Source: Octopus sinensis
Lineage: Eukaryota
Assembly (NCBI RefSeq): GCF_006345805.1
Contig: NC_043008.1
Location: 72,974,001-73,038,000 of the forward strand
Direction: 5' to 3'
DNA: 64,000 nucleotides
Shown: in pieces, positions 1 to 64,000 of the stretch
How the letters are laid out: every line of letters starts with the position of its first letter
Position numbering within the stretch: the stretch's first letter is position 1
The notes under the pieces: generated by a model
Databases searched by the model: none
The model's input: the letters and a program-made list of their open reading frames with translations, nothing else
Told to the model about the DNA's origin: nothing
Program-made: the position numbers and the translations under genes

Positions 1-278
1 GTGAGTGGATTTAGTAGATGGAAACTGAAAGAAGCCCACTGTATATATGTATATATATGTGTGTGTGTGTGTTTGTATGTCTGTGTTTGTCCCCCCCCCA
101 AACATCATTGACAACCAATGCTGGTGTGTTTACATCACCTTAACTTAGTGGTTTGGCAAAAGAGACCGATAGAGTAAGTACTAGGCTTACAAAGAATAAG
201 TCCTGGGGTCGATTTGCTCGACTAAAGGTGGTGCTCCAGCATGGCCACAGTCAAATGACTGAAACAAGTAAAAGAGTA
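1..278 (+). mobile_element. SINE family A, 3' part (cut by window edge)
   Basis: Matches 2578-2846. Confidence 0.9.
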
Positions 279-2455
279 TTAGATTAACGCCATTGTACTA
301 TGATGAACTATCTGCCATACAAGCTTTATACCACTGAACTGAGAGGTAATGTTTGGTATGCACAGAATATTTTCAGTTGATACTGCTGCTCTGAGAGCCA
401 CTGTATTCGTAGGTCCTGCTGGGGGAGGATGTTACATTACAAAACCTCATTTATTTTAAAATCTAAGTAGATTTACAAATAAATGAAGGCAAACCATAAA
501 TAACACAACAAACAACTGGCAGACAGGTATATAATAATTAGGTTGAAGGTAGGAAGAGAGGAGAATTCACAGTTTCTGACAACATTATATGATCAAGAAG
601 AGGGACAAAAATGTTGAAGACTTGCATGTGAATAATTGTTTTGATTTTGGCAAATGATTGATGTAGGTATTATTGTAGGTAGAATGAGGGCTTGCAGATG
701 GAGAGAGTAAGAGTTGGGGATGATACACACCAGAAGGCTTAAGAATGTATGTAAGCTTGTTTGTGTCACAAATGTGTGTAGGGTAGTATATGTGAGCATA
801 TTATGAGTGTGTAGTAAATGCTCTGTAGAATATAATTAGATATAATTTGCTATTGCATGAACTGTGAGTCTGAAACAAATAAATTCGATGTTCCTTCTTC
901 ATAGTTTATCCAAGATGAGAAATGACGAAAGCAAGGTTTGCATTTTGAAATTGAAGATTTGCACATCACTGAGGGTAACTATGTTATGCTGCTAATGTTC
1001 AGTTGTTTTACCTCAAAAAATACAGTACAAATGGCATGATATGGCATGTAGACTATAGGTGTTTCTAGTCAAACCTCTGCTTTTATGTTATTCATTCATA
1101 ATTCCTATCATTGGTTTAGTTCTTGCATATATTTTCTCTTTATGCCACCAGAATAAAGTGACTTAGAAAAATAATGTTTTAAGTTGCCACATACTAATCC
1201 AATGAAACTAATACTGTTTCTGTGATATAAACTTCCTGATTTAAAATCATCTAAATTTAAATTTTCCATATTAATTTATGTTTCAAACATCATCTTAATA
1301 ATTCTAAAGTTATTTTATTAAATTTTTCATTATTTTCAAAATTAACTAAAACAAAAGCAGTGTGTTTTCACAGAAATATAGTAACAAAAAGGGTTAAAAT
1401 GGCACATTCCTGAATCAAGCATATCTCAGAGTTCTATTATGTTTGAATACTTTGTTAAAACAACAGCAACTCATTATACATCTAAAATTATATCATTGCA
1501 TCTTCTAAAGCACTTCCATGACCACCTCTGCCTGCTGGCAAGCTATGGGAGCTCATAGTCCATTGCTGCCACTGTGACTGATGTTGTACTGGAAATTTCC
1601 TTGCTTGTGTTTGTGCCTTCTGTAATCAACCACCCACTTTCTTATCTAGCATTAATTAGCATTATTTTCTTTCTTCTCTATTATGAAGCTAAAAAAAAAC
1701 AAATTAAAACTGAAATCTATAAAATACTGAAATATTTTTATATCTAATTATGTTTTACGGCTATTCAGTTGATATTACTCTTTTATTCCATGACCAAGTT
1801 GATGTTTACATGCATTAGCATTGGGTTTATACAGATATTTATTTATGTTGATATTACCAAATGTCTAAACAATGCCAAAGCAGACATTGGAGCATGGTGC
1901 TGTGCTCAGGCCTGTTAGTTCTGTAAAACAATCCAATCCATGCCGGCTTGAGTGATGATAATAATCATGATAATGGTGATGTTAATGAGGATGATGATGA
2001 TAATGATGATGATGAAATGCATAAAAAAGTGGAAAGCATTTATATTTTCAATGTACTTTCATGCACTTCTTCAATTACAACAAAGAATGGTTATTCTAAG
2101 GAGATAGCTTAAACTGCTAAATAGTATGCGAATCCTACTATAATTTTTAATGATGGATGCAAATAAATTGTGGGTAATTTACACTACAGGCTTTGAAAGT
2201 CTATTATGTCGTCACCATTGTATATGAGTATGAAAAAATTCAGATTCTAGTTCATAAACTTCTACCACACAAGTGTGGCTGTGTGGTAGAAATTTGCTTC
2301 TCAACCACATTGTTTTGATTCATTCCCACTGTGTGGCACTTTGGCAAGTATCTGTTATTTTAGACTCAAGCTTACCAAAATCTTGTAAATTTCTAAATGG
2401 ACTTGGTATATGGAAACTGAAAGAGGCTTTTTATTTATATATATATATATATATA

Positions 2456-2846
2456 GGTGCAGGAGTGGCTGTGTGGTAAGTAGCTTGCTTACCAACCACA
2501 TGGTTCCGGGTTCAGTCCCACTGCGTGGCACATTGGGCAAGTGTCTTCTACTATACCCTTGGGCCGATCAAAGCCTTGTGAGTGGATTTGGTAGACGGAA
2601 ACTGAAAGAAGCCCGTCGTATATATGTATATATATATATGTGTGTGTATGTTTGTGTGTCTGTGTCTGTCCCCCTAGCATTGCTTGACAACCGATGCTGG
2701 TGTGTTTACGTCCCTGTCACTTAGCGGTTTGGCAAAAGAGATCGATAGAATAAGTACTGGGCTTACAAAGAATAAGTCCCGGGGTCGAGTTGCTCGATTA
2801 AAGGTGGTGCTCCAGCATGGCCACAGTCAAAATGACTGAAACAAGT
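2456..2846 (+). mobile_element. tRNA-derived SINE family A, near full length (CORE-like)
   Basis: Pol III A box TGGCTGTGTGG and B box GGTTCAGTCCC, TTGGGCAAGTG, internal TA/GT microsatellite, tail GACTGAAACAAGT. Confidence 0.9.
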
Positions 2847-3531
2847 GTTCGTGTATTTACCTCCTCATAACTCAGTGGTTCAGCAAAAGAGACTGATAGA
2901 ATAAATACCAGGCTTAAAAATGAAATAAGTACAGGAGACTATGTGTTCAATGCCATTCCCCAGCATGGGTACAGTTATATGACTGAAACAAGTAAAAGAT
3001 AAAGGCAAGCTGGTCACCCTGATCAATTAATAAATTACAGGTAAGTTATCAAATGTATCGATCAGTTTAACCTATAATAACAAATAGGAGCAAAAGAAAA
3101 AGGCAAAAAAAATGAAAAAGAAAGAAATTTACATTAGAAACATCAAACCAAAACCATGACAAATAATGTGGTTGTGAAGTTGGTGTATAAAAGAATACTA
3201 AAGAGAGAGACTGTACTGAATACTTTATTAAAAAGTCATGGACTTGGGCTTACATGAAAAATTTTTAAATCATTAACTGCCTGATTAAAATTAGAAAATA
3301 AAACTTTATTGCTCATCAATGTGAACGAAGAGGAATGCGAGAGGTGTTTTATTATTTTTTTTGTCTTGAATTCTAATTTTGTTGAATGTTTTGAAAGAAG
3401 AAAGAGCAAAAAAAAGAGGGGGGGGGGCAAGACATCCCTGAGCTCTTCAAAGATTACGATAATAAATCACACCTTTCTAAAATCTTTAATGAAATGATTG
3501 GACTAAAGTTCAGCTAGAAAGGCAATGTAAC

Positions 3532-3580
<49 letters not shown>

Positions 3581-4955
3581 TAATAATAATGGCAATGATG
3601 ATAATGATGAAGATGATGATGATAATAATGATAATGATAATAATGATAATAATAATGTTGATGAAATTTAAAAATAGACAAATATTACTCTCTTGCTTTG
3701 CCAGCAATTATACCTTTATCAATCTTTATTCAGAGGAAGCATAACATGGTATTATATGCTATTTTACACGCACATACACACACACACCTGCTTATTCCAA
3801 TGAAGTTTCTAGTCTCCTCAATTAAAAATTTTAGATTTATAGTAATTTATTCAACAATTTTCCTCCTCAGTTAAAAGGATCAACAGTCTCATTATTTCTG
3901 TTCTTTATCAGATCCTACATTTTATTTCTCTGGTTCTTCTTCTTGTCTACCTCTAAGGGCTCCTAATATTGCTTTTCTATATGCTTGTTTGTCATTGGCA
4001 ACTTTCATACTTTGATAGTTTTTGGTGTTAATTGGCCTTTTACCTTCAGGCTTCACTGACTATTTCAGCTTGAGAAAGTTTTCAAAGTAATTCAGCTGTC
4101 ATTAACTTTAGATTGTTTCTTGTTTTTCATCCAAAACAACCACATTTCATTGGCTTTTAATGACACATTGATTGCAGTTTTTAAACATTTCACTTGTTAT
4201 TTTTTCTTTTAGCTCGTCACTGGAAGTTAGCCTGATCACACTAAAGGAGGTGGATTCTCAACATATTTTTACTTCTTTATAGATCTTAACTTTATTTTTT
4301 CTTTTAGTTTAATGATAAATTAAAAAAAACACAGAAGAAAAAAATCCTCGATATAGTTCTCTTGTTTGTTATGTGTTGCTGTTGTTTTTAATATACTATT
4401 CAAACATAGTGACTCTCTAAGATGTGCTTGATTCGAGAATTTGCCATTTTAATGTGCCAACTTAAAAGATTTCTTTTTCTTTCAGTCACATTACACTTGT
4501 GGAGTAAAAATGAAATAAATGCAAGAAATGTACTAATGATAGGAATTATGTAATAATAACATCAAAGGAGAAGTCTAACTAGAAACACCTACCATCTACA
4601 TGTCATACCACACCATTAGTGCTATATTCCAGACTGTGGCTTTTTAAACAAAGTACCACAAGAAGCCATTAAAACCTCAATATTGTCAAAAATCTCAATT
4701 TTTAAAAACAGTCCTCGCTATTATTTTAAATTACTATCTATGTTAAATTGCACTTCATTCCAAACAGCTAAGTCCACCAAGAGATAAAGGTGACATAATT
4801 AGCTATTTGAATATTAGTAGCACCTTGGAATGGTTTAAAATGCTGAGCAGAATTCTTTAGTTTTTCCATTGGTAAAAAGAAATCAGAAATAGATTTATTA
4901 CTTAACTTTATAATAGAAAAAAAACATAAAATTTCTAATAACTACCTACTTACCT

Positions 4956-4986
<31 letters not shown>

Positions 4987-5199
4987 CACATATTATGAAG
5001 GCAATGAACATCTAAAGAAGACAAAGCAGAAGGGACAAGTTTTAACAAATGTCTTAGTTTCATACATAAAAACAAGGGAGATAACTTTTTATGCTCTGGA
5101 TGATAGTTCTTCATCAGAATAAATATAGAAAGAAAAGCAAAAATGAAAGAAAATGAATAAGAGAAGATGGTTGGAGAAGAGAGAAGAAAGCAGAGTTAA

Positions 5200-7130
5200 A
5201 GGCCAGGTGTAAGTGTGATTCTTTAGTGGGATTTAGGGAATGAGGACGAGCAGTGTTGTGGGTACAGGTATAGGAGGGCATAAGTTGTGTGTGTATATGT
5301 ATTTTGGAGTGTGTGTAGAGGTATGCAAGTAGGGGAGTGTTGTGGCATGGGATGGTGGGTGTATAGAAGGATAGTGTCTAGGTGTAGCCATGCTGTATGT
5401 GAGAGGAAAATGTTCAGAGGTGGTAAGCATGAGGTGAAAGGGAAGGTGAAAGCGACGTGGTGTTTAAGAACAACACTTATGGGAAAGGTATATAAACATG
5501 CAATAACAATAAAATACAAAATGATAACACTGGTAAAAATTTGTGTAGTTATGTTGCAGGTGCAATATTCAGAGAAAGTGAAAGCTGATAAAAGAAGGTA
5601 TTCAAAGTGGTTAGAAAATCAAGAGGGAAACAATTTACTGTCACTCAATGGAGGAATATATATATATATATATAATTCTTTTAAAATACATTAGTTTTTT
5701 TTTAGATATGATAGTCATAAGATGGCAAATTGGTAAAATCCAACAGCTAATTCCAGAGGTCATATAGACAGTGGTGAAAAAACTGGAGAAGTGGAGGTAG
5801 ACTAGTATCCTGAAACACTGCATGGTGGAGGATAAAACCAAATGGAAAGTGGAGCAAATGAAATAAAAAGGAGAGTAAAGAATGTGCATATATTTGTATT
5901 TTAGTACATGTAGTGGAGGTGCATGGCTTAGAGGTTAGAGGTTATTCAACTCACAATTGTAACATGCTCACAATCCTAAGTCCACCAAGAGATAAAGGTG
6001 GCATAATTAGCTATTTGAATATTAGCAGCACCTTGGAATGGTTTAAAATGCTGAACACAATTCTTTAGTTTTTCCATTGTTAAAAAGAAATCAGAAATAG
6101 ATTTATTACTCAGTTGCCTTAACTTTAAAATAGAAAAAAAGCATAAAATTTCTAATAACTACCTACCTTGCAGCATGTTGGGGCTTTGAGTAGGGCATTT
6201 TTCTTGTTGCTTCAGTCCACTCAGGTGGCAAAAATTAGTTGCACCTGTAATTCAAAGGGTCAGACTTCTCACATTTTGTGTCATGCTGAATCTCCCTGAC
6301 AGCTATGTTAAGGGTATGCCTGTCTGTGGTGTGCTCAGCCTCTTGGACATTAATTTCACCAGCGGTGTGCTCTGTTGATTGGATCAACTGAGACCTTTGT
6401 CCTCATAACTGGTGGGGTGCCAGGTTTCAGTGCACATAGGTGTGTGTTAACTGGCTGCAGAGATTATAATTTAACCAAGGTTTGAGTACTGGGGAGAAAA
6501 ATAGATGTTAAGTACAGATGTCAAGAAAGGTGAGGATGTAGGAAGGAGTGTGAGCAAATGATGAAATGTGTGTGCAAGGTTATGTGGGTGGGTGGATGCT
6601 TGTAAGTGTAAGAGGAAGTGTAAGTTGATATGTGTGGGTATGTATGTCTTAGTGAGAGGCTGTATGAGACTATGTGTATGTGTAAACATGCTAGTGTATA
6701 TGGGGGATGTTCAGGGGGAAAGAAGAGTGATGAGATGAGGTGTATGTGTGCATGTGGGACTGAAGGTGTGTAGGGATATATGTGTGTTTGTGGAAATGGT
6801 GTAGGTCTATTGTGGGTAAGCAGTGCTGGGATTTTAGATGTGTATTGATAGGGATTAGGGGCACTTAATGTCATGGGAGACAACAAAAGGCATAAGGGAG
6901 AGAAAAGTACCCATTTTGAATGAAGTGGAACATATGTTGGGCCTGTATCTCAAAGTCATAGTTACTGCTACAAATGGAGGGACTGGGAGCAGGAAATAGG
7001 GCACTTGATGTGTTTGGGGTGCAAGAAAAATAAATCAAGATAGGAATGCGAGTCAATGGGTTTGTAAATAATAGAGACACAGAAGATAAGGATAAGGTGA
7101 TTAATGGGGATAATGATGTTGGAAAAATGA
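5200..7130 (-). pseudogene. Decayed Penelope-like retroelement (RT C-terminus 6460-7130; probable GIY-YIG region 5200-5680), interrupted by a SINE
   Basis: Minus strand IYKPIDSHSYL...HPKHIKCPISCSQ...CSSNYDFEIQA...QNGY matches the Penelope YRKPTDSHSYL-HP-SIPYSQ-CS-DF-GY block. The downstream part matches only weakly. Confidence 0.7.
5913..6425 (+). mobile_element. tRNA-derived SINE family C, interrupted by a 191-bp insert (related pieces ~15135-15345 and ~60418-60720)
   Basis: Head GCATGGCTTAGAGGTTAGAG; central CAGTCCACTCAG.TGGCAAAAAT shared with the other two pieces. Confidence 0.7.
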
Positions 7131-7359
7131 ATTGAGTTTTGGAGATGGAGGATGTAAATTACAGAGAAGGGTTATATATGTGTGTGTATGTGTGTGTGTG
7201 TGTGCATGTGTGTATGTCCGCATCTGCATTTGTGTGTGTGTGTACGAGTGTGAGAGTGCATGAACCTGTGTGATCTAGTGGTTAGAGTGTTGCATACATG
7301 ATCACTAAACTTGGTTTTGGCTCTCAAATTGGCTGGGCATTGTACTCAGTGGGCAATCT

Positions 7360-7588
7360 TATTTCTTTATTGCCCACAAGGGGATAAACATAGAGGGGAC
7401 AAACAAGTACAGACGAAAGCATTAAGTCGATTAGATCGACCTCAGTGCATAACTGGCACTAAATTTATCGACCCCGAAAGGATGAAAAGCAAAGTCTACC
7501 TTGACGGAATTTGAACTCAGAATGTAGCGGCAGACGAAATACCGCTAAGCATTTTGCCTGGCATGCTAATGTTTCTGCTAGCTCGCCA
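7360..7588 (-). mobile_element. tRNA-derived SINE family B, young (others ~21375-21570 -, 35580-35762 +, 41290-41470 -, 55585-55800 -)
   Basis: Minus strand GGCGAGCTAGCAGAAACATTAGCA...TTCTGAGTTCAAATTCCGTC (B box)...CCCCTTGTGGGCAATAAAGAAATA. Confidence 0.85.
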
Positions 7589-7867
7589 CTTTTCAGTGGG
7601 CAATCTTAGCCAGGCTACCTGGTCAGTGAGGTGGCATAATTCAAGATTTACAACAATGCAAGGAAGTGCATTGTGACTGGAAGAGTATAGTCTGCCTGAT
7701 ACCATGATACACACACACAGAGATATGTACAAAATAATTACTATGTAACAACAAAAATAGCCTTCAATATCATTGAAAAAGAGGAATAAATTTATTATAC
7801 ACATACAAACATCACATTCCATACTCAGAGTTTCCTAGCAAGCTGTATGTATGTAGGTGTATGCATG

Positions 7868-8068
7868 TATGTGTGCCACCCATGCTAGTGGCACATAAAA
7901 AGCACTCATTAATTTCTTGAAATGGTTGGTGTTAGAAAGGGCATCCAACCACAGAAACCATGCCAAATCAGACTGGACTTTGATGCAGTTTAACAGTTTC
8001 AATGAAGCCATCTAAACCCATGCCAGCATGGAAAGCAGATGTTAAGTGATAAGGATGATTGATGATAT
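7868..8068 (+). mobile_element. RTE-tail fragment (one of many short copies; others near 28040-28135, 31700-31810, 35370-35470, 35538-35990, 39236-39390, 44140-44340, 57950-58090, 59935-60230)
   Basis: Shared GAAGGGCATCCAGC...AAACCATGCC...AACCCATGCCAGCATGGAAAGCAGATGTT(AA)(GAT)n sequence matching the RTE 3' end. Confidence 0.75.
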
Positions 8069-10339
8069 AATTTTCAATCAATAGTCAATTCTTGGAGCAC
8101 CATTCATCAAGCGTTGAGTGAAGCTGATGAAGAGCAGCATGTGCCTTGTTTAATGAATGGAAATCAGATAACTTAATATCTGTTGCCTGCAGAGAAACTC
8201 TGAGTGCTGTATGTGAGTACTCCACATTTGCATAAAACACACACACACACACAATGCTTAATAATGACTGCTTACTTCAGAGTTTCACCAATTTTAACAA
8301 CAAAGCTTCTAAGTAACTTTACAATACATATTAAATGTTTTTAACTCTACAAAGAGTATTTGAGTCCCACATTCAGAGTATGTTTGTGTGTCAACTACAC
8401 AAATGTAACAAACAGGCATAGATGTGTGACTAAAAGGTTCATATCCCAACCACACGTGTTTAGAGAGAAAATTTCATCTGAACCGTGCAACCACAGGAAA
8501 GTATATATAATGATAATGATGATGACATGTTTGTTTAACAGGCTCCTTGAATTATAAGTGAGGGGGGGGGGCAGTATGAGAGAGAGTGAGAGGGAGAGAC
8601 AGAGAGAGATTGCTAAGCCTGTAGTGAACACCTACAGTTGACATAAGCAAACTACTTGCTATATACAGAAATTTTTCCACAAGTTGCAGTCAATCAATTG
8701 ACACAGAGACTGATTCTGTCTAATCAATATCTACACACTATATACATCTTATTCTCATTCATAGTCAATATTGTTCTGTCTATGTTTAACACTTTCACTG
8801 CTGTATATGACTTAAGGTGATTTCATCACAGACAGCTATACAAAACATTTTCAAATTTAAATACAGTCAAGTAACAAATATCAACACTTGTTTTGTTTAT
8901 AGAGCTGCCAGCAGTCATCGGTGCTTTTTATATTCAATTTAGATGTGGGGATGAGATTTCTTAAATTGGATAATAAATTTATCTGAAAGTAACCTGAATT
9001 GGTTTCAGTCTTTGGCCTCTTGTAATGTTTGAGCACAATTAGGTTGCTGAAGATATAGAGTAGAATATCTGACTCTTGTGTCAAGACCTGGATACAACAT
9101 CAATGGTAACTTGTTGAAAGCATATTCATTTTGTTATTTTTCTCAAGAACACAAAATTGTGGAGTACACTTAAAAGTACACTTCATTAAATGTGGGTAAA
9201 ATAAAGATTTCATACTAACTTCATCTTCAGATAATGTTACAATGTGAATCTCTTGGTGTAGTCTAAGAGAAGATGCAGGTACGGCTGAATGTTTAAGAAG
9301 GTTGGGGTTTTAGGTTTAGTCTTGGTGCAGCACTTTGAGTGTGTGTCTTCTACCAAAGGACTGACTAATGTTTTATGAACATAGGTGTACGTGCAAATAT
9401 GTGTGTATATATCAATATATACCTATGTATCTATATAGATGTATGTGCATGTGTGTGTGTGTATACATGTGTGCATGTGTGCTCATATGTGTTTGATGAA
9501 TCAGCCACTAACAGATATTCTGAATCAACCAAAGTTTTTTACATTGTTAAGTAAATGCTAATATGTTTAATGTACAGAGAAGTCATAATGCTGACAAGAA
9601 ATAATATTTGGTGACAAAAATGATTTTATTCATTAACTAATATTTTCATTTTTCTAGCAAATATGACAGACTGCTTCTGGCATGTTTCTGTCTTATTCTG
9701 ACCTCAGTAGTGAATTGTAGCCCTTATTGTACATGTGTATATTTCATTGTACTTGCTGGAGTACATATGCATGACAGCATATTTGTTGATGTAATGGAAT
9801 GTAATTGTTAAAAATTGACTGATTCTAATGTAGCATTTGTATAAAAACAGCATATAGAGTAATTACCAATGAAGACAACCCATATTAATGATAGCCAGTG
9901 GTCCAGCACCAGTTTGATGGCCATAAGCAAGGGTTCATCACATACATGAATGCATACAGACATGTATAAAAGAATAAAGGTACAGATGCACAAACAACTG
10001 GAATATATAATTTTTAAACCCTAATCTCTCTCTCTCTTTCTTTCTCTCTTTCTCTCCTTCTCTTCTCTTTCTCTCTCTCTAATACAAGATTTCACAGTTT
10101 CTGTCTACCAAATTTACTCACAAGGTGGTAAATGGCCCAGGGTCACAGTAGAATACTCATGGTTGGGAAGTGACCTGCTTAACCCCCACAGACATGCCTC
10201 TACCTATAAGTATATCTTTTATCTTTTATTGGCTTTAGTCATTACCCTCTGGCCACGCTGGAGCATTGCTTTGAATGGTTTAAATCAAACAAATCAACAC
10301 CAGTAGTTCTTTTTTTTCCCAAATCCAGGAACTTTTTAT

Positions 10340-11880
10340 CTCAAGAAAGTCCCAAACAAGGTGAGAAGCAACTTAGCATAATGGACTATGTAAAAGAAGA
10401 AATTAAGACAAAAGGAATGAATTAACTTTAGACTTGAAAGAGTTCAAGTCATTAAAAGGAAACAGAAGAGAGTTCTAAAGTCTGGCAGTTCAAGGTAAAA
10501 TGCTACGACTGTAGAAAGACTTGCTTATTCATGAAAACACAACAGCATTTGGATGGAGATGCTGTGAGTTTCAGGTCGAGCAAGACGGCACAAAGGGATC
10601 TGGAAATGAGAGCAAAAGTTCATCAGATCACTTCCTGTGGCAATAATGATATAAAAGATTAAGATGTGCGACATCATGTGATGGGACAAGGATTGCAGAG
10701 TTGAAGCAAGAGAGAGACCACTCAAATTACAGATTTGGTTCTAAACCTGTCAAGGAAATCCAAGTAATAAGATGCTACACCTGACCAAATATGACACTAC
10801 ACTTTCATTCAAGGATGGATTGCAGATATTATAATACAAAATGGCCTTGAATATGAAGTAGTCCTTTGATATGAAGTTATCTTTTGACTTATACAATGAC
10901 CTGACCTTAGAGGAAATAGACTTACTAATTGATTGTATGTAATAACCCTAAGAAAGATCAGATAAGGAAGTAAGGCCAAGCAATTTCAAAGACTTTTCTT
11001 CAAGTGGTTTGACAGTCTCACCATGTGATACCTCAGATCTATAACTCACATAAATGGTAGGGAGATAGGAATACAATTTTCTATGGAAAGACAGGAATTT
11101 AGGCATGCCAGATTTGAAAGATTTACTTATAGGTAGAGGCATATCTGTGGGGGTTAAGCAGGTCACTTCCCAACCATGAGTATTCTACTGTGGCCCTGGG
11201 CCATCTACCATCTTGTGAGTGAATTTGGTAGCCTGCAGATCTACCTCAACATTAGCAACAACTGTCAACTGTTTCAAGGGAAAGGAATTGCCAGGAAAAA
11301 CAGCGTTAAGAATAGTATCATCAGCATAAAAGATGATGGATTAAAGAATATTTGCAAGAAAAATCATTGATGTAGAAGAGAAATGGAGTTGGATCAAGAA
11401 TAGAGCCTTAAGGAACACCAGCATTGATTGAATACTCAGAGGTAACACCATCTGGAGTCACACACAGGTAACAACCAAAACAAATGACCTGATAATGTCA
11501 AAGACCTTTCCACATACACCATAGGCAGAGAGATTATGGAGCAAACTAGCATGCCAAACCCCATCAAAGGTTTTGCATGATTCAGAGGCTACAGCATAAC
11601 CGTCTCCTAATTTATCCATTAATCAGTAGATATGATCTGCAGTAACAGTCAGGAAATCAACAGTAGAACAAGAGCCATGAAAGCCATGCTGAACATCAAC
11701 AAGAAATCCCAAGCTTTTAAGAAACTCAACCAAGCTCTTATCCAAAACATTGCTAACAACCAAGAGGGGAGACTAACATATGATATTTGTTTTGATGAGA
11801 AGTCACACCATCATTCGTCAAAAATTGGGACAACATAAGATACCTTCCAGCAAGATGGAAAACAAGAACTTATTCTATGT
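10340..11880 (-). pseudogene. Decayed CR1/L2-group LINE, RT domain and 3' end
   Basis: Frameshifted minus-strand translation gives CFPSCWKVSYVVPIF, QHGFHGSCSTVDFL, KTFDGVWHA, INAGVP*GSIL, FYADDT (11317-11328), SLQSLSH and TARLWNSL-like motifs. Confidence 0.9.
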
Positions 11881-12319
11881 TACTATATATAGTGAGTATC
11901 AAGAAAAACACAACCCATCATAGTGGTGGTCAGTGGCCCACCAATAGTTCAATGGCCACTAGCAAGGAATAAACTCACAAACACACTCATACACACATAC
12001 ATATAGTTGACCTGATACACAGCCACATCACACAGTTGGTGGAACATTGATCTGTATGAAGCCTGTACTCGACTGCCCACTCCCCAAGGCTGTGTTTATC
12101 TAGACAGTGCACCACAGTCTATATCTTCAACAAACATTTTATCATCAATAAACACTACACTCAGAGATTTTCCTCTCTTCATATAAACTAAAAATATTTA
12201 CTTTACCCTCAGATAATCCAGTTAGGATATATTCTTCCTTTCTAAGAATTATTATTTTTTAATTTATTTTTGTTTGTAAATCTATCAGAGACAGATTTTA
12301 CTAATTACTTACAATCCTG

Positions 12320-13385
12320 TACACACACACACACACACAAACACAAGCACGCATGCATGCACACACACACACACACACACAGACACACACACATGCGCAC
12401 AGACACGCACACACACACACACACACACGCATACACACACACACACACACGCATACACACACACACAAGCATGCATGCACACACACACACACATGCATGT
12501 GCATGCACACACACACACACACATACACAAGTACCATAACCATGAATTACATTAGAACATATTATTTTTATCAGTGCCGCATAAACACGTATACACACAC
12601 TCACACACAAGCATGCATTAACACACACTCACACACACACTCACACTTATACATTTATTATATCAATAGATGCTGAACATTTAGAAATACTATTCATACA
12701 CATTAAAACATCCTCTTGCCTAGATAAAAGGCTGACTTCGTATAGATAATGCCATGCTCTCACACACATACACACATTCACAGCAATACAAAGAAGTTGT
12801 TCCTCAGCACTCATACACACACACATACATAATTACAAATATACACGCAAACAGAAAGAAAGTTTGTTATTTCAGACACACACCATAGCAGTATGGAAGT
12901 AGTCACACAATAATACACACACACACACACACACCATTACAATCACAGAAATTGTCCCTTCTCACGTACACATACATACACACATGAGAAGTTATTAGTT
13001 CCTTCATCTGTGTTAACGAGCTCATTACAAGCGTCAAATATCTTAATTATATCTTTGCCTATTCATATTTAATTTATTATTAAACAATTTTCTCTCCATC
13101 TTGTATTAATCAACTCCAGAGCTCTGCTGTACTCGATTGTTCAACATTTCTAATAAATACCTCCATCTATGTTTCTCTTGCTCACTTACACCCACCTCTC
13201 CTTTCTACACACACACACACACACCCTCTGCGCATATGTGAAAGTTTAGACAATCTGTACATTTACACATTTATGTGTGTGCATGTATATGTTAATGTAT
13301 ATGATTATATGCACTTATATACACAAATGTACACGTGTATAAATATGTAAGCCTACAAAAAAAATATACACATATATATAACGTG

Positions 13386-13421
<36 letters not shown>

Positions 13422-13995
13422 TATTTGTATATATATCTACATAGAATGATATGTATTATATAATATGCAGACACATGCATATGCACAAGGCTACATGCAA
13501 GCATGTAAATACGTGTGTGTAGATAATTATATGTTGACATGCATGTATGTGAATTTATGTATGTATAAACACATGCACATCTAGCAGTGAGCATGCATGC
13601 ATACACATGTGTGCATGTTCATACATTTATGTAGTTATTTGCATGATAATTACACACATACACACAATTAACATTAACATGCATATCTGCATTTGTATGA
13701 CTATTCATTCAGGGGTGCATACATATAAGCGTATAAATCCCGGGTGTGAATATATATATATATATATATATATATAGATATATATGCATATACATACACA
13801 CACACACACATATATATGTATGCAAACATACATATAAACATATATATATATTTATTTGTATATATGTATATATATGTATATATATATAAATATATACACA
13901 CATATATATACATATATGTACATATATACATATATATATACATATATATATATACATATAAATATATTCATATACACATATATATATGTACATGT

Positions 13996-14026
<31 letters not shown>

Positions 14027-14140
14027 AGCAAACATACATATACACAGATATAAATATGCATTTGTGTGTGTATATATACATACATGTAAATATGCACACA
14101 CACACATATATATACATACACACACACTCATATATATATA
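12320..14140. repeat. Compound (CA)n / (TA)n / (TACA)n microsatellite field
   Basis: Directly visible, in blocks 12320-12640, 13380-13420 and 13750-14140. Confidence 0.95.
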
Positions 14141-15461
14141 TCATTTGCTATTTTATTAAGTTACAATCCCTTTTTACCAACGCCACCACCAAAGTTCCCT
14201 ACATTGACTTCCATCATGCAATTGTTTACTAAAGCCACTTTATTAGTTTTGACCAATTTTCAATGCTATGGCAAGAGGAAACTGCAATAACACACCGAGA
14301 CGGTTATTCAGGAATCAGCTATTCAGAGTGAATGGTTATTTGTGCTCTAAGCATGAGACAAGAGAAGTCGATGGTTGTATGTGCTATATAGACAGAACAG
14401 AAAGTGATCATATGGAAATTATATACACCTGCTAGTGGCAGGATTATTTAATTATATAATGAAATAATAAGAACATGTCGTTGTTGCTATCGTTGTCACT
14501 GCAGCTGCTGCTGTTACTATTTTATGCTGAATAATTCTAGCATGTTCTGATTAACTAGACTTAGAGGATTGCAATAATTAATTGCATGAGAATACACATA
14601 CACACACACACACACACAAACACACACAAGCACAGACATATATATGCATATATATAAATGTGTATATATAAGTATATATATGTGTGTGTCTGTGTATATG
14701 TGTGTGTATGTATGTATGTATGTATGTATGTATGTATGTATGAATGTATAAATGATTCCCAAGTTTAGGAGGTGGGAGGGGAAATTCAAAGGTGGTACTG
14801 CTTTGATCTGATTTTATAATATTGGATGAATGGGAGATAAATTACTCTCCAAGGTAGGATGCCAGTCTAAATAAAGCAGCTTTCCCTACAGCATGGAAAA
14901 CTGAGCCTATATAGGATAAAGTGTTTTAATATGAAGCACAAAATGACAGTTGAGGATTCAAACTGACACATTTGAGCAAATTATTCATTTATCTACTCAT
15001 TGTATACATTTGTCCTCTTCTGATCTGGTACCCTATATGTTTGTCCTTTCTTCTGATGAGGGTTCGAATATCAAAAGATTTTCAAATTTTATTGTTCTTC
15101 TTATGGAAGTTTGTAACCTTGTGTTTGGTTCATGCTCTTAAAGTTACTGTTTCAATTCCTGGATTGGGTATCAAGTTGTATCCTTGAGCAAAGCTCTTCA
15201 TTTCAAGTTGTTCCAGTCCACACTACTGTAATGAATACCAGCTGGTTGCTGGTGCAGCCCTCTGGTCCCCTAGTCATCACATCCTTGATGATCCATAGGC
15301 TCAAGGAGTGAAATGGTGAGAGGATATCTGTGTCTGGTGATGATTACATAGGCACTTAAAATAATCAGTGAAAGCATGGTATATGTTACCAAGCTCTCGT
15401 TACACATGAGTACATATTGTTCTTGTAACAATAATCTTCAAGATAGATATTCTTTTATTCT

Positions 15462-15900
15462 TTTATTTTTTTACTTGTTTCAGTCGGCCACAGGACTTAT
15501 TCTTTGTAAGCCCAGTACTTACTATATCAATGTCTTTTTGCTGAACCGCTAAGTTATAGGGGACATAAACACATCCACATTAGTTGTCAAGTGATGGTGG
15601 GGGGACAAACAAAGACACAAAAACACACACACATAAATATATACATATATATATATGATGGGCTTCTTTCAGTTTCTGTCTACCAAATCCACTCACAAGG
15701 TTTTGGTCGGCCCAAGGCTATAGTAGAAGACACTTGCCCAAGGTGCCACGCAGTGAGACTGAACCCGGAACCACATCACTAATTGGTTGGCCCAAGGCTA
15801 AAGTAAAAGACACTTGCCCAAAATGCTATGCAGTGGGACTGAGTCTGGAACCATGTGGTTGAGAATCATACTGCTTACCACACTGCCACACCTGTGCCTA
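15462..15900 (-). mobile_element. SINE family A with duplicated head segment
   Basis: Reverse complement of family A; the GGCCCAAGGCTA..GTA.AAGACACTTGCCCAA block occurs twice (~15708 and ~15789). Confidence 0.85.
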
Positions 15901-16293
15901 TATGTGTATATCTCTTTAAGAATCAAAGAGAAAGAATATAACTATGGACGACTGCATTGAAACCTCTAGTTTCTATATCCAGATTATAAATTTACATTTA
16001 TACCAATAATAATTTGAGCTTTTGGTTTTGTAAGTAAATGCCAAACTGTCAGTCTAGATATGCTTAGATTTTCAGATAAAGAAATCAACCAATTGATTCA
16101 CACATTATGAATATAATCTGTTGGCAGAACAGAAAAATTATGCAAGACTTTTCTCAGGTTTAAAATGTGACATCGTTTCCATTATCTACATTCCAAAGAT
16201 GGAGCTTTGTATCTTTGTTAGAAACCAGCTCCTTCTTCAAAGAAAGAATTTGAATAATTATAAACTGAAAAGAACATGCACAGGCCACACACA

Positions 16294-16339
<46 letters not shown>

Positions 16340-16345
<6 letters not shown>

Positions 16346-17130
16346 AAGCATATGTTCTCTATTAACCTACCTGCAATTCCACTACATCGCTTGTGTGTCC
16401 TTAGCTTACATTGTGGAGAGTGTATGGAGTTTTTACCTATTCCTTTTCTGCATATTAAGCAAGGCTATTTCCTTGAAGGTACCAGAGTCCTGGCTTCTTT
16501 TCTAGTTACAAAAAAAACCTTCATCTTTGTGAAGTTTATGTTAAACTGCTTGATCCTAGATTTAGTTTTCATAGCTCTAATTTCATCTCTATTTCCCTTA
16601 TAGATTCAGCTATAAGAATTAGATCATTAGCATATAGAATTTCTCCTGGAAAGCCAGCCTTAAACTCACCTGTGATGGCCTGCAGAACAATGAAGAATAG
16701 GAGAAAGCTGAAGACTGAGCCTTGTTGGACTGCAGCCCTCGCACTAAATTCATCACTGAAATTATTTTTGACTCTCACTTTACTTAATGTATCTTTGTAC
16801 TTGGCTTGTATTGCCCTCACAAGCCATTTCTTTTCTTATGAGTGTCTGTATAAATTTTATTAGAACATTTAAATACCAAGCAACAGAAAAGAAGTGAGAT
16901 AAAAAAGGAAAAGAAATGGAAAAAAAGTGGGTATGGGGTGGGGTGGGGGTAAAGCAGGGGAAGATGGAAGGGGACTAGTGACCAGTACAAACTGATAGCA
17001 GCTGGCCAGGCTACTGCATTTATTGGTTTTTCTCTCTTCCATGTTACATGCAACACTTGGGTTTTCAGCCAATTTTGTAAAGATGGAGCTGGAGAAGCTG
17101 ATGCTGCACATTGTGCCCCAGACTAGAGAT
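16340..17130 (-). pseudogene. Old RTE LINE RT fragment (diverged relative of copy 1)
   Basis: Minus-strand translation AVQQGSVFSFLLFFIVLQAITGEFKAGFPGEILYANDLILIAES, followed after frameshifts by PCLICRKGIGKNSI...THKRCSG (the same zinc finger). The 16960-17130 part is weakly similar to the upstream RT motif. Confidence 0.85.
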
Positions 17131-17439
17131 CTGCCTCTCTCTAATAGGAAGGGCATTATTCCATCAAGGCACTGATGATTGAAGCTGAGATGGGAAGTCA
17201 GTGACAGGATTCTAGAAGAAAGAAGGGAAGAGAAAAACGAAGAGGAGGTGGAAAGACAGCACCTTGACCAAATATTGTTGATTGTTGGTTAATGAATAAT
17301 ATCAAAACAAAGAATATCTCAGGACAAGGTGAAAGAAAATACTAAAAGTACCATTAATGTTCCAATTTAAGAATCAGTATTTGAAGAAAGCATTTTACAA
17401 CTGCTGTCTCACATGAGCACCTATATCAGTTATTTAGCA

Positions 17440-17900
17440 GTTTTAGATGGTATTTAGTGGTAACACTATAAAGCCTGATTAGCAACAGTTCAGTATGTGA
17501 CACTATTAGTTACAACACCATTGACCACAATTAGCAATAATTCAGTGGGTCATATACTTTGTTATAAGACCACAGACTGTTATTAGTAACAATTTCATGT
17601 GATATAATTGCAATATATAAAACAACAAAGCAACAATTCAGTGTATAAAAGAATTAGTTACAAGATTACAGACCATAATTAGCAACAACCCAGTATGTGA
17701 TATAGTTGATAACAACACCATAGACCACAATTAGCAACAATTCAGTGTGATGTAATTAGTTACAATACTGCGGAACATAATTAGCAACAACTCAGTGAGG
17801 GGAATATTAGGTTATAGCAACATACACAGGAATTAGCGATAATGCTGTGTGATATAATTAGTTACAACACCACACACCTTGATTAGAAAACAATTCTGTG
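17440..17900. repeat. Degenerate ~50-bp minisatellite, ~9 copies
   Basis: Recurring ATTAGCAACAATTCAGTGTGATATA.TTAGTTACAACACCA.AGACCACA. Confidence 0.8.
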
Positions 17901-19437
17901 TGTACAAACACATTTCATATTGATAAAATGTAAAAACAAAATACGTTGAGATATATCCTGGTAGAATAACATTAGGGTTATACTCCTAAATATAAGCTGA
18001 CAGGTTACTTTACAAGAAACAGAACCACTGATTTGAAAACTTATTGGTCTCACTTCAGGTTTATTTATAACCTATCACATGATTTATTTTACAACAACAA
18101 AGACATAGAAATAATTTATGAACATAGAATAAGTTTTGACATATCTACTGAGGAGACTGGTATAACAGATTCAAAGACAGAATATTCAGTTTCTCTCATA
18201 ATTTGAACACCTCAGTGAATGATATAAGCACAACTTAGCCACAATAATTACACCACAAATTCTAGATTAGTTGACATATATTTCAGAACTTCATTTCTTA
18301 TGGACAGCAATAACAACCAATTCCACCAAGAAAAAAAAGTGATCTTTGAGTGTTATAGTTATGGTGGTGGTGTCACATGTTATGAAGCTGTACTGCATGG
18401 TTTCACAAAGTTAAAGTGTTTTGGTAGTCACATCTACTTAAAACAGTTATCCATAGCTTCCAAATCTTACAATAACCAGGAACTACTCAACACTTACAGT
18501 CTGTTGACAGCCATTGCATGATTAGCAATGGACAACAGTGATTTTCTGTTTTCCTTTACTTTTGAGGTTTTTTTTTTTTTGTTATTTCTTCCCATTTCAG
18601 TAAAATTCCTTATTTTTTTCCTTTCTCTCTCTCGCTCACTCACTCTCCACACACACATACATATATATTTCATTTCCAAATTGCAGTTGAATGTGACAAG
18701 TTGCTGTTAGATTTAACAGGTGTTATGCCCTGAAAGGAAGCTTGCATATATAATGACTGCAAGCCCACCAGTTACATCCTGAAACACACACATGCACACA
18801 CACATGACCATCATATACTAACATGAAAGAGAAGGAAATAAAATCAAGTATAAGAAAGAGAACAGCAGGAAAATGTAATAAAAAGAGAAAGGAGCTTAAA
18901 GGAGTGAAGCTAAACTTTAAAAGGCATTTCATATTTAAAGAGACATCCTAGCTTATTTATATTTCAGTCAAAAGATCAAAAATACTTGAATCCCTTCAAA
19001 CAGGACAATATCCTTCCCACACTCCTCCACTGTTCTTCCATTTCCCTATTTCTTGACTTACTTCTTTCTGATGGAATCATGAAAAGAAAGAAGCAATCTA
19101 GCACTTTTGGCAGTTTGAGTTTGTTAATGTAATGCAGAAATCCTCATTTGAAGTGTTTAGAAAGGAGTATTCAGTAGAATGTCAAAGAAAATAACTTCAT
19201 AAAGTTTGCAGTGTCTTTCTGGTTTTTTTTTTTTTTTTTGGTTCACTTCCAACTATAGTCAACATTACATTCCACTTTTATAGAGTCAATAAAACAACCC
19301 CAGCCAACAACTGGGATTAGTTCAATTGAACCATTACTTCTTTCATAACATATTAACTTATGCTTTAGCTAGAAATCATCTTTATCATTGCTGTTGTGAG
19401 TAGTGGAAGCAGAAGAGGCAGACTCATCATCATATCC

Positions 19438-21266
19438 CAGGCCCAGATTAAGATCTATTGAGGCCCTAAGCCAGTGACTCTCAACTGCTTTTTGGCCATA
19501 CCCCACCGAATCATTTCTAAAATCCTGCAGCCCCCTTGTAATATTTAATTTTTGTCATTCAAAATTTAGTTCATGTTTACAATATCACTCTGAAACAAAA
19601 TAAATGAAAACAGTGCAATGCATGTAAAAAATGCGTAAGAAATGTATATGAAAAATGTTCGGAAAGTAACGGTGCTGGAGGAGGACTTCGGAAAATTCCC
19701 AAGATCCATGATTTTCCCTCATAACTTCTAGAAAATGTTTCTTTTTATAAAATTTTATATAAATACCTTTCAACCAGCATAGATTACGATTATAAAGAAA
19801 TTTGTGGGAAAATCTTTTCTGGGGGAGTGGGGATAGGACTTTGGAAAATTCACAATATCCGAGTTTTTCACCCATAACTTGGTGACAGTTTATCATGGAT
19901 AGCAAGTATAAATCCAAATTTTAAATATTTCTCTGGATATTGATGAACTTTTCTTTGCTTGCATTACTCATTTTATGTATTTTTGAATTAAACACGAAGA
20001 GATTTCAGTTCAAGCAAATTTTTTCAACAATTTCTTCAAAAAGATTTCAGTATACACTTTTGGAAAATATGCTCGAAAAGAAACAAAAATATTCTGTGAA
20101 TCTTCTCAGCTGCAAAAGCCTTTGTATCAATGATGGAAGTTTTTTCTTACTTTTTTGCTCAATTCACAAACTGACTGGTGGGAATAAAATGACCTGTTAA
20201 TTTTCATCTCTGTTCATATATATATATATGTGTGTTACCAGTACCTGTCTATTTATCTATCTATGTCTCTCTCTCTCTCTCTGTTTCTTTCTCTTCCTTC
20301 ACTGATGCTACTCCTTACTTACACTCTGTTTCAACTCATTCCACACCATTCAATTCCTTCATCCTTCATCCCCAGCGCCATTTATTGCCCCACTCTGCAG
20401 CACCACATTTTTCTTGTGTACCTAGATTTTTGTCACCAGAGATAAAAGAGTCAATATTTTAGACACACCCACACACATAAGTCTTTCTCCAGTTTATTTC
20501 TCCATAGGGAATTAAGATGGCATTACTTTCAGTACTGATCAGTTCTATACTACATACATGCATGCACACACGCACACACAAACACACACTTGTTTGTAAT
20601 TACCTACATGTTTTCACATACCATGAATAATCTTTAGTGACACCAGATCTTATGAATAAGATGAAAACGACCTGTTGTCCCTAAAGTGTCCAAAATTTGC
20701 TAAAATTGTTCCCAGAAGGGATGTGAAGAATTTTTTGTTTTAATAACTCATTCTCTATTGATATACTAAACATTGTGTACAAAAGGTATAAATTTAACAT
20801 AACCCTAAACATGCCTCACCAAAATATTACTCTGCCCCACCAGTGGGGATGTGCCCTGTATTGGGATTCATGGCCCTAAGCACTAAAAAATTTTGGTGCC
20901 CCCATAAAAGATTATGCAATTCAAAATATAAACAACAGCAAACTCTAAAATAAATTTTTATTTTTCGAAACAAAACAAAACAGTGAGAGGGAAAATAATG
21001 TTTATTTTTGTATACTTCCACTTTATTTATATTTGGAAAGTTCCTCTTACTTTTTTGAATCGCAAATTCTTTGATTAGATCCTCAAAATCTTAGGTAACA
21101 TGTCTGCAGCTATACTTAGTAGAGATAAAGGTATCCCAATATTATTTTAGCAAGCTTAAAGTGATTTGTTTTCTGCCAAAAACCATTTACCATTTCTGTG
21201 GTGCCCCCTCCTTCCCTTGGTGCCCTAAGCACATGCTTATTTTGCTTAATGGTTAATCCAGCAGTG
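19438..21266. mobile_element. Non-autonomous hAT-like element (outer)
   Basis: Imperfect TIRs CAGGCCCAGATTAA / CACTGCTGGATTAA; 8-bp flanks TCATATCC and TCATCTTC (6/8 match). Confidence 0.65.
19472..20873. mobile_element. Non-autonomous hAT-like element nested in the outer element
   Basis: Begins CAGTGACTCTCAAC with a degenerate right TIR; perfect 8-bp TSD CCCTAAGC at 19464-19471 and 20874-20881. Confidence 0.75.
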
Positions 21267-21844
21267 TCATCTTCATCATCTCCATCATCGTTATGACTAT
21301 CATTGTTATCAAGTCCATCATCATTATTAGTTGACCTTATTTTCCTGCTTATGACAGATTATGGATTTAAAATTTTGACACGAGACCAGCAATTTCTAGG
21401 AAGTGGGTAAATTGAATACATCGACCCCAGTACTCAACTGGTACTCATTTTATTGATCTGAAAGAATGAAAGGTAGAGTCAACTTCAACAGAATTTGAAC
21501 TCAGAATGTAAAGACAGATGAAATGCCACTAAGCATTTTGCCTGGTGTGCTAATGATTTTGCCAGTCTGGTACCCAAATCATGCAGTGATCATGTCATAG
21601 TATCAGTTAAATGGATAACCCTGATGCCTTGATCTGATAAAAGAAATCATTAGTGTTGCTGGACGAAGTTAAACTAAGCAATACCTTGTGGTAGTCACAG
21701 TCCTCTATGTTTTGTGTTCACACTGATGATGGTGGTGGTGGATCACTATCTCTCGTCAATTTTAAATCATTAAATACCAGTAATGAACTGGGTCAGTTTG
21801 ATTAACTGTACACCTCTCTCATAAACATTAACTTTGTGCATAAG

Positions 21845-22235
21845 TTAAGAAGTAATGTTATCTTTTCTTTTACTTGTTTTAGTCATTGGACTGCAGCCTT
21901 GCTGGAGCACTGCCTTGATGGTTTTTGCTGAACAAATCAATCCCAGTGCTTATTTAATTATATCTGAGGCCTATTCAATTTGTCTCTTTTTGCCAAACCA
22001 CTAAGTTAGAGGGAGTGAATAAACCAATACCAACTGACAAGCAGTGGTGGGGAAATAAACATAGATATATACATGTGTAGACACACACACACAAACACAT
22101 ATGAAGGGCCACTTTCTCAGTTTCCATCTACCCAACCTACACTCAAAACTTTGGTCAACATAGTTCTGTAGTGCCATGCAGTAGGACTGAATCCAGGACT
22201 ATGTGATTGGGAAGAAAATTTCTTATCACACAACC
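21845..22235 (-). mobile_element. SINE family A, diverged
   Basis: Reverse-complement similarity to 2456-2846. Confidence 0.75.
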
Positions 22236-22563
22236 ACACCGGAACTATACCTGTTATTGGTTATTTTTTCATTTGTTTGTCTAGCATCAATAAAATAGCT
22301 GATAGCCATTCCACCACCACCACAACACCTTTTCATAATGTATTGTATGGCTGAAATATCGTGTCATGACAAGACTACAAATTTGAGAGAAGGGTCTGTT
22401 GTTTAAATTGACCTGAATATTAATAGCAACAGGGTCTGAAAATTTAAATTTCTTGTAATCAGATCCCTTAATATGTCATAGTCATATCAAGTTCCCTTTT
22501 ACATGCTACAATACTCAAGGCTTTTTTGTTGGTGACTATGCAATTGCTTGTCTTGAAAGAAAT

Positions 22564-24693
22564 TGTTGTATCCTCCGTCACCAATTGTCATGGTACTGCC
22601 ATGATATTGTGACGGATGGTTTAGATACACTGTACTAGTGTAGTAACAGTAAACAACATGAGAATGCAGCTGTAATAACAGCATGACTATCCAACAATCT
22701 CTTCACGAACCAACAACTAATATTCCAAACGAACTAACCAACTGACACCTTCCAACATCACTGCAAACTCAACCCGAACTAACACACAAACTTCACTCTG
22801 ACTGCTACTATTTATAATCGCTTGACCCAGTCTATTTCTTGCAAGGGGGCGTCGTGACTCTCATCACAACATCTCCCCTTTTGAGATTTCGACTTCCGTA
22901 AGAAGTGAAATTACTTTTCTTTTTTTCTTTTTCCAACACCTTTCCGTCTCCTTTGTTTTCGTGAAATTTAATATCGTTTTTGCTTTGGCATTATTTCTGC
23001 GGATTTCATTTTTATATCATGTGCTGTCACTGACATTTCATGAAAAGCAATACATATAATGTTTTTAATTAATTTTTTTTCTTTGATTTAGCTGCTGAGT
23101 CCTTTTCACAGGTGGGGCAGCCATTTAATTTTTACAGTACCGGCTTATTGGGAGATCCCAGAATCAAATAACTCCAACCAGCCGGTACCAAACCGATTGG
23201 CTGTGTTCTTTACGATGAAACTTTCGCCTTTCAAGTTTTTCCTCAAAATGTGACGTCATTCCACATTTCGCCTACAAAGCGTAGTTTGTTATCCATCACA
23301 CCACCTACAGTTTTTCTCAACATAGATTTCCCTATTTTCGTTCACGTGTCGGTTCTGATGATTGAACTGTCCCTACCAGTATCCAGTTGTAATTTAATAT
23401 TTACTCCATTTACTCTTACGTGTACAAATTTCCTTATTTGGGAGTCGATTTTACTTTCTGCTGAGAGCATTTTACAACTTTTTGCATTTGACCTTCGTAC
23501 TTTTATTCTTCAGTATGAACTCCTGTTCCAAACTTTCGACAACTGTAACATTTTGAGTTTTTAAAAGGACGATCTTTCCTGAAATCTTGGCCTCCACATC
23601 CATAACATCGATTAAGACCTAGCAATCTTCTTTGTTTATACTTTCTCAGTCGATATATCTGCATTCTTGCGAAATCGTTTCCTTGAATTTTTCTTACGTC
23701 GTATTTCAGATTCACCATCCTTTGACACACTTCTGCAAGGTTAAATTTTGGTTCCCTTGTTCAAGTTTTGAAAGAATTTTTGTCCGTATTTCTGTATCTT
23801 CATTTTTTGTAATGACTTGTATAAAAATGAGACAATTAAACATCTCAGGAGTTAAGTTCTTTACGCTTAAAACTTTCACACATTCTGTTGACTGTTCCTG
23901 CATAATAATGTCATCATCTTTTTTAGTTAAATTCCAACACTCCATTCGAGTATTAAGTAGAAAAGTTTTATCACCTAGCAAGTTAGACAGTATGAATTTA
24001 CTGAATCATCCATGCTCAGACGGAGCTAATTTACATTATGCTAACCTTACCTTTTCTTTATCCGACCATGTTTTGCAATCTTCCTCAAAAATCTCCACAT
24101 ACATTCTGTAGTGCGTTGCAAAAATTATACCCTCCACCGGGTTATAACTGAATTCCGTTTTGGAGTTCGATACAAACTTACCCCATTCTCGGACTTCTTT
24201 GCCTATAGTGCCAATAATTGTTGTTGTAGTTGTTGCTGTACCAGTTGCTTTACAACTCCTCTTGCTGTTCTTGTTGCTTTTGCAACTGTATTATAGAAGC
24301 TAATAGGGCTTCCATCATTGAACAAGTTATATCATAAACAAATTGTTAAATAACCTACGTGAGCTTCGAAACCCTCGTCGCCAGATGGTGTATCCTCTGT
24401 CTCCAAGTGTCGTGGTATCACCATGATATTATGACATATGGTTTAGATACAATGTATCAGTGTAGTAAGAGTAAACAAGATAACGATGCAGCCGTAATAA
24501 CAACGTAACGATCCAACAATCTCTTCATGAACCAATAATCAATATTCCAAATGAACTAACCAACTGACACCTTCCAGCTTCACTCCGAATTCAACTCGAA
24601 CTAACGCACAAACTTCACACCGACCGCTACTATTTATAATCACTTGATTCAGTCTATTTCTTGCAAGGGGACATCGTGACTCTCATCACAACA
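22564..24693 (-). mobile_element. Gypsy-like LTR retroelement, internally deleted (gag plus protease only), both LTRs present
   Basis: 308-bp LTRs at 22564-22871 and 24386-24693 (TG...CA ends); 5-bp TSD GAAAT on both sides; PBS TGGCGACGAGG right after the 5' LTR; PPT AAAAGGGGAGA before the 3' LTR. Gag remnants include a zinc-knuckle-like region (RCYGCGG...KCYSCRKFG); protease LQLDTG at ~23375-23392. Confidence 0.95.
24373..24383 (-). other. Primer binding site complementary to the 3' end of tRNA-Ser(GCU)
   Basis: Minus strand TGGCGACGAGG, 2 nt downstream of the 5' LTR; eukaryotic tRNA-Ser(GCU) ends ...CCUCGUCGCCA. Confidence 0.8.
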
Positions 24694-25753
24694 GAAATAA
24701 TAGATAAATCTCCCTCAAATTGCACCCTGCTACCTGGTAAAAGGGATGGTCACAACTCAAACTGTTTTGATCATTGGTCTGCTCAATAAGCGTGGGCTTA
24801 ATATAAAACAATCCCATTCATTAACTAATAACAGCTTTGAATGACATTATTGGGCTGTACAACATGTGTTTCTGTGTTGCTACACTTTAGAGTTAGAGAT
24901 AATATGCCCACTATTCAGGGCCCATTAAAATCTGTTATTCTCATATGTAAGTAGCAAATAATAAATTTGCTAGTGTGTGCAAAGCCTTGCCAAGCTAGAA
25001 CTAACTCATCAAAGGTACATTCCAGCTTGACAAAGACATATTTAATAGTAAACTATATTTTACTAAAGATGATGATAATTATACTGAGAGCTACACTAGT
25101 TTTTATCCATCTTTCCTCAGCTATTGTGACTGGGTCCCTCAGTTTTTTACATGTCTTTTAAAATATGCTTTAATACTTTGCTTAAAATGTAATTATAGTT
25201 TGAGAGCTTAGTATCTTAGCACAACAGTTCTAACAATACTGTGTTGTTGCTGTGGTTTAAATGCATTTAATTGATTAATGAACAATACACTGTCATGGGT
25301 AAAAAATTTATCTAAAAGCCAAATTGTGTGAAGAAAATTTTCATTGCTAGAAATTAACAAACCTTTCAAACTTCAGAGATATGGGTGTATGTTGAAATAT
25401 TTAATTTTTTCTATAAAATGTAATCAGCAATGGAAACAGTGATATATAGATCAGAATATTGTTGGCACAAGACACTTCTTTAAGAGCTGCAACCTTATAA
25501 AGACAGACAGCTAAAGTGTTCATAGATCCCAGCAGAGCACTTAAAGACAACCAAAATAAATTACAGACCATGGGACTTCTTTGTCTGCCCCTAATGTCAG
25601 AAGAGTCTCTGGGGGTGGGGGAATAAAAAAAATATTCCTATTCTCTGCCTCAAAAATAGCCTGTGTGAGTGTGTGCATGCTTGTGTGTGTGCGCATGTAT
25701 GTATGTGGGTATGTATGTATGTACATAAATTTCTATATCCATATCGATATATA

Positions 25754-27972
25754 TCATCATCATCATCATCATCATCGTTTAGCGTCCGTTTTCCATGCTA
25801 GCATGGGTTGGACGGGTCAACTGGGGTCTGTGAAGCTGGAAGGCTTCGTCAGGCCCAGTCAGATCTGGCAGTGTTTCTACGGCTGGATGCCCTTCCTAAC
25901 GCCAACCACTCCGCGAGTGTAGTGGGTGTTTTTTACGTGCCACCTGCACAGGTGCCAGACAGAGCTGGCGAACGGCCACGAACGGATGGTGCTTTTACGT
26001 GTCACCTGCACGGGGCCAGGCGATGCTGGCAACGGACACGAACGGATGGTGCTTTTACGTGCCACCGACACAGGGCCAGACAGAGCTGGCAACCGGCCAC
26101 GAACGGACGGTGCTTTTACGTGTCACCGGCACGGGGGCCAGCCGAGGCTGGCAACGGACACGAACGGATGGTGCTTTTACGTACCACTGACACGGTTGCC
26201 AGACAGAGCTGGCAAACGGCCACGAGCGGACGGTGCTTTTACGTGTCACCGGCACGGGGGCCAGCCGAGGCTGGCAACGGACACGGACGGATGGTGCTTT
26301 TATGTGCCACCGACACGGGGCCAGACAAAGCTGGCAAACGGCCATGAACGGATGGTGCTTTTACGTGCCACCGACACGGGGCCAGACAGAGCTGGCCAAC
26401 GGCCACGAACGGATGGTGCTTTTACGTGTCACCGGCACGGGGCCAGGCGATGCTGGCAACGGACACGAACGGATGGTGCTTTTACGTGCCACCGACACGG
26501 GGCCAGACAGAGCTGGCAACCGGCCACGAGCGGACGGTGCTTTTACATGTCACCGGCACGGGGGCCAGCCGAGGCTGGCAACGGATGCGGACGGATGGTG
26601 CTTTTACGTGCCACCGACACGGGGCCAAGCAGAGCTGGCAAACGGCCATGAGCGAATGGTGCTGTTACGTGTCACCGGCACGGGTGCCAGACGAGGCTGA
26701 CAGCGGACACGAACAGATGGGTCACTTAACCCCTGCTTTCTGATATATGATTTGATTTTTATTGTTCTCACTGGTCTTGCCGGGTCTTCTCACGCACAGC
26801 ATACTTCCATAGGTCTCGGTCTCTGGTCATTTCCTTGGTGAGACCTAGAGTTCGAAGGTCGTGCTTCACCACCTCGACCCAGGTTTTCCTGGGTCTACCT
26901 CTTCCACAGGTCCCCTCAACTGCCAGGGTGTGGCACTTTTTCACACACCTATCTTCATCCATTCTCACCACATGACCATACCAGCGCAATCGTCTCTCTT
27001 GCACACAACATCTGATTCCGCTTAGGTCCAACTTTTCTCTCAAGGTACTTACACTCTGTCGACTATGAACACTGACATTACACATCCAACGGAGCATACT
27101 AGCTTCATTTCTCGCGAGCTTACGCATGTCCTCAGCAGTCACGGCCCATGTTTCACTGCCATGTAGCATGGCTGTTCGTACACATGCATCATACAGTCTG
27201 CCTTTTACTCTGAGCGAGAGGCCTTTAGTCACCAACAGAGGTAAGAGCTCCCTAAACTTTGCCCAGGCTATTCTTACTCTAGCCGTTACACTTTCAGCAC
27301 ACCCACCCCCACTACTGACTTGGTCACCAAGATAACGGAAGCTATCAACCACTTCTAGTTTTTCCCCCTGGAAAGTGACGGAAGTTGTTTTCTGCAGATT
27401 TTCAGAGGTTAATGCTCCCGAGCATCTGCCACATACAAAAACCATCTTCCTAGTTAGCCTTCGTATGACATTGCTGCACCTCTTATGTGTCCATAGGTTG
27501 CACTTGGTGCATCTTATAGAGTTTCTACCTACACCTTTTCTACAGATCGAGCAGGGCCATCTACCTGAAGGCGTTTGTGATTTGTCTACCTTCCTACTTA
27601 TTACGACTTTGGTTTTAGCTAGGTTGACTCTAAGGCCCTTCGATTCTAAACCATGCTTCCACACCTGAAACTTCTTCTCCAGTTCTGATAATGACTCAGC
27701 AATTAGAGCAAGGTCATCAGCATAGAGGAGCTCCCAGGGGCATCCTGTCTTGAATTCCTCCGTTATTGCCTGGAGGACTATGATAAATAGGAGGGGGCTG
27801 AGGACTGAGCCTTGGTGGACCCCTACCTCTACCCGGAATTCTTCACTGTACTCATTTCCAACCTTCACCTTACTAGCAGCGTCCCTGTACATGGCTTGCA
27901 CAGCTCTCACCAACCATTCTTCTATTCCTAGTTTCCTCATTGACCACCATATGAGGGATCGGGGGACTCGAA
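25754..27972 (-). mobile_element. RTE-clade LINE retrotransposon, young 5'-truncated copy 1 (RT C-terminal half, 3' UTR tandem array, (GAT)n tail)
   Basis: Minus-strand ORF with RT motifs GVHQGSVLSPLLF and LLYADDL and an RTE-type C-terminus (RLRWYGHVVRM...GRGRPRKTW). The 3' end reads ...GGAAAACGGACGCTAAAC(GAT)n, a short-repeat tail typical of RTE. Homology stops near 27972, inside the expected AFDRVPR motif. Confidence 0.95.
25925..26718. repeat. ~60-62 bp tandem array (13 units) in the 3' UTR of RTE copy 1
   Basis: Repeated core GGTGCTTTTACGTG(C/T)CACCG(A/G)CACGGGGCCAG-N6-CTGGCAACGG; 13 units counted by eye. Confidence 0.95.
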
Positions 27973-27991
27973 AAGAAACAAAAATTCTCAT
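26768..27991 (-). CDS. RTE ORF (5'-truncated reverse transcriptase with embedded PHD-type zinc finger); open frame, but the ATG is fortuitous
   Basis: 407-aa stop-free frame; YADD at 27713-27724; C-x2-C-x10-C-x2-C-x4-H-x2-C-x14-C-x2-C at 27422-27553; TGA at 26768-26770. The endonuclease and RT N-terminus are missing, so this copy cannot be autonomous. Confidence 0.85.
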   Translation of the reverse strand: MRIFVSFRVPRSLIWWSMRKLGIEEWLVRAVQAMYRDAASKVKVGNEYSEEFRVEVGVHQGSVLSPLLFIIVLQAITEEFKTGCPWELLYADDLALIAESLSELEKKFQVWKHGLESKGLRVNLAKTKVVISRKVDKSQTPSGRWPCSICRKGVGRNSIRCTKCNLWTHKRCSNVIRRLTRKMVFVCGRCSGALTSENLQKTTSVTFQGEKLEVVDSFRYLGDQVSSGGGCAESVTARVRIAWAKFRELLPLLVTKGLSLRVKGRLYDACVRTAMLHGSETWAVTAEDMRKLARNEASMLRWMCNVSVHSRQSVSTLREKLDLSGIRCCVQERRLRWYGHVVRMDEDRCVKKCHTLAVEGTCGRGRPRKTWVEVVKHDLRTLGLTKEMTRDRDLWKYAVREKTRQDQ

Positions 27992-28242
27992 TGAAGATTT
28001 TTGGCAAAAAGTTGCACAAATCTGTCCTGATCAAGAGCCCTATCTGTCGGGAAAGGCATGGTCTGACATGGAATATCATTTCAAACTGTCCATCCTACAC
28101 CACCATGACATATGGACATTAAATGATGAGGATGAGATATATATGTATACATGTAAATATATAAATGTATATTTGCATGTGTCTGTATGTACACACACAT
28201 ACACACACATACACATTTTGGTTACAAATTTTGGCATAAGGC

Positions 28243-28290
<48 letters not shown>

Positions 28291-29195
28291 ACAATATGAA
28301 AACAGTATGATTGATCTGGTTAAAGAAATTCAAAACATAATAGTATTATTAAATGCAATGGAATATAAAACCACCTTGTACTTACTTTACCTTCTCATCT
28401 ACTCTAACAGTTTCTCTAATGACTGACTTTTCATAACACCATCCCTTCAAATTGATTTATCCATTTGAAGGCCTTGTAAAAGGCGGAAATGTGTGATTTC
28501 AGTGAAATATTGTTATGTCAAAGTTTAGTATGAAATAAAGTTATGTATCAATGAATCTTGCATAGCCTTTTGGGAGAATCCATTAATTTGTATGTCACAT
28601 ATTCCATTGTTCTCAGTCAAGTTCGATATGTAGATAAGGGTGTAAACCTTTATACAAAGCAGATCTCTCTGCTATGTCAGTGCCAGAGATTTATGTCAGC
28701 AGAAAATGAAGCTAATAACATTGAAATGCTCATCATTCACATGGAAAGGGAGAAGTTTAATGTAAATTATAGAAATGAAGAATTTCTTAATATTACCAGA
28801 TGTCTTCAGCTATCTTTATAATTCACAGAGGTTCCACAGTTTAAGTATCTCAGCTAACAGTTGCATGGTAATGTAGCTAAATATTAAATATTATTGTTGA
28901 GTGCATATATATATATATATTTATAGTGCTTGACCGAGCAAAAGATATATATATATATATATGTATGTATTACAAATTCAAGCTTGGACCTCTTTCCTTA
29001 ACCCCTTATAGTTATCGGATGGCTATGTGGATAAGGTAATAATCTACGTTACTTGCTCACTGTCAATTGTTCAAACGTGCTGCTGGCATTATATTACATT
29101 TCTTGGCAGTATATTTTGCACTCTATCTGTAAAACCTCAGTTCACCTAGCTGTTGAAAATACATCCCATATCAGTAGGGGACATTACCTGCAATA

Positions 29196-29636
29196 TACGA
29201 GGGCAGTATCATTAGCACATGGAGCAAAATGCCTAGCAGCATTTTGTCTGTCTTTACATTATGAGTTCGAATTCCACGAAGGTGAACTTTGCTTTTCATC
29301 CTTTCGAGGTCAATAAAATAAGTACCAGTTGAATATTGGAGCCCATGTAACTGACTTAACCCTTCCTCTTAAATTGCAGGCTTTGTGCCAAAATTTGAAA
29401 CCAATATTACCTGCAAAATAAGGCTGCAAGCTGGTGGAATCATTAGCACATTGGGCAAAATGCTTAGCAGTATTTAGTTCATCTTCACACTCTGGGTTCA
29501 AATTCTGCCAAGGTTAACTTTGCCTTTCATCCTTTCAAGGTAGATAAAATAAGTACCAGTTCAATACTGAGGTCAATCTAATTGATTTACTCCTTCCCCT
29601 TAAATTGCTGGCCATGTGTCAAAATTTTTAATTAAT
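29196..29636 (+). mobile_element. Two tandem SINE family B copies (29196-29405, 29421-29636)
   Basis: Each has CATTAGCAC..GG.CAAAATGC.TAGCAG, GTTC.AATTC, AATAAGTACCAGTT; separated and flanked by ATTACCTGCAA(A)TA. Confidence 0.85.
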
Positions 29637-30167
29637 ATTACCTGCAATAGACTGTATCATCTCCAGGTAAGTATTTATCTTATCTTATAAACATCATGAA
29701 ACCATAAGCATCCACTAGCTTTTAGAATTATTCGGGTAATAGGAAGTATTTATATTCATGCATTAACTTTTTATCCTCCAAGCTAGTGAAATACTGTTGC
29801 AATGGAGACAATTTTAATAGTTTCAATCATCTATAGTAGACATTTTTCATCCAGTCCTCTCAGTAACTACATGTCAATATCAAGCATACAAGATATCTTA
29901 AATGTAGTCACAAAATCTGCTAGAAACAACAGCTATATCTTGCATAAATTATATCATACCATTATCTGGAAAATTACACATTAAATAATGTAATCCTTGG
30001 GGAAAGAAATGGTAGATTATGGATAGTATACCTTTGATTTATTAGTCTGCTAGCTAGACACATGTTGAGCTAGAGCTAAATACTAACTCCTCTGATTTAC
30101 ATAATCATACAGAAGTTATATTTTTTTATGATTTTCAATTGAATTTCAACACGATCTTATAAAAACA

Positions 30168-30890
30168 TCAGGCATAGCTGTGTAATAAGAAGCTTGCTTC
30201 TCAACCAAATGGTTCTAGGTTTAGTTCCACAGTATGGCACCTTGGGTATGTGTCTTCTGCTATAGCCCCGTCTGACCAAAGTTTTGTGAGTTGTTTTGGA
30301 AGAGAGAAACTAAAAGAAGCCCATCCTGTGTGTGTGTGTTTGTTCCCTACTATCACCGGACACTTTGTTGTTCAGCAAAAGAGACTGATAGAATGGATAC
30401 CAGGCCTTAAAATGAACGTACTGGGATCAATTCATTTGAGTAAAGAATTATTTAAGGTGGTACCCCAACATGGCTGCAGTCTAATGATTGAAACAATTAA
30501 AAGGTAAAAGATGCCACCTGTAGGCATGGCTGTGTGGTAAGAAGTTTGCTTCTCAAGTACATGGGTTCTGGATTCAGTCTCATTGTGTGACACCTTGAGT
30601 AAATATCTACTATAGCCCCAGGCCAATCAAAGCCTAACTGATTTGGTCAATGGAAACTGAAAGAAACCCATTGTGTGTGTGTGTGTGTGTTTATATTTGT
30701 CCCATACCACTGCTTGACAACCGTTCATTAATTTAAATCCTTGTAACTTAGTGGTTCAGCAAAAGAGATTGTCAGAATAAGTACCAGGCTTTAAACAAAC
30801 ACAAGTACTGGGGGTCAATTCAGTCAACATTCAAAGCAATGTCCCAGCAAGACCGTAGTCCAATGACTGAAACAAGTAAAAGATAAAAGA
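30168..30890 (+). mobile_element. Two tandem SINE family A copies (30168-30510, 30522-30890)
   Basis: Two heads (GGCAT(A/G)GCTGTGT) and two tails (GATTGAAACAATTAAAAG, GACTGAAACAAGTAAAAG). Confidence 0.8.
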
Positions 30891-31063
30891 TATCTTGCAC
30901 TGAAATTACCAACAGACTAATTTTCCACTACAGCAACATCAATATATCTATTAGGAGTATTACAACCTCACACACAAACACTCATGGTGAGTCTGAGAAG
31001 GATATTATGACCCAGCAAATTTATGACAACACTCACACAAACCTGTCTAATGCTGATATTACA

Positions 31064-31377
31064 ACCACACCCACATCAACATGTAAAACATTGATAACAT
31101 ATTATAACCACTCCCACATAGTCTCATCAACTATCAACCTATCTATCCCTGACATTGTGACCACAACCACATCAACATACAAAACACTGATATCATATTA
31201 CAACCACTCCCACATACAGTCTCATCGACTATCAACCTATCTAGCCCTGACATTGTGACCACAACCACATCAACATATAAAACACTGATATCATATTACG
31301 ACCACTCCCACATACAGTCTCATCGACTATCAACCTATCTAGCCCTGACATTGTGACCACAACCACATCAACATATC
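31064..31377. repeat. 98-bp minisatellite, ~3.2 copies
   Basis: GACATTGTGA recurs at 31151, 31249 and 31347; copies 2 and 3 are nearly identical. Confidence 0.95.
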
Positions 31378-32649
31378 TGACATGAATATTACAGACATAC
31401 ATACATCAAATAACCACACCCACATACAATATTAGCATACTTAACTCTGATATTACATCCACACACCTAGCAGGAAAGCTTCTATGTTATACATTGTTGA
31501 AAAATGTTTAGTAACAAAACTGTTAATGACCTATGAATGTCTTTTGCTAAAAGACCATTGGATTTCTCACAAGAGGTTGGTCTAGAATTATTAATGATGA
31601 TTGGAATGGATATAACGATGTCACTGTAGGTGCCGGTGAGATCTATGTTCAGTGTGGATATCTTTGTGTGAATATCATCATCAACATCATCATCATTGTC
31701 ACCATCATCATCCTGTTAATGTTAACTTTTCCATGCTGGCATGAATCAAATGGAATTTGTTGAGGCAGAGTTTCCCTGGATGGACCCTCTTCCTGTCACT
31801 AACCCTCACATGTTTTCAGATAAGGCAGACTTGTCGTCAAACTTACGTACCTTGGGGTGTTTCAGAAATTCTGGGCAGGTTGTATTGCAGGGAGATATAT
31901 GCAAATTATATTTTCGAAATCTGAGGTTTCCATTGAACAGTTAGGGGACAGGCATGAGGTGAGGTAATGTTTACCAATGATATGTTTTTTTACTGAAGAT
32001 TGGAAAAGAACAACATTCCATCTATGATGGTGATGCTTGTTTAGCATTAAATAATGCTAAGATATGTACACACATATACACACATAAACACACTTTTGGC
32101 TTCTTTCAGTTTCCATCTATCAAGACCATTCATAATACTTTAGTTGGCTCTGGGCAATAGTAAACAACACTTTTCTAAAGTGCTACACTGTGGGACTGGA
32201 CCCATGGCTTGAAAGCAAACCCCATAGCCACACAGCCATGCCTGTGTCTGCTTTCGTTCCTGTGCAAGAATTATGGACGGTCATGGAATTCCAAGGATTA
32301 CTCATTCTGATGAAAGATTATTGGGTAAAATGTTAAACATGAGAGGTGTTAACTAAAAGGGGAGAATGACAAGGAAAGGAAAATGTATTGAGTGAAGCTA
32401 AGTGTAGGAGGTTTATAAAAAGCTAGCTCAAGTTTAGTTATAGCAGAAGACACACAGAGAAGAAACAGCATTTCTGTGAGCATGTTATTGCAACGTAATC
32501 TTTCAGTTTGGAAAACAAAAATCAGAACATTAGGAGTATGTAGCTAAATATTAAATACAAATCTACATTGCAGAAGTGAATTGAAAATGCATTTGTATAT
32601 AAATTGAGAAAGTTGAATCTGAGAAGCAGCAGAATTTATAATTGTGCTT

Positions 32650-33270
32650 GTTAGCATATGTGATAGCCCATTTGCATAATAACATGTGTAATAGCCTGAA
32701 TATAATTTGCCTTTTTAGCTTGTATGATAAAACTAAAATGTCATTGGTAACATATATGAAAGCTTATAGCTGTTCTGGTTAACATGCATAATAGTCTATA
32801 ACTGTCCTTGCTAACATGTAGAATAGCCTATAACTGTCCTTGCTAATATGTAGAATAGCCTATAACTGTCCTTGCTAACATGTAAAATAGCCTACAAATG
32901 TCATCACTAACATGTAAAATAGCTTTTAAATGTCATTACTAACATATAGAAAGTTTATGACTGTCATTGCTAACATGTATAAATGTTGTTACTGACGTGC
33001 ATCTTAGCCTGTATCATTGATAACATGTACAATTGCCAATTATTATCATTGCTAACATGTAAAATAGCCTATAAAGGCCATTACTAACCTGAATGCAAAC
33101 CTCTAATGGTCATTGCGAAAACACATTATGACCTATAGCTGTCATTGTTATCATGTCCTATAACTGTCATTGCTAACATATATAACAACACACAACTGTC
33201 GTTGCTAACATGCTTGACAGTATTTAAACTCGTTATTATCATGTATAAAAGGTTCTGAGTGATCTTGCTA
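32650..33270. repeat. Degenerate 32-bp minisatellite
   Basis: AACATGTAGAATAGCCTATAACTGTCCTTGCT at 32781, 32813, 32845 and 32877, decaying on both sides. Confidence 0.9.
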
Positions 33271-33639
33271 ACTTTATTGATTTCTTAGTGTAGTTGTCAA
33301 TTAACCATAAACTAGTATGGCAGAGACTGGACTTTGTTGTGTGCAAAAATTGAGCAAATTTCCTATCATTCTCATCCCAACCCTACATTAATTGCCTTTA
33401 GACCTTTTATCAATAAACCTTTCTTGGTCAGAAAGAGAAGGAACAGTGAAAATGAAGTATCAACTGTCACCCAAAGCCAATGTTTGGGAAGGGTTTGGCC
33501 AATCTTTACCAATACAAAACAGGGGTTGGTCAACCTCTACCAATCTATACTGATTTTACACATATTGTTTTTACTTTGGTTGTCGGTCTTTTTGTTCTTA
33601 AAACCAAAAATCATTTTTGCTTATTTTTTGCAGAATAAT

Positions 33640-33890
33640 TGACTATGGAAAATTTTGAACCTCTCAGTTTGTGGAAGAAGCATGTTCTTTTGACATCTTT
33701 GTGTGGAGCACAGTGGAATAAGAGACCAACAAATCCAGCTGCAGCCTGAAGGACAAGCTGAGGGTCAGGATTACCAGGGTCTTCAGGGACCTAAAACAGG
33801 AGATAATAACGAAGGCTAGTGGTCAGTTCTGATTTACCTGGAGGTTGTCATCAAGGTCAAAGGCAGATTCATCAAGTGAGATCAACAGAA
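33640..33890 (+). pseudogene. Tc1/mariner-superfamily transposase C-terminal remnant
   Basis: FDIFVWSTVE*ETNKSSCSLKDKLRVRITRVF resembles the LDYFVW..VER.TNK...L.A.I terminus of Tc1/maT-like transposases. Confidence 0.5.
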
Positions 33891-36611
33891 CATGTTATGA
33901 AGACAACCTGGTCCAAATTTGATGAATATATCTCAAAAAATAAAACCACCATTTTATTCTTTCCTGAGATAGTCTTAATGCAAACAAATACCACCCACTC
34001 CCTATACATGTTAGTAAGTATTTGACCAATTCCAGAGTGTTGCAATGCAAAATTGTCTCTGGTAGAATTTGAACTTTGGAATACAAAGAAGGGGTGACTA
34101 ATTTTTAAAACAAACACACACATACACATGCATGTGTTGGTAGAATATTTTTCATTTCCATCAGTATTTTTGTAGTCCCCATCAGGTCAAGATAAATATC
34201 AAAAAACCACAAATTGGACAGCAAGCTGACAAAATAATAGATGGGAAGAAATGGTTACATTTTACATTCAGCATAAACAAGAATATACGGCATTTCCTTA
34301 GTTGCTGCTTTGATAAATTAATTAATATTCTAATAATAGATCATTGGGCATTCAATACTTTTGTAAATAACAAACAGCTTGAATAAACCATTGAAATGCT
34401 CGTGTTGCAGTCACTCCACATAACAACATAACTTAATGTTCTTTCTTCAAATAAACATTGGTTATGTTTGTGCCCTTACAGAATTTATGAAAGATTTATA
34501 TCGTAACTCCAACCATTATCACTAAATCCTAACTCTCTCTTGTCTCTATTTTTCATGCTGCACACAAACTGCATATGACGTGCTAAAGTAACAAATTTTG
34601 ATTTTCTTCCCAAACAGAATGGTCATTGGCTTTTATTTTCTCTTTTAGAGAAAACATTCAATATCATCATAATTCTTCATTATTTTACACCAGTTTTTCA
34701 AATCTTGCATGCACATATGTACATATATACAAATGTACATACATACACATACATTTGTAATTGCACACACACACAACCACACATACATACATAGATGTGA
34801 AAATATCCTGTTGTTGTTGAAATTCTGATGAAGAAGCTTTAGATCTAGGTGAGACCAACTTTTTCTCTATTGGCAAGAAATCTTGAAATAAAGCTGAATA
34901 ATGACATACATACATACATGCATACACATACACATACACACATACATACATTCATACATACATACTTTCATATAATGTACACGCATGGCTGTGATGTTAA
35001 GATACTTTCTGTCCAAGCATGTGGTTTTAGGTTCAGTCCCATTGCACACCACTTTAGGGAAGTGTCTTCTACTATAGCCCTGGGCTGACCACAGACTTGG
35101 GAGTGGGTTTGGTAGATGGAAACTGAAAGATGTCCATTGTGTGTGTGTGTGTGTGTGTGTAGATAAACAGACAGACAGACAGATTAATTATGCATGTATA
35201 TGTGTATGTATATGTAACTATATATATATATGTTTCTGCTTATTCTTGTCTTGACATGACAATATTTGTAAATGAATATCTCCATCATCATACAAGCTAT
35301 GTTGTTTGTTTCCAGTCTTCCACGGGAAAAACACATCTGACAAGAAGAAACAATATCTTTCTAGGAAACAGATGAGGGTTGGTAACAGAAAAGGCATCTC
35401 ATCCAAGAAAATCTACCTCAATGAATTCCTTCTGACCCATGCAAGTATGGAAATCAATGATGAGGAAGTTAAAAACAAATGAATAAATAACTAAACATGT
35501 ATGCATGTTTGTATGTATATATCATAATTATCCTTAACATCATCATCATCATTTAAAGTATGTTCTCCATGCTGGCTTATCGGCATTTCATCTGCTGCTA
35601 CGTTCTGAGTTCAAATTCTGCCGAGGTTGACTTTGCCTTTCATCCTTTTCAGGGTCGATTAAATAAGTACCAGTTACTGGGGTCAATATAATCGACTTAA
35701 TCTATTTGTCTGTCCGTGTTTGTTCTCTCTGTGTTTAGCCCCTTGTGGGTAGTAAAGAAATAGGTTTAAACTGAGCTGGGAAGCAGGAGGGTTACACAAG
35801 ATTCCGGTCTGATTTGGCATGGTTTCTGTAGTTGTATGCCCTTTCTAATGCCAGCCACTTTACAGAGTGTGCTGGGTGCTTTTTACGTAGCGCCAGCATG
35901 AGGGCTTTTACATGGTACCAGCACAGGTGCTGTTATGTAACACTTGCACAGGGCTCTTCAGCAGAGTGAGCAGCATTAACACTTCCGCTGTAGAGAATTG
36001 GTCTTCTTCAGGATGTTAAAGCACCAGATATCTCGGTTGTTTGTACAAAGGAATGAATGAATGAATGAATGAATGAATGAATGAATGAATGAATGAATGA
36101 ATGAATGTGTGAGTGAATGAAGGCAACACAGATCATTTAGCTACCATTTCTCTTTCGGAAAATTGAAGCAGCATAACTGCATAAGGAATTAGCATTTATG
36201 TCTTAGACACAATCTCGACTGTGGTTTGATAATTTTATATCTTCCAACGCAACAGTGAAAATATGAAACAGTAAATTACAGAAAAGTAATAATATCATAT
36301 TCCTTTATTGAAAACATTCGGCGATTTTTCATTAATTTCTCTGCAAATCAAATTAAATGTATTTGCTGGTCAAAACAAGGGAAATAAGAGTTGTCTAGCT
36401 AAATAAAATTCCTGCTAATAAGAGGGAGAAAGTTCATTGGTTCCATATTCGAAACATTTGATGTGAAATTGTGATATGGAACTGCAAGCAATAGCTGACA
36501 GACAAAGCCTTTCTGCTGCACCATTTCCTTAGTTTTTATTAAGTCTCTGTCTCTCAGTTTTGAGATTAATTGTAGCCTCATGAGTCAAATCATTCATTGT
36601 GCTTACCTTTT

Positions 36612-36960
36612 AACTTTTACATGTTTCAATCATTAAAATGCTGCTATGATGAGGCACCACCTTGAAAGTTTTTTAGTCAATTGCATTAATCTCAGTACTT
36701 GATTTATTTAAAGCCTGGTAATTATTCTATCAATCTTTTGTGTTGAACTGCTAAGTTACAATGACTTAAACACAACAACACCAGTTGTCAAGTGGTGGTG
36801 AGAGACAAACACAGACACAAAGAGAGACACACACACACATAGACATATATATATGTATAAATATATTTTTATACACACATATACAACGGGCTTCTTTCTG
36901 TTTCCGTCTACCAAATCTAATCACAAGGCTTTAGTCAACCTGTGGCCATAGTAGAAGATG
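36612..36960 (-). mobile_element. SINE family A
   Basis: Reverse complement of the family A body and tail. Confidence 0.75.
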
Positions 36961-37332
36961 TTTACTAATCTCTTCACCATTTAAAATAATGAAGGATGAT
37001 TTGAAAGAAATTTTGCAGCTATTTCCTCTGAACTGAGCAGCTGCAGAAAAGCCTTCATTGATGAAGACCTTATTGGTTCCCAAAATGGGGTATTGAGGGA
37101 GGTGGTTTTCTGCCTGGTGATGAGAGATTAGAGTTTAGATAACTGTGTTTGTAAAGCAGCAGTTATCAACTGGGGTCCATATAAGGTTTTTGTTGTAAAA
37201 ATGTATCTGCATTAAATTGGTTACATGTCTACAATACAGACATTTTAATCTTCTTTATACAATTCCTAATAATAATATGTAACTCCAAATATACATACAT
37301 ACATACATACATATATATACATATTACATCAA

Positions 37333-37626
37333 TATAAGAGGGATGACCACTAAGTGGACATCCATTATGCTAGAAGTTGAGCCCTTATGGTTTACCACTA
37401 AAAAAGGAATATTCTCAAGAAAATTTAGCAAATGCCAGAACGTAAGCAAGCAAGACAAATGAAAAGATACAAAATATACAGATTAATCACAATCTGTATA
37501 TTTTGTATCTTTTCATTTGTCTTGCTCACTTACGTTCTGGAGTTTCCTAAATTTTCTTGAGAACATTCCTTTCTTAGAGGTAAGACAAAAGGGGTCATCC
37601 CTCACTTAGTGGTCATCCCTCTTATA
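37333..37626. mobile_element. Palindromic (fold-back) Tc1/mariner-type MITE
   Basis: Perfect 24-bp TIR TATAAGAGGGATGACCACTAAGTG including the TA; internal ~79-bp inverted arms 37406-37484 and 37491-37569. Confidence 0.9.
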
Positions 37627-37743
37627 TGTATGTAATATAATTTTTCTGAATCTTCAGATTTTTCTATATGCTAGACCACTGGTTTTAAATTGATATTAAT
37701 GAAATTAATATTCAATTTTTCACCCTTATTATTTTAAATTTAA

Positions 37744-39560
<1,817 letters not shown>

Positions 39561-42500
39561 TTGAATATTATATACCATAAATACATCAGTAACACACACT
39601 ACAACATTGGTTTTTTTTTCTATCCCTTTGTCTGTCTGTACTTCACACAATATTTTGTCTGCTCTTTGTAACAACATATGTTCTTCCATCACTCACTTTT
39701 TATATTTCTTGCTCCCTCTCTCTCTCTCTGCTTTCCTCTTTCCTCTACTTCACTTTCTAAACACACACAACACATCTGATTTGATATATTATACGATAGA
39801 TCAATATAGATTTGGAATGTAAATTGGTTTCCAAACAAAGTTTCAAACAGTTCTGTCTCTTCCAATCGTCACATTCTTCCGCACTTCTGAATACAATAAT
39901 ATTTTGTTTTTGCCATTATTATCTTTAAACATTTTATGCTTTCATTGTTTTCCAGAAAATATTTCTGTTTACAATATTTTTATTTATCCTCATACATTCA
40001 GCAGGTTATCTCATATTTCTGCAACACCTTATCATGTGAATTCTTTAAGAAAAATAGGAAATAAATATAGCTGCAGACGTGAATGTGGGGTTAGGAAGTT
40101 TGCTTTACAACCTCGTGGTTCTAGGTTCAATCCACTGGAGAGCAATTTGGGCAAATATCCTTTACCATAGCTTCAGCTGCACCAATATCTTCTGAATGGA
40201 ATTTACTTGAAAGAAACTGGTTCAAAGCTCATGATGTATGAATGTAGGAATATGAGTATGCATGTTTCCTTCAGAGTTAAATTTAGGTTTTTACCTTTGC
40301 AAAATTCATGCCAGTCACTAACAATGTGGTGAGGATTTTTTGCTTAATTTAAGGCAGCTCTTGGGATTTGTGGCTACCTGAATTGGTTAATATATAATTG
40401 CATGGGTGAGTATGCTGTGCATGTGTGTGTGCATGTGGATAAACGTTTTCTTGTCAATGTGCACATCATGGTTGAACATGAACATGTATATTTCATTACT
40501 GCTTATGTATGTATGTTTGCATATATATATAGTTCATATGTATATGTGACTGCATGGATATATTTATCCAGAAGCCTCAAATGGAGAGTCCCTGAAATAT
40601 TGTACAAATTTTCACAGTTGCTCTGATTCATTCTTACCAGAGAATGTTAGTAAGTATGTACTTATTGTCTTTGGAGAACACTACCATTTCTAGAATTCTA
40701 TGCAAATCAGTGGTTATGTAACCTATTGCACCTATGGTGAAAGGAACAATGAAAATCTGTAGCCTAGATGCATACATGAGAATGTGTGTATAATGTTTAT
40801 ATTTGAATATAAGTATGTACATAAACATTTTGTGTATATAACTATATATGTGTATATTTGTTCTTTATTTTGCATGTGTGTGCATTTGTGTCTATGCTTA
40901 CATGGTTTGGTGTTTCTTTATGCACCATTATCTAAAAATTTGATAAATATAGACTGATAAAATACATATCAGATTGAAATAAATACTGGGGTGAATATGA
41001 TGAGATAAAATCCTTGAAGGTAGTACACCAGCATGGCCAAAGTCCAGTGACTGAAATCATTAAAAGACTATTGATTGTATAAAATTTATCTTCCCTCAAT
41101 ATTTACTGGAACAATGTTTGTCAATGTAAAGCCTCTTTCATGACAACTATATCAATTTCCTTAGTCTGAGAGGTCTGATAAAAGTCATGGTTACTAACCT
41201 TATCTGACTGATATCTAGTACATACACAAAATAGGTGGTAGTTGTAGCCAATTCAATTGACTCTTGCAACACTTATAGCTTTTTTTTTTCTTCTCTTGGT
41301 ACAAGGCCTGAAATTTTGTGGGGAGTGGAACCAGTCAATTAGATTGGCCCCAGTACACAACCGGAACTTAATTTATCAATCCCAGAATTTGAACTCAGAA
41401 TGTAAAGACAGATGAAATACCACTAAGCATTTTGCCGGGCATGCTAATGAGTCAGCCAGCTTGCTGCCTTCTTATAGCTATTTCTTAGACAAAGAAAAAC
41501 TAAACCAAATTGGGCTGGGTTTGAATTCAAACCATATAGGAATATAACAAAATATATTTTCTCCATCATATACCATGCTCCTTCTATATATATTTTTTTT
41601 CTAATTTAGACTCCAAACCAATAACTTTCAGAAGAAATGTTAAGTCAGTTTGATCCCAATTCTTGACAGGCACTTCACCTTATCAAGTCTAAAATGACAA
41701 AAATTGAAGTTGACCATGTTGGGATTTGAAATTAAAGTGTAAAACCTTGGACCAAATGTAACCAAATAGTTTTTCTGATGCTTTAACAATTTTGCCCTCG
41801 TCTCTATATATCATAAAGATACAAAATTTTTCCACTTGCATTAATTTTAAAATGAAAGAAGTTCACAAACATAATATTCACATATATTCTAGTTTCCTAG
41901 GGCAGGCATGGTTAGTGGTTAAGAAGTTTGCTTCACAGCCATATGAATTCAGGTTCAATTCCACTGCATGTCACCTTGGACAAGTATCTTTTAAAAAATG
42001 CCAACTTGACCAAAACAAGAAACTGGAAGATGCTTGTCTTTCCATGCCTCCTTCCATTGACAGTGTACATTAATTGCAATCAAAACTCACTGTGAGACAG
42101 GTGGTTTCATCCATTTGCAATCTTTTCTGAAGATATATCTAGTAATTTCTTTATTTGTTTGAAGAACTAAGGGAAATTATTGCTTTGCTTGGAAACTGGT
42201 CAGGGTTGATGTTAGGAAATATCGTCAGACCCATGCAAGCACAGAAAAATGTACATTAAAACAATAATGAATTTAGTTCCCTCCATGTCTTAACAATATA
42301 TTTTGAAACAAATATTGAAACATGTCAATATTTATTCAGATATTTAAAAATATTCATAATCGCAATAACAAATAAAACTAAAATAATTAGTAAAACAAAA
42401 AAAATGTGAAACAATGTAAATGGATGTCTATATTTATTGGTACACTTCCGGTTCATTCTAAAAGACATTTTAGTCAATTGAACAACCGGTAAACTTTATT

Positions 42501-43516
42501 TTATGATAAAAATATTTTTGCAACTAAATTAATAATTCAATCTTTAAATTTTGCAACATTCGTAAAGTTTGTAGAAGAAACATAATACAACTGGGAGACT
42601 TTTAGCTTCATTTGAATGATTAAAAAGTTAATTTTTCATTATTAAATTAAGAACTTATTTGTTGATAAAAAAATTTTGATCGAGACACCTTAGAAAGTAC
42701 CTGCATACATACATAGGCTGAATGGTTTCAAAGAATATATTTATATATGTGTGTGCGTTGTTGTTGACTATTTTGCATCAAGTTATTTATAAAAGCAATT
42801 TAACATTAAACTAATGGGTCACTATATCCTCTCTCTTTCTCTCCCCCCTCTCTCTCTCACTCTCTCGCAAACACACACACACAAATTAGTTCCATTACAA
42901 TAATGGATGGGTGGGGTAATAAGTTCCTCTGCAATAGCAAATGTTGAGCAAACCACCTTATGTTTCATAGGTAAATGCAAAGCTGCTGTCTATTTATTTT
43001 ATCAATATACAAAATACAGGTATAGTCACGTGGATACAGAGTTGGCTTTATTACGATATGCTCCTGAATTCTATCACTCCATGTAGAACTTTGGACAGTG
43101 TTTTCTACTCTAGCTTCAGACTGACAAATTCCTTGTATGTCAAATTGATAGATGGAAATTGTATATGAGCCCATTGTGTGTGTATGTGTGTGTGTGTGTG
43201 TGGCAAAGTCTGAGAAAGGTGAGCATGTTAAAACTTCGAACTCACTGTCAAGTCTTTGTAAATGTTTAATAAGTATGTACTTCACTAAATGTGTAGAGCA
43301 ATCCAGTTGTTAAATGTTAAATTGCATTTATAAATAATTTGAAACAGCTGAGCACTCTGTAAAACTTAATGGCACAGAGTTGCAGGGTTCAATTCCCTGT
43401 GGAGGCTTGCTGACAAATTTTCCAAAAGCATTGCCCCAGCATAGCTGCAGCCTAATGACTGAAATAAGTAAAAGACAAAAACAATCATTAACACACACAC
43501 ACACACACACACACAC

Positions 43517-43980
43517 TCATCATCATTATCGTTTAATGTCTGTTTTCTATGCTGACTGGGGTCTGGGAAGCCAGGAGGCTGCACCAGGCTCCAGTCTCAT
43601 CTTGCAGTGTTTCTACAGCTGGATGCCCTTCCTAACACCAACCACTCCAAGAGTGTAGTGGATGCTTTTTACGTGCCCCCAGCACAGGGGCCAGAGGGGG
43701 CTGACAATGACCACAATTGGTTGGTGCTTTTTATGTGCCACCGGCACAGAAGCCAGTTAAGGTACAGCTGGCATCAGCCATATTTGGATGGTGCTTTTTA
43801 CATGCCACCGGCACGGGGATCACAACTACAATTTCCATTTGATTTTGGTTTTGATGTACTTGACTCAATAGGTCTCCTCAAGCATGGCATGTCACCCTAC
43901 AATCCAAGGTACTTTTGAATGGGCTGGGTATGTGATACTGGTGTAGGTTACAGCTGTGGAACCACTCAACCCATTCCAGC
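43517..43980 (-). mobile_element. Old RTE 3' UTR fragment with 3 diverged array units
   Basis: CATCAT tail, GCTGGATGCCCTTCCTAAC-ACCAACCACTCC, three GGTGCTTTTTA(C/T)GTGCCACCGGCAC units; inner UTR resembles 63330-63400. Confidence 0.8.
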
Positions 43981-44756
43981 ATCTAAAGAAGGACAGATGA
44001 TGATGATGATGATGATGATGGTGAGACTGATGCATTGCTTTGGAACTTTTCTCTGTAACTTTAACAAAGTATTTCTTAGTGCTAATTACCCCATCAGGGT
44101 TCATATCTTGCAAGCTACATGGTGACCTCACTTGTGTTGATGGCATGAAGGAGAAGCACCCAGTACACACTGTGTAGTAGTTGGTACCAAAAAGGGCATC
44201 CATTCATACAAAACATACCAAAGGAGAAGAAGACACAGGAGCATGATGCAGTCCTTGGTTCCATCACTTCCTTTAACACCATCCAACACATGCCAGAATA
44301 AAGAATGGATGAATTTTGCATGATAATGATGTTTTATGCATGCGTACTTGTGACCTGTGTTTTGCATGATAGTGTTCACCTCCAACTGGTACAGCTTGCT
44401 GACCTTCCCTATTAACAAATTGTCTAAAAATGCTTAGCTTTTAAAGATGAAGGGAATTTAAACTTCTCTCACTAGAGGATCTGGGAAGGGTAGTGATAGG
44501 AATGACATACAGATGTTAAACAACACCTCAGTTAATGTATATTTATCTAACCCATGCTAGATACCAATATATGTTCATCTAACCCATGGAAAAACATCAG
44601 TAAAATGATCAAAATGATTGGAAATTTACTTTACATAATTAAAGAACGATTATTAAAAAATTATTTTTATGCTTGGTGGTGGTCATATTTTGCCAATTAA
44701 ACACATGCACTATATACTTGGTCTTTGTTTCATCACCGTTGTTGTCATCGTCGTCG

Positions 44757-44787
<31 letters not shown>

Positions 44788-44853
44788 TATTATTATCATC
44801 CTTATCATCATCATTATTATTATCATCATCATCATTATCATTATTATTATTAA

Positions 44854-44901
<48 letters not shown>

Positions 44902-45081
44902 TATTATTATGTTAGTGCCTTTGTCTAAGCTCTTTTGTTACACATTCTGTGATCTCACCAGTGGTGTATCTACACATAGAAAGAGAAAACAGTATAAGCA
45001 GAACAAGAGGAGGCACATAAGATAGTGAATCACTGATGAGTCACAAGATGCATGGCAAAAGAGCTTAGACAAAGGCCTAAA

Positions 45082-45142
<61 letters not shown>

Positions 45143-45489
45143 TATTAATAATAATAATAAAGCTGAAATGAAGACCAAATATATAGTGTGTGTGTTTAAG
45201 TGACGAAATATCACCATCCCCAAATCTAACAATATTTGCTTCGCCACATAATTTCTCATGAGGAATCTTGCAAAACAAATATGTAAATACATTAAAATGT
45301 TAATTTACAAGAAATATTAGGCTTATCCATTTAACAAATTGTATAATAGCTTAACCATGTCATTAAATCTATCTGTCTTTAAGTTTCTTCATCAGAATTT
45401 AACCGTCAGTCACATTAAAGGAAACTTACATAAATTCTGAGTACAAATCCAGATGAGTTTGATTTTTCTGTTTAGCATCTCAGTAATCC

Positions 45490-45891
45490 TCTTTTACTCT
45501 TTTACTTGTTTCAGTCATTTGACTGCAGCCATGCTGGAGCATGACCTTTAGTCAAGCAAATCGACCCCAGGACTTATTTTTTGTAAGCCTAGTACTTATT
45601 CAATCGGTCTCTTTTGCTGAAACATTAAGTCACGGGAACGTAAACACACCAGCATCTGTTGTCAAGTGATTTTGTGGGGGACAAACACAGACAGACAAAC
45701 ATATATACACACATACATACATATACATATATACGACGGGCTTCTTTCAGTTTCCCTCTACCAAATCCACTCACAAGATTTTGGTCAGCCCGAGGCTATA
45801 GTAGAAGACTCTTGCTCAAGGTGCCCCACAGTGGGAATGAAACCCGGAACCATGTGGTTGGTAAGCAAGCTACTTACCACACAGCCACTCC
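45490..45891 (-). mobile_element. SINE family A, full length, young
   Basis: Close reverse-complement match to 2456-2846; abuts (TA)n at the head. Confidence 0.9.
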
Positions 45892-45934
45892 TATATATAT
45901 ATATATATATATATATGTAAAACAAGTGTTATAC

Positions 45935-47581
45935 TAGGGTGATTTAATGAACTATCTCCCTACAAAACGTAATCTTATGCTTTATGTTGAGAGATTGGGT
46001 GACTGAACTATGCAGGCATGGACTTGTTATCATGAGAAACATCATTAGATTGTAGGCTCTCCAGGTGACTAAAGAACATGGTATATCCGACTTTAAAGCA
46101 TCCCCTGGCTAGTGTGTGAGGTTTATGAAATGCCATAATCTTACACTGAGAGAGAGGACTCATATTGCACAGAAATTACCCACCAACATAGAGGGCAATT
46201 TTGATTACTTTCATTGGTATGAAATAGACCTATGAAAGAGCCACAATTTTTCCTTGGTAGCAATTGATAATACGGACAAGACACCCCTTTTTTTTCGACA
46301 TGGGTGAAACTCAGACTGTCGATGTTTAAGGGAAAAACACAATTTCAATAAAAAACTACGGGGAGCAACAAGGCCCACTTCACCATGATTTTGGCTTGTA
46401 TGGCTGATGGCATGAAACTTACCCTGGCTGTTGTTTTCAAAAGAAAGACTTTACCAAAAGAGAAGTTTCCAAAGAGTGTATGTTCAGGAGAAAGGGTAGG
46501 TGGACGAAACCATATTGACAAATTGGTTAAATGACATGTGGTTCCAGCACCCAGGGGCTATGCTTAATTCAAAGTCACTTCTTGTATGGGATATATTCAG
46601 GGCTCATCTGATCGACAGTATAAAAAATAGATTAAAGGAACACAATACCTACCAAGTTGTGATTCCAGGTGGGTATACGTATGTGCTTCATCCACATGAC
46701 ATGTCAGTAAACAAGCTTTTTAAGGTGAACATATGTGCCAAGTGGAATGAATGGATGATTAATGATGACAAAGAAATGGCAAAAGCTGGGAACTTTAAAC
46801 ACCCTGACCTTAAGACTGTTTGCCAGTGGATGATAGATTCATGGGCTGAAATACTGAGTGAACTTATGATGAAATTATTTTTGAAGTGAGGGATCTCAAA
46901 TTCCATGGATGGCATGCAAGACAAGCTATATAATGACTTTGTCTGTGCAAGAAATGTGCTTAATCAGTTAATGAAGTTCAGTCTAGTGAAGACGAGGGTG
47001 TATACAATAAAACCATCACAACTGAGATGTTTTATTAGTTATTTGGTGAAAGTGATGACGAAAATGATGATTAGTAAAACTAAATTCTTCCTTCATTTAT
47101 TCTTCCAATTTTTGTCACAATGTTTCATACACTTCCTTACAATTTAAAATAGTATATTGAATTTTTGTCCAATCATAGCACACATGACTGCATGGTTTTG
47201 TGTGTTAGTTGCTGCAAAAGTGTCCTAATAATGAAAGGGCATAAATCAAAAAGTAAAGGGAAAGTACAGAGGCAAATAAGTCTCAATACGATAAACAAGT
47301 CAGCTAGTGTTATCAAGGATAGAATTTTACGTTATAAACAACAGTTTCTAAAATCCATAGACTTAATAGAATAACAGTTGTTGTCTTCAGCTTACTGAAA
47401 GCTTGGTTACTGAACAACAACCATGCTGGCACAATTCCTAATTGAACTCTGCCCTCCAACATAAAAAAAGTCACTGTGATTTATAGTCGGGTCAATAATA
47501 AAATTCCCGATTTAAACCATGTAAGTTGAGGAGGGGTGCGTTTTATAGGCAAGGGCATTTTATAGTCAAGTGTATATGGTA
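45935..47581 (+). pseudogene. pogo/Tigger-family DNA transposon, disrupted transposase (POGK-like) with right terminus
   Basis: CENP-B-type HTH remnant (FKAS.G...RFMK...L..RTHIAQKLP) and DDE_1 motifs NTDKTPLFFD, GWMDE, LLVWDIFRAH, VIPGG...LHPHDMSVNKLFK, with frameshifts and stops. Right end ...TTTTATAGTCAAGTGTATATGG-TA is Tigger-like. Confidence 0.9.
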
Positions 47582-49131
47582 TGCCTTTGAGTTTATTACA
47601 ACTTTTAAGTATTCAAATATAATTTTCATACTATTGTTTATAATAAAGATTTTTATTTATGTACAAGACCATCAATTTTCAGGGAAGGAATTAGTTGATT
47701 GCATTGACACTAGTACTTGTCTGGTAATTTATTGAAGTAATTCTGGAAGAACGAAAGACAAAGTTGACTTTGGTAGTATTTGAACTCAAAATATATAGAC
47801 TTGGAAGAAATACCACAGGTATTATACCTGATACTCTAATAGACATCATAAAACATTGTCATGTTATATGGCAAGTTATTTAAACAAAAAAAAATTAGCA
47901 GTTTGCTTTCGGTCTGCAGTATACATATCATGTTGTTGACACATACAAGACAGAAAGCTGCACAAAGGTGCAGTGAAGAGTGAACGATTTGTTTTTGTTT
48001 ATGTTCTGGCTTCAAACCCCTGAAGAGTGGTTGAAAAGAGTGACCACAGTTAGCTGTGCAAATCAAAGAATTTGAATTTATCACTAGAAGAAGAGAAAAT
48101 TTTGGTATATTTTATGGGATGAAGAGGTCACAGGTTGTGTGATGAAAGATTTAAGACAAAGGACACCAAAATAATAATAATAATAATAATGATAAAGCTG
48201 AAATGAAGAAGGTATATGTAATGTGTGTGTGTTCATTTGTCCCCTTCCCACCAAAAAAAGATCGAACATCCAGAAATATAACAATATCTTTTTCAACACA
48301 GGATTTCACATCAGGAATTTTGCAAAATAAATATATAAGAGAAGATTATTTACATATTTTCGTGTACAATGTCATTATAATGTAAAATTTGTTACTGAGA
48401 CATAATAAGCATTTGAATGACATGTTGCCACAGACAAAGTTAGCACTTGTCTAGTTATGCTATCATTGCTATTATTCTTCTTCCCAGCTCAATCAATTCA
48501 AGATGACAAAATCTTGGCTGCGGAACTGTGAAAACTATCATATGAAACTTCATCAGTCATATAGGGGTGTCAACAGTGGAGGGAAAGTTGATAAAGAAAT
48601 ATTCAGTGTCTTAATCATAAGAAAAGGTGTAATATGCAGAAAGTCTAAATCAAAATCGTTATATGAAAATATTTTAATACTATATTGTGTGAAGAAGTAC
48701 ATAGAGTGTGTGTGTGTACCTGGTAGTTTGCCTGTTAAAGCACATTCACTGTTTGTGGCTACCTCATGTCATCAAGAGTATAAATATAAATGCCACTGGA
48801 TTTACTTCTGAAATTCCTCCATGTGTACAACAAGTATATAACAAATGAGAGAAAGAGAAAATGCAATTCACAAAATTCTTTATTAATCTCAATAATCGTT
48901 TTGACCGGTCTTACACCAGTCTCTTGTGGGTGAGATTCTGGACAACTGGTCGTTTGTGGTGCATCTCTCAGTGCAAATGTGTCTCATCAGATGACTTTTC
49001 AAAAGGTACCTTACTTATTTATATCCATATTTTCTCTCATTGTAGGAAACACACATGCACACGTGTGTACAATTATCCACATATATTTTTTCTTGTGTGG
49101 GAGTCTGTGTATGCGTGTGTGTGTTTGTGTA

Positions 49132-49178
<47 letters not shown>

Positions 49179-50576
49179 CTATGTGAATATATACATAGAT
49201 AGGTAAAGTGGATACTCAGGGCAGTGGAGGTCAAATCATAAATCAACAATGGCTGCCACAACCTGCTTATTCTCAGGTACCTGCAAAATGGAGATGAGGG
49301 AAGTGAATGTGTTTTTGTATGTATCCCTAAAACACCATTGTCAAGCTGTCATATTCTAATTAACCAATCAATTGTGCAGCTGCGTTTTTGTCTCTTCACC
49401 TCCTACAAGATTGTCTTCTCTTTTTATGACTATATCTAATAATATATCTTTATCAAAGCAAAAATAGTACTAGCTCATTGTATACTTATCAAAATAATTT
49501 TTTAATTCTTTAAATGTGTTTTTATGTATGATTAACTATATGTAGGTCCTTTACCTATAGAAAAAAAAAAACTACATTCATTCCATGTCATTCCAAACCA
49601 CAAAACCTCTATGCAACTAGCCACAGACAAGAAATGAAATGCATTGTAATCAAACCAAGCAAAACCATGCTTATTGAGTGAGGTACTTTTGAAAAGTCAC
49701 CTGACAAGACACATCTACACCAAAGGATGCATCACAACCAGTTGTCCAGAATCTCATTTACCAGAGATTGAATGCAACATATGCCAACATTATTATTGTG
49801 ATTAATAAAGAAGCTCATGAATTCCATTTCCTCTTTCTCTTATTTGTTATATATATATGTATCAAAGAATAGTTTGCTGCATGCAACAGCAACTGATGTC
49901 TTAAATGGTGCATCGAGAAGGTTGCTAATATTTGTGAGATACTTTCAATATGAGAAGGGACTGCAATATGTTATACTTGACTTTTACAGTGCTTACAAGG
50001 CATCATCAGCACAAATAACTTATGTGTGTATGTATGTACATGCACGTGCATGGACATGGGTGTGTGCACGTGCATGTATGTGCATGTGTGTGTATAGGGT
50101 GTGTGTGCACATGTGTATGTGTGTGCACATGGGTGTGTGAATATGTTAGTCTCCTTGTATTCAAACTACATAATAGTTTTAGAAGAAAAAAATGGTGTCG
50201 CTAACATACAACCAGTATCTTTCATTTCCAATCTTCCATGAAAACATGTCAGGTCATGTAGAAATATTACCTTGCTTGGAATAGGCAAGTGTGAATGACT
50301 GGAAGGACATCCAACTATAGAAAATCTCCCCCAGTAAATTTCAGCAACCCATATGAGTGTGGAAATATAGATATTAAAACAATGATACATATATATATAT
50401 GCATGTGTATGTATAAGTTACATATATATATATATATATATGACCAATACAATGATGCATATATATATATATATATATGCTTTATCACTATAAGCTTTAA
50501 GCTTATAAAAAAATACAATATGTGTGTGTGTGTGTGTGTGTGTATAGAGTGTTACATGTGATGTACAGAAATTGAA

Positions 50577-50939
50577 TATTGAGAAAAAAGTCATCACAAT
50601 TTTGGAAAAATATCTTTTTATTTCTTCATTATTATTAGTGCTCTTGTTCCTTTTTCGAACTCATCAAATCAAATTTTGTGAATGTATATAAAACAGATGT
50701 TTTCTGGGGGTTTTGTTTAAAAGAGAAAAAAAAAAACAATGTTCTCCCCAAAACACAAAACAATGTTCGCTTCTAAACAAAACCCACTAAAAACATGTTT
50801 TATATAAATTAACAAGCTGTTCGTACATTCACAAAATTTTATTTGACAAGTTCAAAAAAGGAATGAGAGGGCTAATAATAATAATGAAGAAATAAAAAGG
50901 TTTTTTTTTCCCAAATTCTGGCGACTTTTTTCTCAGTAT
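50577..50939. mobile_element. Palindromic MITE
   Basis: Left half TATTGAGAAAAAAGTCATCACAATTTTGG... is the reverse complement of the right half ...CCAAATTCTGGCGACTTTTTTCTCAGTAT along most of its length. Confidence 0.8.
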
Positions 50940-51207
50940 ATCACTCTATTGACCAGACTATTGAATGTTGCTACACATTAAGTGGGCAGGGTAACATCCA
51001 CCCTAAACAGAATGCCAGTTCATTGCAGAATTATATGAGAATGAGCTAGAACAATATGAAATGAGGTGTTTTGCTCAAGAATCCAAGTACCACCAATCTA
51101 AGAACTGAATCCATGATTTTGCAATCATAAGCATAGCACTGTAACTACTGCACTACATGCCTTCTCTTTCTCACACAAATGCATGCACACACACACATAC
51201 ACACATA

Positions 51208-51471
51208 TTGGGTTGGTGCATAATTATTGCAGCTTGTTTTCAACAAATTTTATTCAACACAAACAATAACAACATGTAACAAAAACAACTTTAGATGATT
51301 ATTCTGGAGCATATTTACCATCTACTTCAATTTGCATATTTACCATCTACTTCCCATTTGCTTGGCAGATGGTCAGACTGTCATTTAAGGATGATTTTGT
51401 TAAATATTGCTATTGTTTTTGTTGAATAAAATTTGTTGTAAAAACCCCGCAATAATTATGCCCCAACCCAA
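51208..51471. mobile_element. mariner-derived MITE
   Basis: TIRs TTGGGTTGGTGCATAATTATTGC / TTGGGTTGGGGCATAATTATTGC resemble mariner ends; TA TSD; extended internal palindromy. Confidence 0.88.
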
Positions 51472-53042
51472 TATATATGCATGTACATATGTATTCTAAC
51501 TATCTACATGATATCAATAACAAAACAAAGTTAATGTTGAAAGCCTTCCTCATCATGAGATTAAATCGAAATATAATATTATTTGCATATTTTCATTATG
51601 CTTAGAAAGGAATATGCAAAGTAAAAAAAAGGGTTAAGAAAATCTTAGAATTTTGGTTTTATCATTGAATTTCACTAAAAAAGCTGATAACACTTTTTTG
51701 TTTCAAAATTTTATATCATATATACAAATACATACATACATGTATGTGTGTGTATGTATGCATATATATGTATACACGCTTATATGCTTAAATATTTTTA
51801 GCATGATTTAATTGTGGATTTTCTCAAATTCAGCTTTGCTTTCTTCTCTTTTTTTGTATATTTGTAGTTTGTTTTATAAAAATATCTAAAAGAAAACTCC
51901 AACCAAATGAAAAATATTGTAACATTCTGATAAATTTATGCAACTACATAAACTTGTCATTGGTGTTTGAGACAAGCACTATGAGCTGTCACACTGCTGT
52001 GCAATCATGATGCGTCTAACATATGCGACTGTAAAACAAGCTGAAGTCTGCTGGCTACACAATCCTTATAGAAATGCCGAAATAATTGTCGCTATTACTA
52101 TAGTGGGTCATAGGAGCAGGTCATATGCCAGCATATTGTACAGTTATTTATTCTTTAATACTATTAGTACAAGTGTAAGAATATCACTGAAAGAAAATCA
52201 GTAATTTCTAAATGAAAGACCAACACAAAAACAGAAAAATTAAATAAAAAGACAGTTAAAACAAAAAGGAACGAAATGCAAATAAAATAATTAAAAGACA
52301 AAACCCTTTAGGTTAAAGCATAGAGCTGATCTTTTCATTTTAAACAATTTTTCATTTGATTTATGTAAATGAGTTCTGAAAAGGCTGATTCCAGTTTAAC
52401 TGTTGAATTATTGGAAAAAATTAAAAATTCCTGCTTTTTCTATAGGAAACGGAAAAAGGTGAAGTGATAATAAATTCTTCTGTGTGTTTCGGTGAAAATT
52501 AAATTTCAACAATTCTTAATTAGAAATTTGTTAGTAAAATAGATTTCGTGATCAACAAACATTAAAGATGGTAGATGATGAGGATGATGATGATGATGAT
52601 GATGGAAGAAGAAGAAGAAGAAGAAGAAGAAGAATGATGGCAAGGACAACAATGATAAAGGGGACAATGGTAACAATGAAGATGGTTATGACAATGATTA
52701 TGGTGATGATTATCTTGAACATATCAACAGAAGCCATTAAATATAATGCAATTTCTACAAGCTTTCAATTTTATTTAGTTTGTTGTTTTTCCATTTTGTA
52801 TATTTATTTTACATGTTTCACTGGTTTGCATGTTTTATCCAATTCTGGTATTTTCTGAAATCCCTGAAACGAGAGTTTTTATTTTTATTTACCTTAATGT
52901 TTTTGGCAAATATAACAGAGTCAGAAGGCAGACTTTTAGTTCCAACACTTCTTTACTATCCTAATTTTTGTCACTGCATGTAGACATATAAACTTACTCT
53001 TCTGTAGTGAAATTCAGCTAATGCTATCTATCTATCTATCTG

Positions 53043-53104
<62 letters not shown>

Positions 53105-53171
53105 AATCTATTTATCTATCTATCTATCTATTTATCTATCTATCTATATATATATATATCTCTCTCTCTCT

Positions 53172-54860
53172 ATCATCATCATCATCATCATCGTTTAGCG
53201 TCCGTTTTCCATGCTAGCATGGGTTGGACGGGTCAACTGGGGTCTGTGAAGCTGGAAGGCTTCGTCAGGCCCAGTCAGATCTGGCAGCGTTTCTACGGCT
53301 GGATGCCCTTCCTAACGCCAACCACTCCGCGAGTGTAGTGGGTGTTTTTTACGTGCCACCTGCACAGGTGCCAGACAGAGCTGTCGAACGGCCACGAACG
53401 GATGGTGCTTTTACGTGTCACCGGCACGGGGCCAGGCGATGCTGGCAACGGACACGAACGGATGGTGCTTTTACGTGCCACCGACACGGGGCCAGACAGA
53501 GCTGGCAACCAGCCACGAACGGACGGTGCTCTTACGTGTCACCGGCACGGGAGCCAGCCGAGGCTGGCAACGGACGCAAGCGGATGGTGCTTTTACGTGC
53601 CACCGACACGGTTGCCAGACAGAGCTGGCAAACGGCCACGAGCGGACGGTGCTTTTACGTATCACCGGCACGGGGGCCAGCCGAGGCTGGCAACGGACAC
53701 GGACGGATGGTGCTTTTACGTGCCACCGACACGGGGCCAGACAAAGCTGGCAAATGGCCATGAATGGATGGTGCTTTTACGTGCCACCGACACGGGGCCA
53801 GACAGAGCTGGCCAACGGCCTCGAACGGATGGTGCTTTTACGTGTCACCGGCACGGGGCCAGGCGATGCTGGCAACGGACACGAACGGATGGTGCTTTTA
53901 CGTGCCACCGACACGGGGCCAGACAGAGCTGGCCAACAGCCTCGAACGGATGGTGCTTTTACGTGTCACCGGCACGGGGCCAGGCGATGCTGGCAACGGA
54001 CACGAACGGATGGTGCTTTTACGTGCCACCGACACGGGGCCAGACAGAGCTGGCAACCGGCCACGAACGGACGGTGCTTTTACGTGTCACCGGCACGGGG
54101 GCCAGCCGAGGCTGGCAACGGACGCGGACGGATGGTGCTTTTACGTGCCACCGACACGGGGCCAGACAGAGCTGGCAAACGGCCACGAACGGATGGTGCT
54201 TTTACGTGTCACCGGCACGGGGGCCAGCCGAGGCTGGCAACGGACGCGAACAGATGGTGCTTTTACGTGCCACTGACACGGTTGCCAGACAGAGCTGGCA
54301 AACGGCCATGAGCGGACGGTGCTTTTACGTGTCACCGGCACGGGGGCCAGCCGAGGCTGGCAACGGACACGGACGGATGGTGCTTTTACGTGCCACCGAC
54401 ACGGGGCCAGACAGAGCTGGCCAACGGCCACGAACGGACGGTGCTTTTACGTGTCACCGGCACGGGGCCAGGTGAAGCTGGCAACGAACACGAACGGATG
54501 GTGCTTTTACGTGCCACCGACACGGGGCCAGGCAGAGCTGGCAAACGGCCATGAGCGAATGGTGCTTTTACGTATCACCGGCACGGGTGCCAGACGAGGC
54601 TGACAGCGGACACGAACAGATGGGTCACTTAACCCCTGCTTTCTGATATATGATTTGATTTTTATTGTTCTCACTGGTCTTGCCGGGTCTTCTCACGCAC
54701 AGCATACTTCCATAGGTCTCGGTCTCTGGTCATTTCCTTGGTGAGACCTAGAGTTCGAAGGTCGTGCTTCACCACCTCGACCCAGGTTTTCCTGGGTCTA
54801 CCTCTTCCACAGGTCCCCTCAACTGCCAGGGTGTGGCACTTTTTCACACACCTATCTTCA

Positions 54861-54862
<2 letters not shown>
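53172..54862 (-). mobile_element. RTE LINE copy 2, heavily 5'-truncated (last ~65 codons plus 3' UTR)
   Basis: 54601-54862 matches 26699-26959 with no difference seen; tail region 53172-53340 differs from copy 1 at one position seen. Abuts (TA)n at the truncation point. Confidence 0.95.
53341..54620. repeat. ~60-62 bp tandem array (21 units) in the 3' UTR of RTE copy 2
   Basis: Same unit as 25925-26718; 21 units counted. Confidence 0.95.
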
Positions 54863-54899
<37 letters not shown>

Positions 54900-55004
54900 C
54901 ATTGTTGTAACTATGACAAATTCTCAGCCAGGTAATGTTACTGAGAGGTATTAAACCATTAACATTTATTCCAGTCATATCAGGCCAAAATATTCTACGG
55001 TCTT

Positions 55005-55410
55005 CAAACGTTGGGCTTCATGGAGGAAATGACAAGAGACCGAGACCTTTGACAACAGGCCATGCTTGAGATGACCTGTCAAGTCAAGCAAAATCATAGT
55101 TGTGGCCAATGCTGGTGTCACATAACTGGCCCAAAAAGAGCACCTTACAAGCATTGGGCCCCAGGGGCACAATGTGGCTGATGCTAGTGTAACATAACTA
55201 GAACCTGTTCTGGTGGCACATAAAAGCACCCATCACACACTTGGAGTGGTTGGTGTTAAGGAAGGGCATCTAGCCATAGAAACCATACCAAATCAGAATG
55301 GACCCTGATGCAGCCCCTCAGCTTACCAGACCAAGTCAAACTGTTCAACCCATGCCAACATGGACAATGGACGTTTGATGATGATCATGATGATGATAAT
55401 AATGATGATA
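55005..55410 (+). mobile_element. Old RTE 3' fragment (ORF end plus 3' UTR with 1-2 degenerate array units)
   Basis: GAGGAAATGACAAGAGACCGAGACCTT (EEMTRDRDL), TGGTGGCACATAAAAGCACC unit, then tail AACCCATGCCAACATGGACAATGGACGTTTGATGATGAT. Confidence 0.8.
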
Positions 55411-55828
55411 ATGTTTCATGTTCAAACCAGCCAGATCTGGCCTCCCACATCTACCGTACAGTGTCAATCTAAAAGTGAAAACTCATATCATCACAATCTC
55501 ACAGCCATGAGATGATGCATGATTAATACAAAACAACTGAATAAATAAGCATTACATTTGACAATAATCTGAAGGCTAAAGGGTTAATCTTTAGGTTTCA
55601 AATTTTAGCACAAGGCCAACAAGTTTGGTGTAGGGGATAAGTCAATTACATTGACCCCGGTGCTCAATGATTACTTATTTCATCAACCCTGAAAGGAAAA
55701 AAGCAAAGTTAACCTGAACAGAATTTGAACTTAGAACATAAAGATGAAATGCCACTAAGCATTTTAACTAGCGTGCTCACAATTCTACTAGCTAGCCAAC
55801 TTCTAAGGAATATTAATTGTTACTTTAA

Positions 55829-56047
55829 CCCTTTCATTACCAATCTGGCTGAAACCTGCTCTGGCTCTGAGTACAAATATCTTGTTTTCATAAGCTTTGA
55901 ATTAAAATCTTCTATCAAACCTTAGTCACAATTTATGTTCCTAACACTAGTTGAATGATAACTAAGTTATTTTACTAAATTCTTTGTTATATTAAAGTAA
56001 TTGAAAGAAACACAGAGCATCTCAAAATAAATACAGTAACAAAAGGG
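55829..56047. mobile_element. piggyBac-like MITE (related partial copy at ~1190-1393)
   Basis: TTAA|CCCTTT...AAAGGG|TTAA termini; the ~1190-1393 segment shares internal sequence and the GTAACAAAAAGGG-TTAA end. Confidence 0.75.
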
Positions 56048-56652
56048 TTAAGATACACTGTACATTTTCAGAAGTATTGTCATTCAGTCCTGTTTGAGAT
56101 ACTAAACTGCTCATTAAGCATCAGTTGTATTTTATCTTGCCACTAATAAATGCCACCAACAAGCACACTAGATGAAATTTAGCCAAGCCATTGAAACAAA
56201 AATATAGTTTTTGAATGATTAAAATTTTATTTCTATATTGTTTCTTATTATTTCCCATCTCAGTATATGCACTTTAGGTTGATGAATAAACTCTAAATTT
56301 ACATCCATTGTGTATAAGGCCTCCATTCCAGTGACTATGCATACTATAAATAATCAGCTAAAGGAGTAGAGAGAGCTTAGGTTTATGGGGTCCCCCTAGT
56401 TCTATCTCACCAAGGACTCTTCAACATCTCTAGTCTTAATGCCACAAGAAAATGCACCAAGTACACTTTTGTTGAAGTGGTTGGCATTAGGAAGGGTATC
56501 AAAGAAAACAAACCTGGCCAAATGACACATATGAGCACCTAGTCTTTGAATTTCCAAAGAGAGGTAACTTGGACACTGACAACCTAACACACACCAGTAT
56601 AGATAGTGGGCATAAACATGATGGTGATTATGTGTGTGTGTGGGGGATGTAT

Positions 56653-56689
<37 letters not shown>

Positions 56690-56724
56690 GCACACCTACA
56701 TATATATATATATATGTTTTCGTA

Positions 56725-57815
56725 TGTACACAATGGTTGGACAAAATAAAGGCACTTTCTATTGGCACTTTTAATTTAACCAATTTTTCTTCTATTGGCA
56801 ATGACAAAATTATATCTCTTTCAGTCTGTTCATATGCATTATGTATACCTTTTACTTCATGATACAGCCCTCAGTTTTTCTTTTCTTTTTTTTTATTTTC
56901 AAATATTTATATTTAAATAAGTTAAAACGTGTGATCTGTCTGATTCCCAAATGGCTAGAGCTTCAGTTGCTAAAACTGTTGAACAGCTTAATGTTTTGAG
57001 AAATACTGTCTCTAAATAATCACAGCAGAGTTGACCCATCATCTTGCCAACCCGATATCAACCAAAACTGTCTATTATGAGCTTCTAAAGCTGGATTCTG
57101 TAGGAAGGGTGTAATTACTAAATCTCTCCTCACCGTTGTCAAGATTGAGAAGTAGAAAAATATAGTGCCTTTACTATTTGAAGTGGTCAATGGCTCTGGA
57201 ATAAAATCATCTTCTCTGATGAATTATCATTCATTTCAGTGGGAGTATATGTTTGGAGACAAAATTCAGCCATGACTGTCTGGTCCCTATTATGAAACAT
57301 ATTGGTGGTTTTGCGGTGATTTGATTGTTATATCATGATACTCCCTTAGCCCTTTAGTTATATGCAAAGTAAAGTTAGCACCTAGGTTTGCCTGTGTATA
57401 TTGTCTGATCATGTCTCTTCTATGGTACAAACATTGTACCCTAAGTGAATCAGACAGTTTGGATAGCTCACCATCACCACCACCACCACCACCACCACCA
57501 CCACCACCACCGACGTCACCGCCACTGCCATTACTGCCACCAGCACCACTACATTCAATGGATCTTACCCTAACCAAATCCTTATGGTGTAATTTGAAAC
57601 AGCAACTGAGGAGTTGCTTCCCTTCCCGCTAAAAGAGTTAGAGCAGGTCTTACTCTAAGAATAACTCAAAATTCTCTAAACGACTGTTCAGAGACTGTAC
57701 TAGTGAATTCTTCAATGTATCAAAGATGTTATTAATGTCAAAGGGGACCAACTCCATACCAAACAATAAAACTTCTGTTTACCAAGATGATTACATTATT
57801 TTGACTAATTTCTAT
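56725..57815 (+). pseudogene. Tc1-like transposon remnant with disrupted transposase, split by a (CCA)n microsatellite
   Basis: Translations FSDELSF..GVYVWR, DCLVPIMKHIGG, DLTLTKSLW..LKQQLRS.FP, LKELEQVLL follow the Tc1 transposase motif order. Confidence 0.8.
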
Positions 57816-58089
57816 CTTTGCATTTGTGTATGTGTATGTCTTTGTATTTATATTAGATAAAGATGAAAGTTTCAGTCACTATTCTTGATGAGTATAAAAG
57901 TCTTATAGAACATCATGTTTGAGACAATATATGATATCGGGCATCATCATCAGTTAACGTCTGCTTTCCATGGTGACATGGGTTGGACAGTTTGACTGAG
58001 GGCTAGCGAGCCAGAAGGCTGCACCAGGTTCCAATCTGATTTGGCAAGGTTTCTACAACTGGATGCCCTTCCTAATGCCAACCACTCCA

Positions 58090-58860
58090 TGGCTGTATGG
58101 TAAGAATTTTGTTTCCTAACTACATGGTTCCAGGTTCAGCCCCACTGTGTGACACCTTGGCCAAGTGTCTTCTACTATAGCCTCAGGTTAATGAAAGCCT
58201 TGTGAGTGGATTTCCTAGATGGGAACTAAAAGAAGCCTGTCATATATATATATAAACACACATACACACATATATATATCATCAACATCATCATCATCGT
58301 TTGTGTGTGTGTGTGTGTGTTTGTGTTTGTTCCCCACTGTCGCTTGACAACTGGTGTTGGTGTGCTTACATCCCTGAAAATTAGCAGTTCAGCAAAGAGA
58401 TTGATAGAATAAGTACAAGGCTAAAAAAGATATGTACTGGAGTCAATTCATTCGACTAAAACCTCAAGGTGGCCCAGCATGGCTATAGTCTAATGACTGA
58501 AACAAGTAAAAGAGAGGAAAGAAAGATCCACCTACCAATATACATATAATCTTTTACCCATTTACTTGTTACAGTTATTGAAATGTTGCCATGCTGGAGC
58601 ACCACCTTGTAGGTCTACTTGAGCAAATTGCCCCTTGTGTTTATTTGAATTTGGGTATTTATCCTTTTAGACATATTTGTGGGGGGATAAAAAATCTAAC
58701 ACTGGTTGTCAAGCAGTGGAAGGGTGACAAATACAACTACAAGGACACAACAGACAGCTACAGAGTTTCTATCAACCAAATTCACTTCCAGGCCGTTGGT
58801 TGGCCTGAGGCTGAACCCAACACTACATGGTTATGAAATGAAATTCTTAACCACACAGCG
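58090..58860. mobile_element. Two SINE family A copies in opposite orientation (58090-58515 +, 58555-58860 -)
   Basis: Tail GACTGAAACAAGTAAAAGAG followed ~40 bp later by its reverse complement TTTACTTGTTACAGTTATTG. Confidence 0.75.
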
Positions 58861-59240
58861 TCACACAAATACATATACACATACACATGCATGTACATTA
58901 CACACACACACTCAATTGTATACACTCATATATTCACACACATGCACACAATAAAAGCTGTTGGTTTATTTGGTTGTCATTATCAACATTCCTTAAGATA
59001 CACATTAGTTGGCAACGAGATAACCATTTGGCTTGAGGGGGAAAACACTCTTACCCCTCCTCATTTATTATGTATCTCCCCCCACATCACAAACGATATT
59101 CAAAATGTTACAACATCTGCAGTGAACTGCCCAACAATTCACACATTAGCAATCTGTCACTGTGCCAAATATGCTCTGTAAGTTTACAGTCTAAGTGATG
59201 CCAGCATCAAAGAACACATGGTGAAAATGGTGATGATGAC

Positions 59241-59291
<51 letters not shown>

Positions 59292-59316
59292 CATTATTAT
59301 TATTAATATTATTATT

Positions 59317-59355
<39 letters not shown>

Positions 59356-61225
59356 ATTATTATTATCATTATTATTATCATTATTAAGGAAATTATTATT
59401 TTGTTATCATTAGAAAATAAATAATTATTATTATTATTATATTTTGACAATGTCATGTGATATTCTACTGCATTATCAGAAGCACCTGCATGTTCCGGAG
59501 GCATGTGCAACATTACGTTTTGCTTATGTTGAGCCATGTCATTTAGCTGTGGGGATGGTTTGGCTAATTGTTTCTTATGTTATTTTAGTGTTTCCTCTAT
59601 TGTGTAAGAGAATATTACACTGTATCTGTGTTACATTGTTAAATGTTACATATAATTGCTGTGTGATAGGTGTTATGTGTTTCAGCATTAAATGCCTATT
59701 GTGTATGATGTATGATATATGGTTTGTGTAAAATTAATATGTTACAGGAGTGTAGAATCTTGGTTGTTACTGTAATAGCATTGGGTATCAGATATATAAG
59801 AGTATGAGCTGTGTTATTAGTGATGATTTAGAGAATATTTTATGTGACATTATTGGTTTCAAATTTTGGCAAACAACCAGCATTTTTGTAAGAGAGGGTA
59901 AGTCATAAACATTGACCCTCCAGCTCTATTCATCATCATCAACATCATCATTTAATGTCCGCTTTCCATGCTGGTATGGGTTGAACGGTTTGACATGGAG
60001 TTGGCTATTCGGGAGCATTCAAATTCCAACTGTCTGTTGTGGAATGGTTTCTACAGCAGGATGCCTTTCCTAATGCCAAACACTTAGCAGAGTGTGTTGT
60101 GTGGTTTCTGCATGCCAACAGCATGAGTGCATTTACGCAACACTGGTGCAGGTGCATTCAAGCAATGCTTACACAAGTTCTTTTTATGTGACACTGGCAT
60201 CTGAAAGGACAAGACTGTATATGTCGAGGACTTATCTTGATATATCTTATCAAGTATAGCAATTTGCCACACCTCCCAGTCACTTGTTATTCCTCAGTGA
60301 GGCCCAGCATCAACTCTGAAAGGATGGAAAACAAAGTTGGACCCAGTGGCTTTGAACTTGGAACATAAAGTCAGAAGAAATGCCACTAAGCATTTTGTCC
60401 AATGTGGTAACAATTATGTTGGTTATAACATAGCTGAGTGGTCAGAGTGTTAGGCTGATGATCATAAGGTTGTGGGTTTGATCTCAGTATTGGGTGGTGT
60501 TCTGTACTTGTGCAATGCACATCATTTTCTGTTTCCCCAGTCTACTTGACTGCAAATGGGTATCTAACTGGTGCTAGTGCAACCTCCTACTTTCATGCAT
60601 TACACCTTTGTTAATCCCCTTGGAGGGCTGAGAGTGTGTTTACGTCCACTTAAGACAACAGGGCCACCCAAAACAGTTAGTGAATGTATGATATAAGCTA
60701 TCAGGTCATACTCCTTAGTGGGTGATGGCTAAACTTTTCTATGCAGGAAACGTTATGTGATGTGTGCAAAAATTATGTTGTATGGGTTGCTAATGTACCA
60801 AAAATATCTTGTATAAGATGTGGGCTGCTTTAAAACAGAATTAGGTTCTACTATGAATTGTATGTTTTTGTTCAAATTAATTTCCAGTTGAAGTGAGTTT
60901 TGTAATTAAGACAGAAATACTGTGGAAAAAAACAAATCATGCTGATTGGCAGCTGCTTAAGAAATGCTTTGACATCTCTGACAATCAATGAACTTGAATT
61001 TATCAAACTGCTGCCTTCTCCAAACAACTGACACCTATACCATCACTTTGAGCCTTATTTCATTTCTATTTTTGTTTTATCATATCTAACAGCTATGAGC
61101 CTGAAATATCAATTTTCTGAAATGAATAATACTTATTAAAAACCAAATTTCAACATTGTTAGTGGTTTCTTAATAACATACACACTCAACATAGACATAT
61201 ATACTGTGTACTTGTGCACATGCAT

Positions 61226-61328
<103 letters not shown>

Positions 61329-62286
61329 ATTATAATTTCAACTTAAAACATTCTGTTATTCAAAATATTTAATATCCTTGTCCATAAATAATCTTTTGGG
61401 CTGATTGATGGTGTGGAAAAGATAATTCTTGTAGATGACTTTGCATTGGTATATTCAGTTGCTTGTAACTCTGGTTTCCTCATATCTATAGTTTGATGAA
61501 ATTAATGAATTTCTCATTATTGCAGAGACCACAGTAATCCGAATAATGGGTGCACCTGTTACCAAACTGGTGTACAGAATTTCTAAAACTAGCTTCGAAT
61601 CTTTCCCTATTCTGAGGGGATATGGTTCCAAATATTTTTCCACCACTGATAGCATCATGTCTGGAGCAAGTTGATATTTATTTTAGTATGAATATTCATC
61701 CTTAATGATGTGTTTTGCAGCAGCAGCAGCAGCAGCATTGTCGTCATCGTCACCACCACTATCACCACCACCACCATCTTTTCCATCATTGTTTTAATGT
61801 CCTCCTTCTGTCTTCCTTCCTATGTTTCCATGGGGCAGCCATAATTTGTTGAGGCAAATTTTCTACAGCTGGATGCCTTTTTGGCCAATGAAGCCTCCTC
61901 TGTATCCATGTGAGGCAATAATTCCCTCACCCCACAATTTAGTTGAACAACAAAACAGCCAGGGTATAGTTACAAGCAACTTTTCTTTTAAAAAATCTGG
62001 ATGTGCTTTCATGGTTTACTTTTGTACTTGATAACAAGCCCATTGCTTTTTTTCCAAAAATGAAACGCATAAAAACAAGAAGTCAAACACACACACACAC
62101 AACAGGCTTCTTCAGTTTCTCTCTATCTATTTCATACAAAGAGTCAGGACAAATATTGTTAAGCATTTTATTTAAGATTTTAATGTTTCTACCATTTCAT
62201 TGCCTTAAAGTAGTATAAGTTACATAAGGTGAAAAGCCTCTAGATCATTTGACATGCTAGCCAAATATCCTTCATAATACACCTAA

Positions 62287-62530
62287 TCTATATAAATAAA
62301 ACTGAGAAAGTGTGTCTATCTGTCTGTATGTGTGCATCACTAATCAATAAAACACAAAAAACTACCCAACCGATTTCATTCTAATTTTACACATGCCTTG
62401 CTTAGGTTCCATGCAGTGTCATGAGCCAAAAATATTTTCAATTTCTTGTCTAATGCAGGCCCAAAAAGTGAAACAATAACATCTCTATTGTAATGTGAGA
62501 TATTACTTTCAGTTTTAATAGTGAAACTAT
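62287..62530 (+). mobile_element. Non-autonomous Helitron-like 5' fragment
   Basis: A|TCTATATAAATAAAA start followed by GTGTGTCTATCTGTCTGT and AAAACTAC..AACCGATTTC, typical of invertebrate Helitron-N 5' ends; no CTRR 3' end found. Confidence 0.55.
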
Positions 62531-62542
62531 TAATACTTTCAC

Positions 62543-62589
<47 letters not shown>

Positions 62590-62684
62590 GTATATATGTG
62601 TGTGCATATATATATATGTATATATATCTACATATATTTGTATATATATGTATATACATATGCAAATTTATGTATATGTATATA

Positions 62685-63549
62685 TCATCATCATCATCAT
62701 CATCATTTAACGTCCGCTTTCCATGCTAGCATGGGTTGGACGGTTCAACTGGGGTCTGGGGAGCCCGAAGGCCGCACCAGGCCAGTCAGATCTGGCAGTG
62801 TTTCTACAGCTGGATGCCCTTCCTAACGCCAACCACTCCGAGAGTGTAGTGGGTGATTTTATGTGCCACCGACACAGGTGCCAGACGAGGCTGGCGAACG
62901 GCCACGCTCGGATGGTGTTTTTATGTGCCACCGACACAGGTGCCAGACGAAGCTGGCAAACGGCCACGCTCGGATGGTGTTTTTATGTGCCACCGACACA
63001 GGTGCCAGACAAGGCTAGCAGACGACCACGCTCAGATGGTGTTTTTATGTGCCACCGACACAGGTGCCAGACGAGGCTGGCGAACGGCCACGCTCGGATG
63101 GTGTTTTTATGTGCCACCGACACAGGTGCCAGACAAGGCTAGCAGACGACCACGCTCGGATGGTGTTTTTTTTTTTGTGCCACCGACACAGGAGCCAGAT
63201 TAGGCTGGCGATCGGCCACGATTGGATGGTGATTGTTACGTGCCCACAGCATGGAGGCCAGTCGGTGCGGTACTGGCTACGGCCACGTTCGGATGGTTTT
63301 CTTGTGTGCCACCGGCACTGGTACCACAAAGATACAAATTCCATTGATGTTCATCTATTTTGATTTTGTTTGATTTTCACTTGCCTCAACAGGTCTTCAC
63401 AAGTGTCACAAGAAGGAAGGTATGCACAGGTGGACTGACTACGTCCCAGGTAGGGGTCATGGGTTATGGCCTGACTAGTCTTGCCAGGTCTTCTCACGCA
63501 CAGCATACTTCCATAGGTCTCGGTCTCTAGTCATTTCCTTGGTGAGACC
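62685..63549 (-). mobile_element. RTE LINE copy 3, related subfamily, 5'-truncated
   Basis: Encodes GLTKEMTRDRDLWKYAVREKTWQD* (minus strand), has a different inner 3' UTR, ~7 array units of ~61 bp (62851-63320) and the same (GAT)n tail; flanked by TA-rich microsatellite on both sides. Confidence 0.9.
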
Positions 63550-63551
63550 AA

Positions 63552-63586
<35 letters not shown>

Positions 63587-63608
63587 CATACATATGCATA
63601 TATATATA

Positions 63609-63742
63609 GGTGCAGACATGGCTGTGTGCTAAGAAGCTTGCTTTCCAACCACATGGTTCCGGGTTCAGTCCCACTGCATGGCACCTTTGGCCAACCAAAG
63701 CCATGTCAGTGGATTTGGTTGATGGAACTGAAAGAAGTCTGT

Positions 63743-63781
<39 letters not shown>

Positions 63782-64000
63782 CTGTATTTGTGTCTGTATT
63801 TGTTCTCCCCCAACATTGCTTAGAAACCGATGTAGATGTGTTTACGTCACCATAACTTAGCAGTTTGGCAGAAGATATCGGTAGAATAAGCACAAGGCTT
63901 ACAAAGAATAAGTTCAGGAGTCAATTTCTTCAATTAAAAGGCAGTGTTCCAGCATGGCCACACTCAAATGAATGAAACAAATAATAGAGTAAAAGAGTAT
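63609..64000 (+). mobile_element. SINE family A, full length
   Basis: GGTGCAGACATGGCTGTGTG head through ...GAAACAAATAATAGAGTAAAAGAG tail. Confidence 0.9.

What the first reader, a model, noticed from the sequence alone, without database searches (positions are those of the whole stretch)
25925..26718. Reverse-transcriptase-linked array of ~60-bp double-hairpin units in the 3' UTR of an RTE LINE
Seen: about 50 bp past the RT stop codon lies an ~800-bp array, roughly 60-65% GC with about six CpG per unit, in an AT-rich window. Each unit has a constant segment (GGTGCTTTTACGTG) and two potential hairpins. One is GTG(C/T)C-ACC-G(A/G)CAC. The other has a fixed GCCAG/CTGGC stem and a variable 6-nt insert: ACAGAG (A), GCGATG (B), CCGAGG (C), or ACGAGG in the terminal unit D. 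Stems persist while loops vary, and loop type is linked to hairpin-1 type (A with GTGCCACCGACAC, B/C with GTGTCACCGGCAC). Order: A B A C A' C A'' A B A C A D. Established: LINE RTs recognise 3' UTR stem-loops. Inference: the array may be a multivalent RNA scaffold for RNP assembly or packaging, a source of small RNAs, or a structural module under selection. I do not know of a description of such an ordered hairpin array in an RTE 3' UTR, but cannot search to confirm.
Basis: partly seen in the sequence, partly recalled or inferred. Interest (0 to 1): 0.82.

Follow-up and report, generated by a model that had tools for sequence, protein, structure and literature searches.

The report
Repeat array in octopus LINE tail
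A 61-base unit repeated 13 times (21 and about 8 times in two sister copies nearby) fills the 3' untranslated region of a young octopus RTE-type jumping gene. It is a real, length-variable minisatellite built from a conserved 3'-end module. The tests possible here give no solid evidence that the array as such is a selected RNA scaffold.

Summary
At 25931-26720 there are 12.9 head-to-tail copies of a 61-bp unit with 63% GC and 6.0 CpG per unit. The array starts 47 nt after the stop codon of a minus-strand, 5'-truncated RT ORF and is followed by a ~150-nt unique tail and (GAT)n.

It is a minisatellite with a 122-bp dimeric higher-order repeat. A second, independent insertion in the window has flanks 99.4-99.6% identical to the first but carries 21 units. 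The 8-unit difference comes as blocks of 6 and 2 units. A third copy has about 8 units. Older relatives in the window and in Octopus vulgaris have 1-5 heterogeneous units. Relatives in a cnidarian, a bivalve and an unidentified ENA contig have no units and almost no 3' UTR.

Hairpin 2 has conserved arms and a hypervariable loop but no significant covariation. An alternative helix gets only weak support.

The best reading is a conserved cephalopod-specific 3'-UTR module amplified by in-register slippage or unequal exchange. Copy number is not tightly constrained. Tandem repeats carried by transposable elements are a known kind, and a repeat-dominated 3' UTR was noted in passing for octopus RTE-2_OV. 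Interest is modest.

The parts
26768..27991 (-). 5'-truncated RT open reading frame of copy 1. It is 407 aa with RVT_1 plus a PHD-like zinc finger and ends ...REKTRQDQ*.
   Evidence: ORF list. Pfam RVT_1 at 58.3 bits; PHD at 20.7 bits, below its cut-off. 2179 homologues at E<=1e-10, best 83% to O. bimaculoides and O. vulgaris proteins.
26721..26767 (-). 47-nt spacer between the stop codon and the first (partial) unit.
   Evidence: Sequence read. The unit HMM starts at 26720.
25931..26720 (-). The array of copy 1. It has one partial unit (26683-26720, unit positions 23-61), 12 full 60-62-nt units and a terminal partial unit: the first 19 positions lie at 25931-25949, and its box continues to about 25926. 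Alpha and beta monomers alternate as a 122-bp dimer.
   Evidence: TRF, unit listing, nhmmer unit map, lag-2 identity 90% against lag-1 83%.
25777..25930 (-). Unique 3' tail. It is shared at 72-91% identity with at least 8 older elements in the window, and its last ~60 nt are shared with relatives in other phyla.
   Evidence: blastn of the tail against the window. 92% over 63 nt to Hydractinia locus L006 and 88% to L004.
25783..25814 (-). Terminal stem-loop CGUCC-AAC-CCAUG-CUAG-CAUGG-AAAAC-GGACG, just before UAA and (GAU)n. It is the likely RT-recognition element.
   Evidence: Palindrome at 25793-25806. The same fold is predicted in octopus and Hydractinia, z about -1.8 to -2.0. The sequence is nearly identical across phyla.
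25753..25776 (-). (GAT)n terminal microsatellite, the 3' end of the element.
53172..54865 (-). Copy 2 of the same young subfamily. It comprises (GAT)n, the tail, a 21-unit array (53347-54623), the spacer and the last ~195 nt of the ORF. Its 5' truncation point differs from copy 1, so it is an independent insertion.
   Evidence: TRF 21.0 copies. Flanks 99.4-99.6% identical to copy 1. Unit-level alignment: copy 2 equals copy 1 plus blocks of 6 and 2 units.
62684..63552 (-). Copy 3, a sister subfamily. It has a tail 91% identical, 62-bp units x6.3 plus two degenerate units (62852-63321), an extra ~150-nt spacer and the ORF end. Some CpG sites have decayed to TpG.
43517..43818 (-). Older relative: tail plus 2.3 heterogeneous units.
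55024..55400 (+). Older relative on the other strand: ORF end, 2-3 degenerate units, tail and (GAT)n.

Best explanation
The array is a minisatellite (VNTR) inside the 3' UTR of a young RTE-type LINE subfamily of an octopus.

Its unit is a roughly 61-nt 3'-UTR module specific to the cephalopod branch of this LINE group. On the sense strand the module reads: quasi-palindrome GUGCCGGUGGCAC, conserved box GUAAAAGCACC, linker, GCCAG-N6-CUGGC. Older subfamilies carry the module 1-5 times in heterogeneous form. It always ends with a half-unit fused to the tail.

In the young subfamily the module was amplified. Two diverged monomers (alpha and beta) became a 122-bp dimer. The array now grows and shrinks in dimer register. 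The likely mechanisms are unequal exchange, replication slippage or RT template switching between repeats. The quasi-palindromes let neighbouring units pair, which probably helps. Hence 13 and 21 units in two independent insertions whose flanks are 99.5% identical.

The module itself, above all the GGUGGCACGUAAAANCACC core, is probably a cis-acting RNA element of the element's 3' UTR. The number of copies is not tightly constrained. Target-primed reverse transcription is most likely directed by the deeply conserved terminal stem-loop in the tail, not by the array.

Shown: anatomy, higher-order repeat, copy-number variation, conservation of the module, its restriction to cephalopod relatives, and the lack of significant covariation. 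Inferred: the mechanism of expansion, the cis-acting role of the module and the role of the terminal hairpin.
For: - Real tandem array in the 3' UTR, sense = minus strand.
- Higher-order repeat: lag-1 identity 82-83%, lag-2 90-91%.
- Copy 2 equals copy 1 plus inserted blocks of 6 and 2 units, all even numbers, and the edge units are identical.
- The flanks are 99.4-99.6% identical, but the 5' truncation points differ (about 27985 against 54865), so these are independent insertions.
- Unit numbers are 13, 21, about 8 and 2.3 in the window, and 1.3-5.4 in ten arrays from 40 kb of O. vulgaris.
- The array is bounded by the short direct repeat ACCCA (GACC|CATC ... CACC|CACT). This fits the slipped-strand initiation model summarised in PMC3389668.
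- The module is conserved across subfamilies: 13 invariant and 24 nearly invariant of 61 columns in 45 distinct units. A contig with only 71% RT identity (L002) keeps GGTGGCACGTAAAATCACC in 52-bp units.
- Relatives from Hydractinia, Mercenaria and an ENA contig have no units. Their ORFs end about 10-40 nt before the terminal ATG/GAT-type repeat.
- Substitutions between homologous units of copies 1 and 2 are not depleted in the stems (8 against 7.2 expected). The array diverges faster than its flanks (22/757 against 2/417, p=0.004), and 9 of the 22 changes are CpG transitions.
- Literature: a repeat makes up most of the 3' UTR of octopus RTE-2_OV (PMC9115989). 23% of human minisatellites and satellites derive from transposable elements, and they expand by local duplication (PMC3389668).
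Against: Several signals hint that more than neutral drift acts on the units.
- The hairpin-2 loop is about 5 times more variable than its arms.
- Transitions in the stems are biased towards those that are G.U-compatible on the sense strand. Array-level events are 20 against 7 in stems and 37 against 68 outside (p=0.0004). These events share ancestry, and the conservative count gives p=0.15.
- An alternative helix (columns 5-9 with 24-29) plus hairpin 2 has 3 pairs changed on both sides, against 0.7 in shuffles; 13 of 500 shuffles reach this.
- Array CpG o/e is 1.0 while the ORF of the same element is 0.44.
- The youngest subfamily has the most units, which could mean that more units help.
- Alpha and beta are complementary in trans at the very positions that break hairpin 1.

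The sample is small: about 50 units, few independent lineages, and no full-length master copy. No RNA, methylation or population data were available. The mechanism of expansion was not observed.
Confidence: 0.65

Rival explanations
1. One reading: the array is a selected multivalent RNA scaffold. Each unit, or each alpha-beta dimer, folds into a defined domain that binds the element's protein or a host factor. More units would then give better RNP assembly, cis-preference or stability.
For: The module is conserved across subfamilies and the hairpin-2 loop is hypervariable. There is a sense-strand wobble bias in the stems and weak covariation for helix 5-9/24-29 plus hairpin 2. Dimers and the whole array fold better than shuffles: z -1.8 to -3.2 and -3.1. 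The alpha-beta H1 duplex is -26.1 kcal/mol, against -13.9 for alpha-alpha and -22.8 for beta-beta. The youngest subfamily has the most units.
Against: Single units are not more stable than shuffles. The antisense strand folds about as well (z -2.6, and -2.3 and -3.2 for dimers), so the signal reflects palindromic repeats and is not strand-specific. The real unit order is no better than shuffled order (-290.7 against -288.2 +/- 2.4; 9 of 60 shuffles as low). Unit number varies from 13 to 21 between near-identical copies. Relatives in other phyla do without the array. There is no Rfam match.
Confidence: 0.17
2. The array acts at the DNA level. An 0.8-1.3 kb CpG-island-like block of repeated ACGTG/CCGG motifs would serve as a cis-regulatory or epigenetic element. 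It could be an antisense promoter, a transcription-factor binding array, or a way to escape or attract methylation. This could affect the element or neighbouring genes.
For: CpG o/e is 1.0 in a window at 0.24, and the same element's ORF is at 0.44. CpG positions are conserved among unit types. The signal is equally strong on both strands, as expected for a DNA feature.
Against: There are no expression, methylation or binding data. CpG richness may simply be copied from one CpG-rich founder unit. CpGs decay in older copies (copy 3: CpG o/e 0.90, 4.5 CpG per unit, TTTTATGTG), and 9 of the 22 differences between the young copies are CpG transitions. Together these suggest the arrays are methylated and not protected after insertion.
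Confidence: 0.08
3. The array is a source of small RNAs (piRNA or siRNA). The inter-unit duplexes and possible antisense transcription would feed silencing pathways.
For: Only indirect. Long imperfect inter-unit duplexes are predicted. There are many dispersed copies in both orientations.
Against: Nothing here tests it. There is no Rfam miRNA or other match inside the array. Any abundant transposable element yields piRNAs, so this would not be specific to the array.
Confidence: 0.05
4. The array is an unrelated satellite that landed in the LINE, or an assembly artefact.
For: None found.
Against: Three copies in the window and ten arrays in O. vulgaris show the same junctions with the ORF end or spacer on one side and the tail on the other. 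The edge units are identical in copies 1 and 2. Units were never found without the tail next to them in the 104 kb examined.
Confidence: 0.02

Closest known systems
Octopus RTE-clade LINEs, in particular RTE-2_OV (Petrosino et al. 2022, PMC9115989); the RTE-BovB type is expanded in cephalopods (PMC10294476)
   Same: An octopus LINE with an RT and a 3' UTR of several hundred nt. [quoted passage not shown] Young, possibly active copies exist.
   Different: The paper calls the repeat a 'microsatellite' and gives no unit, structure or copy-number data. No sequence was available to compare, so identity with this family is unproven. Here the repeat is a 61-nt minisatellite with a dimeric higher-order repeat. 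The RT carries a PHD-like finger, which that paper does not mention.
Mouse L1 5'-UTR monomer arrays (A, Tf, Gf monomers of about 200 bp) - from general knowledge
   Same: Tandem monomers in a LINE UTR. Subfamily-specific monomer types. Copy number varies between copies of one subfamily. The array ends in a truncated monomer joined to unique sequence.
   Different: They lie at the 5' end and act as the promoter. Their units are longer and are not palindromic. Function is demonstrated there, but not here.
SVA VNTR region and other minisatellites derived from transposable elements (Ahmed and Liang 2012, PMC3389668)
   Same: A GC- and CpG-rich VNTR carried inside a non-LTR retroelement and spread by retrotransposition. 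Length differs between copies. Expansion is by local duplication.
   Different: SVA is a composite, non-autonomous primate element. Its VNTR is not built from a conserved 3'-UTR module of an autonomous LINE.
Stringent-type LINE 3' stem-loops (eel UnaL2, zebrafish ZfL2, R2, plant L1 examples; review PMC3747384)
   Same: Conserved hairpins in the 3' UTR of a LINE that ends in short tandem repeats rather than poly(A).
   Different: Those are single hairpins at the extreme 3' end and are shown to be needed for retrotransposition. Here that description fits the terminal stem-loop at 25783-25814, not the array, which lies 150 nt or more upstream and is dispensable in relatives from other phyla.
Higher-order repeats of satellite DNA (for example alpha satellite) - from general knowledge
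   Same: Diverged monomers alternate. Identity is higher at the higher-order period. Gains and losses come in whole higher-order units.
   Different: The scale is about 1 kb inside a mobile element, not megabase arrays at centromeres.

Membership tests
RTE-clade non-LTR retrotransposon | Reverse transcriptase domain of the non-LTR type | tested here: met
   Pfam RVT_1 at 58.3 bits. Thousands of RT homologues.
RTE-clade non-LTR retrotransposon | Single ORF with an N-terminal apurinic-type endonuclease | tested here: inconclusive
   All copies in the window are 5'-truncated. The upstream region of relative L004 is also truncated.
RTE-clade non-LTR retrotransposon | 3' end made of short tandem repeats, not poly(A) | tested here: met
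   (GAT)n in all copies and relatives. RTE 3' repeats such as (TTG)n and (TTGATG)n are listed in PMC3747384.
RTE-clade non-LTR retrotransposon | Very short 3' UTR (from general knowledge: Malik and Eickbush 1998) | tested here: not met
   The octopus 3' UTR is about 1.0 kb in copy 1 and about 1.5 kb in copy 2. In contrast, relatives L004-L006 have ORFs ending about 10-40 nt before the terminal ATG/GAT-type repeat.
RTE-clade non-LTR retrotransposon | RT groups with RTE reference elements in a phylogeny | not tested
   No reference RTE sequences or clade-labelled library were available. The assignment rests on the 3' features and on literature context.
Minisatellite / VNTR carried by a transposable element | Head-to-tail units of 10-100 bp | tested here: met
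   Period 61, 12.9 copies.
Minisatellite / VNTR carried by a transposable element | Copy number differs between copies | tested here: met
   13, 21, about 8 and 2.3 units in the window; 1.3-5.4 in O. vulgaris.
Minisatellite / VNTR carried by a transposable element | Allelic length polymorphism at one locus | not testable with these tools
   No population or read data.
Higher-order repeat | Identity is higher at the multi-unit period than between neighbours, and indels come in whole higher-order units | tested here: met
   Lag-2 identity 90-91% against lag-1 82-83%. Copy 2 has blocks of 6 and 2 extra units.
Conserved structured RNA element | Fold more stable than dinucleotide shuffles, on one strand | tested here: inconclusive
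   Single units z +0.63, +0.05, -1.46. Dimers z -1.8 to -3.2 on both strands. Whole array z -3.1 sense and -2.6 antisense, with only 20 shuffles.
Conserved structured RNA element | Compensatory covariation in the proposed stems | tested here: not met
An alternative helix gives weak support only (13/500). The GGUG/CACC register gives none.
Conserved structured RNA element | Match to a curated RNA family | tested here: not met
   No Rfam hit in the array at E<=1.
Stringent-type LINE 3' recognition element | Lies at the extreme 3' end next to the terminal repeats and is conserved among relatives | tested here: not met
   The array lies 150 nt or more upstream and is absent from relatives in other phyla. 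The terminal stem-loop at 25783-25814 does meet this feature.
Stringent-type LINE 3' recognition element | Shared with a partner SINE | tested here: inconclusive
   One SINE body (58089-58237) is joined to the tail without units, but 12 other SINE bodies in the window lack this tail.

The most novel reading that the evidence does not exclude
The alpha/beta alternation is selected. Alpha (C4/A10) and beta (U4/G10) each spoil the intra-unit hairpin but are perfectly complementary to each other in trans. Each 122-nt dimer would then close into a discrete domain: a 13-bp inter-unit stem enclosing the conserved GCACGUAAAAGCACC box and a GCCAG hairpin. The array would be a string of 6-10 such domains acting as a multivalent platform for the element's ORF protein. 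This would be a cephalopod-specific addition to an RTE lineage that elsewhere has essentially no 3' UTR.
Probability: 0.1. Interest if true: 0.6.

Novelty: new member of a known kind. Interest (0 to 1): 0.3.

Why it matters
If the ordinary reading holds, the finding documents how a LINE seeds CpG-rich, length-unstable minisatellites of about 1 kb across an octopus genome. There are three arrays in 64 kb here. One such array has been annotated as a protein-coding gene in O. vulgaris. This is useful for repeat annotation, for assembling and amplifying these elements, and for interpreting the reported brain expression of octopus RTEs.

The comparative result is of more general interest. A LINE lineage whose ORF runs to the very 3' end in a cnidarian and an unidentified ENA contig, and to within about 40 nt of it in a bivalve, has in cephalopods acquired a long 3' UTR. 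That UTR is built from a conserved repeated module placed in front of an ex-coding, deeply conserved terminal hairpin. This gives a tractable system to ask what, beyond the terminal hairpin, a stringent-type LINE needs in its 3' UTR.

Tried and rejected
- Rfam at E<=1 over 25000-29000: only sub-threshold miRNA-like hits on (TG)n/(TATG)n outside the array.
- Exact 20-mer GGTGGCACGTAAAAGCACCA in the metagenome, prokaryotic-genome and viral collections: 0 hits each.
- The stop-free 241-aa antisense ORF over the array used as a protein query: one hit only, an O. vulgaris 'hypothetical protein' lying on another array. No credible Pfam domain. It is not coding.
- Exact look-up of the window's RT protein and of P0042: not on record.
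- Search of the supplements of PMC9115989 for the unit or tail sequence, to test identity with RTE-2_OV: nothing.
- Search for an endonuclease upstream of relative L004: that copy is also truncated.
- Origin of the unit from the element's own ORF or from relatives in other phyla: no similarity.
- GGUG/CACC register for the box stem: conserved, but every departure is a mismatch.
- Real alpha/beta order against shuffled unit order: no significant gain in folding energy.
- My own first idea that a partner SINE proves the array dispensable: withdrawn, because only 1 of 13 SINE bodies carries this tail.
- L007, a second contig from the same metagenome project as L002: its 3' UTR is too diverged to add units.
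Full report
**What is there**

Tandem Repeats Finder reports one array at 25931-26720 with period 61, 12.9 copies and 81% matches. The array stands out in composition. It has GC 0.63, 78 CpG (6.0 per unit) and CpG o/e 1.00. The rest of the window has GC 0.35 and CpG o/e 0.24.

The sense strand is the minus strand. A 407-aa ORF (27991..26768) has a Pfam RVT_1 domain and a sub-threshold PHD-like finger. It has thousands of RT homologues, the closest (83%) from Octopus bimaculoides and O. vulgaris. The ORF stops 47 nt before the first partial unit.

After the array come a unique tail of about 150 nt and (GAT)n. The copy is 5'-truncated at about 27985. The host is therefore an octopod. The species was not determined.

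**More copies in the same window**

The window holds several more copies, all relevant to interpretation.

- Copy 2 (53172-54865, minus strand) belongs to the same young subfamily. Its tail and ORF end are 99.4% and 99.6% identical to copy 1. Its 5' truncation point differs, so it is an independent insertion. It has 21 units.
- Copy 3 (62684-63552) is a sister subfamily with a tail 91% identical. It has 62-bp units x6.3 plus two degenerate units, an extra spacer and visible CpG decay.
- Older relatives at 43517-43818 and 55024-55400, and near 7923, 35530 and 59930, have 1-3 heterogeneous units in front of the same tail.
- Two 20-kb O. vulgaris loci were fetched through protein hits. They contain ten further arrays of 1.3-5.4 units.
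- An ENA contig with only 71% RT identity has 52-bp units. These share just GGTGGCACGTAAAATCACC with the window's unit.

**Anatomy of the unit and of the array**

On the sense strand the unit has four parts:
- the quasi-palindrome GUGYCGGUGRCAC;
- the box GUAAAAGCACC;
- a linker AUCCGUUCGUGKCCGUU;
- GCCAG-N6-CUGGC followed by CCC.

Two monomer classes alternate. Alpha has GUGCC..GACAC and loop CUCUGU. Beta has GUGUC..GGCAC and loop CCUCGG or CAUCGC. The classes also differ at column 36 and by a 1-nt indel.

Neighbouring units are 82-83% identical, while units two apart are 90-91% identical. This is a 122-bp dimeric higher-order repeat. A unit-level alignment shows that copy 2 equals copy 1 plus blocks of 6 and 2 units, which are whole dimers. 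The edge units are identical in both copies.

The array is bounded by the short direct repeat ACCCA. This fits initiation by slippage between short repeats, a model summarised in PMC3389668.

Homologous units of the two copies differ at 22 of 757 positions, against 2 of 417 in the flanks (p=0.004). Of the 22 changes, 18 are transitions and 9 are CpG transitions.

**Tests of the hairpin claims**

*Thermodynamics.* Single units fold no better than dinucleotide shuffles (z +0.63, +0.05, -1.46). GCCAG/CUGGC is predicted in two of the three and in all dimer folds. Dimers reach z -1.8 to -3.2, and the whole array reaches -3.1 sense and -2.6 antisense. This gain comes from pairing between the quasi-palindromes of neighbouring units. 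It is equally strong on both strands, as expected for any tandem array of a palindromic motif.

*Covariation.* I aligned 45 distinct units from all sources.
The covariation score (0.078) is below every shuffle. Pair 4-10 is a C.A mismatch in 17 units, and on the opposite strand the other monomer class is the mismatched one.
- RNAalifold prefers a different helix. Columns 5-9 pair with 24-29 (CGGUG with CACC-A-UCCG), which presents the conserved GCACGUAAAAGCAC as a loop, together with hairpin 2. The consensus energy is only -4.2 kcal/mol.
- That alternative structure has 3 pairs changed on both sides, against 0.7 in shuffles (13 of 500 reach it). It was derived from the same alignment, and the three compensated cells are single units, at least two of them through changes at CpG sites.
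- The simple GGUG/CACC register is conserved everywhere but shows no covariation.

*Pattern of variation.*
- The hairpin-2 loop is the most variable stretch of the unit. Its mean column entropy is about 1.08, against about 0.23 for the arms among older units (my region labels in that output are shifted by one column).
- Transitions inside the putative stems lean towards G.U-compatible ones on the sense strand. Counted per array, there are 20 against 7 in stems and 37 against 68 outside (p=0.0004). These events share ancestry, and the conservative count is not significant (p=0.15).
- The 22 recent differences between copies 1 and 2 are not depleted in the stems (8 against 7.2 expected).

Taken together, the module is conserved and hairpin 2 is plausible. 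Hairpin 1 as drawn is not supported. There is no statistically solid evidence for a selected RNA structure in the data reachable here.

**An oddity**

Alpha and beta differ exactly at the two positions that would pair in hairpin 1. They are Watson-Crick complementary to each other in trans. The alpha-beta duplex is -26.1 kcal/mol, against -13.9 for alpha-alpha and -22.8 for beta-beta. This could mean that the dimer is the folding unit.

Three points argue for caution. It is a single evolutionary event. My rough estimate of the chance probability is 0.05-0.1. The real unit order folds no better than shuffled orders (-290.7 against -288.2 +/- 2.4; 9 of 60 as low). A dimeric higher-order repeat needs no selection. 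Once two variants sit side by side, in-register exchange produces it.

**Wider comparison**

I fetched relatives at 48-56% protein identity from Hydractinia (L006), Mercenaria (L005) and an ENA contig (L004). They have no units. Their ORFs end about 10-40 nt before the terminal ATG/GAT-type repeat.

The last ~60 nt of the octopus tail are 92% identical to the Hydractinia 3' end. In Hydractinia that stretch is coding (...[23 protein letters not shown]). In octopus the same frame still reads [12 protein letters not shown], and another frame reads ARSDWA*. The two are out of frame with each other and lie about 1 kb past the real stop.

The stretch folds into the same two-tier stem-loop in both species, CGUCC..CCAUG-CUAG-CAUGG..GGACG. 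That terminal element, not the array, is the natural candidate for the RT-recognition hairpin of a stringent-type LINE (background: PMC3747384). The spacer, units and tail architecture is therefore a cephalopod-lineage addition.

I could not establish a partner SINE. One SINE body is joined to the tail without units, but 12 others in the window are not.

**What is known**

Petrosino et al. [quoted passage not shown] They say it makes up most of the ~600-nt 3' UTR and prevented PCR (PMC9115989). No sequence is given, so identity with this family is open. A 2026 repeat annotation of O. vulgaris does not describe it either (PMC13282606).

Tandem repeats carried and spread by transposable elements are well documented (PMC3389668). 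The closest analogues in behaviour are mouse L1 5' monomer arrays and the SVA VNTR (general knowledge). I file this as a new member of a known kind.

RTE membership itself is only partly tested. The RT domain and the microsatellite terminus are met. The endonuclease and the phylogeny are untested. The hallmark short 3' UTR is not met in octopus.

**Verdict**

The array is real, accurately described and correctly placed in a LINE 3' UTR. The best-supported explanation is a length-variable minisatellite with a dimeric higher-order repeat, made by amplifying a conserved cephalopod-specific 3'-UTR module. The module may well be functional. The evidence that the array as such is a selected multivalent scaffold is weak, and the specific 'double hairpin' model is half wrong. 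Interest is modest (0.3). The scaffold reading keeps a probability of roughly 0.1-0.2.

Noticed in passing
window 25755-25815 (minus strand); L006 4373-4435; L004 4822-4886: The last ~60 nt of the octopus element are 88-92% identical to the 3' ends of relatives from a cnidarian (Hydractinia) and an unidentified ENA contig. In those relatives the stretch is coding (...[11 protein letters not shown]). In octopus it is an out-of-frame relic about 1 kb past the real stop. This is either an extremely conserved cis-element or a sign of horizontal transfer.
   Followed up: partly
window 27420-27560 (minus strand), aa 140-190 of the RT ORF: A Cys/His-rich PHD-like finger (WPCSICRKGVGRNSIRCTKCNLWTHKRCS...) sits after the RT palm/thumb region. 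Pfam PHD scores 20.7 bits, below its cut-off, but the domain is precomputed for most homologues across phyla. It is unusual for a textbook RTE element.
   Followed up: partly
L003 10001-10504 (O. vulgaris GCA_951406725.2, OX597836.1): A 167-aa 'Hypothetical predicted protein' annotated in O. vulgaris is the stop-free antisense reading of another such array. It is very probably an annotation artefact.
   Followed up: yes
protein P0042: A protein labelled 'MAG: Herbaspirillum sp.' is 73% identical to this octopus RT. It probably reflects animal DNA binned into a bacterial metagenome-assembled genome.
   Followed up: no
window 58089-58237 joined to 57942-58088 (minus strand); also 15661-15888, 2276-2613, 30174-30668, 45739-45887, 63618-63737: An abundant SINE-like body (...GGGCTGAACCTGGAACCATGT...) occurs 13 times in the window. 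It is once fused directly to the RTE tail in place of its usual ...TCTGCACC end, and once forms an 80-bp tandem duplication (15703-15853).
   Followed up: partly
whole window: Outside the arrays the window is strongly CpG-depleted (o/e 0.24, GC 0.35). The young element's ORF is at 0.44 and its array at 1.0.
   Followed up: partly
window 28135-28299, 25677-25749 and 28901-28971: Sub-threshold Rfam 'miRNA' and other small-RNA matches (mir-3149, mir-297, mir-466 and others) fall on (TG)n/(TATG)n low-complexity DNA next to the element. They are artefacts of simple repeats.
   Followed up: yes
window 31064-31376, 32739-32979, 17478-17902, 29208-29647: Other minisatellites unrelated to this family: 98 bp x3.2, 32 bp x7.6, 52/102 bp x8/2.5, and 231 bp x1.9.
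   Followed up: no
window 16382-16838 (minus strand): An older, 67-73% identical fragment of a related RT.
   Followed up: no
window 63322-63470; L001 11270-11450; L003 10500-10690: Copy 3 and the O. vulgaris copies carry a 150-190-nt spacer between the stop codon and the units, with (AAATC)-like short repeats. The young subfamily (copies 1 and 2) has replaced it with a 47-nt spacer.
   Followed up: partly
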